The position numbers and the translations under genes were made by a program. DNA of 64,000 bases. Origin: an uncultured bacterium. GTDB lineage: Bacteria > Patescibacteriota > Patescibacteriia > Patescibacteriales > UBA12465. The notes beneath the pieces are model-generated. The model saw only the letters and a list, made by a program, of their open reading frames with translations. It searched no databases and had not been told where the DNA came from. Positions 1-64,000 of the stretch are shown one piece after another. Within the stretch, counting starts at the first letter, position 1. The number at the start of each line of letters is the position of its first letter. The stretch spans positions 537,159-601,158 of the forward strand of contig OW818634.1 of NCBI GenBank assembly GCA_942492765.1, given 5' to 3'.

Positions 1-150
1 GAAGGAGAAAACGCCATCGAAGGCATACTAGAATTATCCGAGGGCATTCGCCGCGACTTTGGAATGGATATTGTCGATAACGGCTTTCACCGCTCAGATT
101 CCGTGGATAATGCGGACCTAGAAATAAAACTTTGGGGCCCATGGTTCTGA
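1..150 (+). CDS. ndk: Nucleoside diphosphate kinase, C-terminal fragment (5' end outside window)
   Basis: Frame 1 is open from the window edge to TGA at 148-150. The translation ...EGIRRDFGMDIVDNGFHRSDSVDNADLEIKLWGPWF fits the conserved NDK C-terminus (G-x-IR-x-DFG ... N-x-x-H-x-SDS-x-x-x-A-x-x-EI-x-x-W/F). Confidence 0.7.
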   Translation, partial: EGENAIEGILELSEGIRRDFGMDIVDNGFHRSDSVDNADLEIKLWGPWF

Positions 151-218
151 ATCTGAGACGATTATCTATCAAACATTTAACATTAATCAAAACAATTAAC
201 CCTAAAAAATCATTAATC

Positions 219-800
219 ATGGAAAAAAGCACAGTCAAAGAATACCTGGAAAAAAGCACAGTCAAAGAATACCTGAAAAAAAAGGCCGACAAGAATTTGA
301 GACCGCAGACTCATGACGAAGCTTATGAGATTGAAGTCAATGGATTTGTGGCCGGAGTAACCCTGGTCCTTGAGAACGCAGAAGCTAAAATGTTTACGGC
401 CGACATCCACCAGCAGCAGATCAGCGCTCTGGATAAGTTTATCGACGAAATTATCGAAGGCATTGTCAGTAAGCATATCCTGGTTGATGACAAGAAGAAA
501 AAAGATTTTCTTAATCTTATCAAGAAAATCGATAATCTTTTTTTGGTCCACGCTTTTGATATAAGACTGAAATGCCAGCCAAAGATGGACTTATTGGAAA
601 AAAGCGCCCTGCCCGCCTTCGAAGAGGCCATGCAGAAAAAAGCAGACCCTGCAGCCCTAACTTTATATGAGGTCTTAAGAAAAAAAATACATGATTGGGC
701 TGTCGAGGCGAACGCCGAACATCAGGAAATACTGAAAAGTCTCCAACAAATCGGATTTGATCTAAAAAACGAGATCAACGCTAAGAAGAAAAAATATTAA
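219..800 (+). CDS. Hypothetical protein (orphan, Lys-rich, helical) with N-terminal 9-aa duplication
   Basis: ORF 132..800 trimmed to the first ATG (219), because the upstream part overlaps the ndk end. It is followed by a hairpin terminator at 821-850. I recognise no motif. Confidence 0.55.
   Translation: MEKSTVKEYLEKSTVKEYLKKKADKNLRPQTHDEAYEIEVNGFVAGVTLVLENAEAKMFTADIHQQQISALDKFIDEIIEGIVSKHILVDDKKKKDFLNLIKKIDNLFLVHAFDIRLKCQPKMDLLEKSALPAFEEAMQKKADPAALTLYEVLRKKIHDWAVEANAEHQEILKSLQQIGFDLKNEINAKKKKY
222..275 (+). repeat. Perfect 27-bp tandem duplication (2 copies), in frame
   Basis: gaaaaaagcacagtcaaagaatacctg occurs at 222-248 and again at 249-275. It encodes EKSTVKEYL twice. Confidence 0.95.
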
Positions 801-820
801 AAAATAAAAATCACTAATCA

Positions 821-850
821 AAAAGAGCTAGAATCATCTAGCTCTTTTTT
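821..850. terminator. Bidirectional intrinsic terminator between convergent genes
   Basis: aaaaGAGCTAGAatcatCTAGCTCtttttt: an 8-bp stem flanked by an A-run and a T-run. Confidence 0.75.
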
Positions 851-876
851 CTTATCCAAAATATTATTTGTCCAGC

Positions 877-1935
877 CTAATTATCCAGCGAGCGCGGGTC
901 TTCCATCTGATTGACGGCGATCTCCTTGGTGATTTCACCGGCTTGGTATAATTCCTTGATATGCCGATCGAGAGTGACCATGCCGATTGAAGAGTTCGTC
1001 TCGATCGTCGATCTGATCTGGGCGATCTTCCCTTCCCGAATCAGATTCGCCACTGCTTCGTTATTGAGCAAAATCTCTCTCGCTGCCACTCGGCCGCCAC
1101 TGATACGTGGCAACAAGCGTTGCGAAATCACTGCCGTCAAAACTGAAGATAATTGCGATTTTATCTGACCCTGCTGATAAGGGGGAAAACTATCGATGAT
1201 GCGATCAATGGTTTGGGCGGCGCTATAGGTATGGAGAGTCGCTAAGACCAGATGACCGGTCTCAGCCAAGGTCACGGCCATGGCTATTGTTTCTGGGTCG
1301 CGCATCTCTCCGACCATGATGACGTTGGGATCCTGACGGAGCACATGCTTCAGGCCGCTAGCGAAAGTAAGCATGTCTGTGCCTAATTGGCGCTGAGAAA
1401 TTATGCTCTTATCCGGCTTAAACATGAACTCGATCGGATCTTCTAAAGTAATGATATTCGCGCGCCGCGTCGAATTGATATGATTAACCATGGCGGCCAG
1501 GGTCGTAGATTTACCGCAGCCAGTCGGACCGGTGACAAGAATGAAGCCTTGCGCCAATTTCATCAAATCTTCGACGACGGGCGGCATGCCGAGATCCTTC
1601 AAGGTCGGCTGATGCTCGTCGATGATGCGAGCGACGATATTTATATTATTCTTCTCGAAAGCGAAATTGACGCGATAACGGTAATTCTCAACCTGATAGC
1701 CCATATCCAGATCGCGCTTATCAAGGAATCTAGCCTTCTGCTCCTTGGTCAGCATGACGTCCAGGAAAGATTCGAGATCAATCGCCGTCAAGGACGCGAA
1801 CTGGCCGTCAGTAACGATGTTATTAATATCCAAAAGCTCGCCGTCTATCCTTAAGACCGGCGCTTGGCCATATAACAGATGAATATCCGACGCTTTCTTG
1901 GCGGCGGCTAATTTAAAAAGATTATTTATATCCAT
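877..1935 (-). CDS. pilT: Type IV pilus retraction ATPase PilT (twitching motility protein)
   Basis: Walker A GPTGCGKSTT, Asp/Walker B region MVGEMRD, His box HLVLATLHT, and PilT-like length. The listed start at 1941 is TTG; the ATG two codons downstream (1935) is preferred. Confidence 0.85.
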   Translation of the reverse strand: MDINNLFKLAAAKKASDIHLLYGQAPVLRIDGELLDINNIVTDGQFASLTAIDLESFLDVMLTKEQKARFLDKRDLDMGYQVENYRYRVNFAFEKNNINIVARIIDEHQPTLKDLGMPPVVEDLMKLAQGFILVTGPTGCGKSTTLAAMVNHINSTRRANIITLEDPIEFMFKPDKSIISQRQLGTDMLTFASGLKHVLRQDPNVIMVGEMRDPETIAMAVTLAETGHLVLATLHTYSAAQTIDRIIDSFPPYQQGQIKSQLSSVLTAVISQRLLPRISGGRVAAREILLNNEAVANLIREGKIAQIRSTIETNSSIGMVTLDRHIKELYQAGEITKEIAVNQMEDPRSLDN

Positions 1936-1947
1936 AGACAAGCATTA

Positions 1948-2646
1948 TTACCAGCCCATTTGCTTCAGGCCGCTCGCGGCGGCATCGACTTGGGCCTCCT
2001 GCTTGGAAGAGCCTTTGCCGGAAGCTACCATTTCTTCGCCAAGATATAGGCCGACAGTAAATATTTTTGCGTGGTCAGGACCTTGTTCATCAAGAATCTC
2101 ATAATGCGGCGTGATGCCTTTATGCTCCTGGGCTTTTTCTTGAAAAGTGGATTTAGGATCGAGATAGGTCTGGTTCCTTAAAATATCATCGAGCTTGGAA
2201 ACGACATTCTTCAAGATAAATTTTTTGGCAGCGCCTATTCCCTGATCCAAATACATGGCGCCGATGATCGCTTCAACGGCGTTAGCCAAGATGAATTGAC
2301 GAGACTTCTTATTTTTATCGCGCGATTCCCCTTTAGAAAGATACAGGCAATCTTCGATGCCGAGTTCAGCCGCGACTTCGTAAAGCATCTTGGCGTTAAC
2401 GAGCGAGGCGCGCCAATTAGTCAGGTCTCCTTCCGGAGTATCCACGAAACTAAGATAAAGATATTCCGTCACGACAATCTCGAGCACGGCGTCGCCCAAA
2501 AATTCCAAGCGTTCGTTATGGCCCATCTTGAAATCGGGATGTTCATTAAGATAGGAGCGATGCACCAAGGCCTGCTTCAAAAAGCTATCATCCTTGAACT
2601 TGACGCCCAATCTTTTCTGTAATTTTGTCAGATCGTTATTATTCAT
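1948..2646 (-). CDS. rnc: Ribonuclease III
   Basis: RNase III signature ERLEFLGDAVL plus a C-terminal dsRBD-like segment (GSSKQEAQVDAA). Confidence 0.95.
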   Translation of the reverse strand: MNNNDLTKLQKRLGVKFKDDSFLKQALVHRSYLNEHPDFKMGHNERLEFLGDAVLEIVVTEYLYLSFVDTPEGDLTNWRASLVNAKMLYEVAAELGIEDCLYLSKGESRDKNKKSRQFILANAVEAIIGAMYLDQGIGAAKKFILKNVVSKLDDILRNQTYLDPKSTFQEKAQEHKGITPHYEILDEQGPDHAKIFTVGLYLGEEMVASGKGSSKQEAQVDAAASGLKQMGW

Positions 2647-2663
2647 ATTAACAAGACAGACGC

Positions 2664-3185
2664 CTAGGAGATAGCGGCGTCTGTATCTTCGTTCTTAGTA
2701 GCTAAATCTTCCTGCTTAGCGGCCTCTTCTTTCTTGGCCGCCTCCGCTTCTTCCTTATTATCCCTCTTCTGGATTTCCGGCTCATCATTATACAAGGCGC
2801 CGAGCACGCCATTGACGAATTTTCCGGAAGCATCGCCGCCAAAGCTCTTGGCGACTTCAATAGCTTCATTGATCGCTACCCGCGGCGGGATCGGAGAATG
2901 GAGAAGCTCATAAATGCCTAAACGCAGGATATTGCGATCGATAGTTGTAATCTGATCTAGCGGCCATTCAGTCGCATATTTGACGATCAAACGGTTGATT
3001 TCCTCGAGATTGTCTCTAACGCCCAGCACGAGATCTCTGACAAAGCCGCCGTCATCAAAATTAGGAGCAAAATTAGCAAAATTATCGACTATTAGCCGCT
3101 CAATATCGCCATCTTTCTGACCATTAAAATCCCAAGCAAACAAAGTTTGCAGGGCGATAGTCCGAGCTAGATGCCGGTTAGACAT
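2664..3185 (-). CDS. nusB: Transcription antitermination factor NusB with acidic/Lys C-terminal extension
   Basis: Typical NusB core ([10 protein letters not shown]..., [26 protein letters not shown]). The last ~35 aa are an E/K/A-rich tail. The start overlaps the rpmF stop by 8 nt. Confidence 0.9.
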
Positions 3186-3390
3186 AATTATTTTTTCTTA
3201 AGAGAAGCCGCTTTGATCTTAACTTTGCGAATCTCTTTGCCTTTATAGGTCCGCAAAGAGCACAGGCGGTATGAGGCTTAACAGCCTTACCACATTTCGG
3301 GCACTTGTTCAGCACGACTTTCTTAAGAGCTAAATGCGCGCGACCTTTATGGGTAGCGGCATGAGTCTTCTGTTTCTTAGGATTGGCCAT
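3178..3390 (-). CDS. rpmF: 50S ribosomal protein L32
   Basis: [19 protein letters not shown]... plus the zinc ribbon CPKCG...HTACALCG, typical of L32. Confidence 0.9.
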
Positions 3391-3458
3391 ATGTTTTTAC
3401 TTTATATTTTATAAATTATAGCTATTTTCAGTATAACTTAAAACCAGCATTAGTCAAA

Positions 3459-5288
<1,830 letters not shown>

Positions 5289-5356
5289 GTTATTGGAAAT
5301 TACCTGACAGATTTATCTATTCTCATTTTATACGGAAACGCCGTTTTTGGCAATAT

Positions 5357-5384
5357 AAAAACGCCCGTTTTAACGGGCATTTTT
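5357..5384 (-). terminator. Intrinsic terminator downstream of rpsA
   Basis: The minus strand reads aaaaaTGCCCGTtaaaACGGGCGttttt: a GC-rich hairpin plus a U-tract. Confidence 0.75.
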
Positions 5385-5391
5385 ATGCTTA

Positions 5392-6663
5392 TTATTTAGC
5401 TTTCTTAGCAGTCTTGGTCTTCTTTTCTTTCTTATCTTCTTTATCTGCCTTTTCTTTCTTCTCTTCTTTTTCATCCTTCTCTTCCTTCACTTTCTTGGCT
5501 TTAGCCGGCTTCTCAGATTTCTCTTCGGTCTCCTCAGCCTTCTCTTCGGCTTTCTTAGCTTTCTTGGCCTTAGAACCGGCATCGGCCAACTTCAGGCCCA
5601 AACGATGCTCGCTCGGAGAGATGCTGACAATCTCGAAGTCTTTGACTTCATTGGACTGGAATAGATCAGTAATCTTATCCTTGCTATCTAGGCTCAATTG
5701 GCTGACATGAGCCAATCCATGAATCTCGTCATCGAGCTTCACGAATAATCCGAACGGATTGACCTTGAGGATAGTGCCTGGAACGATCTGGCCGATCTGA
5801 TACTTAGCGCTCGCCTCCATCCACGGATCGCGGAGCAGCTTTTTGGCGCTTAAGAAGACCTTGGCGCCATCGATAGAGATGATTTCCGCCTTGATTTTAT
5901 CGCCGACCTTATACATCTCGCTTGGAGAATCTATTCTCTGCCAAGCTAATTCTGAAATATGGATCAAGCCTTCGATATTCTCGCCGAAAGAGACGAAAAC
6001 GCCGAAATTAGTGATAGCGGTGATGCGGCCTTCAACGGCCATGCCGATCTTGTACTTATCTAAAGCCGGCTTCTGTTTCTTATTCCAGACATCCTTCTCG
6101 CTGAAGATGATTTTATTATCCGCTTCGCTGAGAGTGATGACAGTGACTTCAAATTCTTGGCCGACGAAAGATTTCAATTTCTCTAAGATCTTGCTCTTAT
6201 CGCCTCCGGAAATGCGCGGATAATTCTCTGGCGCTAACTGAGAGACAGGCAAGAAGCCATCGATCTGGCAATAACGGCTAAGCAAGCCGCCTTTATTAGC
6301 GTCGACGATCTTGACCTTAACCGTGGTCTTGTCCTTGAGAGCCTGATGCAGTTTTGCCCAAGCTTTCTCTTGGCCGACCAAACGGAAAGATAATTCTAAT
6401 TCGCCGTTCTCATTTTCCGCGTCGATAACCGCAGCCTCAATCTCATCGCCTGGCTTCAAGCTAGAAAATTCCTCGACTTCATTATAAAGCTCAGGACCGC
6501 GAACGATGCCCATCAAGACGCCGTCGATATCTAATTTGACTTCAGCCTTAGAGGCGGCGACGACTACGCCTTTGATGATTTCTCCGACCTGGGGAATCCT
6601 AGTAGTGTCCTTTTCGAACAGCTGTGCGAATTCGCTAGCGTCTTCAATTTTTTTATCTTCCAT
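5392..6663 (-). CDS. rpsA: 30S ribosomal protein S1 (four S1 domains) with ~60-aa Lys/Glu-rich tail
   Basis: Repeated S1/OB motifs (G.I..G.V..., FGVFVSFG, FGLFVKL, GLIHISEL, GLAHVSQL). The C-terminus is KAKKAKKAEEKAEETEEK...KKEKKTKTAKKAK. Confidence 0.9.
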   Translation of the reverse strand: MEDKKIEDASEFAQLFEKDTTRIPQVGEIIKGVVVAASKAEVKLDIDGVLMGIVRGPELYNEVEEFSSLKPGDEIEAAVIDAENENGELELSFRLVGQEKAWAKLHQALKDKTTVKVKIVDANKGGLLSRYCQIDGFLPVSQLAPENYPRISGGDKSKILEKLKSFVGQEFEVTVITLSEADNKIIFSEKDVWNKKQKPALDKYKIGMAVEGRITAITNFGVFVSFGENIEGLIHISELAWQRIDSPSEMYKVGDKIKAEIISIDGAKVFLSAKKLLRDPWMEASAKYQIGQIVPGTILKVNPFGLFVKLDDEIHGLAHVSQLSLDSKDKITDLFQSNEVKDFEIVSISPSEHRLGLKLADAGSKAKKAKKAEEKAEETEEKSEKPAKAKKVKEEKDEKEEKKEKADKEDKKEKKTKTAKKAK

Positions 6664-6809
6664 ATATATGAGCTTGCTTTTTTACTAATATTAATAAAAA
6701 AAGCTTGCTTAACCCAATCAATGATCGAGCCCCGAGGCCACCTCTAGCTAAAACAAGCTATGAAATCCGCGGGTTATCTTATAGGTGAATATTTAATTAA
6801 TGTATTGAT

Positions 6810-6838
6810 AGTTTACAAAAGAAACGGGCGCCTGTCAA
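6810..6838 (-). promoter_or_regulatory. Sigma70-type promoter for rpsA (long ~140-nt leader)
   Basis: The minus strand reads TTGACA (6838-6833), a 17-nt spacer, then TAAACT (6815-6810). It lies directly after the upstream kinase stop codon. Confidence 0.45.
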
Positions 6839-6842
6839 TACA

Positions 6843-8279
6843 TCACTTCGGCGGCAAAGTAAAGTAGAAAGTCGTACCCTTATCCTGCTCCGATTCAAAC
6901 CACATCCGGCCGCCATGAGCCTCAACTATGCTCTTGGCGATATAGAGGCCGAGCCCGGTGCCATTCGTCGAGACAGCGGTAATATTGTCGGCACGGAAAA
7001 ATTTCTGAAAGATGCGGCTCTTCTGGCTTTCCGGGATACCGAAACCAAAATCCTGAACAGAAACTCGCAACGAGTCGTCTATCTGTTTAAAGCCGATGAT
7101 AATCTTCTTATTTTTGCCGGAATACTTGATCGAGTTATTAACGAGATTGGTCAGGACTTGATAGATCTTATCCCGGTCGAACTTCAAAACTACCTTATCA
7201 GACATATCCTTGTCCGATGTTATCCTGATATCGCTGTCTGGCAAGACGACCTTTTGATCATTTATCACTTCTCTAGCTAGAGAAATGATATCTCCCGACT
7301 GCTTATCGATTGCGAATTTATGTCCGGTTTCTATATGGGAAACATCGAGCAAGTCATTAACCAAACGGATCATCCGTTCATTGCTATCGTAGATCTGGCG
7401 GATGAACTCCGCCTGCTTATCTGACAGTTTCCCGATTTTATTTTCTAACAACAATTGTCCGAACCACTTGATGCCCGTCAGGGGGGAACGCAATTGATGA
7501 GAGGCGACGGAAATGAATTCTGATTTGATCTGCTCGATCTGTTTGGCTCGGCTGATATCGCGGATAATTGCCATCACTGCCATCCGGCCATCGAAATCAA
7601 TCAGAGAGCTATTAGTCTCTACAAATATGGCTTGGCCGTTTTTCTTGACTAGCTCGAACTCATAGCGTCCGGCGGTCGGCAAGATCTGAAAGCCTAGTGC
7701 CTGTCTCTCAGCGGCCGTTTTCTTATATTTGTCTGCTATAAAATCCGTTAGTGGGCGGCCGATTACTTCTGACAAGCTATATCCGGAAATATCCTGCACA
7801 GCCTTATTACCAAACTTTATCAGGCCATCTTGGATGACTAGTACGCCGTCGCTGGAATGCTCAACCAAGGTACTATATTTTTCTTCCGACCGTCTGATCT
7901 GCTTCTCCCAATTATGGCGCTCGGTAATATCCTCAATAATCGCCAAAAAATAGAGCGGATTATTGTTAGCATCTCTAGTCAGAGTGACATTAATGCGAGC
8001 CGAAATGATTTTCTTATCTTTTCTGATATAGTGCTTGTCAATCTTATAGACATCGAGGTCTCCCTTGATCAAACCCTGAATATTATCCACATCTCTCCGA
8101 ATCTCCTTCGGAAGAGTGATGTCCATAAAAGTCATTTTCTTGAGCTCCGCTTCGGAATAACCCCAAAGATTAACGGCGGCCTGGTTGACGCTGATAAACT
8201 TATTATCTAAACCGACCAAAACAATAGCGAACGGACTGCCCTCATAGATTGCGCGAAAACGAGCCTCATTATTCTTCAA
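6843..8279 (-). CDS. PAS-PAS sensor histidine kinase (soluble, no TM segment)
   Basis: Two PAS-like modules, H-box SHQLRSPLT, N-box NLVNNSIKYS, G-boxes DFGFGI and GTGLGLYIAK. The start is TTG and overlaps the upstream stop (TTGA). Confidence 0.9.
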   Translation of the reverse strand: MKNNEARFRAIYEGSPFAIVLVGLDNKFISVNQAAVNLWGYSEAELKKMTFMDITLPKEIRRDVDNIQGLIKGDLDVYKIDKHYIRKDKKIISARINVTLTRDANNNPLYFLAIIEDITERHNWEKQIRRSEEKYSTLVEHSSDGVLVIQDGLIKFGNKAVQDISGYSLSEVIGRPLTDFIADKYKKTAAERQALGFQILPTAGRYEFELVKKNGQAIFVETNSSLIDFDGRMAVMAIIRDISRAKQIEQIKSEFISVASHQLRSPLTGIKWFGQLLLENKIGKLSDKQAEFIRQIYDSNERMIRLVNDLLDVSHIETGHKFAIDKQSGDIISLAREVINDQKVVLPDSDIRITSDKDMSDKVVLKFDRDKIYQVLTNLVNNSIKYSGKNKKIIIGFKQIDDSLRVSVQDFGFGIPESQKSRIFQKFFRADNITAVSTNGTGLGLYIAKSIVEAHGGRMWFESEQDKGTTFYFTLPPK

Positions 8280-8959
8280 CTTCGATTCAGCGTCATAGCG
8301 CGCTGAAATATCACGACCGAATGATTGCCCTCGCTCAATTTGAAATTGGCCTGGTTATGATCAACTTGCCAAAGGCCATCCTTGCCGACTTCGGCCGTAT
8401 AGACAGCAGTGGAAACATCAGTCAGCAGTAGGACGACGGTAGAATAAGGCTGGCCCTGACCGAAGAAAGAATAATTTCCTCCCTTCACTTTCCGAACCTC
8501 AGTCAATCGCGGCTTCGGCGTCGAGCTGACGATACGCGCTGTCTGGATTCCGGTTTCAGCCGTAATAATATTATTGCCCAAAATGTCAGCTGGCTGCAGC
8601 CCAGAAACCGAATACAGCTGTAGCGGGCCATGAATGGCTGGAAACAGAACGATCAAGGCCAGCTTGAACGCCCAAACAAGGGCGACCGCCCCGACGCCGG
8701 TGATAGTCAGGATGCGGCGCAAGCTATAATCGAAATTGACCTTGGCGTAGCTGCCTCTCTCGGCAAAATAGGCCATGACCTTCTTCGGACTGAGCGCTAA
8801 ATAAAGCGGCAAGGAAATCAAGCTCAGGAGGATTTCCATGATGATCAGGCCGATGATGCCAGCGACCGCCTTAAGGCCGGACTGGCCGATGACGACTTGT
8901 TTCCGGCCGTAGATATTGTTAGTCAGCCGCAAGACTATGTTTAACCATTTATTCTTCAT
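8276..8959 (-). CDS. Membrane protein (2 TM) with C-terminal Ig-like beta-sandwich domain
   Basis: Two hydrophobic helices (AVAGIIGLIIMEILLSLISLPLYLAL; ILTITGVGAVALVWAFKLALIVLF). The C-terminal segment YTAEVGKDGLWQVDHNQANFKLSEGNHSVVIF resembles bacterial Ig-like folds. Translationally coupled to the kinase. Confidence 0.6.
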   Translation of the reverse strand: MKNKWLNIVLRLTNNIYGRKQVVIGQSGLKAVAGIIGLIIMEILLSLISLPLYLALSPKKVMAYFAERGSYAKVNFDYSLRRILTITGVGAVALVWAFKLALIVLFPAIHGPLQLYSVSGLQPADILGNNIITAETGIQTARIVSSTPKPRLTEVRKVKGGNYSFFGQGQPYSTVVLLLTDVSTAVYTAEVGKDGLWQVDHNQANFKLSEGNHSVVIFQRAMTLNRS

Positions 8960-9063
8960 ATTTAATCGCTTAATTTTTTAAAAAAACTCAAACAAAAATG
9001 CCTGAGCTTCTCTTGAGCTTCTTGATTAAAATAAAATTGACGCCTTTAAGGTGCTAATTTTTC

Positions 9064-9447
9064 TCAATCTTTCAATATCTTAGCGATCTTATCTCTGAGA
9101 TCGGACAAGTCTGTCCCCGACTTCACGAAATAATCGAGGGCGCCCAGGCCCTTGGCCTTGGCAATGCTATCTTGGTCGCCTAAATTAGACAGGACGACGA
9201 CAGGAATATTCTTAAGAGCGGAATCGGCTTTTATATATCGAAGAAAATCGAAGCCATTCATCTTCGGGAGCAGCAAGTCAAGAAGAATTATGTCTGGCTT
9301 GACGCGCCCGGCCATCTTCAAACCAGTGTCCCCGTCCGAAGCGGTCGTGATCGTATAGTTTTCTTCATGCAAGGCTAGATAAAGGGCACGAAGCAACACT
9401 TCATCATCTTCAATAATCATCATTATTATCTTTTTGGTCTTAGACAT
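9064..9447 (-). CDS. Response regulator, receiver domain only
   Basis: CheY-like pattern: acidic pocket EDDE, phospho-acceptor in IILLDLLLPKMNG, T/S (VVVLSN), conserved K (YFVKS). No output domain. Confidence 0.9.
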   Translation of the reverse strand: MSKTKKIIMMIIEDDEVLLRALYLALHEENYTITTASDGDTGLKMAGRVKPDIILLDLLLPKMNGFDFLRYIKADSALKNIPVVVLSNLGDQDSIAKAKGLGALDYFVKSGTDLSDLRDKIAKILKD

Positions 9448-9448
9448 A

Positions 9449-9850
9449 TTATTTTTTTAATTTATCTTTCACGTAATCGACAATTATATCTATCTTGGTG
9501 TTAGCCTTCAAGAAATATTGATCCGCTCCCAGGGCTTTGACCGCCTTGACATCGCTCACTTGGCTTAGATTAGAGACGACGACGACAGGGATCTTTTCGG
9601 TTTTAGTGTCTTCTTTAAGCTGCTTCAGGACCGCAAAGCCATCCAATCCCGGAAGGATTAGATCTAGTATTATTATATTCGGCGAGAAGCGAATGACTTC
9701 ATTGAAGACTTTAGAGCCGTCAGCGACCACGGAAACCTTAAACTTCTCCGCTTTAAAGCTTTCGGCCATGACCATCGACAACATCGAGTCGTCTTCTACG
9801 ACCAGAACGCGGCCGGCTGGAGCCTGCCTGTTGAATAATCTTATATGCAT
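9449..9850 (-). CDS. Response regulator, receiver domain only
   Basis: CheY-like pattern: VEDD, IIILDLILPGLDG, VVVVSN, YFLKA. The stop lies 1 nt before the next start. Confidence 0.9.
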   Translation of the reverse strand: MHIRLFNRQAPAGRVLVVEDDSMLSMVMAESFKAEKFKVSVVADGSKVFNEVIRFSPNIIILDLILPGLDGFAVLKQLKEDTKTEKIPVVVVSNLSQVSDVKAVKALGADQYFLKANTKIDIIVDYVKDKLKK

Positions 9851-9896
9851 GTCTTAATAATACCCAATTCCTACCATTTAGTAAATAGAAAAAGGA

Positions 9897-9927
9897 CATA
9901 AAAAGGGGCAACGTTTATCGTTGCCCC
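9897..9927 (-). terminator. Intrinsic terminator after the 61-aa ORF
   Basis: The minus strand reads GGGGCAACGataaaCGTTGCCCCtttttat. Confidence 0.75.
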
Positions 9928-9950
9928 TTGTCTGATTTTCCTAGAATCCG

Positions 9951-10136
9951 TTAAAAAGTAGCGTATCGCTTGTCGTCGTCAAAAGCGAATGTGATCTTAT
10001 TAGTATTCGGATCCCACAGGTACCTCCTAGCTCCGTCAGAAATGATAAGTTCGTCCCCAGATGTCCCAACCTCACTAACTCCGCACTCCTTAAGCTCGTC
10101 TCTAGTGTAAGTCCGGCCTACTATTATTTTTTCCAT
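9951..10136 (-). CDS. Hypothetical mini-protein (61 aa), paralog of 12741..12965
   Basis: ORF 9951..10145 starts at TTG; the ATG at 10136 is preferred. It shares an ungapped pattern with the 74-aa ORF (T-x3-LK-x2-G ... RR-x2-W-x-P ... [KD]RY). A terminator follows. Confidence 0.5.
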   Translation of the reverse strand: MEKIIVGRTYTRDELKECGVSEVGTSGDELIISDGARRYLWDPNTNKITFAFDDDKRYATF

Positions 10137-10173
10137 TCTCTTCAAGATTTAATGAACATAAACGTGTATTTTT

Positions 10174-10818
10174 CTAGCTTTCTTCTCGACAGAGAAGAGC
10201 GTGCATCCTGATAATTCCCTCCTTTTGCGCCCTCCCGCCATCAGGCGAATTGGCGGTAGCGATTTTTAACTTTTCTAAATCCTGTCCCGCGGCTTCTACC
10301 GCTTTTAAAGAGAGGGTGTCCCAATTCTGGAGAGAAAGATCTTCTTCGGGGCTGCGGTCTCTAGTCAAGCTACAGATATGTTTGGCCAAGCCCGGGGAGG
10401 AACAAGTCTCATTCAGCCTCTGAATGGCCCTCTTTTCAGCTCGGCCATTTTCCGGAAGAAAATTTAGAGCTCTTAACATCTGCTTGAATCCTCCGATTTT
10501 TTCTATTTTCATTTCTTCGACCTCTTGTAAGGAAAGGTCATCCCACCTGTCAAAAGCTTTCTTGCGAAATTCCGTCCCCTTGGCATATAGATGAGCAGTC
10601 TGCCCTTCATACGGGTTAGAAGCTAAATCGATGCATCTTAGGAGCGCGGCTCTTTCTTCTTCGCTGTCTTTCTCTCGATTTTTTTTAGAAATAATCACTT
10701 CGCATTCGGCCTGCTCAAAAGTAGCGGCCTGGCTTTCCAATAGGGGAATACCTAGAGCTTCTTTCACTCTCCATACCGGAACGCCCAGTTTCTTGGCTAA
10801 ACCTTCAATTTTGTCCAT
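10174..10818 (-). CDS. Hypothetical protein with ~45-aa internal repeats and HeH/Rho_N-like N-terminus
   Basis: Good SD (aaggagg, 6 nt upstream of ATG). Repeats: FDRWDDLSLQEVEE...PENGRAEKRAIQRL and LQNWDTLSLKAVEA...SPDGGRAQKEGIIRM. The N-terminal IEGLAKKLGVPVWRVKEALG resembles helix-extension-helix motifs. Confidence 0.65.
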   Translation of the reverse strand: MDKIEGLAKKLGVPVWRVKEALGIPLLESQAATFEQAECEVIISKKNREKDSEEERAALLRCIDLASNPYEGQTAHLYAKGTEFRKKAFDRWDDLSLQEVEEMKIEKIGGFKQMLRALNFLPENGRAEKRAIQRLNETCSSPGLAKHICSLTRDRSPEEDLSLQNWDTLSLKAVEAAGQDLEKLKIATANSPDGGRAQKEGIIRMHALLCREES

Positions 10819-10884
10819 GGTAACCTCCTTTTTTGGGATTATTGTTTAATATTAGGAATCATTCAATTATTAAGGTAACGCCTA

Positions 10885-10914
10885 AATATACCACCACCTG
10901 GCAAGTCTTGTCAA
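10885..10914 (-). promoter_or_regulatory. Sigma70-type promoter for 10174..10818
   Basis: The minus strand reads TTGACA (10914-10909), an 18-nt spacer, then TATATT (10890-10885). It is preceded by the hairpin plus T-run that terminates the upstream 80-aa ORF. Confidence 0.5.
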
Positions 10915-10962
10915 TAAAAAACCCCGCTTTATTAGTGGGGTTAATTAGTCTAGATTTACCTG

Positions 10963-11205
10963 CTATTTCGCGATATCAAGGGGGTGTTTGGACAAAGCGG
11001 GAAAATACAGTCCGCCTTGTACAGATATAGGCGACGTCTTTACTCCGTCTGCCAAAATAATGGTCTCGCTGCCGCAAGATTGGCATTTGCGCAATCGGGC
11101 TAGCTTGCTAATAGTGCCGTCGTGACCGTCTTGGCAGCCACAGATTGAGCAGCCGAAGCGCTCAAAATCTTTTTCAGATACAGCCAAAATTCTTTTATGC
11201 GCCAT
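10963..11205 (-). CDS. Hypothetical zinc-ribbon protein (80 aa)
   Basis: Cys pairs CSICGC ... CQSCGS spaced like a zinc ribbon. A hairpin plus T-run lies downstream (about 10921-10950). Confidence 0.5.
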   Translation of the reverse strand: MAHKRILAVSEKDFERFGCSICGCQDGHDGTISKLARLRKCQSCGSETIILADGVKTSPISVQGGLYFPALSKHPLDIAK

Positions 11206-11284
11206 TTCGGTATTATTTTTTAGTGAACATTAAGTTTTAAAGGTAGCATTACAACTTATCATGATATTATAAAAATTTCAATAT

Positions 11285-11779
11285 CTATAAAGCTTTCTCA
11301 AGCTTCTTGGCTACATATTGCTGCTGGCTCCGGCGATCGAGCTTGACCTTCTCATTATGATCAGGGGTGGCTTTAGCGACTTGACCGCGCTTCAGATCGA
11401 CAATTTCGGTCTGTCTCACGGACGCCCTTGATGAGTTAACCTCTTTCTCTATCTCTCTTTTCTTCTTTTCAGACAAAGAATCGCGATAAATAATGGCTAA
11501 TTCCCTAGCTTCTTCTTCGGTAACATCGGCCGGCAACTCTGCCTTGTCGTTCAGGTAATCATCGCACATCTTACCGAGGCTTAGCAACTCATCATTATTC
11601 AAGAATTTATCTTCACTACTCAGATCATCCGGCTCTCCGTATAACCCGGTAGTCCCGGGGAGTTCGGCGGCGGATATATACGGCTTGCCAGAAAATTTCT
11701 TAGGGCTGATATCGTTTCCGTACAAACGCTCAGCTTCGTCTTTAGATTCGCCGACATTGTAATGCTCAAAGTTTGGCAT
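11285..11779 (-). CDS. Hypothetical acidic protein (164 aa)
   Basis: Longest ORF in the region, co-oriented with its neighbours and 14 nt downstream of the PEBP gene. No motif recognised. Confidence 0.55.
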   Translation of the reverse strand: MPNFEHYNVGESKDEAERLYGNDISPKKFSGKPYISAAELPGTTGLYGEPDDLSSEDKFLNNDELLSLGKMCDDYLNDKAELPADVTEEEARELAIIYRDSLSEKKKREIEKEVNSSRASVRQTEIVDLKRGQVAKATPDHNEKVKLDRRSQQQYVAKKLEKAL

Positions 11780-11793
11780 ATATTTCTATTAGT

Positions 11794-12381
11794 TTATTGA
11801 CTATAAGTTCCGATTAGTTCGGCCTGGGAAATAACATGGCCTTTCATAGCGGAAAGAAGATCGCTCTTCTTGGCGGAAGACCGAAGATCGAGTATCGTAT
11901 CTAGGGCGTAAAGCTTAAAATGATAGCGATGCGTGCCGCTAGGCGGGCAAGGGCCGCCGTATTCGGCCTTGCCAGAACTGGTGGTTCCGAGAATGGCGCC
12001 GGCAGGAACACTATCTTCGCTGATGCCCTGGCTCGCCGGATTGATATTGAAAATCAGCCAATGGACCCAATCGCCGCTAGGCGCATCAGGATCATCGACG
12101 ATGAGAGCGAGGCTCTGCGCTTCCGCGGGCACGCGAGAAAATTTCAACGGCGGATTAACGTCAGAGCCATGGCAGCCATAAGTATCAGGGATCTGACCGC
12201 CATCGGGAAAGACCGAAGTAATATTCATCATACTATTAAGAGAAGAATTATAATTAGATTGCTCTTCCAGCTGATCAATATCAGAAGAAGTCGAAAAAGA
12301 CCGGCTATTGCGAGAAAAGAGGTAGAAGATGCCGGCGCCGACGGCAAAAAGCAAAATAATCAAAACCAAGACTTTTTTCAT
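11794..12381 (-). CDS. YbhB/YbcL-type PEBP (Raf-kinase-inhibitor-like) family protein, secreted or membrane-anchored
   Basis: PEBP motifs DDPDAPSGDWVHW and GPCPPSGTHRYHFKLYALD. Start moved to the ATG at 12381 (MKKVLVLIILLF... signal/anchor), since the 15-codon extension overlaps the upstream gene. Confidence 0.85.
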   Translation of the reverse strand: MKKVLVLIILLFAVGAGIFYLFSRNSRSFSTSSDIDQLEEQSNYNSSLNSMMNITSVFPDGGQIPDTYGCHGSDVNPPLKFSRVPAEAQSLALIVDDPDAPSGDWVHWLIFNINPASQGISEDSVPAGAILGTTSSGKAEYGGPCPPSGTHRYHFKLYALDTILDLRSSAKKSDLLSAMKGHVISQAELIGTYSQ

Positions 12382-12388
12382 ATGTCTT

Positions 12389-12667
12389 CTAATTCCGATT
12401 AGCCAGGGGGCTATTCTTAGCGGCAAAATAATCTCTAACTTTTTCTATTTCAGCCGGGTCAGCCATCCTAGCCTCGACCATCTTATAGAAAGTATCGATA
12501 TAATCTCCCTTGCTGTCCTTCAGGGAGCCGGACTCGTATTTCGCGTTCGGATCTTTCCCATTCAATTCATATTCGACGTCCTCTTCAATCTTCTTGCGGA
12601 TCGCGACCATATCATCAGGTCCGCGAAAATTACCTTGCGCCTTAGCGATATCGCTTTCAATTTTCAT
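12389..12667 (-). CDS. Hypothetical protein (92 aa)
   Basis: ATG start. The stop is 7 nt before the PEBP start, suggesting an operon. Hydrophilic sequence with no motif recognised. Confidence 0.5.
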   Translation of the reverse strand: MKIESDIAKAQGNFRGPDDMVAIRKKIEEDVEYELNGKDPNAKYESGSLKDSKGDYIDTFYKMVEARMADPAEIEKVRDYFAAKNSPLANRN

Positions 12668-12740
12668 ATATTTATATCTTAATCCCGCTTATGTTCAGCG
12701 GGTTATTTAATGAGTAAGGGGGCGATTAATTTCCCCCTTT

Positions 12741-12965
12741 TTAAGCGCTGCTGGGAATGCCATATCTGTCCTTCATCTCTACTACCTTTATGACCTTGCC
12801 CGACTTATCGTCTTCTTCGCTCTGACCGCTATAACTTCCCTCGGGAGACCAGATAATGCGCCGATTATCCTGACAGAAGACGTATTGACCTTCATAAGGA
12901 TAAGACTTTGTACAGCCCATAGCTTTAAGTTGCTTAGGGGTGCAAGCTTCGCCGGTGTGTATCAT
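12741..12965 (-). CDS. Hypothetical mini-protein (74 aa), paralog of 9951..10136
   Basis: SD aaggag lies 7 nt upstream of the ATG, and an extended -10 (TGgTATAAT) lies upstream. Shares the T-x3-LK-x2-G / RR-x2-W-x-P / DRY pattern with the 61-aa ORF. Confidence 0.55.
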   Translation of the reverse strand: MIHTGEACTPKQLKAMGCTKSYPYEGQYVFCQDNRRIIWSPEGSYSGQSEEDDKSGKVIKVVEMKDRYGIPSSA

Positions 12966-13061
12966 AAGTACTCCTTTCTTTTTTAGTTGTTTTTATATAA
13001 AGAGCTATTTTATATTTAGATACTTCTATTATACCACTCTTATAAAAATGATTCGAATATA

Positions 13062-13090
13062 TTGACAATAATATGGCAATGTGTTATATT
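13062..13090 (+). promoter_or_regulatory. Sigma70-type promoter for 13147..13527
   Basis: TTGACA (13062-13067), a 17-nt spacer, then TATATT (13085-13090). Confidence 0.6.
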
Positions 13091-13146
13091 ATCCTATTAC
13101 CTCACGTAACTTAACAAAACAAATAATACCCACAAAACTATAAGCC

Positions 13147-13527
13147 ATGAAAAAACTTTTTTTTGTTTTCGGAAAGAATTCTGAAGAAATGCAACGCTTG
13201 ATCAGCAGAATGATGGTAGTCTTGATGCATGATAATTGCATAACCGTCTATGCTGATCGAGATGATGAGAATGAAGCCCTAGAGGAAACCCTCGACGCCA
13301 TCCGCGCCAGAGGCGGCGGCAATAACGACAACACGGTCGTATACGCAGGAGATAATCTAACTTTATTAAAAGCGAATGTGCCTTGCGCCTGTATCAATCT
13401 AGTTACCCTAAAAGATAAGGTGACTGAAGGAGCTGGCGGTGATAGCGATATTCCACTAACAAAACATTTAACAGAAACGATGTTAGAAGGAGCGCTGCTA
13501 TCGCTGATGAATGATAATAAAAGATAA
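13147..13527 (+). CDS. Hypothetical protein (126 aa)
   Basis: ATG ORF downstream of a near-consensus promoter and followed by a hairpin terminator. No motif recognised. Confidence 0.55.
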   Translation: MKKLFFVFGKNSEEMQRLISRMMVVLMHDNCITVYADRDDENEALEETLDAIRARGGGNNDNTVVYAGDNLTLLKANVPCACINLVTLKDKVTEGAGGDSDIPLTKHLTETMLEGALLSLMNDNKR

Positions 13528-13564
13528 AAAAGGGTTAGTTTATTAGTTAGTCAAATGGTTAGTT

Positions 13565-13596
13565 AAAAGCCGCTTCTTTCGAGAAACGGCTTTTTT
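13565..13596. terminator. Bidirectional intrinsic terminator between convergent genes
   Basis: aaaaGCCGCTTCtttcgaGAAACGGCtttttt (one mismatch in the stem). Confidence 0.7.
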
Positions 13597-13642
13597 ATAT
13601 ACAAATATTCCTAAATCTTAGCTTTTTATGGCCCGACCTGGC

Positions 13643-14317
13643 TTAACGCACTGCTTGCATGGCTGCGCTTAACTTGATTTGATCAGAAATCATCTGGTCA
13701 CCCAAATCCTTGAAGAATTGGCCTGACCCATATTTTATATTCCATTTAGTCCGGTCAATTACTATATCTGATTTAATGTCTAAACGACCATCTGCGGAAA
13801 ATACTTGAGCTGTAAAATTGATCGGAGCGGTCACATCTCTAATAGTCAAGTCGCCGCTCAGAAAATATTCACCGCTTCTGGCTCCGGCCTGGACAGATTT
13901 CACAACCAGAGAAGCCTCGGGATAAACATCAGTGTTGAAGAAGTCTGGACCCTTAAGGTGTTTGACTAAACTCTCGATATTCTCATCGCTCGTCAGGTTC
14001 GTCATGTCGACAACCAAAGAGGCGCCCGTTAAGACTCCGCCCGCAACTTGAATGGATCCTGATTTTATGGCCACTAATCCGGTATGCGCAGCCTTGACCT
14101 TAGAAGCTTGCCAGGCTAGGCGGCTAGGCGCCGGCTCGACTTGATAAGAGCCGTCGGACAACACGGGAGACATAGCGGCCGCGCCAGCCGCTTCATCTGT
14201 CGCAGCGGACGGAACAGAGGACTGCCTGTCTATCGTGTTCAAACGATTTGATAAGCTACAGGCGCTTAAAGATACTAGCCCGAAGCCTATCAGAATTAAA
14301 AATAGAAATTTTTTCAT
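13643..14317 (-). CDS. YceI-like lipoprotein
   Basis: Lipobox LVSLSAC. The C-terminal ~170 aa fit the YceI pattern (HTGLV..., GDLTIRDVTAPINF, ...IDRTKWNI). Confidence 0.8.
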   Translation of the reverse strand: MKKFLFLILIGFGLVSLSACSLSNRLNTIDRQSSVPSAATDEAAGAAAMSPVLSDGSYQVEPAPSRLAWQASKVKAAHTGLVAIKSGSIQVAGGVLTGASLVVDMTNLTSDENIESLVKHLKGPDFFNTDVYPEASLVVKSVQAGARSGEYFLSGDLTIRDVTAPINFTAQVFSADGRLDIKSDIVIDRTKWNIKYGSGQFFKDLGDQMISDQIKLSAAMQAVR

Positions 14318-14361
14318 ATTTTTATTATTAATGAATAAGATTCCCCCGCAGGGGTTAGAAT

Positions 14362-14390
14362 ATTATAGCGCGATCGCACGGTTGACGCAA
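14362..14390 (-). promoter_or_regulatory. Sigma70-type promoter for the YceI-like gene
   Basis: The minus strand reads TTGCGT (14390-14385), a 17-nt spacer, then TATAAT (14367-14362). Confidence 0.5.
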
Positions 14391-14453
14391 GCTATGAACA
14401 TCCGTGAAAATATAATATAATTTAATAACTTACTAAACATAAACTATAACTAT

Positions 14454-15038
14454 GTGCTTAAACTATTGATAATTTACGCCCATCCTAATCATGGCGGATT
14501 CCATGGCTATTTCTTAAGCCAAATAGAAGACATCTTAAAATCGCAGCGGACTGTCTCTTATGAGATACTCGACTTGTACGCCCTGAACTATGATCCGGTG
14601 TTAAGAGATTCGGAGCTATATAGCGCCGGCCGCCGCGCGGTCAGTCCAGAGAATCTCATCTTTCAAGAAAAGATCAAAGCGGCCAATCGTCTGCTCTTTA
14701 TTTATCCGACCTGGTGGCAAAACATGCCGGCCATCCTTAAGGGCTTTACCGATCGCGTCTTTACCAGCGGATTTTCTTTCGTTTACAAGGCTGGTCTGCC
14801 GATAGGCTTGCTGAAAGGCAAAAAAGCAGCGGTTTTTTCCGCTACTGGCGGGCCTCGTCTTTATACCCAGTTGCTCACCCGCAATCAATCATTGAGTGTC
14901 CTAACTAAAGACATCCTCTCATTCGCTGGCATAAGAACAAAAGGATTTAGTCTCGGTTCTGCTCGAGAGCTAAATGATAAAAAGAGGGGAGATTTGCGCT
15001 TGATAGCGACAGAAGTGTCGCGATATTTGTTTGATTAG
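14454..15038 (+). CDS. Flavodoxin-like fold NAD(P)H dehydrogenase (quinone)/oxidoreductase family protein
   Basis: N-terminal LIIYAHPNHGGFHGY and the FIYPTWWQNMPAILKGFTDRV motif, typical of the NQO/KefF-like Flavodoxin_2 family. GTG start. Confidence 0.8.
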   Translation: MLKLLIIYAHPNHGGFHGYFLSQIEDILKSQRTVSYEILDLYALNYDPVLRDSELYSAGRRAVSPENLIFQEKIKAANRLLFIYPTWWQNMPAILKGFTDRVFTSGFSFVYKAGLPIGLLKGKKAAVFSATGGPRLYTQLLTRNQSLSVLTKDILSFAGIRTKGFSLGSARELNDKKRGDLRLIATEVSRYLFD

Positions 15039-15092
15039 TTTTTCCAATACAAATACAAAAAAGACTCCCAACAGGAGCCTTTTTTGTTAATG

Positions 15093-15164
15093 AGCGGGTA
15101 ACGGGAATCGAACCCGTCTCTCGACCTTGGCAAGGTCGCATAATAACCACTATACGATACCCGC
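15093..15164 (-). tRNA. tRNA-Gly (anticodon GCC)
   Basis: The reverse complement GCGGGTATCGTATAGTGGTTATTATGCGACCTTGCCAAGGTCGAGAGACGGGTTCGATTCCCGTTACCCGCT folds as a cloverleaf. Anticodon loop is TTGCCAA; no CCA is encoded. Confidence 0.95.
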
Positions 15165-15188
15165 AATATTCTTTGCCTAACTAATTAC

Positions 15189-15275
15189 TGGTGCCGCGGG
15201 CGGGAATCGAACCCGCACTGTATCGCTACAACTGGATTTTAAGTCCAGCGCGTCTACCAGTTCCGCCACCGCGGC
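15189..15275 (-). tRNA. tRNA-Leu (anticodon UAA), type II with long variable arm, CCA encoded
   Basis: Reverse complement GCCGCGGTGGCGGAACTGGTAGACGCGCTGGACTTAAAATCCAGTTGTAGCGATACAGTGCGGGTTCGATTCCCGCCCGCGGCACCA. Anticodon loop is CTTAAAA. Confidence 0.95.
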
Positions 15276-15284
15276 GCATTTACG

Positions 15285-15670
15285 TGGAGATGATGGGAGT
15301 TGAACCCATGTCCAGTCGGTTTATCTAAATACATTTACAAGAGTAGACCGATTTTGTTGTTTGATTCCAACCATCAGAAACCGGACAAAAGCGGTTGGAA
15401 CGATCTTTCTGTTGTTTCGGCGTCCTTCCGGAAAGAGCGGAAGAAGCCTATCTTCATGTTGATGACACCGGAGAGACGACTATGAAGACTTGTCGTGTCC
15501 GATGGCTATGGCTTTATTTGTTAGGCCATAACTGGAGCATAGCTCGGAGTTAACCAAGTGAATGCTCTTGCCGATTTGGCATTTGTGTTTTTTTAGTCAG
15601 TTTAACGCGGATAGCTAAGCGCGTCTTGAATATCTAGAGAAAGATCCGGCTGTCGATGCCTTTCATCCCC
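15285..15670 (-). ncRNA. ssrA: tmRNA (SsrA), one-piece, ~386 nt
   Basis: The 5' GGGGATG pairs with the 3' CATCTCC-A, including the G3:U alanine identity pair. T-arm GGGTTCAACTCCC. An internal tag-like ORF ends at a UAA in a hairpin loop. Located 21 nt downstream of smpB. Confidence 0.9.
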
Positions 15671-15691
15671 AGTAATCATGGTTTCGAGGCG

Positions 15692-16150
15692 CTAGCGCCT
15701 CTTTGTCAATGACCGTAGATTCCTGTCAACTTCTCGCTTCTTAATCGCCTCGCGCTTATCGAATTTCTTCTTGCCGCGGGCGATAGCGAATTCAAGCTTC
15801 AGAAAACTATGATTAGTATATATTTTGAGGGGGATAAGTGTCAAGCCCTCCTTGGTCTTCTTGCCTAATAATTGATTAATTTCTCCCTTTTTCAGGAGCA
15901 ATTTACGTTCTCTCGTCTGGTTATAGTCCGGCATCGGGCCAGCAGCTTTATAGGGAGAAATCTGGGCGCCGATGAGATAAAGCTCGGTTTTCCCGTTCTT
16001 AGTACGGATAGAGATGAAGCTGCCCTTCAGGCTGACCTGACCAGCGCGCACAGCTTTGACCTCATGACCATGCAGAACGAGACCGGCCTCATACTTATCC
16101 AGTATCTCATAATCGAATCCAGCTTTCTTATTTTGCGCCAGGGGTGGCAT
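15692..16150 (-). CDS. smpB: SsrA-binding protein SmpB
   Basis: Typical SmpB sequence (NKKAGFDYEILDKYEAGLVL.GHEVKA.R.G...L..SF, RERKLLLKKGEI) and adjacency to tmRNA. Confidence 0.95.
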   Translation of the reverse strand: MPPLAQNKKAGFDYEILDKYEAGLVLHGHEVKAVRAGQVSLKGSFISIRTKNGKTELYLIGAQISPYKAAGPMPDYNQTRERKLLLKKGEINQLLGKKTKEGLTLIPLKIYTNHSFLKLEFAIARGKKKFDKREAIKKREVDRNLRSLTKRR

Positions 16151-17429
16151 AGTTCCATTCTTTTAATTTAGCGATGACTTTCTCATTGGTCATGATATTG
16201 CTGAGATAGGTATGGTAGTGCTCTTCTTCGAGCATCTTAAGAACATCCTTATTGCCAGCATATTGCTTCTTGAGCTCGTCGATCTTCTCATGAATTTCTT
16301 TTTCGGTCGGAACAATCTTTTCAACAACGGCCAATTCGCGGATGACAAGCGCCGACTTGATGCGCTTGACGGCATTAGGCGCCATCTCGATCATAAGATT
16401 GGCTCTGTCTTTCTTGATACTTGAAAGATAATCTTCGAACTTGCCGCCTTGGCGGACAACGCTCTGCTCGAGCTCGGCGAGCATGCTCTTGAGTTCATTC
16501 TGGATGATCTCTTCCGGCATATCGCCGAATTTAGTGTCCCCGATAATCTTAGAAAGCAGTTCTGATTCGTTCTTAAGATCGGCGCGATGTTTCTTCTCGT
16601 GCAATAGGCTCTCTTCAAGGTTCTTCTTCAATTCATCCATGGTCTTTAGCTGAAAGAAAGCAGCGAACTCATCGTTGAATTCTGGCAAGACGCGGTCATA
16701 GACTTCCTTGATAGCAACCTCGAACTCGACCATCTTGCCAGCGAGATTCTTCTGATGGTGGTCATCGGGATAAGGCAGCTCGAATTTTCTGACCTCATTT
16801 TTCTTGGCGCCGACTAATTTCTTATCAAAACCCGGGACAAAATAATCCTTACCCAGGAGCAGTCCCAATTCCTTATGCTCACCGTCTTCTAATGGAACCT
16901 TATCCAAAAACATCTTGATATCGACGACAGCCTTATCGCCCATCTTTATCTCTCTATCGGCGATAACTTCGGTGGCGCGCATTTCTCTCAGATCATTCAT
17001 GGCGCGGTCCAGTTCTTTAGCTTCAATCTTGGCTTCTTCCGGCTTAATATTCAGATCCTTATATTTTCCTAAGGCGATTTCCGGAATCAAGGAAACGATT
17101 ACTTTATATTCTAAAGGATTATTCGGAGCGAGCTTAGTGACATTGACCTGGGGCTGGCCGACTGGCTGGCGGCCCATAGTGTTCTTATCAATCGCTTCGT
17201 CGATGGTCTTATGGATAGCGAGATGGGCAGCTTCTTCGAGGATGGTCATCTCACCGATCTTCTGCTTAAGCACATCGAACGGAACCTTGCCCGGACGAAA
17301 GCCTTCAATTTTAACTTCATGGGAAACTTTTTCCGCGCCTTTTTCGATATAAGGAGCGAACTCTTCATTAGATAATTCAATGGTGAGCTCAACCTGCGAT
17401 TTTTCTAAATCTTTTTTTGTGACTTGCAT
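16128..17429 (-). CDS. tig: Trigger factor
   Basis: Typical N-terminus MQVTKKDLEKSQVELTIEL, ribosome-binding GFRPGKVP motif, FKBP-like middle and helical C-terminal domain. 433 aa. Confidence 0.92.
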   Translation of the reverse strand: MQVTKKDLEKSQVELTIELSNEEFAPYIEKGAEKVSHEVKIEGFRPGKVPFDVLKQKIGEMTILEEAAHLAIHKTIDEAIDKNTMGRQPVGQPQVNVTKLAPNNPLEYKVIVSLIPEIALGKYKDLNIKPEEAKIEAKELDRAMNDLREMRATEVIADREIKMGDKAVVDIKMFLDKVPLEDGEHKELGLLLGKDYFVPGFDKKLVGAKKNEVRKFELPYPDDHHQKNLAGKMVEFEVAIKEVYDRVLPEFNDEFAAFFQLKTMDELKKNLEESLLHEKKHRADLKNESELLSKIIGDTKFGDMPEEIIQNELKSMLAELEQSVVRQGGKFEDYLSSIKKDRANLMIEMAPNAVKRIKSALVIRELAVVEKIVPTEKEIHEKIDELKKQYAGNKDVLKMLEEEHYHTYLSNIMTNEKVIAKLKEWNYATPGAK

Positions 17430-17533
17430 ATGATATAAGTTAGCATAAGCGGACTCCGAGCCCGCTTATGAGGTATTGAAAACTATTTTATTCTATCAGA
17501 CTGCCCTTAAAAAGCAAGAATGATTATTGAGAA

Positions 17534-18043
17534 CTAAAGCGAGTTGTATATCTCTATTGCCAGGTCCTCAAATTTTTTGGATAGCTTGTTCTTGAATTCT
17601 TCAGACAGGACAGAAAACATCGGTCCAGTGAGGCTCCCCTCTATCTCTTTATAGCGCCTTTTCCAATCTGCGCTCTGAGGATTATCAGATAGCATGTCAA
17701 TAATTTCTCCTATCTGGGCTATCCTCGTCATAGACAGGTTGTTCTGTTTCAAGGCTAAAACCACCTTCTCATACTTCGGATCATTCAAGAATTTTGGATT
17801 TTCAAGAATTTCTTTGCGCCAAGCTCTAAAATCATCACCGATTACAAAAGGCCGGCCTTCTTTGCGAACAATCAACTTCGGAGAATTAATAACTTCTCTA
17901 AGCAATCTAGCCCTGCTGTCATCTTTATCAGGTCCAGTAATAATGTTATTATCTTCAACGGCAACGTCGCAGCCATTAAGCTCAAGCTCTAGGCGATCCT
18001 TATTTTCGTCCCCTTGTTCAGGGTTTAATCTCTCGATTGACAT
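17534..18043 (-). CDS. Hypothetical protein (169 aa)
   Basis: ATG ORF that is the longest in the region. The antisense ORF 17694..18053 is S/L-rich and low-complexity. No motif recognised. Confidence 0.55.
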   Translation of the reverse strand: MSIERLNPEQGDENKDRLELELNGCDVAVEDNNIITGPDKDDSRARLLREVINSPKLIVRKEGRPFVIGDDFRAWRKEILENPKFLNDPKYEKVVLALKQNNLSMTRIAQIGEIIDMLSDNPQSADWKRRYKEIEGSLTGPMFSVLSEEFKNKLSKKFEDLAIEIYNSL

Positions 18044-18067
18044 AAAATTATAAATATGTTTAATCTC

Positions 18068-18096
18068 TTGCCTTATTAAAAGGTTTATAGTATAAA
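18068..18096 (+). promoter_or_regulatory. Sigma70-type promoter for 18138..18434
   Basis: TTGCCT (18068-18073), a 17-nt spacer, then TATAAA (18091-18096). Confidence 0.5.
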
Positions 18097-18137
18097 GTAT
18101 AGTTAAAGTTGTTTAAAAAGTAAACCAAGATAAGACG

Positions 18138-18434
18138 ATGAATGAAGAGAAAAAAGTGCCTAATTTCTCCGATTTGCTACAAAGAGTAAAAAAGACTCCC
18201 AGCAATATTGTGGAGGAAAAAGAGCTTATCAGCGATTTAAAAAAGATCATAGAAATGATCAAAACTGACAATAAGCTCGAGATTATCGAAACAGTCATGG
18301 CTGAAGAACTCGAACACATGGAGTACACGGCCGTAGAAATGACCCTGCAATACAATTCTGACCTCCATGAATTTATAATCATGATTATCGAAGAGATGGA
18401 AAGAATGTTGTATGAGTTAGAAATAAAATCTTAA
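18138..18434 (+). CDS. Hypothetical acidic protein (98 aa), GC-poor
   Basis: A promoter lies upstream and a terminator immediately downstream on the + strand. Preferred over the overlapping minus-strand ORF 18113..18382. Confidence 0.55.
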   Translation: MNEEKKVPNFSDLLQRVKKTPSNIVEEKELISDLKKIIEMIKTDNKLEIIETVMAEELEHMEYTAVEMTLQYNSDLHEFIIMIIEEMERMLYELEIKS

Positions 18435-18443
18435 ACCGCCAAA

Positions 18444-18466
18444 CCCCTTGAATAGAGGGGTTTTTT
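18444..18466 (+). terminator. Intrinsic terminator for 18138..18434
   Basis: CCCCTtgaatagAGGGGtttttt. Confidence 0.7.
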
Positions 18467-18474
18467 ATTTAACC

Positions 18475-18504
18475 AAAACGCCTCCCGCAAAAGGAGGCGT
18501 TTTT
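18475..18504. terminator. Bidirectional intrinsic terminator (serves hppA on the minus strand)
   Basis: aaaACGCCTCCcgcaaaaGGAGGCGTtttt. Confidence 0.75.
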
Positions 18505-18525
18505 ATTCTAGCTAATTTATTTATC

Positions 18526-20523
18526 CTAGAGCAATAGACCGACAATAAGAAGAGCGACGATGTTCAAAACTTTGATCATCGGATTGATCGCCGGTCCGGC
18601 AGTATCCTTATAAGGATCACCGACGGTATCTCCAGTGACTGCCGCCTTGTGAGCATCAGAGCCCTTGCCGCCGAAATTACCAGCTTCAATATATTTCTTA
18701 GCATTATCCCAAGCGCCGCCGCCGGAAGTCATGGAGACTGCGACGAAGATGCCGGTAACGATAGAGCCGACTAATAATCCGCCCAAGGCCTCAAGCCCGT
18801 GGGAGCGGAAAGCGAAACCGACGATAATCGGAGCGACGACCGGAATAAGAGCCGGGATAATCATTTCCTTGATAGCAGCTTTAGTGACGATGTCGACGGT
18901 GCGTCCGTAGTCAGGTTTCTCAGTACCGCTCATGATGCCGGTCTTTTCCTTGAACTGAGCGCGAACATCTTCAACGACTGAACCGGCCGCGCGTCCGACC
19001 GCTTTCATGGCCATAGCGCCAAAGAGGTAAGGCAATAAGCCGCCGATGAACAGGCCGATGAGAACGTAAGGGTTATCGATCATAAACTGAGCGTTGCCGC
19101 CAGCGTCCTTGATCTTGTAGGTGAAGTCAGCGAATAAGACTAACGCGGCTAAAGCGGCCGAACCGATGGCGTAGCCCTTGGTAACCGCCTTAGTAGTGTT
19201 TCCGACAGCATCCAGAGGATCGGTGACGTTCCTAACATCCTCTCCTAGTTCCGCCATTTCCGCGATGCCGCCGGCATTATCAGTGATCGGACCATAAGCA
19301 TCGATCGTAACGATGATGCCTGCCATCGATAACATAGCCATAGCGGCAACGGCGATGCCGTATAAGCCAGCCAGGGAATAAGCGCCGAGGATAGCCAAAC
19401 AGATGACGACGACCGGCATGGCCGTTGATTTCATGGATACTGCTAACCCGGCGATAACGTTAGTGCCGCTGCCGGTACGAGATGCCTCCGCGATTCCTTT
19501 GACCGGACTGAAAGCAGTCGAAGTGTAATATTCAGTGATAACGACTAATAAGCCGGTAACGACTAAACCGATAAGCGCGGCTAAATAAATCTTAGTGCTC
19601 AGTCCGCCCGCAATCATATATTTGGTAACTGGGTAGAAAGCAATAGCGGATAAGACGCCAGCGGCGATCAAGCCTTTATACAATGCGCGCATGATATTCT
19701 GCTTCTTGCCCAAGCGGATAAAGAAGATGCCGATGATAGAAGCGATGATAGAGATGGCGCCGAGAACTAGCGGATACAGGACGATATTCTTATCGCCCGC
19801 GAACAATAAGCTGCCCAGAACCATAGCCGCGATTGAGGTAACCGCGTAAGTTTCAAATAAATCAGCCGCCATGCCCGCGCAATCGCCGACGTTATCGCCG
19901 ACATTATCAGCGATGACCGCCGGGTTGCGAGGATCATCTTCAGGAATATTAGCTTCGACTTTGCCGACGAGATCGGCGCCCACGTCCGCGGCTTTAGTAT
20001 AGATGCCGCCGCCTAAGCGAGCGAAGATAGAAATAAGGGATCCGCCAAAAGCGAAGCCGATGAGCGCATGCAAATCATTGGTTAAAAAATAGAATCCGGC
20101 TGTTCCTAATAAGGCCAAGCCGACGACGAGCAAACCGGTGACGCTGCCGCCTTTAACGGCGACATTCAGAGCCTTAGCTAAGCCTCCGCGAGCCGCTTCC
20201 GTCGTTCTGACGTTAGCGCGGACGCTGACATACATGCCGACGTAACCGGTCAAAGCTGATAAAGCCGCGCCAGCCAAGAAAGCTAAGGCGGTCATCCAAC
20301 CTAAAGCCGGGACGAAACCGATGACTAAGAACAGAACGGCCGCGACCATAGCAACGGCGCGATACTGGCGATTCAAGAAAGCCTTGGCGCCGGCCTGAAT
20401 AGCCGCCGCGATTTCTTTCATCTTATCGTTCCCTTCCGGCTTGCGCAGGATAGAAGCGATAACAATTCCTCCGTAGATGAGAGCGACGAGAGCGCTCCCG
20501 AGAATGAATAAGGTTGTTAGCAT
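18526..20523 (-). CDS. hppA: Membrane-bound proton/sodium-translocating pyrophosphatase
   Basis: Multi-TM protein of 665 aa with the signatures [32 protein letters not shown] and [13 protein letters not shown]. Confidence 0.95.
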
Positions 20524-20550
20524 AAACGTGTGTTTATTTATTTTTTATAA

Positions 20551-21951
20551 TTATTCTTTCTTAGTCTTCTTGACGGCTTTCTTGGCTTTAGCCTTCGGGG
20601 CAGCTTTCTCCTTAACGGCTTTAGTCGCCTTAGCCTCACCTTCTTCAGCCTCTTCGATAATATCTTGAACTTCAGCCTCGACTGCGCTAGCCTCCGATTC
20701 CTTGATGATCTCGTTAGCCTCAGCTAATTCCTCGGTATTCTCATCAACAGTTAAGACTTTCTTTTCGCCATCTTCAGTCGCCTCAATGATATCGATCTTC
20801 CAGCCGGTCAGACGAGCGGCTAAGCGGACGTTCTGTCCGGCCTTGCCGATCGCTAGCGATAATTTATCAGAGCTTACTTTAACGACAGCCTTATGCTCAA
20901 CCTGATCCAAATCGATAGAGATGACTTTGGCTGGAGCGAGCGCATTGGCGATGAACTTAGAATCGTCTTCGCTATATTCGATGATATCGATCTTCTCGCC
21001 GCCTAATTCGCTGATGATGGTCTGAACGCGAGAGCCGCGCTGGCCGACGCAGGAACCGACCGGGTCGACATTCTCTGCCTCTGTCCAGATAGCGACCTTA
21101 GAGCGGGAACCGGCTTCGCGGGCGACTGATTTTATCTCGACCAGTCCGTTAGCGACTTCAGGGATTTCCAGGTAGAAAATCTTGCGCAAGATCTCTTCGG
21201 AGCGGCGGGACAGAACAATTTCCGGCCCCTTATGGCCTTCTCTAACTTCTTTTATAAATACTTTGACGCGATCATTCGGATTATAGCGCTCGCCGTAGAT
21301 CTGTTCTTCGGCCGGCAAGACGCCGATCGCTTTGCCGAGATCAACGAAGACGAAGCGGCCTTCGCGGCGTTGAACAATACCGGAAACGACTTCCTTCTCT
21401 TTGCTTTTGAATTCGCCGAAGATAGTATCGCGCTCCATTTCTCTAAATTTCTGGATGATGACCTGCTTGGCGGTCTGAGCGGCCATGCGGCCGTAGCTTT
21501 CCGGAACCGGCAAATCGGTAATGATCTCATCGCCGATCTTAGCGTCATGCTTCAAGATGCCCGCCTCCTTGATTTGGATATCGGTCTTCGGGTTGAACTT
21601 CTTCTTACCATCTTCGGTCAAAGCCTCTTCGGTCTTGATCTCATGGCGGAAATCATTCCTAAAGTCGTTGCGGAACTCTTCCTTGCTCAATTCTTTCAAA
21701 TTCGGATTATACAGATTCTGAAGCATTTCCGCTTCTTCGGCCTCCGGCAGGTTATCGACGACCGTCTTCACGTCGAAAATTTCCGATGTACCGGTATTCG
21801 GATCGAATTTAACGCGGATGTTCTGGTTGCGCTCGCCGTAATCCTTGCGGTAAGCGGCGGCTAGAGCCAGCTCAACGGCCGAAATGACCGCTTTATAATC
21901 CAAGTTCTTTTCTTCGCATAGCTGCTTGATAGCGCTGCTTATTTCTGACAT
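20551..21951 (-). CDS. nusA: Transcription termination/antitermination factor NusA with Lys/Ala-rich tail
   Basis: NusA N-domain, S1 domain, two KH motifs (GSCVGQRGSRVQ; AIGKAGQNVRLA), and a C-terminal tail EGEAKATKAVKEKAAPKAKAKKAVKKTKKE. Confidence 0.93.
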   Translation of the reverse strand: MSEISSAIKQLCEEKNLDYKAVISAVELALAAAYRKDYGERNQNIRVKFDPNTGTSEIFDVKTVVDNLPEAEEAEMLQNLYNPNLKELSKEEFRNDFRNDFRHEIKTEEALTEDGKKKFNPKTDIQIKEAGILKHDAKIGDEIITDLPVPESYGRMAAQTAKQVIIQKFREMERDTIFGEFKSKEKEVVSGIVQRREGRFVFVDLGKAIGVLPAEEQIYGERYNPNDRVKVFIKEVREGHKGPEIVLSRRSEEILRKIFYLEIPEVANGLVEIKSVAREAGSRSKVAIWTEAENVDPVGSCVGQRGSRVQTIISELGGEKIDIIEYSEDDSKFIANALAPAKVISIDLDQVEHKAVVKVSSDKLSLAIGKAGQNVRLAARLTGWKIDIIEATEDGEKKVLTVDENTEELAEANEIIKESEASAVEAEVQDIIEEAEEGEAKATKAVKEKAAPKAKAKKAVKKTKKE

Positions 21952-22021
21952 ATATTAGAGGTTAAATTAAATTATTAAGAGAAAAAGCTAATTGTGGTAA
22001 ACAACTAGCTTTCTAATGACA

Positions 22022-22049
22022 ATAATACCACAAATCAAAATATTGTCAA
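22022..22049 (-). promoter_or_regulatory. Sigma70-type promoter for nusA
   Basis: The minus strand reads TTGACA (22049-22044), a 16-nt spacer, then TATTAT (22027-22022). Confidence 0.5.
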
Positions 22050-22065
22050 TCCGGATAAAATCCGA

Positions 22066-22503
22066 TTATGGGGTGTAGGGGGTATAGGTAGTATAGTCGA
22101 CGGCGCCGTTAGTCGCTCGACCCATCTGTCTGACGATAAACCTCGTAATCATCCAAGACATCAGGATGATAACTAGGCCGATAACCGCATTCTTAATCAG
22201 ACCGAGAGCCTTCTTAGTCTTTTCTTCATTGCCAGCGGCAGTCATATATTGGAAGCCGGCGACGATAGTCAGCACCACAAAAATCACTCCCAGAAAACCT
22301 AAAACGATATTGATTATCCGGGCGACCGTCGTGCGTATATCCTCGGGCGTATCGCTGCCATAGACATTCCCCGATTCTTTCAAGCCGATCTGGCTATCGA
22401 TCAAGCTCTGATCGGCGCTAGCCGGTAAAGAAGCGTGAACCATGACCAAACCGAAGACGGCTAAAAAAACAAAGGCTAGGACTTGTTTGCGAGCTATTTT
22501 CAT
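22066..22503 (-). CDS. TrbC/VirB2-like 'T4SS pilin' family membrane protein
   Basis: Signal peptide followed by the two-helix core IINIVLGFLGVIFVVLTIVAGFQYMTAAGNEEKTKKALGLIKNAVIGLVIILMSW. I recall this core as the hallmark of the pilin-like family that is abundant in CPR genomes. Confidence 0.7.
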   Translation of the reverse strand: MKIARKQVLAFVFLAVFGLVMVHASLPASADQSLIDSQIGLKESGNVYGSDTPEDIRTTVARIINIVLGFLGVIFVVLTIVAGFQYMTAAGNEEKTKKALGLIKNAVIGLVIILMSWMITRFIVRQMGRATNGAVDYTTYTPYTP

Positions 22504-22577
22504 AAAGGTATGGTAAATATGATATAATTAATCTAGACTTTAATATTATATAAAAATAACCCTTAAAAGACAAGAAA

Positions 22578-24053
22578 ATGAGCTTAGCGAAAAAAGTTGC
22601 CCATAACACCATAATCCAGATCGCCGGCAAAGCCGTTTCTACGGTCCTGGGACTTTTAGCTTTGGCTTTCATCACGCGCTATCTCGGCCGGAGCGGTTTC
22701 GGCGAATACACGACTGCCTTGACCTTCCTGACTTTCTTCGCAGTCATTGCCGACTTCGGCCTGACGCTCGTAACCGTCCAGATGATCAGCCTCCGCGGCG
22801 CCGATGAGAATAAGATACTTAATAATATTTTTGGCCTGCGCCTCGTTTCTATCATAGCAGTGCTCTTACTGTCACCCTTGGCAGTCACTTTCTTCCCTTA
22901 TAGCGCGGCTGTCAAAACCGGGATACTGATCGCTCTCGCTTCTTTTATCTTTCCGGCCCTGAACCAGGTCTTGATTGGACTTTTCCAAAAAAGACTGAGT
23001 ATGGGCCGCGATGCGATTGCTGAAGTGCTCAGCCGCGTAGTTCTCATCATCGGCATTGTCTTATCTAAGAAGCTCGGCTACGGTTTGAACGGAATCTTAT
23101 GGGCAACAGTCGCCTCGGCGGCCGCCAGCTTTATCGGCCATTATCTTTTAGCCCTGAAGTTCGCTTTCATCAGACCGGAATTCGACCGAGCGGTTTGGAA
23201 AATGATCTTCTCGAAAGCCTGGCCCTTCGCTATCACGATAGTCCTTAATCTTATTTATCTGCGCGCCGATACTCTCTTCCTGTCATTATTCCGAGGCGTC
23301 GACGAGGTCGGCTTGTATGGCGCGACCTACAAGATCATCGACGTGCTGACGACGATCCCTTTCATGTTCGCCGGCTTAGTCTTGCCGATACTCACGGCCG
23401 CTTGGCTGGACAGCAGTCATGACTATTTCAAGCGCGTGCTTCAGAAATCTTTCGATCTCATGGCGCTGATCACAATTCCTCTGATCGTCGGCGCTCAATT
23501 TTTAGGCCGCCCGATCATGACGTCAGTCGCCGGCCCAGAATTTGCTGCTTCTGGCTTGATCCTGCAGATATTGATCTTCGCGGTCGCCGCCATCTTCTTA
23601 GGCACGATGTTCTCTCATGCTGTCATCGCGCTTGATAAGCAGAAAAAGATGATCGGATATTATATCTTTACGAGCGTAACGGCCCTAATCGCTTATCTTG
23701 TCCTGATTCCCAGATATTCCTATTTCGGAGCCGCAGCCGTAACTATATATAGTGAAACCCTCATCGCAATTTTTGCCGCTATTTGCGTATTTAAGTATAG
23801 CCGCTTCCGCCCGCATCTCGGATTAAGCTTGAAATCTCTAGCCAGCGCGGCTATCATGGGGCTTGGTCTTTACTGGCTGGCGCCGCTAAGCCAATCCGGA
23901 ACCAGGGGCTTGATAATTTCCCTCTTGGCCGCTATCATTATCTATTTCCTCTCCCTTTTCCTCATGGGCGGGATTAAGCGCGCCGACCTAGAAACTATCT
24001 TCAGCCGCCAGAAAAAAAGCGGCGGACCGACTTATAATAATACTAACTTTTAA
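22578..24053 (+). CDS. MOP-superfamily (Wzx/MurJ-like) oligosaccharide/lipid-linked glycan flippase
   Basis: 491 aa with about 12-14 TM helices. The N-terminal KVAHNTIIQIAGKAVSTVLGLLALAFITRYLG pattern is typical of polysaccharide flippases. Confidence 0.75.
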   Translation: MSLAKKVAHNTIIQIAGKAVSTVLGLLALAFITRYLGRSGFGEYTTALTFLTFFAVIADFGLTLVTVQMISLRGADENKILNNIFGLRLVSIIAVLLLSPLAVTFFPYSAAVKTGILIALASFIFPALNQVLIGLFQKRLSMGRDAIAEVLSRVVLIIGIVLSKKLGYGLNGILWATVASAAASFIGHYLLALKFAFIRPEFDRAVWKMIFSKAWPFAITIVLNLIYLRADTLFLSLFRGVDEVGLYGATYKIIDVLTTIPFMFAGLVLPILTAAWLDSSHDYFKRVLQKSFDLMALITIPLIVGAQFLGRPIMTSVAGPEFAASGLILQILIFAVAAIFLGTMFSHAVIALDKQKKMIGYYIFTSVTALIAYLVLIPRYSYFGAAAVTIYSETLIAIFAAICVFKYSRFRPHLGLSLKSLASAAIMGLGLYWLAPLSQSGTRGLIISLLAAIIIYFLSLFLMGGIKRADLETIFSRQKKSGGPTYNNTNF

Positions 24054-24056
24054 GAT

Positions 24057-24845
<789 letters not shown>

Positions 24846-24938
24846 GGATTATTCCGCGTCCGCTTTGACGGCCAGGCCTATTTTTACTATAATAGAATAA
24901 TAATAAACGATAATAATAAATAATAATCATAAAAAATT

Positions 24939-25958
24939 ATGAAAAAAATCATAAGAAAAATCTTCTCCAAAGAAGTTTTCATGAGGATAGTCCTGCCAAT
25001 CATTCTCGTTATAGTCTTAATCGTCATCGGCTTCTTCTCTTTCCGCAAGCCAGGCTCTAAGAACCTGAAACCGGCGGAGGCGCAAGCGAAGGCCGAGACC
25101 TTCATCAATACCTACTTGATGCAGAGCGGCAGCAAGGCGACCATCAAGGAAGTCACTACTGAATATGGTCTTTATAAGTTAAAGATCGATATCGTCAGCG
25201 ACGTCATCGAATCCTATATCACTAAGGATGGGAAATTATTCTTTCCGCAAGCTTTGAATATCGAAGAAACCGCTAAGCAAGCTGCCGCTGCTGGCAATAA
25301 CGCCGCTGGCGCTAATTCCGCTCCGGCCGCGACCGTTTCCGTCAAGAGCGACAAGCCGACCGTCGAATTATTCGTCATGAGCTATTGCCCTTACGGCACC
25401 CAGATCGAAAAAGGCATGCTGCCGGTCTTAGCCGCTTTAGGCAATAAGATCGACTTCAAATTGCAATTCTGCAGCTATGCGATGCACGGGGAGAAGGAGT
25501 TGAAAGAAAACCTGGCTCAATACTGCATCCAGAAAGAACAGGGCAGCAAATTGAATTCTTATCTGACTTGTTTCTTGGAATCCAGCGTCTCTGATGCCTG
25601 CCTTGATTCCGCTAAGATCGATAAGGCTAAGCTCGCTTCTTGCGTCTCTAAGACCGATAAGAGCTTCAAGGTAACCAGCAACTTCACCAATAAGGTTGGC
25701 TATCAGGGCAATTACCCGGGCTTTGACGTCGATAAGGCTGCCAATGATAAATACAATGTTGGCGGTTCCCCGACCCTGATCATCAACGGCCAGGAAATCT
25801 CCAGCGCCCGCGATTCTGCTTCCTTACTGAAGACTATCTGCAGCGCCTTCAATAATCAGCCGAAAGAATGCGAGGCGGCTCTTTCCAGCGCTTCTCCGGC
25901 CCCTGGCTTCGGCTCGGGCACAGCCTCTGCCGGTTCAGCATCCGCTGATTGCCAATAA
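24939..25958 (+). CDS. Membrane-anchored DsbA-like thiol:disulfide oxidoreductase
   Basis: N-terminal TM anchor, Ala-rich linker, thioredoxin-fold region with active-site CPYG (VMSYCPYGTQ) and cis-Pro region GGSPTLIING. Confidence 0.7.
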   Translation: MKKIIRKIFSKEVFMRIVLPIILVIVLIVIGFFSFRKPGSKNLKPAEAQAKAETFINTYLMQSGSKATIKEVTTEYGLYKLKIDIVSDVIESYITKDGKLFFPQALNIEETAKQAAAAGNNAAGANSAPAATVSVKSDKPTVELFVMSYCPYGTQIEKGMLPVLAALGNKIDFKLQFCSYAMHGEKELKENLAQYCIQKEQGSKLNSYLTCFLESSVSDACLDSAKIDKAKLASCVSKTDKSFKVTSNFTNKVGYQGNYPGFDVDKAANDKYNVGGSPTLIINGQEISSARDSASLLKTICSAFNNQPKECEAALSSASPAPGFGSGTASAGSASADCQ

Positions 25959-25976
25959 TTATTCTGACAAAGTTAC

Positions 25977-26007
25977 AAAAAGACGGGATTAAGTCCCGTC
26001 TTTTTTT
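25977..26007. terminator. Bidirectional intrinsic terminator between convergent genes
   Basis: aaaaAGACGGGAttaagTCCCGTCTttttttt. Confidence 0.8.
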
Positions 26008-26028
26008 ATTCCCCTATCTTATCAATTC

Positions 26029-27255
26029 TTAACTGCGCCATTTCGCCGCCGCCAAAATCTTTCTAATCGCTAAGATATAAGCCGCCTGGCGCAAAGTTAT
26101 TTTCTTCTCTTTCTCCAAATATTTTCCATAGACTCTCTGCCAGTTCGCTTTCATCTTCTTCTCCAATAATCCGCGCAGATACTCTTCGTCCAAGATGCTG
26201 CCCGTCTTATTCTGCGCCCATTCGAAATAGCTGACAATAACGCCGCCAGAGTTCGCTAAGATATCCGGCACGATAATCTTGCCGGCGTCTTTCAGTATCT
26301 GATCAGCTTCATAGCTGATCGGGCCGTTAGCGAGCTCGACTAGATAATCCGCTTTGACACGTGCGGCATTATCCTTAGTGATCTGATTCTCAAGCGCTGC
26401 CAAAACCAAGATATCGGCTTTCAATTCTAGAAGTTCGGCATTAGTCATCTTACTGCCGTTAGCATGGGTTCCGACTGGCTGGCCGCTATTCTTAAGCTTA
26501 ATGAGTTCCGGGATATTCAAGCCTTTCTCGTTATAGATAGCGCCCTGGCTGTCAGAAACAGCGATGATCTTATAGCCGTCATTAAATAATTTTTCAGTCA
26601 TGAATAAGCCAGCGTTGCCGAAGCCCTGGATAGCGATTTCAACTTGGCCATTGGCGCGCCCCTTCAAGAATTCGCCAGCCATTTCCTTGACGACTAGGTA
26701 TCCGCCTTGAGCGGTTGCGTCGCCTCTTAAGGCCAGACCGCCGATCTCTAAAGGTTTTCCCGTAATCATGCCTGGCTCATGGTGGCCGTTTATCTTCTCA
26801 AATTCATCCAGCATCCAAGCCATGATCTGCCCGTTAGTATAGACATCTGGAGCAGGCACATCTTTATTTTCGCCCAGATATTCGTGGAATGATTGGACAT
26901 AAGCGCGGCTGATCGCCTGTAGCTCTTCTGGGCTAGCTTCCTTCGGATTGAATCTGACTCCGCCCTTCGCCCCGCCATAAGGAATATCGGCCAATGAATT
27001 CTTCAGAGCCATCCAGAAAGCCAAGGATTTCACTTCGTCTTCATTGACGTCGGGATGGAATCTGATTCCGCCCTTGCCTGGACCGATAGCGCGATTATAG
27101 ACCATGCGCCAAGCCGGATATTTCTTGCCATTAACGTCTAATTCCGTATATTTTGTCTGCACCGGCTGGCTAAGCGGCGCCATCTCCGCTTCGCTCAGAC
27201 CCTCCAATTCTCTGATGTCAGCTAAACGTCTGTTATTATCTTCAAAAATACTCAT
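26029..27255 (-). CDS. gdhA: Glutamate dehydrogenase (Glu/Leu/Phe/Val dehydrogenase family)
   Basis: GPGKGGIRFHP and catalytic-Lys region YGGAKGGV, with Rossmann motif IQGFGNAG. Confidence 0.9.
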   Translation of the reverse strand: MSIFEDNNRRLADIRELEGLSEAEMAPLSQPVQTKYTELDVNGKKYPAWRMVYNRAIGPGKGGIRFHPDVNEDEVKSLAFWMALKNSLADIPYGGAKGGVRFNPKEASPEELQAISRAYVQSFHEYLGENKDVPAPDVYTNGQIMAWMLDEFEKINGHHEPGMITGKPLEIGGLALRGDATAQGGYLVVKEMAGEFLKGRANGQVEIAIQGFGNAGLFMTEKLFNDGYKIIAVSDSQGAIYNEKGLNIPELIKLKNSGQPVGTHANGSKMTNAELLELKADILVLAALENQITKDNAARVKADYLVELANGPISYEADQILKDAGKIIVPDILANSGGVIVSYFEWAQNKTGSILDEEYLRGLLEKKMKANWQRVYGKYLEKEKKITLRQAAYILAIRKILAAAKWRS

Positions 27256-27296
27256 ATGGTTAAAAACTGGCGCCCGAAAAGAGCGCCAAGTCTTGT

Positions 27297-27626
27297 TTAT
27301 AATAAATTTTCAATCTCTTTCTTCAACGACTCCTTGTTTCTAAGGCCGATGAACTCGCCGATCATCTTTCCGCCCTTGAACAATTTCATATTCGGAATGC
27401 TTTGGATCTGATATTCCATGGCCAAAGACTGATTTTCCGCTTCTTCCGTGTTGACCTTAGCGATTTTCAATTTCCCTTCCATGTCCTTCGATAACTCGTC
27501 CAATATCGGAGCCATCATCTTGCAGGGCATGCACCAAGGGGCCCAAAAATCCACTAAGACCGGCACCGGGCTGCTGAGAACCTCGGCGGCAAAATTGCCT
27601 TTTGTCAAATTAAGAACGTTAGACAT
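27297..27626 (-). CDS. trxA: Thioredoxin (active site WCMPC)
   Basis: VLVDFWAPWCMPCKMMAPILDEL. 109 aa. Confidence 0.92.
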   Translation of the reverse strand: MSNVLNLTKGNFAAEVLSSPVPVLVDFWAPWCMPCKMMAPILDELSKDMEGKLKIAKVNTEEAENQSLAMEYQIQSIPNMKLFKGGKMIGEFIGLRNKESLKKEIENLL

Positions 27627-27647
27627 ATTTTTGTTTTTAGTTATATA

Positions 27648-27890
27648 TTACTTATTTATTATTTCTTTAAAGATTTTCTCCATCTTATCTTTATTATACC
27701 CCTTAGAATTCAACAGGCAATGGTCGAACTCTTCTCCGACCAGCTTCTCCATCAGCGAAGAGATAGCCGAGCGGGCCGCCTTGAGCTGGATGACCAGCGC
27801 GAAACAATCCCGATCATTATCAGCCAGCATCTTCTTGGCGCCATTGAGCTGCCCGATGATATTGTTCAACCTGCTTACTGGAGTTTTCAT
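27648..27890 (-). CDS. CsoR/RcnR/FrmR-family (DUF156) metal- or thiol-sensing transcriptional repressor
   Basis: RLNNIIGQLNGAKKMLADNDRDCFALVIQLKAARSAISSLMEKLVGEEFDHCL matches the family helix pattern. Start moved to the ATG at 27890 because the GTG extension contains the promoter -10. Confidence 0.8.
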   Translation of the reverse strand: MKTPVSRLNNIIGQLNGAKKMLADNDRDCFALVIQLKAARSAISSLMEKLVGEEFDHCLLNSKGYNKDKMEKIFKEIINK

Positions 27891-27920
27891 AACTGCTATT
27901 GAATCAGATTTATGTGTTTC

Positions 27921-27948
27921 ATTATACCACACCCCCTGGGGGTGTCAA
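27921..27948 (-). promoter_or_regulatory. Consensus sigma70 promoter with embedded 17-bp palindromic operator
   Basis: The minus strand reads TTGACA (27948-27943), a 16-nt spacer, then TATAAT (27926-27921). The spacer and -35 contain the perfect palindrome ACACCCCC-A-GGGGGTGT (27929-27945). Confidence 0.7.
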
Positions 27949-27975
27949 GAATATCCGCCGATATCCTGAAATTAG

Positions 27976-28665
27976 CTAAAAACGCACCCAAATATTGTGC
28001 TTATCCGGCTTCAGCTCCTTTATCCGTAAGCCGGCAGCAGCAGCGAGGCGCTTAATTTCTAAAACCGTAAAAGCGTGATAATAGCGATCGCTGATCGCCT
28101 GTCCCGAAGACGCCTTCCAGGAAAAGATAAGGTCGCGCGCCTCAAGCTGATAGCGCCCGAAAAGCTTCAGCCAGCGATTTTTCCAAATCATCCGGCGATA
28201 TTTCGGCAATCTACCAAGATTCCAGGTGCTGATAACCAGGCTTCCGACCGGCTTCAGCCGAGCCGCTAAGTTCTTCAAGAACTGCACCCGTAATTCTTGG
28301 GTCGGGATATGTTGGAGCACAGCCAAACAGAAGATATGATCAAAATCAGATTCGGGCACATCACTTAAATCTAAGATGTCCGCTTCCCTAAATGCGTATT
28401 GCGGATAATTGGCCTTAGCCGCCTTGATGAGTTCGGAGCTATTGTCTATTCCGAGGTAGCTTATCTTCTTATCTTTCAGGGCTTCTAATAATCGGCCATT
28501 GCCGCAACCCGCATCAAGGACGCGGTCACCGTCTTTGACGGCGGCGGCGAATTCCCGCATAATCGGCCAGATCTCCTTCTTCCGGGTCGCATCGAAGCTG
28601 GCAGCAATCTCATTATAATTGCGCTTCACCAGATGCAGGAGATTTTCTGCCTCTTCTTTCTTCAT
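27976..28665 (-). CDS. Class I SAM-dependent methyltransferase
   Basis: Motif I VLDAGCGNGRL and post-I region YLGIDNS. Confidence 0.85.
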   Translation of the reverse strand: MKKEEAENLLHLVKRNYNEIAASFDATRKKEIWPIMREFAAAVKDGDRVLDAGCGNGRLLEALKDKKISYLGIDNSSELIKAAKANYPQYAFREADILDLSDVPESDFDHIFCLAVLQHIPTQELRVQFLKNLAARLKPVGSLVISTWNLGRLPKYRRMIWKNRWLKLFGRYQLEARDLIFSWKASSGQAISDRYYHAFTVLEIKRLAAAAGLRIKELKPDKHNIWVRF

Positions 28666-28667
28666 AT

Positions 28668-30449
28668 TTAATCTAAATAGGTCTTATGGCGATAATCTTC
28701 TTGGCCCTTATCTTTATTCTTCTTTAATTTCAGACAACTGTCGCAGCGGCCGCAAGGCTCGGAGCGCCGGTCGCCGAAATAATTCAGGATATATGACTGG
28801 CGGCAGCCGAGATGGTAGACGTAATTTTCCATCTCATTGAGCTTCTCATAGGCTCTTTCTGATTTCGCTTTCAAGGCCTTGAAATCAAGATTGATGTCTT
28901 CCGGCTCGACGATCTTCAAGATCTTTATTTCTGTACCCCTAAAAGGCGGCTTATATTCAACCAGATCTTTTTCGGCCAATTTCTTAACGGCCCGCAGCAG
29001 CGAATCCTTCTTCACTTTCAAGACGACAGACACTTCTTCGGGATTGAATTCCCAGCCAGCGATAAGCTCATCATGATATTTAAGTCCTAGGCTATTAACG
29101 ATTTCTAGCTGGCTCTTGGCGCGGCGGCTCAAGGAGGCGGCAATCTCTTCCCAGCTCTTCTTGGCTTTCAAGAAAGAATTAGATGTTTTCTCGTTCGGCC
29201 GCGACAAATACCCCTCCTTCTCGAGTATCTTCAGGGCCGTGCCGATTGCCATCTCTGGCACCGATTCGGAGAGACTTTGGGCGATTTCTGCATAAGTTAT
29301 AAGAATCGACGCTTGGGCATCTACCTCTAGTCCGGCGCGGCGCACTAAAAAATCATAAATTTCTATTATCATCTCCGGGCTCGGGTTATCGCCCTTGATA
29401 AAAAATTCGCGCAGATAGCGATCCTGGCTGTGATAAAATAATAAGCAAAAGCTCGGCTGGCCGTCGCGGCCAGCGCGACCCGCTTCCTGATAATATGCCT
29501 CGACCGTCCCTGGTAAGTCATGATGGATGACGAAACGGATATCTTTCTTATTTATTCCCAATCCGAAAGCATTGGTCGCGACGACGACCTGCGCCTGGCC
29601 TTTCATGAATTGGTCCTGGACCCAATCGCGGCTATTGGCATCCATGCCGGCATGGTAGACCACGGCTTTGATATCATTATCCGTCAAAGCCTCCACTAAT
29701 TCATCGGCTTTAGATCTGGTGCCGACATAAATTATACCTGAACCCATCTCAGAGTTCGTCGTCAGGAGATTAATAATATGCTCCATCTTCTGTCCGTTCG
29801 CTGTCGGCACGACCGCGAACTGCAAGTTCGGACGGGCAAAGCCGGTAATGACCGTATCTTCATCAGACATATTCAATTGCTTGACGATATCATCGCGCAC
29901 TTCCGGCGTGGCCGTTGCCGTCAAGGCGACGACAGTCGGAGAGCCGACTAATTTTATCGCATCTCTGAGCCGCATATAGCTGGGGCGAAAATCATGGCCC
30001 CATTGACTGATGCAATGCGCCTCGTCGATCGCAAACAAGGAGACTTTGATCTTCTTGAGCTCGGTAACAAAGGCCTGATTATAAAAACGCTCCGGAGCGA
30101 TATAGATTATCTTATAATAGCCATTCCTGATCTTAGCCAAGCGTCTCTCCGTTTCATCCGGAGAAATAGAAGAATTGATGAAAGTCGCCGGAATGCCGAC
30201 GCGCTCTAAAGAATCCACCTGGTCCTTCATCAGGGCGATAAGCGGAGAGATGACAATAGTCACGCCATCAAGAACCAGGGCTGGCAGCTGATATATCAAA
30301 GACTTTCCGCCTCCGGTCGGCAGAACGACAAGCGTGTCTTGGCCGGCCAAGATATTATCGATTGCCTTTTCTTGCCCAGGCAAAAAAGATTCATAACCGA
30401 AATGAATCTTTAAAAGCTCTCTGATTTGTTGTTTTTTCTTAGCGACCAT
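28668..30449 (-). CDS. recQ: ATP-dependent DNA helicase RecQ
   Basis: Motif I LPTGGGKSL, DEAH box (FAIDEAHCISQWGHDFRP), RecQ zinc-binding Cys cluster (C...CGRCDSC), C-terminal winged-helix/HRDC-like region. Confidence 0.93.
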   Translation of the reverse strand: MVAKKKQQIRELLKIHFGYESFLPGQEKAIDNILAGQDTLVVLPTGGGKSLIYQLPALVLDGVTIVISPLIALMKDQVDSLERVGIPATFINSSISPDETERRLAKIRNGYYKIIYIAPERFYNQAFVTELKKIKVSLFAIDEAHCISQWGHDFRPSYMRLRDAIKLVGSPTVVALTATATPEVRDDIVKQLNMSDEDTVITGFARPNLQFAVVPTANGQKMEHIINLLTTNSEMGSGIIYVGTRSKADELVEALTDNDIKAVVYHAGMDANSRDWVQDQFMKGQAQVVVATNAFGLGINKKDIRFVIHHDLPGTVEAYYQEAGRAGRDGQPSFCLLFYHSQDRYLREFFIKGDNPSPEMIIEIYDFLVRRAGLEVDAQASILITYAEIAQSLSESVPEMAIGTALKILEKEGYLSRPNEKTSNSFLKAKKSWEEIAASLSRRAKSQLEIVNSLGLKYHDELIAGWEFNPEEVSVVLKVKKDSLLRAVKKLAEKDLVEYKPPFRGTEIKILKIVEPEDINLDFKALKAKSERAYEKLNEMENYVYHLGCRQSYILNYFGDRRSEPCGRCDSCLKLKKNKDKGQEDYRHKTYLD

Positions 30450-30482
30450 TATTCAAATATTAGGTAAATTATGCCCTTACTA

Positions 30483-30511
30483 TTGACAGTTTAATGTAAA
30501 TGTTATATAAT
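30483..30511 (+). promoter_or_regulatory. Perfect consensus sigma70 promoter for 30538..30786
   Basis: TTGACA (30483-30488), a 17-nt spacer, then TATAAT (30506-30511). Confidence 0.65.
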
Positions 30512-30537
30512 TATCTCATACCAAATAAATCAGACAA

Positions 30538-30786
30538 ATGAAACAGTTAATCGTTCTTTTCAGCGTATTATCAATTTCGATCCTTGTTTTAGCCAGCATA
30601 GCTACCAAGATGACTCTTAACGGAAAAACTCTTGGCGGCGATCCAATCGATCCCCTCAGCTTAGTTTGCTTTTATATCATGGGGGTATTCTTCGGAGCTA
30701 TCGTTATAGCCCTGATAAAAAAACAGATCGAACAAGACATTGAAGAATCCTTTAGCAATCTAGCTATTCTAGATGAGGAAGATTAA
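30538..30786 (+). CDS. Small membrane protein (82 aa, 2 TM)
   Basis: Two hydrophobic helices, a consensus promoter upstream and a terminator downstream. Confidence 0.6.
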   Translation: MKQLIVLFSVLSISILVLASIATKMTLNGKTLGGDPIDPLSLVCFYIMGVFFGAIVIALIKKQIEQDIEESFSNLAILDEED

Positions 30787-30808
30787 TTCTTCAGCTAAAA
30801 AGTTTTCT

Positions 30809-30839
30809 GACCGCTTTTCTCAAAAGTGGTCTTTTTTTT
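30809..30839 (+). terminator. Intrinsic terminator for 30538..30786
   Basis: GACCGCTTTTctcAAAAGTGGTCtttttttt (one G:U pair in the stem). Confidence 0.7.
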
Positions 30840-31629
30840 ATTTACGTCGGCTAAATATCTCCCAAACATTCTTGAACAGAAAGGCGATAGTCATCGGGCC
30901 GATGCCCCCAGGAACAGGGGTGATGAACCCGGCCTTATCTTTAACGTCTTCGAAATCTACATCGCCTAAAACTTGGTCGTCTTTCTTGGTAATGCCGATA
31001 TCGATAATAACGGCGCCATCTTTAATCATCTCTTTCTTGATCTTATGTGGTTCTCCGAGCGCTGTCACTAAGACATCGGCCTGTTCCGAGCCATCTTTCA
31101 AAACAACCTTCATTCCTTTCTTTTCCAGAATATCTTTGACGTTCTTGCCGAAGACCTCGGAGTTATATAAAACGCAAGCTGTCTTTCCAGCCGGAGAAAA
31201 CTTAATATCTTCGAGACAGGCCAAGATAGAGGCCATAACTGGAGAAACGATATATTCCGGATGAAGCGGATGGAAACCATCGACATCCTTAAGAGGATCG
31301 ATGGCGGCGATAACTTTATCAGTATCGAATTTTTCCGGCAAAGGCAGTTGCACCAAGATGCCGTCGATAGAGGCGTCCTTGTTTAGGAAGCCGATGACAT
31401 CTAGCAACTCTTGTTCAGAAATATCCTCCGGCAATCTATAGGTATGCGTATCCACTCCGACTTTCTGGCCCTCCTTTTCCTTCAAAGAAACATAAAGTTG
31501 AGAATCCGCGCGTTCGCCCACTAAAATAATAGCCGAATTCGGCCTCAGGCCTTTTAGTTCGAATATATTCTTCGCTACCTTATCTTTTATTTTTTCAGCG
31601 ATCTTCTTGCCATTAATAAGCTTAACCAT
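30838..31629 (-). CDS. folD: Bifunctional methylenetetrahydrofolate dehydrogenase/methenyl-THF cyclohydrolase FolD
   Basis: LINGKKIAEKIK..., ILVGERADSQLYV, GILVQLPLP, and the C-terminal PVPGGIGPMT motif. Confidence 0.93.
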   Translation of the reverse strand: MVKLINGKKIAEKIKDKVAKNIFELKGLRPNSAIILVGERADSQLYVSLKEKEGQKVGVDTHTYRLPEDISEQELLDVIGFLNKDASIDGILVQLPLPEKFDTDKVIAAIDPLKDVDGFHPLHPEYIVSPVMASILACLEDIKFSPAGKTACVLYNSEVFGKNVKDILEKKGMKVVLKDGSEQADVLVTALGEPHKIKKEMIKDGAVIIDIGITKKDDQVLGDVDFEDVKDKAGFITPVPGGIGPMTIAFLFKNVWEIFSRRK

Positions 31630-31632
31630 ATT

Positions 31633-32877
31633 TTATTTAGTAGGAATCGGGAATTTAGCGCATAGGGCTTTAACCTTTTCCTTAAGATCATTTAGTTTTC
31701 CTTCATTATCCTTATTCATCAAAGCTTCATCTATATAGCTTACGATCAATTTCATTTCGGCCTCCTTCATACCCCTGGTCGTAACAGCTGGAGTCCCAAT
31801 TCTGATGCCCGATGGGTTCATCGGCGGATTCGGATCATCTGGGATAGTAGAGCGGGAAACGGAAACGCCGATTTTTTCTAGAATTTTTTCTGCTTCTTTA
31901 CCAACCGTCCCTTTACTGGTTAAATCAATTACCATCAAATGATTATCGGTTCCTCCAGAAATTATCCTATATCCGAGAGCGATGAACTCCTTGGCCATAG
32001 CCTGAGCATTTAAAATGATCTGCTTAGCGTATTCGGTAAATTCCGGTTTTAAGGCTTCACCGAAAGCGACGGCTTTGGCGGCTGTAATATGGTCATGCGG
32101 CCCGCCCTGCATTCCTGGGAAGACAGCGCTATTAACTTGTTTGGCATATTTTTCCTTGCACATGATCATCGCGCCACGCGGGCCTCTTAGGGTCTTATGC
32201 GTCGTCGTCGAGACGACATCAAATATCGGCACCGGGTTCTTGATCTGCTTGGCAGCGATGAGCCCGGCGATATGAGCGATATCGGCAAAAGTATAGGCGC
32301 CGATTTCATCGGCGATATCTTTGAATTTCTGCCAGTCAATCTCGCGGGAATAAGCGCTGAAACCAGCGACGATCATTTTCGGCTTTTCGCGTAAAGCGAT
32401 TTCACGAACCTCATCCATATCAATCACTCCAGTTTCCGGATTCACCCCGTATTGGACGAAATTATATAGACGCCCGGAGAAATTAACCTTATGCCCGTGA
32501 GACAGATGGCCGCCATGATCGAGCTTCAGGCCTAAAACCTTGTCGCCCGGATTCAGGAAGGCCATATAGACCGCGGCGTTGGCTGGCGAACCGGATAAAG
32601 GTTGGACGTTAACATGCTCGGCCTCGAATAATTTCTTTGCTCTCTCGATCGCTAAGGTTTCTACCTCATCAACAATCACGTTGCCGCCATAATAACGATG
32701 GCCGACATAGCCCTCGCTATACTTATTAGTCAAAACGGTCGCCATCGCCTCCAGCACGGCCGGGGAAACATAATTTTCTGAAGCGATCAGCTCGATTTCC
32801 TCGTTCTGGCGCTTCTCCTCTTTCTCGATTATTTCCCAGACGGCCGGATCTTGGCTCTGTAAATGGTCGTATTTCAT
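31633..32877 (-). CDS. glyA: Serine hydroxymethyltransferase
   Basis: ELIASENY, the PLP-Lys motif TTTHKTLRGPRG, and the GTPAVTTRG motif. Confidence 0.96.
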   Translation of the reverse strand: MKYDHLQSQDPAVWEIIEKEEKRQNEEIELIASENYVSPAVLEAMATVLTNKYSEGYVGHRYYGGNVIVDEVETLAIERAKKLFEAEHVNVQPLSGSPANAAVYMAFLNPGDKVLGLKLDHGGHLSHGHKVNFSGRLYNFVQYGVNPETGVIDMDEVREIALREKPKMIVAGFSAYSREIDWQKFKDIADEIGAYTFADIAHIAGLIAAKQIKNPVPIFDVVSTTTHKTLRGPRGAMIMCKEKYAKQVNSAVFPGMQGGPHDHITAAKAVAFGEALKPEFTEYAKQIILNAQAMAKEFIALGYRIISGGTDNHLMVIDLTSKGTVGKEAEKILEKIGVSVSRSTIPDDPNPPMNPSGIRIGTPAVTTRGMKEAEMKLIVSYIDEALMNKDNEGKLNDLKEKVKALCAKFPIPTK

Positions 32878-32936
32878 ATGATTTTTATTATAGTTTAATC
32901 TTAGGTTAGCTGGTCTCTTTTGTCAAAAACCGGCTC

Positions 32937-33635
32937 TTATTTAATTTTTCTAAATAATGGCCCATACATATCTTCTTTTATATCGATTTTTAATTCATCT
33001 TTATCCACTCTTTCAATATAGTCCAAAGAAATATTATTAATAAGAGCCAATGGCTGTCTTTCGTTCCCTTCCCCCATACAAAGAACTGCTGCCGTCGCTA
33101 GGCTGTCTGCCACATCAACGCGAGAATATTTAAAAGGCCGCCCAAATATATCAAGATCTCCTTGGTATTTTTTAAGTCCTCTGAAGCCGGCATAACCCAA
33201 GGCTACGCCGGTAATTCCGGCTCGAAGAGGCAGGCAACGGCTATCCGTAATAATAACGCCGAAATTATTAAGGCGGTGCTTCTTCTTGAAATAACTTCTA
33301 ATCTTTGCCGCCGCCTTAAAACTGTCTTTGGGCAATAATATTATCGAACCATTGCCATTACTCTCGTCAACTCCAGCGTTAGCCATAGCTATGCCGTCCT
33401 TAATCGTCAAACACACATATTTAGTCTTTAGAACCATTTCACTTTCTTGCCTGATTATCGTTTCTTTAGTCATTTCATCTGCGCCATTAATAAATCGCCC
33501 TTCGGCTAAGGCGACAATCTTAGAAGTCACGACCAAGATGCTGTTCTCAGGAATCTTTTGTAAATATTCAGCGATAAAAAATAATAAATTTTCATTCGGT
33601 TTAAAAACCGAGGTTTTAAATGTTTTTATTTTCAT
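32937..33635 (-). CDS. CofE-like gamma-glutamyl ligase family protein (putative folate-related glutamate ligase)
   Basis: CofE/F420-ligase-domain motifs VVTSKIVALAEGR, ANAGVDESN, VIITDS, GVALGYAG and ADSLATAAVLCMGEGNE. Overlaps the upstream transporter gene by 20 nt and precedes glyA-folD. Confidence 0.7.
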   Translation of the reverse strand: MKIKTFKTSVFKPNENLLFFIAEYLQKIPENSILVVTSKIVALAEGRFINGADEMTKETIIRQESEMVLKTKYVCLTIKDGIAMANAGVDESNGNGSIILLPKDSFKAAAKIRSYFKKKHRLNNFGVIITDSRCLPLRAGITGVALGYAGFRGLKKYQGDLDIFGRPFKYSRVDVADSLATAAVLCMGEGNERQPLALINNISLDYIERVDKDELKIDIKEDMYGPLFRKIK

Positions 33636-34257
33636 ATTTTAGGAGATAAACGCCTAAATAAGATAAAGGCGTATATATGAATCCCATGCCGACTTTATAT
33701 AGCCACCAGGGAAGGCCGATCAACAGAATGGTCTTGAAGGAATATACGCCCGCGAAAGCCACGAACATGAAGATGGCCGTGTCTAGAAGCTGAGACCAGA
33801 GATTGGATAGATTGGATTGCAGCCAAAAAGCGCTATTATTAAGTTTTTTCTTAAAAAAGAAAAAAGCCGCAACATCTTGATATTCGGCAATCAAGTAGGC
33901 CAAGAGCGAAGCCAGCGACATTCTTAACGAAATACCAAAAATCGTATTAAAACTATCTTTAAACTTTAAGCCATCTTGAGCCCAGGGGACGAATAAAGAA
34001 ACGAGAGAATAAATCATAAACAGACAGATACTGATAAACCCGGCAAACACAAAATTTTTCGCCATCTGTTTTCCGTAGACTTGCCCGATAACATCAGTCG
34101 TGAGAAATACGAATGGGAAGAAAAAAACAGCCACTGATAAGTGTGTCCCAAAGATGAATGGCATTATTTTTAGACCCAACGTATTGGCGGCAAAAAGTGA
34201 AACTAGATAAAGCGTCAACGCTATAACTATCTTGAAATTAATTCTTTCTGAAGACAT
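33616..34257 (-). CDS. VUT-family (YhhQ/DUF165-like) vitamin/queuosine-precursor-type transporter
   Basis: About 6 TM helices with the family-typical segments FFPFVFLTTDVIGQVYGK and LLAYLIAEYQDVAAFFFFKK. Confidence 0.7.
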   Translation of the reverse strand: MSSERINFKIVIALTLYLVSLFAANTLGLKIMPFIFGTHLSVAVFFFPFVFLTTDVIGQVYGKQMAKNFVFAGFISICLFMIYSLVSLFVPWAQDGLKFKDSFNTIFGISLRMSLASLLAYLIAEYQDVAAFFFFKKKLNNSAFWLQSNLSNLWSQLLDTAIFMFVAFAGVYSFKTILLIGLPWWLYKVGMGFIYTPLSYLGVYLLKYENKNI

Positions 34258-34399
34258 AAAGGGGTTGATTTAGTTAATAAAAAACACCCCAAGGGTGCTT
34301 TAGAACAACTAAATAGCCCCTTGGTTATCAGAGTTTGATAGAGATGGCGATAAAGCCGGACCAGGTTGTAATGTTTTTAGTAATCAGCATAACATGACA
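34258..34399 (-). promoter_or_regulatory. Structured 5' leader with terminator and antiterminator alternatives (candidate riboswitch or attenuator)
   Basis: On the minus strand, the terminator is GCACCC-uug-GGGUGU plus UUUUUU (34298-34279). CCAAGGG (34324-34318) can instead pair with CCCUUGG (34295-34289). An outer helix GGGG/AUUUAGUU (34320-34307) pairs with AACUAAAU/CCCC (34275-34261) and ends 3 nt before the AUG. Confidence 0.5.
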
Positions 34400-34428
34400 A
34401 TAATAGCACAAAGCGGCTGTAAAGGCAA
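34400..34428 (-). promoter_or_regulatory. Sigma70-type promoter for the transporter/cofE-like/glyA/folD operon
   Basis: The minus strand reads TTGCCT (34428-34423), a 17-nt spacer, then TATTAT (34405-34400). Confidence 0.5.
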
Positions 34429-34488
34429 AAAAATCCCTCGGAATCAATTGAATCTAGTTTTAGACTAAGTTCAAAGAATCCAAGGGAT
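34427..34488 (-). terminator. Intrinsic terminator of ORF 34501..35025
   Basis: The minus strand reads ATCCCTTGGATTC...(35-nt loop)...GATTCCGAGGGAT plus TTTTTTT: a 13-bp stem with one G:U pair and one mismatch. Confidence 0.6.
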
Positions 34489-34500
34489 AAAGAGACGATA

Positions 34501-35025
34501 TCAAGGTATCGGTTGCGGAGACACGAGACGATAGTTGTTCTGGCCGCTCCAAATATGGCCACTCTCAAAATAAGACACGTGAACGTCCAGGCCACCTGCA
34601 AGCACATACACGCGAACCACGAAATACTTTGGTTCTCTGTTAAAAAAGCGGCGGCGTATCTTTTGAAAGATATTCAGTGTTCTTTCTGTTAAGAAAAAAG
34701 TTACGAAGCCATCTTGGCGAAGCTTGTCGCGATGTTGTCCGCAGAAGATAAGAATTTGCGCCATTGTCATAACGAGCTTACTCGGATTATTATTGATGCC
34801 AGAGAAAATCTCGAGGAAGGTGCCCTTAGCCGTCATCTCGTGGACAACGACATTAATCATTTTTGTGGGCTGACTAGGCTGGTCTAGCCAGAGATCCTTA
34901 AAATCAGGGTCAATCCAAACAATGTTCTTGTCTGAAGAGATTGTTCTTTTACCGTCAGATGCTTCAATTGGGAATGACTGGCCTTCGAACATAATTCGTG
35001 TTATGGCCGTAGGGGGTGTTTTCAT
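34501..35025 (-). CDS. Hypothetical protein (174 aa)
   Basis: ATG ORF with its own promoter-like element (TTGACC-N17-TAAGAT in 35040-35075, minus strand) and terminator. No motif recognised. Confidence 0.55.
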   Translation of the reverse strand: MKTPPTAITRIMFEGQSFPIEASDGKRTISSDKNIVWIDPDFKDLWLDQPSQPTKMINVVVHEMTAKGTFLEIFSGINNNPSKLVMTMAQILIFCGQHRDKLRQDGFVTFFLTERTLNIFQKIRRRFFNREPKYFVVRVYVLAGGLDVHVSYFESGHIWSGQNNYRLVSPQPIP

Positions 35026-35113
35026 GATTTATATGGTTTTTGGTTATTTTAAAGAGCGATTATGTTGACAGACAATCTTACTATATAATTAGATATTGGT
35101 CAAGACTAATTAG

Positions 35114-36736
35114 TTACAACTTCTTAACCATATAGCTGTCTTTCTCCTTATAACCCAATTTCTTATAATAACCTCTAACTCCGACCCCAGAAATAACGGC
35201 TATCTTGGCCGCACCGTCTTTGGCGGCGACGCCCTCGGCTTCTTTCATTAATAACTTTCCTAAGCCGCTATGCTGCACCTTCTTGTCTCCGCCGACAGAA
35301 ACCAATATTCCATAAACATGAAGCTCTCTGACAATGGCTGGAGCAATCGGGCTATGCCTGTCTATCCTTAAACGGCAAAAGCCATAAAGAACTTTTCCAT
35401 CGCGGCTTTCGGCGCTGATAAAATATTCTGTTCCGCCTGAAGACGGATATTTTATAGTCCTGATCTTATAATTCAACTCAATCACTTGCTCTTTGGCCTC
35501 GCGGCAGCGGATACACTGGCATTTTACGCCCCGATCTTTCATGATTTGGCGCAAGTTCGTAATCTTATTGCCGGCAATGATTGATTCTCCTGGGATATCT
35601 CTAATCAATCTGATGATGCGGACATAAGGCGGAACGGCGGCCTTGCAATCTACAATCAATTCTTGAAGTTGCTTATCAGAATATGGCTTATACTTTCCCT
35701 GTTTATACCAGCGATATAATAAGCTGCCGGCCGTAACCACAGTCGGATAGAATTTTATCTGATCGGGCTGGAAGCGCTCATCGCTGAATAATTTCTTAAA
35801 TAATTCTAGATCTTTTTTCGGCGTCGCGCCTGGCAGGGCTGGCATGAGGTGATAGGTGACTTTGAATCCATATTCTTTGAGCAGCTTAGTCGCCGCAGCG
35901 ATTTCTTTAACGCCGTGTCCACGCTTATTCAATTTCAAAATCTTATCGTCTACCGCCTGCACGCCGATTTCTACGCGCGTCGCCCCTAATATACGCATCT
36001 CACGCACTTCATTTTCATCGATATAGTCCGGACGAGTTTCCAGGGTCAGCCCGATGAAGCGATATTCTGCTTTTTCATTCTTATTCTGCTCCCTGATAAG
36101 AGCCTTCTTTAATTCAATCAAAGACAAGCTCTTCGCGTAGGGCGCTTTTAATCCTATATCAAATTTATTTTCTCTTTCCGGGCGCTTAAAAACTAGCTTT
36201 CTTAATTTCTCATAATCATTGGCTGCCCGAAAGCAATTGACGATATACCAATATTTATATTTCGTGGGCAGGTAGCTCCAGGTCCCGCCGATGACGATCA
36301 GTTCAATCTTTGTTGGTTCGTGGCCATTGCTCTCTAGGGCTTTTAGGCGCAGAGCCACCTGCTTATAAGGATCGTAATCGCAGCGGATGGCGCGCATCAC
36401 GGCCGGCTCATTAGACAAATAACTAGCCGGAACATCTTTCTCGTGAGGACAATACGCGCAAGACCCCGGACAAGGATAGGGCTTAGTCAGGACAGCGACC
36501 GGCGCTATGCCAGACAGGGTCCTAATGGCGCGCTTGCGCAAGATATTTTCTAGGGCCACTATAGGAGTAATCTCTTTTTTGGACAACAAAAGGCGATACT
36601 CTTTCAGAATATCAGAATTCGGTATAGCTGCTAAGCTGTATTTTTTGCAGATTGTCCGTTTTCCAGCCTCTAAATCTTCCCTGTTCTTAAAAGCCGGGGC
36701 ATGATTCAGAAGCAGTTCTTTTATTGCTTCCCCCAT
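35114..36736 (-). CDS. elp3: Elp3-type radical SAM/GNAT tRNA U34 carboxymethyl-modification enzyme
   Basis: Radical-SAM Cys cluster PCPGSCAYCP near the N-terminus, a TIM-barrel-like core (RVEIGVQ...), and a C-terminal GNAT motif (VQHSGLGKLLMKEAE). Length and order match Elp3. Confidence 0.8.
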   Translation of the reverse strand: MGEAIKELLLNHAPAFKNREDLEAGKRTICKKYSLAAIPNSDILKEYRLLLSKKEITPIVALENILRKRAIRTLSGIAPVAVLTKPYPCPGSCAYCPHEKDVPASYLSNEPAVMRAIRCDYDPYKQVALRLKALESNGHEPTKIELIVIGGTWSYLPTKYKYWYIVNCFRAANDYEKLRKLVFKRPERENKFDIGLKAPYAKSLSLIELKKALIREQNKNEKAEYRFIGLTLETRPDYIDENEVREMRILGATRVEIGVQAVDDKILKLNKRGHGVKEIAAATKLLKEYGFKVTYHLMPALPGATPKKDLELFKKLFSDERFQPDQIKFYPTVVTAGSLLYRWYKQGKYKPYSDKQLQELIVDCKAAVPPYVRIIRLIRDIPGESIIAGNKITNLRQIMKDRGVKCQCIRCREAKEQVIELNYKIRTIKYPSSGGTEYFISAESRDGKVLYGFCRLRIDRHSPIAPAIVRELHVYGILVSVGGDKKVQHSGLGKLLMKEAEGVAAKDGAAKIAVISGVGVRGYYKKLGYKEKDSYMVKKL

Positions 36737-36817
36737 ATATTTGGGCTATAATTAAGGTGTTCTGTGAACCTTGAGCACCTTATACTATAACATTTTTTAA
36801 AATTTAACAATATCGCT

Positions 36818-37957
36818 ATGATTAAAAAGACTTTTAAAGTTTTCTTGTTCCTGGCTCTTATCTTGATTCCGTTTTCCGCTTCAAAAGCTGCTGGGACCAA
36901 GACCGGAGAAACTATCTATATACCTAAGGAGGAAATTGTCAGCGGCAACCTTTACGCCGCCGGGACAGCTATCACCATCGACGGCACTGTTAGCGGCGAC
37001 TTGATAGCAGCCGCTCAATCTATTACCGTCAACGGCCGAGTAGAGGGAGATATTATCGCTGCTAGTCAAGACATTACGGTTAATGGGGAGGTTGGTGGCA
37101 ATATCCGCATCGCCGGAAACACCTTGAATATAAACGGAACAGTGGCGCGCAATCTTAACGCTTTCGGCGCCAACGTCGTTCTCGGTCCTGATTCGCGGAT
37201 AGGCTGGGACGCTTACGTCGCTGGCTCAAACCTGACTGTTAGAGGCACTATCGACGGCGGCTTGAGCGGTTACGCCGGACAAGCTCTGATAACTGGAAAA
37301 ATTGGCAAGGATGTCGAATTAAAACTAAATGGTTCTGCCGCTCAAAAATTGATTGTCGCTTCCGGCGCGATCATTAACGGCGATATCAATTATACTTCCG
37401 ATAAGCCGGCTGACATCTCCGCTGATGCCAGCATCGCCGGCAATGTTAAGCAAGAGATTCCAGCCGTAAAAACAGACAATCTTTTCTGGCCCTGGGTCTG
37501 GGGCCGCCTCTTCGCTATTTTTGCTGCTATTGCCGTCGGTTTGGTCATGACGACTATCTGCAAAGATTGCGTCCAGAAAATCATGGGCCTAGCAGAAGAA
37601 AAGAAGGCGCGCGTTCTTATTCCTGGACTGATAAGCTTCTTTGTCTTGCCTCCGGCTATCCTAGTCCTGATGTTCACGGTTATCGGCATCCCGCTGGCGC
37701 TTATCTTGGCCGCTCTTTGGCTGATTGCTGTTTATATCGCCAAGATTCTGACAGCTATATTCTTAGGAAATTTACTCATTAAGAAAATATTAAAAAAAGA
37801 GGATTTATCCTTGACCTGGTCTTTGGTGCCCGGTGTGATCATCCTTTGGCTTTTATTTTCCATCCCCTTTGCCGGCTGGGTATTCGGCTTAGCTGCCGCT
37901 TGGCTCGGTTTAGGAGGTCTTTGGTTTTATGTTACCAATAAATCCGGAAGTCTTTAA
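36818..37957 (+). CDS. Membrane protein with extracytoplasmic beta-helix (bactofilin/'polymer-forming cytoskeletal'-like) repeats and 4 C-terminal TM helices
   Basis: Signal peptide, then repeated G-D/N-[IL]-x-A-A/G-x-x-[IL]-T-[IV]-N/D-G-x-V units (e.g. GDLIAAAQSITVNGRVEGDIIAASQDITVNGEVGGNIRIAG), then hydrophobic helices. Confidence 0.65.
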   Translation: MIKKTFKVFLFLALILIPFSASKAAGTKTGETIYIPKEEIVSGNLYAAGTAITIDGTVSGDLIAAAQSITVNGRVEGDIIAASQDITVNGEVGGNIRIAGNTLNINGTVARNLNAFGANVVLGPDSRIGWDAYVAGSNLTVRGTIDGGLSGYAGQALITGKIGKDVELKLNGSAAQKLIVASGAIINGDINYTSDKPADISADASIAGNVKQEIPAVKTDNLFWPWVWGRLFAIFAAIAVGLVMTTICKDCVQKIMGLAEEKKARVLIPGLISFFVLPPAILVLMFTVIGIPLALILAALWLIAVYIAKILTAIFLGNLLIKKILKKEDLSLTWSLVPGVIILWLLFSIPFAGWVFGLAAAWLGLGGLWFYVTNKSGSL

Positions 37958-39302
37958 AGCTTACGATATCCGCGGCGTTTACGGCCAGGATTTCGATAAT
38001 GAGCTCGGTCGCCTCTTGGGCTTAGCTTACGTAGAGCTTAGAAAAAATGATCCCGACTATGTGTCTGGAAAAAGATTAAAGATAGCTGTCGCCGCTGATA
38101 TGCGCCTGTCTTCTCCTGAGCTTAAAGATAATCTCATCAGAGGAATAGCTGAAGCTGGCGCCGATGTCGTCGACCTAGGAACCGTCTCGACTCCGACGAT
38201 GTATTTTGCTGTCGGTCATTACGGCTATGATGGCGGCATCACAGTTTCTGCTTCTCATAACCCTAAAGAATGGAATGGCTTCAAGCTGGTCCGCTCCAAG
38301 GGCGTGCCGATTAGCGGCGAAACCGGGATTGAATATCTAAAAGAGAAAGTCTTGGAAAATCATTTCCTGCCGGCAGAAGCCCGCGGAGAGATTAGCCAGA
38401 ATGATAAAGCGCTCGAAGACGAAATATCTTATGCCCTGTCTTTTGCCGATAATTCGAAAATAAAGCCATTAAAAGTCGTGGTCGACACGGCCAACGGCAT
38501 GGGCGCTACTTATATTCAGGCCCTATTCTCTAAGCTGCCCTGCGAACTGATTCCGATGAATTTTTCTCTCGATGGTTCTTTCCCCGCCCATGAAGCTGAC
38601 CCTATTAAAGAAGAGAATCTCGTCGACCTGCAAGCCGAAGTAATAAAAAGAGGGGCGGATATGGGAATCGCGATCGACGGCGACGGCGACCGTATGTTCT
38701 TCATAGATGACGCGGGCAAGGTTATCAACCAGGCCATCATCCGCGGCCTATTGGCTAAACTATTTTTGGAGATAAAACCAGGAGCGCGCATCGGCTATGA
38801 CGTTCGCCCGGGCCGTATCACTGTCGATCTGATTGAAGAGGGCGGCGGCACTCCCGTCATGACCCGCGTCGGCCATTCCTTGATAAAAGAGCAGATGCTT
38901 AAAGAAGACATCTTTTTCGCCGGAGAATCTTCCGGCCACTTCTATCTGCGCGGCGAGGCTGGCTGTTTCGAATATCCGAGCATCATCATTCTAAAATTAT
39001 TAACGCTCGCTTCGTCCGCTCCGCGAGGATTAGCCGTTTATATCGCGCCTTTTAACAAATATTTCAATTCAGGAGAAATCAACCGCGTCGTGAGCGATAA
39101 AAAAATCGTCTTCGACAGTCTCCTGGCTAAATATGCTGATGGCCATATCATCCGCCTAGACGGAATAACGATAGAATATCCGGATTTCTGGTTCAATGTC
39201 CGCGGCTCTAATACCGAACCGAAAATCCGCTTAAATCTAGAGGCGATCGATCAGGCGACGATGGAGAAGAAGCGCGACGAAATATTAGCGCTGATAAAAT
39301 AA
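37929..39302 (+). CDS. Phosphohexomutase (phosphomannomutase/phosphoglucomutase family; possibly GlmM-like)
   Basis: Active-site TVSASHNP, metal loop AIDGDGDRMF, and sugar loop GESSGH. Overlaps the upstream gene by 29 nt and is convergent with glmS. Confidence 0.88.
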   Translation: MLPINPEVFKAYDIRGVYGQDFDNELGRLLGLAYVELRKNDPDYVSGKRLKIAVAADMRLSSPELKDNLIRGIAEAGADVVDLGTVSTPTMYFAVGHYGYDGGITVSASHNPKEWNGFKLVRSKGVPISGETGIEYLKEKVLENHFLPAEARGEISQNDKALEDEISYALSFADNSKIKPLKVVVDTANGMGATYIQALFSKLPCELIPMNFSLDGSFPAHEADPIKEENLVDLQAEVIKRGADMGIAIDGDGDRMFFIDDAGKVINQAIIRGLLAKLFLEIKPGARIGYDVRPGRITVDLIEEGGGTPVMTRVGHSLIKEQMLKEDIFFAGESSGHFYLRGEAGCFEYPSIIILKLLTLASSAPRGLAVYIAPFNKYFNSGEINRVVSDKKIVFDSLLAKYADGHIIRLDGITIEYPDFWFNVRGSNTEPKIRLNLEAIDQATMEKKRDEILALIK

Positions 39303-39316
39303 AATCCTAAGAACGT

Positions 39317-39349
39317 AAAAAGACTTCGGGAAGACCGAAGTCTTTTTTT
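39317..39349. terminator. Bidirectional intrinsic terminator between convergent genes
   Basis: aaaaAGACTTCGGgaagaCCGAAGTCTttttttt. Confidence 0.8.
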
Positions 39350-39367
39350 ATGGAGAGCCTAAATTAT

Positions 39368-41167
39368 TTATTCGACAGTCACTGACTTAGCCAGATTGCG
39401 CGGCTTATCGACATTTATTCCTTTGCCATTGGCAATATGATAAGACAGGAGCTGGAGAGGAATTATGTTCACTATCGGCGCCAACAGGCGATTAGCAGCC
39501 GGGACTTTCAGAAGATGGTCGGCCAAGCGCTCGATATCTTCATAATCGCGGTCGACAACGGCGATGATCTGGCCGCCGCGGGCCTTGATCTCCTGCATAT
39601 TGCTGATAATCTTTTCGGTTAAGTCATTCTTCGTCGCGATGAAGACGACCGGCATCTTGTTATCGACTAGCGCTATCGGCCCGTGTTTAATCTCTGCTGC
39701 CGGGTAACCCTCAGCGTGGATATAAGATATCTCTTTTAATTTCAAAGCTCCCTCAAGCGCGACTGGAAAATTCACGCCGCGCCCTAAATATAGAAAATTG
39801 GCCTTGTCTTTGAATTTCCTGGCTAGCTTCTTCACTTCCGCGTCAACCTTTAAAGCTTCTCTAATTATTTCCGGCAGATTTTTCAAGTCGCTCAGTATTT
39901 TTGGCTCCAACTTATTACCCGCTTCTTGCTTCAGATATAAAGCTAATAAGATTATGGCCGCCACCTGAGATGTGAAAGCCTTGGTGCTGGCGACGCCGAT
40001 TTCTGGGCCGGCATGGAGATAGACCCCGGAATCGACTTCGCGGGTCATGGTCGAGCCGACGACATTGACGATGCCCAGCGTCTGCGCGCCCGCGCTCTTA
40101 GCCTCTCTCAGGGCCGCTAGCGTATCGGCGGTCTCTCCAGACTGAGAAATAGCGATAAGCAGGTCGCTGGCGCTGACGAGCGGATGGCGATAACGGAATT
40201 CTGAAGCATAGTCGACCTCAACTGGGATGCGCGCAATCTCTTCGATTAGATATTTTCCGATTAAGGCGGAGTGCCAGCTCGTGCCGCAGGCGACAATTAT
40301 TATCCGCTTGATCTTCTTGGGGCTAGCGGTGATTGATAATTTTATCCGGCCATTCTTGATACGGCCGCTCAAAACCTGAGAGAGGCTGGTCGGCTGTTCA
40401 AATATTTCCTTGAGCATGAAATGCTTATAGCCGCCCTTCTCTATCTGCGCAACATTCATCTTTACCTCTTCTATCTCGCGATCGACAGCCTGACCGTCTT
40501 GCTTCTTGATTTTACAGCCCTTAGCGGTAATGATCGCGATATCCTTATCTTTAAGATAAATTACCTTCTTAGTATGTTTAAGAATGGCTGGAATATCAGA
40601 AGCGACGAAAGTCTCTTTTTCGCCAATGCCGATGATGAGCGGGGAGCTTTGCCGCGCGGCGACCAGCTTATTTTCGCGCCGGCTGAGCGCTACTAGGCCA
40701 TATGATCCTTCGACAAGATTAAGCGCCTTGACGACCGCTGTTTCCAGATTGCCTTGATAAAATTTCTCTATCAGGTGCGCTAAGACTTCCGAGTCAGTTT
40801 CCGATCGGAACTTATGCCCCTCGGCAATCAAGACTTTTTTCAGTGACTGATAATTTTCAATGATGCCGTTATGGACAACCGCTATATCTTCGCGGCAATC
40901 GAAATGAGGGTGCGCGTTCTTCTCGCTTGGCGCTCCATGCGTTGCCCAGCGCGTATGCGCTATTCCCAAGGATCCTCTCGTCTCCATTTTCTCCGAACTT
41001 TTAGCCAAGCCGGCTACTGGCCCGATCTTCTTATCGACCAAAAAGACATCCTTTTCTAAAACACAAATACCGGCGCTATCATAGCCCCGGTATTCTAATT
41101 TTTTTAAACCTTCAATCAGGATAGGCTTAGCTGGCCTATGTCCTAAATATCCGATGATGCCGCACAT
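39368..41167 (-). CDS. glmS: Glutamine--fructose-6-phosphate aminotransferase
   Basis: N-terminal nucleophile MCGIIGY, glutaminase domain, two SIS domains, and the C-terminal NLAKSVTVE. Confidence 0.96.
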   Translation of the reverse strand: MCGIIGYLGHRPAKPILIEGLKKLEYRGYDSAGICVLEKDVFLVDKKIGPVAGLAKSSEKMETRGSLGIAHTRWATHGAPSEKNAHPHFDCREDIAVVHNGIIENYQSLKKVLIAEGHKFRSETDSEVLAHLIEKFYQGNLETAVVKALNLVEGSYGLVALSRRENKLVAARQSSPLIIGIGEKETFVASDIPAILKHTKKVIYLKDKDIAIITAKGCKIKKQDGQAVDREIEEVKMNVAQIEKGGYKHFMLKEIFEQPTSLSQVLSGRIKNGRIKLSITASPKKIKRIIIVACGTSWHSALIGKYLIEEIARIPVEVDYASEFRYRHPLVSASDLLIAISQSGETADTLAALREAKSAGAQTLGIVNVVGSTMTREVDSGVYLHAGPEIGVASTKAFTSQVAAIILLALYLKQEAGNKLEPKILSDLKNLPEIIREALKVDAEVKKLARKFKDKANFLYLGRGVNFPVALEGALKLKEISYIHAEGYPAAEIKHGPIALVDNKMPVVFIATKNDLTEKIISNMQEIKARGGQIIAVVDRDYEDIERLADHLLKVPAANRLLAPIVNIIPLQLLSYHIANGKGINVDKPRNLAKSVTVE

Positions 41168-41191
41168 ATAGTAATGTTATCTGACTGGATA

Positions 41192-41458
41192 TTATTTTCT
41201 TTCTACTTCGATAGTGCATTTGTTCAAGACAGCCGCTAAAGCTCCAACGGCCGCTAAGACCGGCGCAAAAACCGTACCGACAACCGCGAAAGTCATCGGA
41301 ATCTCTACCATAACTTTGCCCTTCTCGTTCTTAATGATGATGCGGCGGATATTACCTTCTTTGATAAGCTCCTTAACCTTCTTTAAGACTTCATGACCAT
41401 AGACCTTGAACTGGTCAGACGTTTGGCTAGAATTTTTTTTCTGTTGTTTTTTTGGCAT
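41192..41458 (-). CDS. DUF4342-like small protein
   Basis: The pattern KELIKEGNIRRIIIKNEKGKVMVEIPMTFAVVGTVFAPVLAAVGALAA matches what I recall of DUF4342. Confidence 0.6.
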   Translation of the reverse strand: MPKKQQKKNSSQTSDQFKVYGHEVLKKVKELIKEGNIRRIIIKNEKGKVMVEIPMTFAVVGTVFAPVLAAVGALAAVLNKCTIEVERK

Positions 41459-41527
41459 AGATTTAAAGATTATTTATATGAATATTATAGCTCTTTTGCT
41501 TTGATTAGAAAACCTTAAGTCCATCTC

Positions 41528-41556
41528 TTGCCAAGTTAATAAAAATATGTTAATAT
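41528..41556 (+). promoter_or_regulatory. Sigma70-type promoter for the 268-aa histidine kinase
   Basis: TTGCCA (41528-41533), a 17-nt spacer, then TAATAT (41551-41556). Confidence 0.5.
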
Positions 41557-41599
41557 CTTTTGAAAACTAAACGTACCTTAAAAAACAATAATATTAGCC

Positions 41600-42406
41600 A
41601 TGAAAAAATTATTCAACTATTTCCTCGTGAAATTAGCGCATGTCCGGCCCATAGCTAGACGGGAGAGAACAATCAAAAAATTAGAGCTTAGAAACGAACG
41701 ACTAAAGAAAGAGCTCCTAGAAACAAGGGAGATGATTTCTATCATCTCTCATGACCTACGTGGACCATTCAATGTCTTCCTGGGATTCACCGACGAGCTA
41801 GCCTCTCGATATGACCTCCTTGATGACACTAAGAGAAAGTTCTTTATCGGCATAATGAATAATCAAGCCGAGAATGTCTTTACTCTACTGAATAATCTGC
41901 TCGATTGGTCTAAAATCAAAATCGGATCTTCCTCCGTTTCTTTAAAGAAAATACAACTACGGAGTGCAGCCGATTCCGTCATCAAGCTTTTACAACTTCG
42001 CGATTGCGGAAAGGAGATAGAGATTATAAATAGAATCTCCGACGATACGTTCGTCGAGGCTGACCCTAATGTCGTCAACATGGTGATTAGAAATTTGATT
42101 GCTAATTCATTAAAGTTCACGCATTCCGGCGGCACGATTTCTATATCAGAAAACGCAGCCGGAGAGACTGTTTCAGTTTCCGTTAAAGATACTGGAGTAG
42201 GCATCGAACCAGGGAACATAGACCGGCTGTTCAGCGCTAATCTGTATTCGACCCCAGGGACCGGAGGCGAAAAAGGCACAGGACTAGGGCTCTTGTTGTG
42301 TCGGGAAATGATCGAAAAACAAGGCGGAAAGATTTTTGCGACTAGCGTGCCTGGTGAAGGAACAACTATAACTTTCACACTCAAGGCGTTTGCCGGCCGC
42401 AACTGA
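41600..42406 (+). CDS. Minimal cytoplasmic histidine kinase (coiled coil + HisKA + HATPase_c)
   Basis: H-box SHDLRGP, N-box NLIANSLKFT, G-boxes DTGVGI and GTGLGLLL. No TM or sensor domain, and no partner regulator adjacent. Confidence 0.88.
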   Translation: MKKLFNYFLVKLAHVRPIARRERTIKKLELRNERLKKELLETREMISIISHDLRGPFNVFLGFTDELASRYDLLDDTKRKFFIGIMNNQAENVFTLLNNLLDWSKIKIGSSSVSLKKIQLRSAADSVIKLLQLRDCGKEIEIINRISDDTFVEADPNVVNMVIRNLIANSLKFTHSGGTISISENAAGETVSVSVKDTGVGIEPGNIDRLFSANLYSTPGTGGEKGTGLGLLLCREMIEKQGGKIFATSVPGEGTTITFTLKAFAGRN

Positions 42407-42408
42407 TT

Positions 42409-42446
42409 AAAAAGGACTAAGATTAAATTCTTAGTCCTTATTTTTT
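42409..42446. terminator. Bidirectional intrinsic terminator between convergent genes
   Basis: aaaAAGGACTAAGattaaattCTTAGTCCTTatttttt. It overlaps the glgP stop codon. Confidence 0.7.
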
Positions 42447-44086
42447 ATCTTATAGGCTATTTTGATATACTCTTTCAGGGTCCTCTGGGTATTAAAGCGT
42501 GCGGCATTCAAGCTGATGGTCGAAATCATAAGCTGCCGCCATGCTTCCGGGCGGTCATAATAAAGGGGCAGAATATGTTTTTCTAACAGATCGTAAATTT
42601 CATCCCCAGTCTTTTCCTTTATCAGCCAACCGGTCTTATTTTTTCGATATCCTTCTCGCCACCAGCCATCCATAGTGCTGGCCTGCGGCACGCCATTATG
42701 CGCCGCCTTCATGCCGCTAGTGCCCGATGCCTCATTGGGGGGTAGCGGATTATTCAGCCAAAGATCGACTCCGGCCGTAAGCAAGCGCGCCTTATCAAGA
42801 TCATAATCTTCTAAAAAGATTAACTTGATATTATCGCGCAATTCCCGGGCTAACCGATTTATTTCTTTGACTAATTCCCGCCCCTCCATATCGCCGGGGT
42901 GAGCCTTGCCGGCATAGATTAATTGAATCTTTTTCTTCTTATTTATTTCCAATAAGCGCCCCAAATCCTTAAAAAGGAATTCCGGCCGCTTATACGTCGC
43001 GAAGCGGCGGGCAAAGGCGATAGTAAAAATATCGGCATCAAAATCAGCGCCCTTTTCTTTATTAATATATCTAATTAACCGCCGCTTGGCCTGCTGATGT
43101 GCTGTCCAGATTTCTAGCGGCGTTATGCAGGCAGCTTTCTTTAATAAAGAATTATCATCTCTCCATCCCGGGATATGCTTATCGTAAAGCGTCTTGAATT
43201 CCGGCGCTGTCCAGACTAGAGAATCGACTCCGTTCGTCACCGCCTTAAGATCGCGTCTCTGATAGATTCCTTTGGCTGTCCGCTGGTGCGCTTTCGAAAC
43301 CGCGTTCACGAAGTTCGAAAAATAAAACCCTGTCTTAGTCAGGTTGATAGCATTATTTTCTACTAGTCCGGGCAAATGTCCCGGAAAATCCGGCTGGAAG
43401 CTCAATAGATACGGCAGAGAAAAAATATCTTGCGCTTTCGGCACCGGCGTATGCGTCGTAAAGACACAGATATCCCTCACCACTTTCAATCTATCCTTTT
43501 CCTTCTTCTGTCTTGAGTTCAAAAATAATTCTACAACCGCTAAAGCGCCATGCCCCTCGTTCAGATGAACCTTCTTTATCTTTTTATGGCCAATAGCGTC
43601 TAGCATCTTGATCGCGCCGCGACCTAGAACTATCTCCTGCTTCAAGCGATACTCTTCGTTGCCGCCATATAATGATCCACAGAGATCGCGGTTAGCTTTT
43701 GTGTTCTTCGGATTATCCGTATCTAAAAAATAAACCGGGACGCAGAAGCCATTCTCGCTCTTTACCAAATATTGCCAGGCGCCGACAAAGACATTCTCTC
43801 GCCCGATATTAACCGTAACGACTTGAGGCATCTTTTTCAGGAGCAAAAATTCCGATTTGTCTGGCGATTCTTTCTGTTCGCCGTTATCGCTGATCGCCTG
43901 CTTAAAGTAGCCATCGCGATTAAAGAGTGTGATGCCGACCATGGGAAATTTGAGCTCGGCGGCCGAACGCAGAATGTCTCCGGCGAGGACGCCAAGTCCG
44001 CCGGCATAAGTCTTAATCTTGTTTTCCAGAGCGATCTCCATGCTGATATAGGCGACGAGAGGCTCGGGTTGAGATTCTATTGTCAT
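42431..44086 (-). CDS. glgP: Alpha-glucan phosphorylase (GT35 family)
   Basis: N-terminal YISMEIALE...YAGGLGVLAGD and PLP-Lys region EASGTSGMKAAHNG. Confidence 0.9.
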   Translation of the reverse strand: MTIESQPEPLVAYISMEIALENKIKTYAGGLGVLAGDILRSAAELKFPMVGITLFNRDGYFKQAISDNGEQKESPDKSEFLLLKKMPQVVTVNIGRENVFVGAWQYLVKSENGFCVPVYFLDTDNPKNTKANRDLCGSLYGGNEEYRLKQEIVLGRGAIKMLDAIGHKKIKKVHLNEGHGALAVVELFLNSRQKKEKDRLKVVRDICVFTTHTPVPKAQDIFSLPYLLSFQPDFPGHLPGLVENNAINLTKTGFYFSNFVNAVSKAHQRTAKGIYQRRDLKAVTNGVDSLVWTAPEFKTLYDKHIPGWRDDNSLLKKAACITPLEIWTAHQQAKRRLIRYINKEKGADFDADIFTIAFARRFATYKRPEFLFKDLGRLLEINKKKKIQLIYAGKAHPGDMEGRELVKEINRLARELRDNIKLIFLEDYDLDKARLLTAGVDLWLNNPLPPNEASGTSGMKAAHNGVPQASTMDGWWREGYRKNKTGWLIKEKTGDEIYDLLEKHILPLYYDRPEAWRQLMISTISLNAARFNTQRTLKEYIKIAYKIKNKD

Positions 44087-44104
44087 GGTTAGATTATACC
44101 ATAC

Positions 44105-44130
44105 AAAAAACGAGCTTATAAGCTCGTTTT
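44105..44130 (-). terminator. Intrinsic terminator after the tRNA-Arg/tRNA-His unit
   Basis: Perfect palindrome AACGAGCTTATAAGCTCGTT followed on the minus strand by TTTTTT. Confidence 0.8.
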
Positions 44131-44134
44131 AATG

Positions 44135-44206
44135 GGTGCCCATCGGGAATCGGACCCGAAATAACAGGACCACAACCTGCTGTGTTACCACTACACCATG
44201 GGCACC
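44135..44206 (-). tRNA. tRNA-His (anticodon GUG) with encoded G-1
   Basis: Reverse complement GGTGCCCATGGTGTAGTGGTAACACAGCAGGTTGTGGTCCTGTTATTTCGGGTCCGATTCCCGATGGGCACC. The extra 5' G pairs with C73; anticodon loop is TTGTGGT. Confidence 0.93.
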
Positions 44207-44230
44207 ATGCTTGTTTCTTGAGTTGAAACG

Positions 44231-44302
44231 TACGCCCGGGGGGAGTCGAACCCTCGTCTAGAGCTTAGAAGGCTCCCGTTCTATCCGCTGAACTACGGGC
44301 GC
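44231..44302 (-). tRNA. tRNA-Arg (anticodon UCU)
   Basis: Reverse complement GCGCCCGTAGTTCAGCGGATAGAACGGGAGCCTTCTAAGCTCTAGACGAGGGTTCGACTCCCCCCGGGCGTA. Anticodon loop is CTTCTAA. Confidence 0.93.
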
Positions 44303-44339
44303 AAATAAATAAATTATCCCGAAAGAATAATTTAGGTTA

Positions 44340-44368
44340 ATATTAATAAAAATATTAGTTATTGTCAA
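44340..44368 (-). promoter_or_regulatory. Sigma70-type promoter for the tRNA-Arg/tRNA-His unit
   Basis: The minus strand reads TTGACA (44368-44363), a 17-nt spacer, then TAATAT (44345-44340), about 37 nt upstream of the tRNA-Arg 5' end. Confidence 0.55.
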
Positions 44369-45150
44369 ATGCTGACTTTCCTCTGTCGCAGGGCCTCGTA
44401 AATGATTACGGCGGCTGATACGGAAACGTTGAGTGAATCAATCCCGGCCCTCATCGGTATCTTTATAAGTTGATCTGCCTCTTCCAGCCATTGTTTGCTT
44501 AGTCCTTCGGCTTCCGAGCCTAAAACTATAGCAATTCGGCCGCTCAGATCAGCATCGGTATATATCTTAGCCCCGATAGTCGCTGCGCCGAAGCTCTTAA
44601 TCTTATTATGCTTCAACCATTTGATTGTTTCAGCCACAGGAGCGCTAACGATATTTTCCGTAAAGACATGGCCTTCGCTCGCCCGAATCACATTCGGATT
44701 ATAGATATCCGTCTGATTGTTGTTGATGATCACTGCGTCCGCTCCGGCAGCATAAGCCGTCCTGATTATCCCGCCGAGATTCCCGGGCTTCTCGACGTTC
44801 TCTAGAATCACTATCATCGCTCCATTATTAACATCTAAGTCTGCCAGCGTTTTATCTTTCGGTCTGGCTATAGCCAGAAAACCGTCAGGATTTTCTTTAT
44901 AGCAGATCTTCTTCAAGACCGTTTCAGAAACTTCTATCTTTTTATCCTGACTTATCTTACCTAAAACATCCATCTTATCGGGCGAGGTTCCTGGGCAATG
45001 AAATAAAGACACTATTTCAATTTGCGCCCGCAATGCCATTTCTATTTCTCTTAAGCCATCAATCAGGATCAATCCACTTTCTTTCCTTTCTCCAGATTTT
45101 TTCAAAGCCGTCACGTCTTTGATTGTTTTATTGGCTAAACTAGTGATCAT
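44365..45150 (-). CDS. TrmH/SpoU-family RNA 2'-O-methyltransferase
   Basis: SpoU motifs LENVEKPGNLGGIIRTA, IVLGSEAEGLS and IPMRAGIDSLNVSVSAAVIIYE. Start moved to the ATG at 45150 because the 29-codon extension contains the upstream gene's terminator hairpin. Confidence 0.85.
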   Translation of the reverse strand: MITSLANKTIKDVTALKKSGERKESGLILIDGLREIEMALRAQIEIVSLFHCPGTSPDKMDVLGKISQDKKIEVSETVLKKICYKENPDGFLAIARPKDKTLADLDVNNGAMIVILENVEKPGNLGGIIRTAYAAGADAVIINNNQTDIYNPNVIRASEGHVFTENIVSAPVAETIKWLKHNKIKSFGAATIGAKIYTDADLSGRIAIVLGSEAEGLSKQWLEEADQLIKIPMRAGIDSLNVSVSAAVIIYEALRQRKVSI

Positions 45151-45185
45151 ATGTTTATGAATTACGTCGTCTTCATTATAACAAC

Positions 45186-45214
45186 AAAAACCCCGCTTTT
45201 CAAAGCGGGGTTTT
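45186..45214 (-). terminator. Intrinsic terminator of ORF 45250..45738
   Basis: The minus strand reads CCCCGCTTTgaaAAGCGGGGttttt. Confidence 0.8.
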
Positions 45215-45249
45215 AAAATATTTCTATAGTCAACCATCTATGCGGGTGC

Positions 45250-45738
45250 TTAGTATTGGCTTTGATTTGGGCCACCGATGATTTTGCCTTTTCTTGCAGG
45301 AAACTCACTTACATCAACCTTGTTAGCAAGGACCTTAACACTATTTTTAATGGTATGCATTTCAGGAAGTATTCCCTTCTTAATACCTTCTCTAGCGGCT
45401 AAAATAGCATTTTCAGCATTAGCAAATTGCTGCTTACCAAAAAGCATTCTACCAATAAGATTCTTCTTACCATCTATCTCCTTTTGCATTTCATCTAGTT
45501 TCTGACTAGCTAAGGATAATAATTCTTCAGACTTTTTACTATCACCTCCCTGCTCTTTCCTAAAGCCTTCCAGCTCTTGCTTAGCGACATTTAAGCGCTC
45601 AGCATCGTCTTTCTTAATGTTTTCAACATCAGTCGGAGCCATTTCTTTAGCAACGACATTCTTTTCCTCTTCCATCTTAGGCTGTTCAGACTTAGCCTCT
45701 TTCGTTTCCATGCCGGTCGGCATTTCATTGGTATTCAT
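45250..45738 (-). CDS. Hypothetical protein (162 aa), GC-poor, coiled-coil-like
   Basis: ATG ORF followed by a strong terminator. No motif recognised. Confidence 0.55.
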   Translation of the reverse strand: MNTNEMPTGMETKEAKSEQPKMEEEKNVVAKEMAPTDVENIKKDDAERLNVAKQELEGFRKEQGGDSKKSEELLSLASQKLDEMQKEIDGKKNLIGRMLFGKQQFANAENAILAAREGIKKGILPEMHTIKNSVKVLANKVDVSEFPARKGKIIGGPNQSQY

Positions 45739-45860
45739 AAATATAAGATTAATGATTAATTCTTATGGTTATATAATAACACATTATTTAAAAAAAATCA
45801 AGTCCCCTTATCCATTATTCACAGTCTATGATATAATTACCCCATAATTATACACTTATT

Positions 45861-48689
45861 ATGCCAATTCCACAACTAAAAAGGAAATCGTCTGTTTGGA
45901 GAGACAGGGGCTCCTACCGCGGACAAAAATCTACTAATAATAGCAAAAATAGACCATTGTGGCGCAGGCTAATCAAGCCAGTCTTGCTTTTTGGTTTTTT
46001 TTGTTTAATATTCGCTGTTATTTATGTATTCTTGGTGTCTCGAAATCTCCCCAATCCGAACCAATTGATGACGCGGGAGGTTGCTCAGAGCACTAAGATC
46101 TATGACCGCGCTGGAGAAAATATCCTTTATGAAATCAGCGGCAATCAAAGAAGGACTCTAGTAGCCTTAAAAGATATCCCTGACTATGTTAAACAAGCCA
46201 CGGTTGCGATAGAGGATAAGAATTTCTATAAGCATGGGGCCTTTAGCGTCTGGTCTATGGTTAGAACGGCTATAACCAACGTCATCTTCAACCGCAGCGC
46301 CGGCGGCTCTACCTTAACCCAGCAATTCATCAAGAATGCTGTCCTAACGAACGAAAAGACCATCACTCGCAAAGTAAAAGAACTGGTCCTGTCTTATCGC
46401 TTAGAAAAAAAATTCTCAAAAGACGAAATCTTGCAGATGTATCTTAATGAAATTCCCTACGGATCTAACGCTTATGGCGTCGAAGCGGCCAGTCAGAAAT
46501 ATTTCGGCAAGAACGTAAAAGACGTTTCTTTGTCCGAGGCTGCTATTCTCGCGGCCATCGTTCAAGTTCCCAGCCGTTATTCTCCCTATGGACCCAACAA
46601 AGATTTATTACTGGGGAGAAAAGATTATGTTTTGAATCTCATGGCTGAACAGGGCTATATTTCTGAAGCGGAGCGCGACGCAGCCAAGACTCAGGAGATA
46701 AAATTCAATGGTCCAGAAACTAATATCACTGCGCCTCATTTTGTCATGTATATAAAAGATATCCTGGCTGATAAGTATGGAGAAAAGATGGTCGAGCAGG
46801 AAGGCCTAAAAATTTACACAACCCTCGATCTTTATAAGCAGCAGGCGGCTGAGGAGGCAATTGCTAATCGAACAAAAGATTACCCGGAAAAATACGGAGC
46901 CAATAATGCCTCTCTCGTCGCCATCGATCCGAAAACCGGACAGATTTTGGCCATGGTTGGCAGCCGCGATTATTTTGATGATTCTATTGACGGTCAGGTC
47001 AACGTGGCGACTCGCCCGCGCCAGCCAGGATCTTCAATGAAACCGATAGTTTACGCCGCTCTATTTGAAAAGGGTTATACTCCAGACACAATCCTTTACG
47101 ACGTCGTAACTAATTTTTCAACCAACCCCTCTCAGCCCTATGAACCCCATAATTATAGTGGCCAAGAGCTGGGCCCAGTCAGCATCCGCAAGGCTTTGGC
47201 TGGATCATTGAATATTCCGGCGGTGAAGGCTATTTATCTAGCCGATATTAATAGTGTCATCGACTTGGCAGAGAATTTAGGCTACTCAACGCTCTACCCG
47301 CGCAGCCGCTTTGGCCTCTCCTTGGTCCTAGGGGGCGGAGAAGTGAAGCTCTTGGAACATGTTAACGCTTATAGCGCGTTCGCTCGTGACGGGCAGATTA
47401 GCCCCATTGTCAGCATCTTAAAAGTTGAAGACAAGAACGGAAAAATCTTAGAAGAATATCAGCCCTCGGAAAAAAAGGCGCTAAACTCGAAAGTGGTCAG
47501 AATGATAAATAGCATCTTATCTGATAATGATGCCAGAACCTATGTCTTTGGCGCTAAAAACTTCTTGACTCTGGGCAATAGGCCGGTCGCCGCTAAGACC
47601 GGGACTACTAATGATTTTCATGATGCCTGGACCATCGGCTATACCCCCTCTTTGGTCGCCGGCGTCTGGGTCGGCAATAGTGATAATAAAGCTATGAAGG
47701 GCAAGGCTGACGGTAGTGTCCTGGCCGCACCTATCTGGCACGACTTCATGGCCAAAGTCTTGGGCGACACTCCAGCAGAAACATTCAAGGCCCCTGATGA
47801 TTACAAGACTGGGAAGCCTATACTAGACGGTGTCATTCCAACCGAGACCGTCCCCGTAGACATTACGACCGGGCTGCCGGCCAGCAGCTCGACGCCACTA
47901 GAATTAACCGGCCAAAGAACCGGACCAGCTTATCACAGTATCTTATATTATATAGACAAAAATGACCCATTAGGCTCAGCGCCTGCCGACCCCGCGCAAG
48001 ACCCCCAATTCAATCTTTGGGAAAATGCGGTCAAAAAATGGGCGGAAAAGAACGCCACTTCAACAGCCGTCGTTTCCGAGTCTTCGCTTTCGGCTAATAG
48101 GCCCGCGATAAGAATAATCGCGCCGCTAGCCAACCAACCAGTAACCTCCAACAATATTGATGTCCAGGTCGAAGCGACCGCTACAAACGGCATCAGCCGC
48201 GTTGAATACTATCTTAACGGCAATCTCTGGCAGACCGTAGCCGGAACTGCCCCTTTCAACCAATCAGTCTCCTTCTTAAATAATGGCTATCATACCCTAA
48301 AAGCCATTGTCTGTGATAATGCCGAGAATTGCAGCGAGGCGTCGGTCAATTTTAACTTGAATATCAAAAATAATCCGGTTAGTTCAAGTAAGGGCTCAAT
48401 AGAATTGAGCGGCTTAGCTTCCGGCGCTAACCTTAATTCCAGTTCTTTCCCCGTGTCGCTTAAGCTGAAAATTTCTAAACCCGAAAGAGCCGCCTCTATC
48501 AACGTGTTCATAAAAAATGCCGCCAATGGCAGTCTAGCCAATCTTAAAGATATCGGTGCCCCTCTTGCTTCAACGGAAGTATCTTGGGACAATCCTCCGC
48601 CCGCTGGAAAATATCTCCTTTACGCCCAGCTTAACGACTGGAGTGGAGATACGATAAAAAGCAACGAGATAGAAGTAAACATGAAATAA
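45861..48689 (+). CDS. Class A penicillin-binding protein (PBP1A: glycosyltransferase + transpeptidase) with C-terminal Ig-like domains
   Basis: TM anchor; GT51 motifs EDKNFYKHGA, GGSTLTQQ, RKVKE; transpeptidase motifs SSMK (RQPGSSMKP), SLN, KTGTT; an extra ~300 aa of beta-rich C-terminus. Confidence 0.93.
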   Translation: MPIPQLKRKSSVWRDRGSYRGQKSTNNSKNRPLWRRLIKPVLLFGFFCLIFAVIYVFLVSRNLPNPNQLMTREVAQSTKIYDRAGENILYEISGNQRRTLVALKDIPDYVKQATVAIEDKNFYKHGAFSVWSMVRTAITNVIFNRSAGGSTLTQQFIKNAVLTNEKTITRKVKELVLSYRLEKKFSKDEILQMYLNEIPYGSNAYGVEAASQKYFGKNVKDVSLSEAAILAAIVQVPSRYSPYGPNKDLLLGRKDYVLNLMAEQGYISEAERDAAKTQEIKFNGPETNITAPHFVMYIKDILADKYGEKMVEQEGLKIYTTLDLYKQQAAEEAIANRTKDYPEKYGANNASLVAIDPKTGQILAMVGSRDYFDDSIDGQVNVATRPRQPGSSMKPIVYAALFEKGYTPDTILYDVVTNFSTNPSQPYEPHNYSGQELGPVSIRKALAGSLNIPAVKAIYLADINSVIDLAENLGYSTLYPRSRFGLSLVLGGGEVKLLEHVNAYSAFARDGQISPIVSILKVEDKNGKILEEYQPSEKKALNSKVVRMINSILSDNDARTYVFGAKNFLTLGNRPVAAKTGTTNDFHDAWTIGYTPSLVAGVWVGNSDNKAMKGKADGSVLAAPIWHDFMAKVLGDTPAETFKAPDDYKTGKPILDGVIPTETVPVDITTGLPASSSTPLELTGQRTGPAYHSILYYIDKNDPLGSAPADPAQDPQFNLWENAVKKWAEKNATSTAVVSESSLSANRPAIRIIAPLANQPVTSNNIDVQVEATATNGISRVEYYLNGNLWQTVAGTAPFNQSVSFLNNGYHTLKAIVCDNAENCSEASVNFNLNIKNNPVSSSKGSIELSGLASGANLNSSSFPVSLKLKISKPERAASINVFIKNAANGSLANLKDIGAPLASTEVSWDNPPPAGKYLLYAQLNDWSGDTIKSNEIEVNMK

Positions 48690-48690
48690 C

Positions 48691-48718
48691 AAAACAGCCC
48701 CGTATGGGGCTGTTTTTT
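48691..48718. terminator. Bidirectional intrinsic terminator between convergent genes
   Basis: aaaACAGCCCCgtatGGGGCTGTtttttt. Confidence 0.85.
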
Positions 48719-48741
48719 AAATGCCTAATAATAGGCCAGCG

Positions 48742-49866
48742 TTACTGCCTGATCGGCATGATAATATAAAGATAGCCATCCTCTTTCTCTGCTCGCAGGA
48801 CACAAGGCGTATTGCTATTCAATATTCCGATTTTAACTAGATCTCCATTGATATTATTAAGTCCATCTACTAAATATCGATAATTTATCGTTATTTCATT
48901 ATCGCCGCCATCAATACTGGCCTCTACTTCTACTTGGCTTTCACCACTAGCCCCGGAAAAGGCGGAAACAATAATCTTATTTTTGGTAAATTTAAGGGTA
49001 ACGTCGTTAATACCAGTCTTTGAGAAAAGGGCCGAGGCTTTTACTGCCCTCATAAGCTCCTGTCTCTCGACCATAACCTTGGTCTGGCTCTGCGCTGGAA
49101 TAATCTGCTTATAGTCAGGGTAATGGCCATTAATGAGGCGAGAGATAAGATCCACAGAATCAACCGTGAACAATACCTGATTATCGGCTATATAAATCTT
49201 AACGTCAGCCTCGGATTCTAGCGCGCTCATGTCGATACTATTCAATATCCTGAGAAACTCTTGCGCGGTTTTAGCCGGAACGATTACCTTAGCGTCGTCT
49301 TTAGCTCCATTATTAATGACGGCTAATTCGCTTTCGGCTAAACGATAACTATCTGTGGCCGCTAAACTCAGCTTGTCTTTAGAAAAGGAAAACAATACCC
49401 CCGTCAGCTCAACCCTATTCTCGCTAGCCGACACGGCAAAGATCACACTATTTAAAGATCTTTTAAAATCATTGATCTGGCAACTGAAATATCCATCTTT
49501 AGGAATAACTGGGATTAAAGGAAATTCTTTAGCTAGCCCTCCCTTTATCTTAGTCTTATAGCTACCACATTCTAATTTCAATTCTCCGTCCTTCTCCTCT
49601 AACTTGACGTTTTCGCTGCCGTTAAGCAGATTCACATATTCTGTAATCAATTTAGAGTCAACCGTAAATTGCCCCTCAGTTTCAATTTTTCCTCTGAGCT
49701 GGTGGACAACGCCAATTTCCAGGTTAGTGCTGACCAGCTCAATATTACCACCCTCTGCTTTTATCAGAATATTATTAAGGATGGGCAGGTTGATATTTTT
49801 GGTCGTAACATGTCCTACTATGTTTAACCCTCTTTTTAAGTTTTCCTGTTTGCAGACTAAGCGCAT
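48742..49866 (-). CDS. dnaN: DNA polymerase III beta sliding clamp
   Basis: 374 aa with a three-domain clamp pattern (N-terminal MRLVCKQENLKRGL..., C-terminal MPIRQ) and the canonical position downstream of dnaA. Confidence 0.93.
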   Translation of the reverse strand: MRLVCKQENLKRGLNIVGHVTTKNINLPILNNILIKAEGGNIELVSTNLEIGVVHQLRGKIETEGQFTVDSKLITEYVNLLNGSENVKLEEKDGELKLECGSYKTKIKGGLAKEFPLIPVIPKDGYFSCQINDFKRSLNSVIFAVSASENRVELTGVLFSFSKDKLSLAATDSYRLAESELAVINNGAKDDAKVIVPAKTAQEFLRILNSIDMSALESEADVKIYIADNQVLFTVDSVDLISRLINGHYPDYKQIIPAQSQTKVMVERQELMRAVKASALFSKTGINDVTLKFTKNKIIVSAFSGASGESQVEVEASIDGGDNEITINYRYLVDGLNNINGDLVKIGILNSNTPCVLRAEKEDGYLYIIMPIRQ

Positions 49867-50144
49867 ATATTTAATTGTTATTATATTATTAATTTATATA
49901 TATTAAACTAATAATAGTAATAAGGGCGTGGATAACTTTGAGTTTGTTCGTTTTTTTGTTTTTTTGTTCAGCTTTTTTTCGATTCTCTTGGGGAAAAAAG
50001 CTTGTCTTAATTGTTTCTTATTTTTTGCTCTTTGCGGACAACTTCTAGAAATGCTTTTTTATTCACAAGATGCGACTTTTTTTAACCAGGAATATAACAG
50101 GTTGTTAACAGGGTATTCCACAGAAAATACGGCCGAGGAAGAAA
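49867..50144. other. Candidate oriC unwinding module (dnaA-dnaN spacer): AT-rich DUE, DnaA-trio-like repeats, GC cluster, DnaA boxes
   Basis: The AT-rich stretch 49867-49908 has only 2 G/C in 42 nt. TAA TAA TAG TAA TAA lies at 49909-49923, GGGCG at 49924-49928. DnaA-box-like 9-mers: cGTGGATAA (49927-35, 8/9) and TTATtCACA (50059-67, 8/9), plus weaker TGcGGAcAA (50031-39) and TatTCCACA (50114-22). Confidence 0.65.
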
Positions 50145-51566
50145 TTAGTATGAGGAATTGAAAAGCTGGCGGATAGAATTTAGCTCTTGTTTTACCTTCT
50201 CATTGCCAAGCTCTTTGATTTCGTGGCTGATCTTGGTATACGAGTGCATGGCTGTGGTGTGATCGCGTCCGCCAAGCTCCGCGCCAATACTGGGGTAGGA
50301 GGTGCCGATATCTTCTCTGATGAGGAAAATAGCAACCTGTCTCGGCCAGACTAGTTCCTTCTTGCGGCTCTTTCCAATTAGATCCTTATAGGTTGTATTA
50401 TAAAACTTAGCCGCAGCCTCGACAATCTCCTTTGGTGTCAGTGATTTAACTTTTATATTAGAGACATAATCGCTCAGAATTTCTTTGACGCTCTTTAGGT
50501 TGGGGGTTAGACCCTTGAATTGATGGGAGGCGATGACCTTTATTAAAGCTCCTTCTAATTCGCGGATATTATTCTGAACGTGTTCGCCGATATAGGCCAA
50601 GATCTCTCTGTCTAGCGGGCAACCCTTCTCAATCGCTTTTTTTTCTAAGATAGCGATCTTGGTTTCAATATCGGGCTTGCCGACATCGGCCACCATGCCC
50701 GACTCGAAGCGAGAAATTAGGCGGCTCTCGATTGCCGGAATAGATTTTGGCGGACGATCAGAAGTAAGAACTATCTGCTTGTCATTCTGTTGCAGTTCGT
50801 TGAAGGTGTGAAAGAATTCTTCCTGAGTTCCGTCCTTGCCGCCCATGAATTGAACGTCGTCTACTAAGAATAGGTCGACGTTGCGGTAGAGGTTCTTAAA
50901 TTCTTTGGCCTTGCCGCTTTTTACGGCCTGGATATAGTTGTTGGTGAATTTTTCGCTGGTAGCGTACAATATCTTCTTGTTAGTATTCTTAGCAACCGCA
51001 TTGCCGATGGCTTGCAAGAGGTGGGTTTTTCCCAGCCCGACTCCGCCGTAGATGAATAAAGGATTATAGGATTTGCCTAAATTTTCAACGACAGCTAGGC
51101 AGGCAGCATGCGCCAATTCGTTGCCGCGGCCGACAATAAAGTTTTCAAAGACGTAGCGCGGATTAAGTCCGTGCTGATTGACCGTTCCGCTTACCGGAGC
51201 CGGACCATTCGGGTTATTGTTGGAAACAGCGGTTCTCTTTTCCTGTTTGTTCGCGGAGCCGCCATCTTCTTCTTTATCTTCCGGCCTATCAACCATCAAG
51301 ATCGGTACCGGGCCGCGTCTTAACTCTATCTTATATATGATCTCTTGAATCTTCTGTTTAGTGACGCTCTCTAGGGCGCTGAGAATATTCTTATGATATT
51401 TTTCCTCTAGCCATTTTTTGACGAAAGCGTTTGGAACGCAAACGATAATCCGGTCATTCTCGAAGGAAGAAATGAAAGTATCCTTAAACCAAGTAACAAA
51501 ATTAGCTCTGGATAAGCTTAATTCTATTTCTCCTAAGACGGCTTGCCAGATTTGTTCGCTAGTCAT
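50145..51566 (-). CDS. dnaA: Chromosomal replication initiator DnaA
   Basis: AAA+ Walker A GGVGLGKTHLL, Walker B LLVDDVQF, and a C-terminal DNA-binding domain with GGRDHTTAMHS. Confidence 0.97.
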   Translation of the reverse strand: MTSEQIWQAVLGEIELSLSRANFVTWFKDTFISSFENDRIIVCVPNAFVKKWLEEKYHKNILSALESVTKQKIQEIIYKIELRRGPVPILMVDRPEDKEEDGGSANKQEKRTAVSNNNPNGPAPVSGTVNQHGLNPRYVFENFIVGRGNELAHAACLAVVENLGKSYNPLFIYGGVGLGKTHLLQAIGNAVAKNTNKKILYATSEKFTNNYIQAVKSGKAKEFKNLYRNVDLFLVDDVQFMGGKDGTQEEFFHTFNELQQNDKQIVLTSDRPPKSIPAIESRLISRFESGMVADVGKPDIETKIAILEKKAIEKGCPLDREILAYIGEHVQNNIRELEGALIKVIASHQFKGLTPNLKSVKEILSDYVSNIKVKSLTPKEIVEAAAKFYNTTYKDLIGKSRKKELVWPRQVAIFLIREDIGTSYPSIGAELGGRDHTTAMHSYTKISHEIKELGNEKVKQELNSIRQLFNSSY

Positions 51567-51719
51567 AGTAGTGTTTAGTATCCTGATTTGCGGATATTTA
51601 TTACAGATTTATATCAGCTTTATTATATTAGATAAACTAGTTTACCACAAGTTTGCTTGTTGTTTATGATATGTTGATAATCAGGGGATAACTTTTAAAA
51701 GTGGATTTTCAAGGCTTTA
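51567..51719. other. DnaA-box cluster upstream of dnaA (second oriC/autoregulatory module)
   Basis: TGTtGATAA (51672-80, 8/9), plus the 7/9 matches TGcGGATAt (51588-96), TTtaCCACA (51641-49) and aGgGGATAA (51683-91). Confidence 0.5.
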
Positions 51720-51748
51720 TTGACTCTAGCAAATAAAAGTGTTATCTT
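51720..51748 (+). promoter_or_regulatory. Sigma70-type promoter for rpmH-rnpA-yidD-yidC
   Basis: TTGACT (51720-51725), a 17-nt spacer, then TATCTT (51743-51748). Confidence 0.5.
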
Positions 51749-51778
51749 ATAGGAGAATAATAAATTAAATTTGATCTT

Positions 51779-51916
51779 ATGCCGAAAAGGACTTATCAGC
51801 CTAATAAGAAGCGGGCTAAAACAAAACATGGCTTCATCGAAAGAATGAGCACTAAGGATGGACGGGATGTTTTGAAGCGCCGCCGCGATAAAGGACGCAA
51901 AAAATTGACAAAATAA
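51779..51916 (+). CDS. rpmH: 50S ribosomal protein L34
   Basis: Not in the ORF track because it is under 60 aa. The hand translation [45 protein letters not shown] is canonical L34, in the canonical position before rnpA. Confidence 0.93.
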
Positions 51917-51934
51917 GCGATATTAACACGCCCG

Positions 51935-52276
51935 ATGTTAAAAAAGACTAACCGAATAACCAAAGATAAAGAGTTTGACCGAGTTTTTAAGACCGGTCAA
52001 TCTTTTTATACAAAGGTTTTTGGAGTTAAGGCGGCCGACAACGATCTTGGAACAGTTCGCCTTGGTGTGCTAGTTAGCACTAAAGTTAGCAAAAAAGCCG
52101 TTGTAAGGAATAAGCTGAAACGACAGATTCGAGAAATAATCCAAAAAGAATTACCGGGGCTAAAAGAGGGGAAAGATCTAGTTATTATAGTATTTTCTCA
52201 AATATTAGATAAAAATTTTGAAGAAATTAAGGATGGAATCATTTTTGGTTTAAAAAAGCTGAGATTATATAAATAA
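51935..52276 (+). CDS. rnpA: Ribonuclease P protein component
   Basis: 113 aa, basic, with an RNR-like motif (KAVVRNKLKRQIRE). Located between rpmH and yidD. Confidence 0.9.
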   Translation: MLKKTNRITKDKEFDRVFKTGQSFYTKVFGVKAADNDLGTVRLGVLVSTKVSKKAVVRNKLKRQIREIIQKELPGLKEGKDLVIIVFSQILDKNFEEIKDGIIFGLKKLRLYK

Positions 52277-52293
52277 GCTAATATTAGGTATTT

Positions 52294-52551
52294 ATGTACG
52301 AATTAATTACCCAATTTCCGCGCCGCCTAGTGGTTAAGCTAATAAAGATATATCAGAAAACCCTGTCCTTTGATCACGGCCCCTTGAAAGCGGCCTATCC
52401 TCATGGGTTTTGTCGGTTTTATCCCTCCTGCTCTCAGTATGGGGTTGAAGCCATTGAAAAATACGGTATTATAAAGGGAGGGCTGATGACTAGTTGGCGC
52501 ATCTTGCGCTGTAATCCCTGGAGCAAGGGCGGCAATGACCCGGTTAAATAG
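52294..52551 (+). CDS. yidD: Membrane protein insertion efficiency factor YidD
   Basis: Hallmark [19 protein letters not shown] and RILRCNPW. Confidence 0.93.
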
Positions 52552-52598
52552 ATTTAAGGCAAGATTAATAAGTAAGGAATAATTAATTAAACAATACT

Positions 52599-53348
52599 AT
52601 GGCCAATATTTTTACAACCATCTTTTATCAGCCGATCTTAAATCTTTTAGTTTACCTATATAATACCGTTTCTTTCCATGATTTAGGCTTGGCGATCATC
52701 TTTTTGACCGTCATCTTGAAGTTATTGCTCTGGCCGCTGGGCCGCTCCGCCATCAAGTCGCAGAAATCTCTCCAGGACCTGCAGCCCAAGATAGATGAGC
52801 TCAAGAAAAAATATACTGATAAGGCGGAATTGAGCAAAGCGACCATGGATTTGTATAAGGATAACAAGGTTAATCCTTTTTCCTCTTGCCTGCCGCTCTT
52901 AATCCAGCTTCCTTTCCTGATTGCAGTGTATAGGGTTTTCCAGGACGGAGTTAATAATAAACTCGGTTATGTTTATTCCTTTATTGTCAGACCCGAAACT
53001 ATTAACCTTATTTCGTTCGGGTTCTTGGATTTGGGTAAGCCGAATATTCCGTTGGCAGTTTTGGCTGGACTAGCTCAATTCTGGCAAGCAAAGATGATGA
53101 TTACCAAGAAACCGGCAATTAAGACCGAAGGATCGAAGGATGAGAATATGGCCGCGATTATGAATAAGCAGATGCTTTATTTCATGCCAGCGATAACTAT
53201 ATTCATCGGCATCTCTCTGCCGGGCGGTCTGACTTTATATTGGTTTGTTTTGACGCTTGTGACTGTTTTGCAGCAATTACTTACTTTCAGGAAGAAAGGA
53301 AAGAAAGAGGAGACCAACAAGACTATTGAAGGGGCAATCGTAAAATAA
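52599..53348 (+). CDS. yidC: Membrane protein insertase YidC (short form)
   Basis: LAIIFLTVILKLLLWPL, MDLYKDNKVNPFSSCLPLLIQLPFLIA and GGLTLYW motifs. Confidence 0.92.
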   Translation: MANIFTTIFYQPILNLLVYLYNTVSFHDLGLAIIFLTVILKLLLWPLGRSAIKSQKSLQDLQPKIDELKKKYTDKAELSKATMDLYKDNKVNPFSSCLPLLIQLPFLIAVYRVFQDGVNNKLGYVYSFIVRPETINLISFGFLDLGKPNIPLAVLAGLAQFWQAKMMITKKPAIKTEGSKDENMAAIMNKQMLYFMPAITIFIGISLPGGLTLYWFVLTLVTVLQQLLTFRKKGKKEETNKTIEGAIVK

Positions 53349-53377
53349 TAGTGAATAAAATTTAAGGATATAAAAAA

Positions 53378-53402
53378 ATAAGGCTGGAGGGCCTTATTTT
53401 TT
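53378..53402 (+). terminator. Intrinsic terminator after yidC
   Basis: ATAAGGCtggaggGCCTTATttttt. Confidence 0.7.
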
Positions 53403-53496
53403 ATTTTGCGGGGAGGGTGGGACGACGTTGGAACGGTTTTAAACCTCAACTCCTTTAAATTTACTAATATTACTTAGAGCGACCAGTTTGTCATAT

Positions 53497-53844
53497 TTAC
53501 CTTGATTTCAACCTAATAAAATAAAACTCAGCGGTATCTTTTGAGCTATTTTCAATTTCATGAAATGTATCTGCTGGGAAGATGAATCTATCACCTGATT
53601 CAAATACTTCTTCATTATTTTGCTTATCTCTGATAACGCCAGCGCCTTTAATGACAATACATATTTCAATAATGTCTTCGTGTTGATGTAACTCCCACTT
53701 CTCATTGGCTGGCAGATATCCGTAAGTAAAGGCCTCAAAGTATGGCGATAGCACATCTGGTTTGCCAGCAATCATTTTTCGAGAACCAGCGGAATGAGAT
53801 GTTTCTTCGATTGCGATAGAGTTGATATTTTTCTTGGAAAACAT
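53497..53844 (-). CDS. Cupin-domain protein (115 aa), GC-poor
   Basis: Cupin motifs HQHEDIIEICIVIKG (G-x5-H-x-H-like) and GDRFIFPADTFHEIEN. Three sampled 60-nt lines contain 20, 20 and 21 G+C. Confidence 0.75.
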   Translation of the reverse strand: MFSKKNINSIAIEETSHSAGSRKMIAGKPDVLSPYFEAFTYGYLPANEKWELHQHEDIIEICIVIKGAGVIRDKQNNEEVFESGDRFIFPADTFHEIENSSKDTAEFYFIRLKSR

Positions 53845-53856
53845 ATTTTATTCTAA

Positions 53857-53876
53857 GCGGAGAGAATGGGACTCGA
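53857..53876 (-). other. tRNA 3'-end-like fragment (Ser-type acceptor/T-arm remnant)
   Basis: The plus strand GCGGAGAGAATGGGACTCGA is the reverse complement of ...TCGAGTCCCATTCTCTCCGC. That covers T-loop, T-stem 3' strand, acceptor 3' strand and discriminator. No 5' half is present. Confidence 0.4.
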
Positions 53877-53888
53877 TTTCGTCTTTAT

Positions 53889-55769
53889 TTAGTCTGCAAC
53901 AATGACAGTCGAACTGCTCGTGGCTGGCGTCGAGCTAGCCGTTGTCACCGGAGTGGAGGTGGCGGCAGCGCCGATGAGACAGACGCCCTGCCAAGGGACA
54001 TAATGGGATGAGAATCTTTTCTCGACGACCGGAGTCGTAGTCGCGCCTTCCGGATAGATAACCTTATAATCGAAAAAGGCATCGGCGCCATTATGAGAGC
54101 TCTCAGTACATTTTTTTTCTCCGGGCTTTAGATCGGTCGTTTCGATCATCTTGGTCGGAGCGGGCTTAACGATGTTATAGATAGTCGGGTAAGTAGTAGT
54201 GGCGATGCGCCCGTCTTTAGTTCCCCAGAAATCAAAATATAAGTCATCTTTGACAATGCGCGCCTGGATCAGAATATAATTGCCGGTGTCATTAATGAAG
54301 CGCAAGTCGGGTTTAGGGTCATAGATAGTAGCATCCGTACCCGCTGGTTCATAATAGGAAACGCGATAAGAATGATTTTGGCGCATGGTTATCGGCAGTC
54401 CGGAACTCAGGGCTGCGCGGAAGACAGTCGTTCCGATCTGGCATAAGCCGCCGCCGAATTCGGGCACAGTCTTATTGCCCTTGATGACTAATTCCGGTAA
54501 GTAGCCGGTGCTGGCATCAATCTCACCCAGTGTTTTTATAAGAGAAAACTCTTCGTTGGGCTTGATTAATATTCCGTGCAAGGCATCGGCGCCATTCTTG
54601 ATATTCTTTCTTCTGTTAGTCGGCGAGCCGGCAAATCGAGAATAGCCCGTGCCGATTTTTTCTTTGATTTGGAGATTATTATCTAATTTGATGTCCTGTT
54701 CAGCCACTTCCTTGATTATTAGAACTGTCTCGGTTTTTCCGCCGAGAAGATTATCGGTTATTGCTTGGGCGGTTGCTTCTAGATCAACCGCTCGGCCGCT
54801 CTCGCCGGTCTGCCAGCTGGAGACTTTCCCGTTTTTGACCTCAAAGCGCGGCAAGACCGCTTCTTTATCTATATCATGAGCTATGGCAGCCGCGATATAT
54901 TCCTTAATTTTCTCTTGGTCTAAAGAAACTCGCGTGCCGTTAGCAGTTCTTGCCAGGCTTATCCAGGTAGCGAGCTTATCCGGTTTTATTTTCCAATATC
55001 GCGTGGTCGAGCTGGAATTATCAGATTCATTGAAGCTGAGGGTCAGTTCTCCGCGGCCGACGATTTTTTGAGCCTCAGATTCAAGAGTCATTAGGTCGGC
55101 TTGTCTTATTTCCGGATATAAGGATACGGTTTTGATGACGATGACGGGCGGCTCTAGATTAGCCAGGCTATTGCGGACGTCATCTAAGACCCTGTCGTAA
55201 TCAATGCCTTTACCGGGCCTCTCTTGATTAGCGGCAACCTCTGTATTCGGACTAGCCTTAGTCAGGGAAAAGTAAGCGTTAACCGGGGCGATATTTAATT
55301 CTTTGAAGCCGTCGCTCAAGAAAGAATGAATTGCCTCTTCGTCTAAAGAGTAGGGCGGCAAGAACGTCTTGCTGTTTCTGGTCTTGCACAGAGAGATGAG
55401 ATAATGGAAAAAATCAGCCCGCTCTTCGGCGTTGAAAATAATGGCTAACATGGCCTCGGAGTCGAAGCTCAGGGTCGGACGAGCTAGATCAGAATCGAAA
55501 GAGATGACATCGAGATCAAGCCTTTCTACCTTCTGGTTATATTGGAAAGATAGGCCAGCCTTATTTATCTCCTGGAATCGATCTTCTATCGCCTTCTTGG
55601 CTTCATCTCTCGTTTTGCCGCTGAGAGACATGTTGCCGATATGCTCTCCTGGGTAGAAGCGGTCGCGGTAATTGTTTTGCCAAATAAAATAATTAATCGC
55701 CAAAAAGACGATTAATATAGATAAGATCGACGCAGAAATTATTACCGCATTCTTGTGGACAGCCTTCAT
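53889..55769 (-). CDS. VanW-family protein with N-terminal TM anchor
   Basis: C-terminal VanW core (EFGGGLCQIGTTVFRAALSSGLPI..RQNHSYRVSYY), an N-terminal TM helix, and a Ser/Thr-rich C-terminal tail. Confidence 0.8.
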   Translation of the reverse strand: MKAVHKNAVIISASILSILIVFLAINYFIWQNNYRDRFYPGEHIGNMSLSGKTRDEAKKAIEDRFQEINKAGLSFQYNQKVERLDLDVISFDSDLARPTLSFDSEAMLAIIFNAEERADFFHYLISLCKTRNSKTFLPPYSLDEEAIHSFLSDGFKELNIAPVNAYFSLTKASPNTEVAANQERPGKGIDYDRVLDDVRNSLANLEPPVIVIKTVSLYPEIRQADLMTLESEAQKIVGRGELTLSFNESDNSSSTTRYWKIKPDKLATWISLARTANGTRVSLDQEKIKEYIAAAIAHDIDKEAVLPRFEVKNGKVSSWQTGESGRAVDLEATAQAITDNLLGGKTETVLIIKEVAEQDIKLDNNLQIKEKIGTGYSRFAGSPTNRRKNIKNGADALHGILIKPNEEFSLIKTLGEIDASTGYLPELVIKGNKTVPEFGGGLCQIGTTVFRAALSSGLPITMRQNHSYRVSYYEPAGTDATIYDPKPDLRFINDTGNYILIQARIVKDDLYFDFWGTKDGRIATTTYPTIYNIVKPAPTKMIETTDLKPGEKKCTESSHNGADAFFDYKVIYPEGATTTPVVEKRFSSHYVPWQGVCLIGAAATSTPVTTASSTPATSSSTVIVAD

Positions 55770-55770
55770 A

Positions 55771-56187
55771 TTAGTCTTTTATTTTGACTTCAATCTTACT
55801 CGGAGCAATCTTGTAAAGAGAAATCGTCAAAACACCGTTTTCCAGTTCGGCTTCGACGCGCTTATTATCGACTTCGGTCGGCAAAATTATAGAGCGGGAG
55901 AATGAGCCCCAATAACACTCACGATAAAGATAGTCCTTTTCGTTTATCTCAGCTCCGGCAGAGCGAGTCCCTTTGATGGTTAGGAGATCGTGATGCAAAG
56001 ATATCTTAAGATTTTCTGGCTTGACGCCAGCGATAGTGGATTTGATGATTATCTTCTTATCAGTCTGATAGACATCGATAGCTAATTGTCCTTCTGTTTC
56101 CGGTTCTTCATAATCTAGCCACTCGGGCTGAGTATCCAGCTTCTCGGCTACGACGGTTTTAGAATGATTTTTTTTATTGAAAAACAT
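55771..56187 (-). CDS. Hsp20/alpha-crystallin small heat-shock protein
   Basis: Alpha-crystallin-domain pattern (LAIDVYQTDKKIIIKSTIAGVKPENLKISLHHDLLTIKG...FSRSIILPTEVD...A.LENGVLTISL). Confidence 0.88.
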   Translation of the reverse strand: MFFNKKNHSKTVVAEKLDTQPEWLDYEEPETEGQLAIDVYQTDKKIIIKSTIAGVKPENLKISLHHDLLTIKGTRSAGAEINEKDYLYRECYWGSFSRSIILPTEVDNKRVEAELENGVLTISLYKIAPSKIEVKIKD

Positions 56188-56242
56188 ATATTTTATTTCA
56201 TCTATAATTTACCAATTTTTCGGTTAATTGTAAATAAGGAAA

Positions 56243-56274
56243 ATAAAATACGCCGTGATAAACGGCGTATTTTT
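56243..56274 (-). terminator. Intrinsic terminator after the tRNA-Ile/tRNA-Val unit
   Basis: The minus strand reads ATACGCCGTttatcACGGCGTATtttatttt. Confidence 0.8.
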
Positions 56275-56278
56275 AGGG

Positions 56279-56352
56279 TGGGCCCGACAGGATTCGAACC
56301 TGTGACCTCCACGATGTCAACGTGGCGCTCTAACCAACTGAGCTACGAGCCC
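56279..56352 (-). tRNA. tRNA-Val (anticodon GAC)
   Basis: Reverse complement GGGCTCGTAGCTCAGTTGGTTAGAGCGCCACGTTGACATCGTGGAGGTCACAGGTTCGAATCCTGTCGGGCCCA. Anticodon loop is TTGACAT. Confidence 0.93.
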
Positions 56353-56368
56353 CTTTATTATTCGATTG

Positions 56369-56442
56369 TGGGCATAGATGGACTTGAACCATCGACCCCC
56401 GCTTTATAAGAGCGGTGCTCTAACCAGCTGAGCTATATGCCC
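56369..56442 (-). tRNA. tRNA-Ile (anticodon UAU)
   Basis: Reverse complement GGGCATATAGCTCAGCTGGTTAGAGCACCGCTCTTATAAAGCGGGGGTCGATGGTTCAAGTCCATCTATGCCCA. Clean cloverleaf: anticodon stem CCGCT/AGCGG, loop C-T-TAT-A-A, and an Ile-like body. Confidence 0.85.
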
Positions 56443-56443
56443 T

Positions 56444-56472
56444 ATTATAATAGCCGGCAAAAAAGAATGCAA
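56444..56472 (-). promoter_or_regulatory. Near-consensus promoter-like element abutting the tRNA-Ile 5' end
   Basis: The minus strand reads TTGCAT (56472-56467), a 17-nt spacer, then TATAAT (56449-56444). Only 1 nt separates the -10 from tRNA position +1. Confidence 0.35.
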
Positions 56473-56509
56473 GCCCGCCAAGATAATGATTGGCAGTTAT
56501 TTTATACCA

Positions 56510-57652
56510 TTATAAGCTTAATTTTTCAAGCTTGCTCTTGAGTTTGGGTATTATTTGGTCGACAGCTGTCTTTATCCCTAGATTTATGGAGGCCTGGGCC
56601 GCCTTGATTCCGCCGCGGGCTCCGTATTCTTTAATAAAATCAAGGATATTGATATTTTTGAGAGAGTAAGCGAGAAGCTTTGTCTGTTCTGCCGTTTCTT
56701 CGCAGAAGATCAGGATGACCTTAGCGCCAGGAACAGTAGCGATAAGCTCATCGATGATATCGTTAAGACTGTCCATAGTGGCGCCAGTTTCTTTGAAATC
56801 GTGGCTGCTTAATCTTGACCAAAGCAGTTCGTCGTTATTTTCCGCCCTAAGGTTATTAAGAATTTTGCCCCAGAGTCTGAGCGAGGACATATCTCGAGAG
56901 CGGTAGAGATGATCAATAATCTCTTCGCGCCTCGCCCCGAGAGTTATTAGCTCCGAGGTAGTGAGGAGTACGCGTGGAGTAAGATTAGCCGTCTTGAAAT
57001 TCTTAGTCTGTTGGATGATGCCGGCGAGCAGGCAGGTGGCGATATCTTCGGAAATCAGGTCAGGCTTATAGTTTTTTAAGAGATAAAAGAGGATTTCGGC
57101 AGTTGCGACGGTATTCAGGTCAATAAAGTTAATCTGGCCGAATTCTTCATTAGCCGCCTGGTGGTCGATATTTATGATCGTTGTCTTATAGAAGAATTCG
57201 ACGTTATCGTCGTAAAGCTTGCCCAAGGCCTCTAGATCGCTGGCGCCGAGAACAAATATCAAATCATACTTAAATTCTCCAGTCTTGGCAGTAACATCTT
57301 CTGGCTTGAACCAGCCGCTTTTTGGAGAGATGATGAAGTTGAGCTTATCATTGTCGACGGAATACTTGATCTGGCTAACCTTGGCTTGGCTAATATCGAG
57401 AGAAACTATGAAGCGCCTAAGATTGTCTAATTGGCTTTTGATATCAGTATAGGCTGGCAAGAAGGCTAGGGCTTCGCGCTGCTCGCCATCTTTAAAAGCG
57501 GCGATTTCCGTTTCTATCCCCATCTTTTTCAGGAATAGGAAAAGAGCTAGGGCGGAAGCCATGGCATCACTATCCCGGTTAGCCGGAAAGACTATCAGGA
57601 CGCTCTTTGACTTTTCCAATTGGCGGAAAATTTGTTGCTCTAAATCCAGCAT
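56510..57652 (-). CDS. DHH/DHHA1-family phosphoesterase homolog with degenerate catalytic motifs
   Basis: NrnA-like architecture. Motif I is NRDSDAMASALAL (usual form H..PDGD..GS), motif III is IDHQ (usual DHH), and the DHHA1 motif is GARGGIKAAQA (usual GGGH..AAG). Confidence 0.7.
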   Translation of the reverse strand: MLDLEQQIFRQLEKSKSVLIVFPANRDSDAMASALALFLFLKKMGIETEIAAFKDGEQREALAFLPAYTDIKSQLDNLRRFIVSLDISQAKVSQIKYSVDNDKLNFIISPKSGWFKPEDVTAKTGEFKYDLIFVLGASDLEALGKLYDDNVEFFYKTTIINIDHQAANEEFGQINFIDLNTVATAEILFYLLKNYKPDLISEDIATCLLAGIIQQTKNFKTANLTPRVLLTTSELITLGARREEIIDHLYRSRDMSSLRLWGKILNNLRAENNDELLWSRLSSHDFKETGATMDSLNDIIDELIATVPGAKVILIFCEETAEQTKLLAYSLKNINILDFIKEYGARGGIKAAQASINLGIKTAVDQIIPKLKSKLEKLSL

Positions 57653-57738
57653 TTTTCAATTCTAAGACGGCGTTAATTAGCTTCTGGTTAACATTCTAAT
57701 ATATAATTAATTATTTACGAAGTCAAGGTAAAATCCGA

Positions 57739-57767
57739 TTGACTTAAGCTCGTTTTTTTGGTAATTT
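57739..57767 (+). promoter_or_regulatory. Sigma70-type promoter for valS (predicts a leaderless or near-leaderless mRNA)
   Basis: TTGACT (57739-57744), a 17-nt spacer, then TAATTT (57762-57767). Only 6 nt lie between the -10 and the valS ATG at 57774. Confidence 0.5.
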
Positions 57768-57773
57768 TAAATC

Positions 57774-60416
57774 ATGAAACAAGAATTAGACAAAACCTAT
57801 AATCCCTCTGAGACAGAGGATAATATCTACCAAAAATGGGAAGAATCCGGGTTCTTTAACCCAGATAACCTGAACTTGCCAGAAGACGCTAAAAATTATA
57901 CGATTGTTCTCCCCCCACCTAATATTACAGCTAAATTGCATATCGGACATAGCGCTATGTTGGCCATTGAAGACCTTTTGATCAGGTTTCACCGTTTATC
58001 CGGGTTTAGAACCTTGTGGCTGCCAGGGACTGACCACGCGGCCATCGCCACTCAAAGCGTAGTTGAGAAAAAACTCTTAAAAGAACAAGGAAAGACTCGT
58101 CACGACCTCGGTCGCGAGGCTTTTTTGATAGAAGTTTGGAAATTTGTCAATGAGACTCAAGCCACTATTTTGCATCAGACTAAAAAGATGGGGTCTTCTA
58201 TGGATTGGTCTCGCCTGGCCTTTACTCTCGATGAAGCTAGACAAAAAGCCGTGACAGCCATGTTCATAGATATGTATAAGGAAGGCGTCATCTATCGCGG
58301 CGAAAGAATCGTCAATTGGTGTCCGCGCTGCCACTCGACTCTGGCTGATGACGAGGTTGAATATAAAGAACAGGCCGCCAAACTCTATACTTTCAAATAT
58401 TCATCTGATTTTCCTATTTCTATCTCGACTACCCGCCCAGAAACCAAGCTTGGAGACACGGCGGTGGCGGTCAACCCGAAAGATAAGCGCTATAGTAAAT
58501 ATATTGGCAAGGAATATAGGGTCGATTTTTGTGGACAGGAACTCAATATCAAGATAATTTCCGATCATAATGTGGATTCTGATTTCGGCACCGGCGCCTT
58601 GGGCGTAACCCCGGCTCATTCTATGGTTGACTGGCAGATGGCGCAAGCTAATAGCCTGCCTATAATCAAAGTGATTAACGAAGACGGTTTGATCAGAGAA
58701 GGTTTTGGCGCCTACTCCGGACTGAAAGCGATTGAAGCTCGTGAACTGCTAGTCGCCAAGCTGAAGGAGCAAGGACTCATGGAAAAAGAAGAAGATATCT
58801 CTAATAATCTTTCTGTCTGTTACCGCTGCGGCACAGCTATCGAGCCGCTTCCCTCTAAGCAATGGTTCATCAGCGTCGACAAGAAGCTGGCGCGCCTTGG
58901 CGGAAAGTCTCTCAAGGAAAAAGCTTTGGAGGCCGCCGCTAAGAAGGATATAACGTTCATTCCAGAGAGATTTAACAAGAGTTTTTCTGATTGGATGAAC
59001 AATCTTCATGACTGGTGCATTTCGCGTCAGATCTGGTTCGGCCATCATATCCCCGTTTGGTATAAAGGGGAAGATATTTTTGTCGGAGCGGCCGCCCCGA
59101 AAGAGGCGGGCTGGGTTCATGACCAGGATACGCTCGATACCTGGTTCTCTTCGGGCATGTGGACCTTCTCGACCTTAGGCTGGCCGGATAATTTTAAAGA
59201 CGGAAAGAAGAGCGGCGATTTGGCGCGTTTTCATCCGACGCAAGTATTAGAGACCGGCTATGAGATATTGACTCTCTGGGTTTCGCGCATGATCATGATG
59301 TCTTTTTTCGCGATTGGCGAGGTTCCTTTCGAACAGGTCTACCTGCATGGCATTATCCTAGATAAGAACGGCAAGAAGATGTCCAAATCGAAGGGCAATG
59401 GCGTCGACCCGCTGGAAGTGATTGAGCAATATGGCGCTGATGCGGTCAGACTATCTCTGCTCATGGGCTCGACTCCAGGAAATGACGCGCGGTATAGCGA
59501 TGATAAGGTAGAATCTAAGCGCAATTTCATCAATAAGCTCTGGAATATTTCCCGCTTTATCCTTTCTTCTACCGACGAAAAATATTATTCCACGCCTTAC
59601 GCTGCCCTTCCGGCCGCCAAAACCTTGGCTGATAAGTGGATTCTAGATAATCTAGCTGCTAGCGCCCAGACAGTCACGGAACATCTGAAAAATTTTAATT
59701 TTTCTCTGGCCGCTGAAGAGCTTAATGAGTTTACTTGGAATAAGCTGGCTGATTGGTATCTGGAAATCGCCAAAATTGAAAAAGATAAGGATGAGATTCT
59801 TATATATATATTGAAGAATGTGCTTATCTTGTGGCACCCCTTTATACCCTTCGTGACGGAAAAGATCTGGTCTAGCTTCAATGATGATTTGCTGATGGTC
59901 GCTTCGTGGCCGAAAGAGGCGGAAGCGAAGAATCAAGGAGAAGCCCCGATTTTTATCTTAGAAAAATTTAAGAAGATTCAAGACATCGTCATTGCCATCA
60001 GGAATGCCCGCAGCGAGAACAAGGTTGAGCCGGCGAAAAAGCTGGAGGCGGTCATTTACGGCCATGAAGATACGGCCATGCTGGAAGAACAGAAAGAATT
60101 GATTATCAATCTGAAGACCGGCCTGCAATCTTTGAAAATATTAGAGAGTGGCCAGAAGATAGATAAGGCGATTACGGCCGTCGTCGGTCAGGCGGAAATA
60201 TACCTATTAGGCGGAGTCGATGCGGCCAAAGAGAAAGAGCGCTTGCTCAAGGAGCGAGTAAATCTGGAGAAGATGATCGGCTTGCAGGAGACTAAGCTCG
60301 GCAATGCTGATTTTGTCGACCGCGCTCCGGAGAACATCGTGGCGGCTGAGAAGAATAAGCTGGCCGCCTATAAGGCTGAATTGGAAAAGATAATTAAGAT
60401 AATCCAAGGCCTATGA
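57774..60416 (+). CDS. valS: Valine--tRNA ligase
   Basis: PPPNITAKLHIGH (HIGH motif), KMSKSKGN (KMSKS), editing domain, and a C-terminal coiled coil. 880 aa. Confidence 0.97.
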   Translation: MKQELDKTYNPSETEDNIYQKWEESGFFNPDNLNLPEDAKNYTIVLPPPNITAKLHIGHSAMLAIEDLLIRFHRLSGFRTLWLPGTDHAAIATQSVVEKKLLKEQGKTRHDLGREAFLIEVWKFVNETQATILHQTKKMGSSMDWSRLAFTLDEARQKAVTAMFIDMYKEGVIYRGERIVNWCPRCHSTLADDEVEYKEQAAKLYTFKYSSDFPISISTTRPETKLGDTAVAVNPKDKRYSKYIGKEYRVDFCGQELNIKIISDHNVDSDFGTGALGVTPAHSMVDWQMAQANSLPIIKVINEDGLIREGFGAYSGLKAIEARELLVAKLKEQGLMEKEEDISNNLSVCYRCGTAIEPLPSKQWFISVDKKLARLGGKSLKEKALEAAAKKDITFIPERFNKSFSDWMNNLHDWCISRQIWFGHHIPVWYKGEDIFVGAAAPKEAGWVHDQDTLDTWFSSGMWTFSTLGWPDNFKDGKKSGDLARFHPTQVLETGYEILTLWVSRMIMMSFFAIGEVPFEQVYLHGIILDKNGKKMSKSKGNGVDPLEVIEQYGADAVRLSLLMGSTPGNDARYSDDKVESKRNFINKLWNISRFILSSTDEKYYSTPYAALPAAKTLADKWILDNLAASAQTVTEHLKNFNFSLAAEELNEFTWNKLADWYLEIAKIEKDKDEILIYILKNVLILWHPFIPFVTEKIWSSFNDDLLMVASWPKEAEAKNQGEAPIFILEKFKKIQDIVIAIRNARSENKVEPAKKLEAVIYGHEDTAMLEEQKELIINLKTGLQSLKILESGQKIDKAITAVVGQAEIYLLGGVDAAKEKERLLKERVNLEKMIGLQETKLGNADFVDRAPENIVAAEKNKLAAYKAELEKIIKIIQGL

Positions 60417-60793
60417 CTTTAAAGAAATATCTCTGGGTCATGTCCGCTTTGACCGCAGTCTGCTGGGGCTTATTCCTATTCGTAGCCGGATTGGTCGACC
60501 CGACGGCGACGAATTGGCTCGGTTTTCTCTTATTCTATTTAGCTTTCTTCGCTTCCTTGAGCGGGACGATCGCTCTTATCGGTTTCCTTTTCCGTTTCGT
60601 GATCATCAAGAAGGAGCTAGCCTTCAATTCTGTCAAAGTCGCTTTTCGCCAATCATTTCTTTTTTCTTTCTTCATAATCTTGCTCCTGATCATGAAAGCT
60701 GCCGATCTCTTTAATTGGCTGAACCTGCTTCTGTTAGTGATAGTGTTCTCTATTTTGGAATTATTCCTGATAAGTTATAAGAAAAGCCGATAA
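60413..60793 (+). CDS. Small membrane protein (126 aa, 4 TM)
   Basis: ATGA start/stop overlap with valS. Four hydrophobic helices. pheS starts 5 nt downstream. Confidence 0.6.
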   Translation: MTLKKYLWVMSALTAVCWGLFLFVAGLVDPTATNWLGFLLFYLAFFASLSGTIALIGFLFRFVIIKKELAFNSVKVAFRQSFLFSFFIILLLIMKAADLFNWLNLLLLVIVFSILELFLISYKKSR

Positions 60794-60798
60794 AATAT

Positions 60799-61827
60799 AT
60801 GAAAAATAAACTTAATGAATTACGCGAGGAATTCCTCGAACAGTTGGCGCAGGTTCAGAACAATGAGCATCTGCGTGAATTAGAATTGAAGTTCTTGTCG
60901 CGCAAAGGCCGACTAAGCGAAGCAATGGGCGGCCTAAAAGAGTTGAGCGGAGAATTAAGGAAAGAAGCGGGTGAATTGGCTAATAATATCAAGAATGAAC
61001 TACAAGATAAGTTCAATGAGATGGGCAATACTTTAAATAGCTTCGTCGCCAAGAATAACGAGACTGACGTTACTCTGCCCGGGCCAGCTCTGTCCCAAGG
61101 GCACCTTAATCCGATTACCTTGGTTCAGAACGAATTGGAAGACATCTTCTCATCTTTAGGCTTTATGATACTTGATGGCCCAGAGCTAGAAAGCGATTAT
61201 TATAATTTTACCGCTCTTAATGTGCCCGAGACTCACCCGGCCCGGGACATGCAGGACACTTTTTATGTAGATCAGAAGAACAAAGATGGCCAATACGACC
61301 TCCTGATGCGCACGCAGACCTCTCCTGTCCAGATCAGGGCCATGCAGAAATACGGCGCGCCCCTCAAAGCGCTGATTCCGGGACGCTGCTTCCGCAACGA
61401 ATCGACAGACGCGCGCCACGAGCATACTTTCTATCAGGTAGAAGGAATATTAGTCGGCAAGAATATCAACTTTGCTAATTTAAAGAGCTTCTTGGAGATA
61501 GTCGGCCAGCGCCTGTTCGGGCCGAATACTAAGCTGAGGATGCGCCCGAAATTCTTCCCCTTCGTCGAACCGGGCAATAACGGAGAATATACCTGCTTCT
61601 TATGCCAAGGCAAGGGCTGCCGCGTCTGCAAGAATACCGGCTGGCTAGAAATAGTCGGAGCTGGCTTGATCCATCCAGACGTCTTGCGCGCCGGCGGCAT
61701 TGATCCGGAAGAATACTCAGGCCTGGCTTTCGGTTTCGGCTTGAATCGCCTAGCGATGCTTAAATATAATATCAATGATGTCCGTATGTTCAACAGCGGC
61801 GATCTTAAATTCTTAGAGCAATTCTAA
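60799..61827 (+). CDS. pheS: Phenylalanine--tRNA ligase alpha subunit
   Basis: Class II motifs (HPARDMQDTFY; FRNE..DARHEHTFYQVEG; GAGLIHP..., GLAFGFGLNRLAM). Confidence 0.95.
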   Translation: MKNKLNELREEFLEQLAQVQNNEHLRELELKFLSRKGRLSEAMGGLKELSGELRKEAGELANNIKNELQDKFNEMGNTLNSFVAKNNETDVTLPGPALSQGHLNPITLVQNELEDIFSSLGFMILDGPELESDYYNFTALNVPETHPARDMQDTFYVDQKNKDGQYDLLMRTQTSPVQIRAMQKYGAPLKALIPGRCFRNESTDARHEHTFYQVEGILVGKNINFANLKSFLEIVGQRLFGPNTKLRMRPKFFPFVEPGNNGEYTCFLCQGKGCRVCKNTGWLEIVGAGLIHPDVLRAGGIDPEEYSGLAFGFGLNRLAMLKYNINDVRMFNSGDLKFLEQF

Positions 61828-61831
61828 TCAT

Positions 61832-64000
61832 ATGTATATATCGCTTAATTGGCTAAAAGATTACGTCAAGATACCGTCGAAGATCAAGCCGGAAGATATT
61901 GCGACCGAATTAACTAACCACACCGTTGAAGTCGAAGGCTTTATAAATTCGGCCGAACAATTCAATAATGTCGTCGTCGGCAAAGTCTTGGAGGTGTCTA
62001 AGCACCCTAATGCCGATCGTTTGCGTTTGACCGTGGTCGATGTTAAGAAAAAAAATCTGAATATCGTCTGCGGCGCGCCCAATGTGGCCGCTGGCCAGCT
62101 GGTGGCGGTCGCCATGGTCGGAGCGGTTCTCCCTAACGGCTTAGAGATAAAGGAGTCTCTGATCCGGGGCGAGAAATCAGAAGGGATGATCTGCGCCGAA
62201 GATGAATTGGGTCTTGGCAAGAATCATGAAGGCATCATGGTCTTAAGGGATAGCGCTAAGATCGGAGAATCCTTCGCTAAATACCTTAAGGCTGATGATA
62301 TTATTCTGGAAATAGATAACAAGTCATTGTCCAACCGTCCCGACCTTTTGAACCATTACGGCCTAGCTCGCGAATTGTCTGCTATTTTTAGTCTGCCGCT
62401 CAAGCCTTATGAGAAGATGCTCGATCGCAAATGGAAATTCTTGAGCGACAAGGAAAATAAGCTCGAAGTTAAGGTGGCCGCGCCCGACGCCTGCCCGCGC
62501 TATATGGCGGTGGAAGTCAGCCATATTGAAGTAAAAGAATCTCCAGCTTGGCTCAAGGAAAGGTTGGTAGCCGCTAATCAGCGCCCGATAAATAATATTG
62601 TGGACCTAACTAATTATGTCATGTTCGATTGCGGCCAGCCTATGCACGCCTTTGATGCCGCCAAGATCAAGAAGATCGTGGTTCGCCGCGCCGATAAGGA
62701 TGAAACCATAGAAACTCTTGATGAGAAAGAGCGCGTCTTGTCGCCTGACGATCTGGTCATTACCGATGGCCGGCAGGCCGTAGCCCTGGCTGGCGTTATG
62801 GGCGGCCATAATAGCGAGATCAATGCTGAGACAAAGGGGTTAGTCTTAGAGTCAGCTAATTTTTCAGCGGCCAGCGTGCGCAAAACTTCCCAGAAACTAG
62901 GACTGCGCACTGAAGCTTCGGTCCGTTTCGAAAAGGCGCTTGATCCGGCCCTGACCGAACTTGCCCTATTCCGCTTCTTAACTCTCCTGAAAGAGATATG
63001 TCCGAAGATGGAAATAGCTAGCGCCTTGATAGATATAGACAATACGGACAAGAAATCATCGGTTGTTGATTTGGATTTAGAATGGCTGAAGAATAAGATC
63101 GGTCAGGCGATTCCGCGCGCGGAAGTTATCGCTATTCTAGAAAGACTCGGCTTTACGATTGAAGATAGCGGCGATAAGACTATTAAGATAAGCATTCCCT
63201 CTTGGCGCGCGACTAAAGACGTCTCTAATAAAGAAGATATTGCCGAAGAAGTGCTTCGGCTCTATGGTTATGATAATATCGAATCGCATTTGCCGATCCT
63301 GACGATGGATCTTCCTGAAGTCAATGAAGAGCGGAAGATCGAACGCAAGGTCAAGAACGTCCTAAGCCTCAAGAACTCTCTCAATGAAGCTTATAATTAT
63401 TCTTTCGTCGGCGAGGATCAGCTTAAGAAGATGAATATTGAATTCTTCAATTATCTCAAACTAGCTAATCCTCTTTCGGGCATCCAGAATCTTTTGCGCC
63501 AGTCGCTCGCCCCTGGGTTAGCGGGCAATATCAAAGCCAATCAGTTCAAGAGCGAGAAGTTCGGATTCTTCGAAGTCGGCTCCGTTTTCTTCAAGACGGC
63601 CGGAAATTTGAGAAAGGATAATATAGAGGGCAATTTCCTTCCCTATCAAGAAAAGCGTCTCGGTCTGGCCATCACCGGCGAAGAAGACAATTTCAGCAGC
63701 CTGAAAGGTATCATCGACAGCCTGCTAAAGAATCTTTTCAATCAAGGAGCAGAAGCTGAATTCTCGGTTATTGACGGCCTTCCGGGCTGGGCTGACGCTG
63801 CGGCGACAGCCAAAGTCTTGGTGCTGGGGCATGAAGTCGGAATTGTCGGGTCTCTAAGCCGAGAGACTAGGGAAAATATGAATCTCAAGAAAGAGGCTGC
63901 TCTGGCAGAATTAAATTTTAATAAGCTGGTCGAGCTGATACTTAAGCAGCCATCTTTTTCCTTTTCCGAAGCGCCGAAATATCCGGCCGTGATGCGAGAC
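61832..64000 (+). CDS. pheT: Phenylalanine--tRNA ligase beta subunit (3' end outside window)
   Basis: Not in the ORF track because no stop lies in the window. ATG at 61832, open for 723 codons to the window edge. MYISLNWLKDYVKIP..., tRNA-binding domain (VSKHPNADRLRL...VCGAPN), B3/4 and B5 regions. Confidence 0.93.
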   Translation, partial: MYISLNWLKDYVKIPSKIKPEDIATELTNHTVEVEGFINSAEQFNNVVVGKVLEVSKHPNADRLRLTVVDVKKKNLNIVCGAPNVAAGQLVAVAMVGAVLPNGLEIKESLIRGEKSEGMICAEDELGLGKNHEGIMVLRDSAKIGESFAKYLKADDIILEIDNKSLSNRPDLLNHYGLARELSAIFSLPLKPYEKMLDRKWKFLSDKENKLEVKVAAPDACPRYMAVEVSHIEVKESPAWLKERLVAANQRPINNIVDLTNYVMFDCGQPMHAFDAAKIKKIVVRRADKDETIETLDEKERVLSPDDLVITDGRQAVALAGVMGGHNSEINAETKGLVLESANFSAASVRKTSQKLGLRTEASVRFEKALDPALTELALFRFLTLLKEICPKMEIASALIDIDNTDKKSSVVDLDLEWLKNKIGQAIPRAEVIAILERLGFTIEDSGDKTIKISIPSWRATKDVSNKEDIAEEVLRLYGYDNIESHLPILTMDLPEVNEERKIERKVKNVLSLKNSLNEAYNYSFVGEDQLKKMNIEFFNYLKLANPLSGIQNLLRQSLAPGLAGNIKANQFKSEKFGFFEVGSVFFKTAGNLRKDNIEGNFLPYQEKRLGLAITGEEDNFSSLKGIIDSLLKNLFNQGAEAEFSVIDGLPGWADAAATAKVLVLGHEVGIVGSLSRETRENMNLKKEAALAELNFNKLVELILKQPSFSFSEAPKYPAVMRD

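Follow-up and report, generated by a model that had tools for sequence, protein, structure and literature searches.

In the trpL, thrL, hisL and pheL leaders of Enterobacteria, a short open reading frame (ORF) of about 14-21 codons precedes an antiterminator and a terminator that exclude each other, and a ribosome that reaches the stop codon masks region 2 and brings about termination, while a stall further upstream leads to read-through. The TnaC and SpeFL leader peptides, which respond to tryptophan and ornithine, respectively, are conserved at the amino-acid level and contain an invariant Trp; the ribosome is arrested on the last codons or close to them, and once stalled it alters transcription downstream through Rho-dependent termination. 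The ermC/ermB, cat and cmlA leaders encode very short conserved nascent peptides that sense ribosome-targeting antibiotics and control resistance genes, the stall reshaping the helices that follow. In mycobacteria, leaderless short ORFs containing runs of Cys codons, with peptides that are otherwise unconserved, act as the first cistron of operons placed under metabolite-responsive attenuation (bioRxiv 10.1101/834739). ZTP (pfl) riboswitches, finally, control glyA, folD and other one-carbon genes on shortage of 10-formyl-THF, and THF riboswitches control folate transporters, often through terminator/antiterminator platforms. The leader described here, from an uncultured member of the Patescibacteria (CPR), is probably a ribosome-mediated transcription attenuator in which a conserved leader peptide serves as the sensor and the ribosome would stall at the conserved motif, a reading built on comparative sequence analysis and modelled RNA folds.

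The window is the whole 64,000-nt stretch of DNA that was analysed (GenBank assembly GCA_942492765.1, contig OW818634.1, positions 537,159 to 601,158), and the features named below are all on its minus strand. The first regulated gene (33616..34257) encodes a VUT-family transporter recognized by a domain match (PF02592) and has no Shine-Dalgarno (SD) sequence upstream. Its end is overlapped by the gene for a CofE-like (FolC2-like) gamma-glutamyl ligase (32937..33635; PF01996), whose best NCBIfam match, TIGR04132 ('putative folate metabolism gamma-glutamate ligase'), scores below the model cutoff; domain and family matches identify the genes that follow as glyA, encoding serine hydroxymethyltransferase (31633..32877), and folD (30838..31629). 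The original prediction had taken this set for a folate/one-carbon operon, and the genes located behind homologous leaders both support that assignment and widen it, since the same peptide precedes VUT (63), CofE-like (11), glyA (7) and NlpC/P60 (7) genes, as well as glyA-folD, a FolB fusion, an FGase-family gene and, further away, serA. The VUT protein, a 'queuosine precursor transporter' by name, is probably folate-related here, and the CofE-like gene probably encodes a FolC2-type ligase. VUT proteins of the leader-bearing lineages are only 30-40% identical to one another.

A promoter of the proposed form, with TTGCCT (-35 box; 34423..34428) separated by 17 nt from TATTAT (34405-34400), is found in the sequence upstream of the leader. 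It matches at 9/12 positions and belongs to the extended -10 class, a TG at 34408-34407 completing the box TGcTATTAT (34400..34408) in the promoter scan. Because this box ends 9 nt 5' of the leader ATG, transcription is predicted to start at about 34395-34392, which would leave a 5' UTR of only about 2-5 nt. The same geometry recurs in the family: among 99 loci, strong -10 boxes form two sharp peaks 5' of the ATG, 23 loci having the box at 6 nt and 28 at 9 nt, which gives 51/99 at these two offsets against three or fewer at any offset in a control window. The base directly 5' of the leader ATG is a pyrimidine in 96% of loci, and a -10 box is also what the positional profile shows. Given these offsets, the leader mRNA would be leaderless or nearly so, with transcription predicted to begin at or within a few nucleotides of the start codon and no SD sequence ahead of it, as in other leaderless short ORFs. 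The 5' boundary of the unit is set by the terminator of the upstream gene hyp174 (34426..34488), a long-loop hairpin (34488-34433) followed by a U-run that overlaps the -35 box TTGCCT; the fold of 34500-34420 has an energy of -24.8 kcal/mol.

The 20-codon leader ORF that the original prediction had offered as an alternative basis for regulation is present, with its ATG at 34390, the translation MLITKNITTWSGFIAISIKL and a TGA at 34330-34328, and the unit including the stop, MLITKNITTWSGFIAISIKL*, occupies 34328..34390. A second in-frame stop, TAA at 34327-34325, follows directly. The ORF occurs once in the window, where a search for a second copy found none, and has homologues elsewhere; two additional regex matches, one set down to L037 and L079, depart from the motif and so are no second copies. 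The comparison covered 123 related loci, 115 of them with a leader ORF, which reduce to 100 non-redundant leader loci including that of the window. Within the peptide, codons 1-13 (34352..34390), M-L-I-T-K-N-I-T-T-W-S-G-F, form the conserved part, with the wobble position free; W10 is encoded at 34363-34361 and F13 at 34354-34352. Codons 14-20 (34331..34351) make up a variable tail, Ser-rich throughout the family, which would act as a spacer that sets the stop codon against region 2. The family peptide (MLITKNITTWSGF...) follows the pattern M-L-I-[TN]-K-x-I-x-T-W-S-[GS]-F, always with Trp at codon 10. A scan of metagenomes for the codon pattern retrieved 95 loci, all matches being ORFs of 13-30 codons. 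The pattern used for this set fixed many codon positions, so that peptide conservation is judged without bias only on 20 loci, namely 19 of the 28 loci retrieved purely by VUT protein homology, those having a leader ORF whose codon 10 is W, together with the window; Trp occupies codon 10 in all 20.

In this unbiased set, the first, second and third codon positions carry 1.52, 1.46 and 0.76 bits of information. Differing codon pairs at codons 9-13 are synonymous in 344 cases and non-synonymous in 168, against 61 and 847 in the tail. From the 3-nt periodicity and the synonymous changes it follows that the stretch is conserved as a peptide and not as an aptamer, and the purifying selection acts on the peptide instead of the RNA, as in arrest peptides. 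Eight variants of the peptide matched no leader- or arrest-peptide family in Pfam and NCBIfam at E <= 10.

Downstream of the ORF, the competing platform of the original prediction holds in both its parts, and both helices covary in homologues. The intrinsic terminator (34276..34301) contains the predicted GCACCC and GGGUGU arms around a UUG loop, followed by a U-run; the stem extends to AAAGCACCC/GGGUGUUUU (34301-34281), pairing 34301-34293 with 34289-34281 at -10.4 kcal/mol, and the U-tract runs to 34276. A simple terminator scanner did not flag this hairpin in the window, though ViennaRNA and the homologues show it. The predicted pairing of CCAAGGG (34324-34318) with CCCUUGG (34295-34289) is likewise present and turns out stronger than first described. 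In full, the antiterminator pairs CCAAGGGGCU with AGC-ACCCUUGG and includes an inner 4-bp helix, UUAG/CUAA (34300..34312), seen in the window fold; its hairpin, at -16.9 kcal/mol, compares with -10.4 kcal/mol for the terminator. Region 2, the 5' arm CCAAGGGGCU of the antiterminator (34315..34324), and region 3, AGCACCCUUGG (34289..34299), are defined by folding and covariation, and region 3 is common to both structures, pairing with region 2 in the antiterminator and with GGGUGUUUU in the terminator. The ORF does end close to CCAAGGG, as had been noted, though the gap is 3 nt and not 4 nt. Since region 2 begins 3 nt past the stop codon, a terminating ribosome would cover it, and this adjacency recurs in the family, region 2 beginning at +1 to +7, counted from the stop codon's first base, in 57/73 loci.

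For the terminator, 87.7% of alignment cells are paired, a value attained by 0/500 shuffles. For the terminator and the antiterminator alike, neither the covariation score nor the percentage paired was matched in any of 500 shuffles, and slid controls were lower. Paired cells in the antiterminator rose from 69% to 75% after covariance-model realignment, a modest gain because helix registers differ among lineages; an alignment-free test of the region 2/region 3 duplex, applied to 73 loci, yielded a median z of -3.05. Searched with a covariance model built on the platform, 63/75 leader-bearing sources, the window among them, give exactly one match each, and 9 VUT loci that have no leader give none. 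One weak additional match to this model was seen in L005. A repeated element or MITE was rejected as a source of the hairpin, whose sequence occurs once in the window, with one match to the covariance model. The third helix of the original prediction (34259..34322; 34322-34306 with 34276-34259) does belong to the minimum-free-energy fold (z = -4.5 relative to shuffled sequences; -29.9 kcal/mol for the stretch between the stop codon and the VUT AUG). The terminator lies inside this helix, which extends to within 2 nt of the VUT AUG. The helix is significant in only 16/61 loci, with unrelated sequences, so it is an accessory and not a universal feature and was ruled out as a character of the family. 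Nor does region 2 generally pair with a region 1 located within the ORF, as in the four-element layout of trp (median z -0.47; only 13% of loci below -2).

Taken together, a conserved short ORF lies between promoter and terminator, followed by covarying, mutually exclusive helices, and the comparative data favor the ribosome-mediated attenuation that the original prediction had named as its second choice. In the proposed mechanism, a sigma-70-type promoter would start the RNA at the AUG of the 20-codon ORF or within about 3-5 nt of it, and the variable tail would merely position the stop codon against region 2. A ribosome that reaches the stop codon would cover region 2, leaving region 3 to pair with region 4, so that the intrinsic terminator forms and transcription stops ahead of the VUT gene. 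If the ribosome instead stalls at or near T9-W10-S11-(G/S)12-F13, region 2 would be free to pair with region 3, and RNA polymerase would continue into the VUT gene, the CofE-like ligase gene, glyA and folD. Equilibrium folding of 61 loci with the ribosome footprint blocked agrees with this scheme, the modelled position of the ribosome selecting the helix. A footprint at the stop codon yields the terminator in 61/61 loci, and one placed with F13 in the P-site abolishes it in 43/61, the terminator persisting in the minimum-free-energy fold of the other 18/61.

In some lineages, the same peptide is coupled to SD-masking helices in place of terminators. L101, L120 and L048 are two-element variants, in which the OFF helix (SD mask or terminator) begins at or just after a short tail, and their minimum-free-energy folds leave the SD free once the footprint of a ribosome at F13 is masked. 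Across the SD-type variants a switch is predicted at equilibrium in 3/8, with none in L039, L064 and L097 and an ambiguous outcome in L122.

We infer that the ribosome stalls at the conserved motif and that the stall requires the nascent peptide. As to the signal, the regulon makes the serine/glycine/one-carbon-folate node its candidate source; the signal could arrive through the supply of Ser- or Gly-tRNA at codons 11-12, with the nascent chain raising the sensitivity, or by way of a small molecule that acts on the ribosome-peptide complex. A more specific version, put forward tentatively, is that the 13-residue N-terminus may be a true sensory arrest peptide, the peptide counterpart of ZTP and THF riboswitches. 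It would read the folate/one-carbon state directly on the ribosome, either through a folate-related metabolite bound in the exit tunnel or by detecting the formylation of its own N-terminal Met. Two further ideas were dropped: a folate link through MnmEG/cmnm5U-dependent codons, codon 8 being mostly ACA, and an arrest of the TnaC kind at the stop codon, since neither the last residues nor the distance from motif to stop is constant.

The strongest competitor, though an unlikely one, is attenuation by codon starvation in the manner of trp, thr or his, in which scarce Ser- or Gly-tRNA would slow the ribosome at codons 11-12 and at the Ser codons of the tail and the peptide itself would be irrelevant; the operon would in that case serve serine/glycine supply. 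Its appeal lies in a geometry like that of trpL, in the presence of serA and glyA among the targets, and in codon usage: S11 is nearly invariant and encoded by all four TCN codons across homologues, position 12 is G or S, and Ser makes up 19.6% of the tail in frame, compared with 5.4% in the proteins of the window and about 9% when the tail is read in either of the other frames, with all six Ser codons in use. Moreover, G12 is commoner in glyA-containing operons (odds ratio 9.2, a statistic that ignores phylogeny). This explanation nevertheless leaves the invariance of M-L-I, K5, T9, W10 and F13, and the fixed place of W10 across distant lineages, without a reason. The leader has no tandem run of regulatory codons, although position 12, next to S11, is S or G and the tail is enriched in Ser. 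Gly is depleted in the tail, at 3.2%. Stalling at the stop-proximal Ser codons would, in addition, park the ribosome on region 2 and so lead to termination.

An initiation sensor appears improbable. Here the leaderless ORF would report fMet-tRNA and hence 10-formyl-THF, the GlyA-FolD product: at low formylation the ORF would not be translated in time, region 2 would stay free and read-through would follow; in a variant of the idea, the 13-residue nascent chain would sense its own N-terminal formylation. The leaderless layout fits this logic, as do conservation from residue 1, the constant distance from the N-terminus to W10 and a regulon that makes and retains the very cofactor required for formylation. 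CPR bacteria mostly lack purine synthesis and therefore the ZMP signal that ZTP riboswitches use for the same regulon. The antiterminator, transcribed first, already wins in 24/61 loci when no ribosome is present, but at equilibrium the terminator forms in the other 37/61. L101, L120 and L048 also predict an OFF state without translation, opposite to the terminator type. Pure initiation sensing has no need of a conserved peptide, and SD-free, leaderless starts seem common in the genome of the window, so that the layout is not special to the leader ORF.

The original prediction had placed an unclassified riboswitch foremost. On that reading, the roughly 80 nt ahead of the platform would form an aptamer, its ligand being folate, ZTP, glycine or preQ1-like, and the ORF would be incidental. 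The terminator/antiterminator platform and the folate gene context do recall THF and ZTP riboswitches, and the stated lack of resemblance to preQ1-I, THF, ZTP, glycine and T-box classes is borne out, all Rfam 15 models, THF-I/II and preQ1-I/II/III included, scoring under their gathering thresholds in the region. A cmscan of the whole window returned nothing relevant at the gathering threshold, and within 501 nt (34150-34650) nothing meaningful at E <= 10, the chance matches being 6S-Flavo (opposite strand; 26 bits, threshold 85), rimP (19 bits, threshold 47) and NsiR1 (13 bits, threshold 39). RNAalifold found 0 conserved pairs in the approximately 63 nt upstream of the platform in 19 unbiased homologues. 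Comparison of the homologous upstream regions thus upheld the covariation of the platform and revealed a leader conserved as a peptide, with no aptamer fold; the region varies codon by codon, and start codon, reading frame and placement of the stop codon are all conserved. The riboswitch reading, for which the remaining probability is minimal, is rejected. A free micropeptide acting in trans, with the hairpin as an ordinary leaky intergenic terminator, is scarcely credible as well: the N-terminal 13 residues are conserved and trans-acting leader peptides do exist, peTrpL being an example (PMC7298713), but the C-terminal half is unconstrained, the stop codon is kept against a covarying antiterminator, and the peptide is paired with varied downstream genes and platform types, as is typical of a sensor in cis.

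The preferred reading, a ribosome-mediated attenuator sensed through its leader peptide, would give the CPR a widespread, sequence-defined form of cis-regulation with a clear regulon. Folate and serine/glycine/one-carbon modules are among the few that reduced CPR genomes keep, and the regulon spans folate uptake and retention together with serine/glycine/one-carbon conversion. The leader family extends over many contigs of uncultured Patescibacteria and matches no described family in the libraries and literature searched, where neither cis-regulatory mechanisms in CPR/Patescibacteria nor leader or arrest peptides tied to folate or to the CPR were found described. The peptide motif can be used as a metagenome search key for the regulon, which already flags several unannotated proteins as folate-linked, namely NlpC/P60 proteins that are cytoplasmic and a domain found fused to FolB. 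Should the arrest-peptide version hold, one sensor would have been fitted to several kinds of expression platform across Patescibacteria lineages, and a length of 13 residues suits both toeprinting and cryo-EM.

Among known systems, the trpL-type leaders share with this family the order of short ORF and exclusive helices and the masking of region 2 at the stop codon, and the presumed stall codons 10-13 resemble the Trp codons 10-11 of trpL. They differ in their run of regulatory codons, for which the family has instead a peptide conserved residue by residue across distant lineages and outside every Pfam/NCBIfam leader family, and in the pairing of regions 1 and 2, which is not general here; the mRNA in the present case is predicted to be leaderless, and the targets are folate and one-carbon genes rather than a single amino-acid pathway. 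Since the peptide is conserved well past what codon starvation requires, it may join the metabolite-sensing nascent chains represented by TnaC and SpeFL, with which it has in common conservation at the amino-acid level, an invariant Trp and a predicted effect of the stalled ribosome on transcription downstream. There is no sequence similarity between those peptides and this one, whose arrest and ligand are putative; its motif occupies codons 1-13, 1-17 codons from the stop, and acts on an intrinsic terminator or an SD mask in place of Rho. The SD-masking variants L039, L097, L101 and L120 have the layout of the ermC/ermB, cat and cmlA leaders, though this family governs cofactor and amino-acid metabolism, mostly by transcription termination, and not antibiotic resistance. 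The mycobacterial attenuators are likewise leaderless first cistrons, but they depend on Cys-codon runs, of which the leader ORFs here contain none of the polycysteine type, and belong to another taxon and regulon. The ZTP and THF riboswitches, lastly, are functional analogues in which the sensor is an RNA aptamer, a part that would be played here by a translated peptide.

The leader ahead of the folate and one-carbon operon is probably an attenuator with a leader peptide as sensor, turned ON when the ribosome stalls at TWS(G/S)F and reading the serine/glycine/one-carbon node, with several candidate signals. The promoter, leader ORF, antiterminator, terminator and third helix of the original prediction are all present on the minus strand in the sequence and its folds. 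The promoter (TTGCCT-N17-TGcTATTAT, 34428-34400) overlaps the U-run of the upstream gene's own long-loop terminator, found by folding (34488-34433), and the ATG of the 20-codon ORF MLITKNITTWSGFIAISIKL lies at 34390, 9 nt past the -10 box. The ORF ends in tandem TGA TAA stops (34330-34325), and the gap from stop to CCAAGGG is 3 nt rather than 4. The upstream gene is a 174-aa ORF (34501-35025) with no Pfam or NCBIfam match, located between the leader and an ELP3-like radical-SAM/GNAT gene (35114-36736); most relatives have the ELP3-like gene immediately ahead of the leader, which makes this ORF a lineage-specific insertion. Elsewhere in the window are a tmRNA gene adjoining two tRNA genes (15282-15670; 15093-15275) and two more tRNA pairs (44135-44302; 56279-56442).

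Conservation upstream of related operons was borne out by a protein search for VUT relatives, unbiased towards the leader, in which 19 of 28 genome loci carried the short ORF, and by covariation in the platform. Trp is codon 10 in all 19 and in the window, and the consensus of these 20 loci is M-L-I-[T/N]-K-N-I-[T/K]-T-W-S-[G/S]-F, followed by a variable tail. Information content in this set is 1.52, 1.46 and 0.76 bits at codon positions 1, 2 and 3, and differing codon pairs are mostly synonymous at codons 9-13 (344 synonymous to 168 non-synonymous) and mostly non-synonymous in the tail (61 to 847). At Ser11 all four TCN codons are about equally frequent, and Leu2 alternates between TTR and CTN. 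This codon-wise variation, with no conserved base pair found within the ORF by RNAalifold, means that the ~80 nt previously left unclassified are coding sequence under purifying selection and not an aptamer. The suggested cmscan of the leader region agrees, with no Rfam 15 match at gathering thresholds and chance matches only at E <= 10, the best of them on the wrong strand. Some constraint just ahead of the Trp codon acts at the nucleotide level: the third base of codon 8 (34369-34367 in the window) is A in 19 of the 20 unbiased loci while the residue varies (T, K, Q, R, S), and every codon 9 is ACY, with no ACR among them.

Translation of the short ORF is predicted to take place on an mRNA that is leaderless or has a UTR of 2-5 nt, as indicated by the spacing of the -10 box and the pyrimidine that directly precedes the leader ATG in 96% of loci. 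In the ATG-anchored upstream profile of the leader loci, the -10 box occupies -12 to -7. The end of a strong box (at least 5/6 matches, with A2 and T6 required) lies exactly 6 nt ahead of the ATG in 23 of 99 loci and 9 nt ahead of it in 28, the window among them; the control window has at most 3 at any offset. Initiation lacking an SD, and often leaderless, may be usual for this genome: an SD-like motif is found at only 5 of 51 ORFs in the window, and a TATAAT box lies 6-9 nt ahead of the ATG at many (e.g., starts 44086 and 32877). The latter start is that of glyA, where TATAAT and then 9 nt precede the ATG at 32877, a candidate internal promoter of its own.

The antiterminator pairs a 5' arm, CCAAGGGGCU (34324-34315), with AGC-ACCCUUGG (34299-34289), as proposed; by folding, the hairpin, including an inner 4-bp helix, is stronger than the 7 bp claimed (-16.9 kcal/mol). 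Its 3' segment also serves the terminator, AAAGCACCC-UUG-GGGUGUUUU (34301-34281, -10.4 kcal/mol), as 5' arm and loop; a U-tract follows, and the hairpin sequence occurs once in the window. A terminator lies behind the leader ORF in most loci, 21-36 nt from the stop in typical loci (mostly 24-29 nt). Counted from the first base of the stop codon, the best partner of the terminator's 5' arm and loop starts at +1 to +7 in 57 of 73 loci. The antiterminator duplex has a median z of -3.05 against shuffles, with 74% of loci below -2, and pairing is kept despite widely different sequences (CCAAAGGG/CCCUUUGG, CAGAAGGC/GCCUUCUG, GAGGGCAG/CUGCCCUC, AUGGAG/CUCCAU). In a plain MAFFT alignment, 69% of antiterminator cells are paired, with double changes in all 9 pairs, as are 87.7% of terminator cells; a model-based alignment raises the antiterminator to 75%, with 62 double-change cells vs 26.9 +/- 3.9 in shuffles. 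None of 500 shuffles attained the observed covariation score or percentage paired in any of the three cases, and slid controls were lower for every alignment and structure. Of 75 leader-bearing sources searched with a covariance model of the platform, 63 gave a match; nine VUT loci that have no leader gave none. A weak second match in locus L005 (7435-7497, minus strand, 27 bits, E = 0.006), downstream of folD, is probably an ordinary terminator.

The third helix (34322-34306 with 34276-34259) belongs to the leader's minimum-free-energy fold (z = -4.5; -29.9 kcal/mol from the stop codon to the AUG) and shares a G-run with the antiterminator. It buries the SD-less VUT start region in this fold and may add a translational block. 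It is present in the window and its closest relatives (L001, L022) and elsewhere with unrelated sequences (e.g., L046, L080, L075, L114), is significant in just 16 of 61 loci, and is an accessory feature.

When 61 typical leaders were folded with a masked 31-nt ribosome footprint, the terminator formed in all of them with the P-site on the last sense codon, in 37 with no ribosome (absent in 24), and in 18 with the P-site on F13 (absent in 43). Pairing of the ORF body with the antiterminator 5' arm, as in a trp-like region 1, was not general across loci. In lineages that use SD sequences, the same peptide is joined to SD-masking helices. Long-tail variants (L097, L039, L064) place an SD mimic right past the stop codon, for example UGAGAAGG vs the SD GAGAAGGA in L097, and variants with a short tail or an in-tail helix (L101, L120, L048, L043, L092) have an OFF-helix 5' arm, either anti-SD or terminator arm, reachable by a codon-13 ribosome. 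In equilibrium folds with the F13 footprint masked, the SD was freed in L101, L120 and L048 and not in L039, L064 and L097, where a switch would call for kinetic control; the result for L122 was ambiguous. Both platform types would be turned ON by a stall near codon 13, whereas absence of translation would have opposite outcomes in the two, a comparison that favours, with partial support, regulation through stalling at the motif.

The predicted folate and one-carbon context also holds. Behind the window leader lie a VUT transporter (PF02592), a CofE-like ligase (PF01996), glyA and folD. The closest VUT homologues (70-95% identity) are from Patescibacteria/CPR assemblies, e.g., Falkowbacteria and Buchananbacteria. 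The best NCBIfam match of the ligase, under the model cutoff, is TIGR04132, "putative folate metabolism gamma-glutamate ligase"; it is predicted to be of the FolC2 type, and a Chlamydia CofE homologue has been shown to replace FolC (PMC1971073). A codon-degenerate DNA pattern of the motif retrieved 95 metagenome loci, all ORFs of 13-30 codons, and the full set of leader loci, the window included, came to 100 once duplicates were removed. The first downstream gene is VUT in 63, the CofE-like ligase in 11, glyA (then folD where the contig is long enough) in 7 and a cytoplasmic-looking NlpC/P60 protein in 7, with a few single cases: a FolB fusion, an N-formylglutamate-amidohydrolase-family protein, a small NlpC/P60-like protein followed by dCMP deaminase, and a serA-like gene 421 nt downstream. 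The common denominator of the regulon is folate uptake and retention and the serine/glycine/one-carbon node, not the transporter. In 26 of 28 CPR genome loci, VUT is paired with an overlapping CofE-like gene (33616-34257 and 32937-33635 in the window), and in locus L052 a canonical FolC replaces the CofE-like gene behind VUT. For this clade, then, "queuosine precursor transporter", as NCBI names it, is probably a misnomer, and the protein more likely takes up folate or one of its precursors. The NlpC/P60 proteins directly behind the leader (about 205-228 aa in L037, L058, L093, L110 and L113; shorter in L032, L108 and L067) are candidate gamma-glutamyl hydrolases acting on folylpolyglutamates. 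An unannotated L105 protein encoded behind the leader (920-1520) shares homology (E = 3e-10) with the C-terminal domain of the L081 FolB fusion (689-1639), an uncharacterised domain linked to folate genes via fusion and shared regulation. In three loci with no leader (L017, L018, L021), the gene immediately upstream of the VUT-CofE pair ends in ...GIEVK and looks like ribosomal protein L11; expression of the pair would then be tied to a ribosomal-protein operon, not an attenuator.

As to what is sensed, a stall that depends on the nascent peptide accords with M-L-I, K5 and T9-W10-S11-(G/S)12-F13 being invariant at residue level and at a fixed distance from the N-terminus, though VUT proteins across lineages are only 30-40% identical. 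A contribution of Ser/Gly-tRNA supply is suggested by the S11-(S/G)12 pair and by a tail with 19.6% Ser in frame, vs 5.4% in window proteins and about 9% in other frames. Among 65 loci assessable at codon 12, G12 occurs in 34 of 38 glyA-containing operons vs 13 of 27 without glyA (the other 14 having Ser; odds ratio 9.2, Fisher p = 5e-4, phylogeny uncorrected), which could reflect a clade effect or a functional tie to glycine supply. Sensing of fMet-tRNA, and hence 10-formyl-THF, by the leaderless ORF fits the regulon and the N-terminal conservation, but alone gives no account of the peptide and is at odds with the two-element variants. If the peptide were a ligand- or formylation-sensing arrest peptide, the leader would move towards a new sensor class.

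The leader peptide had no match among Pfam or NCBIfam models, those for leader peptides included, a literature search on it found nothing, and the leader falls outside every described leader-peptide, arrest-peptide and RNA family tested. Its proposed mechanism resembles that of trp/thr-type attenuators, and its SD-type variants would work like erm leaders. The leaderless first-cistron layout is held in common with mycobacterial polycysteine short ORFs (bioRxiv 10.1101/834739), and by its regulon the leader corresponds in function to ZTP and THF riboswitches.
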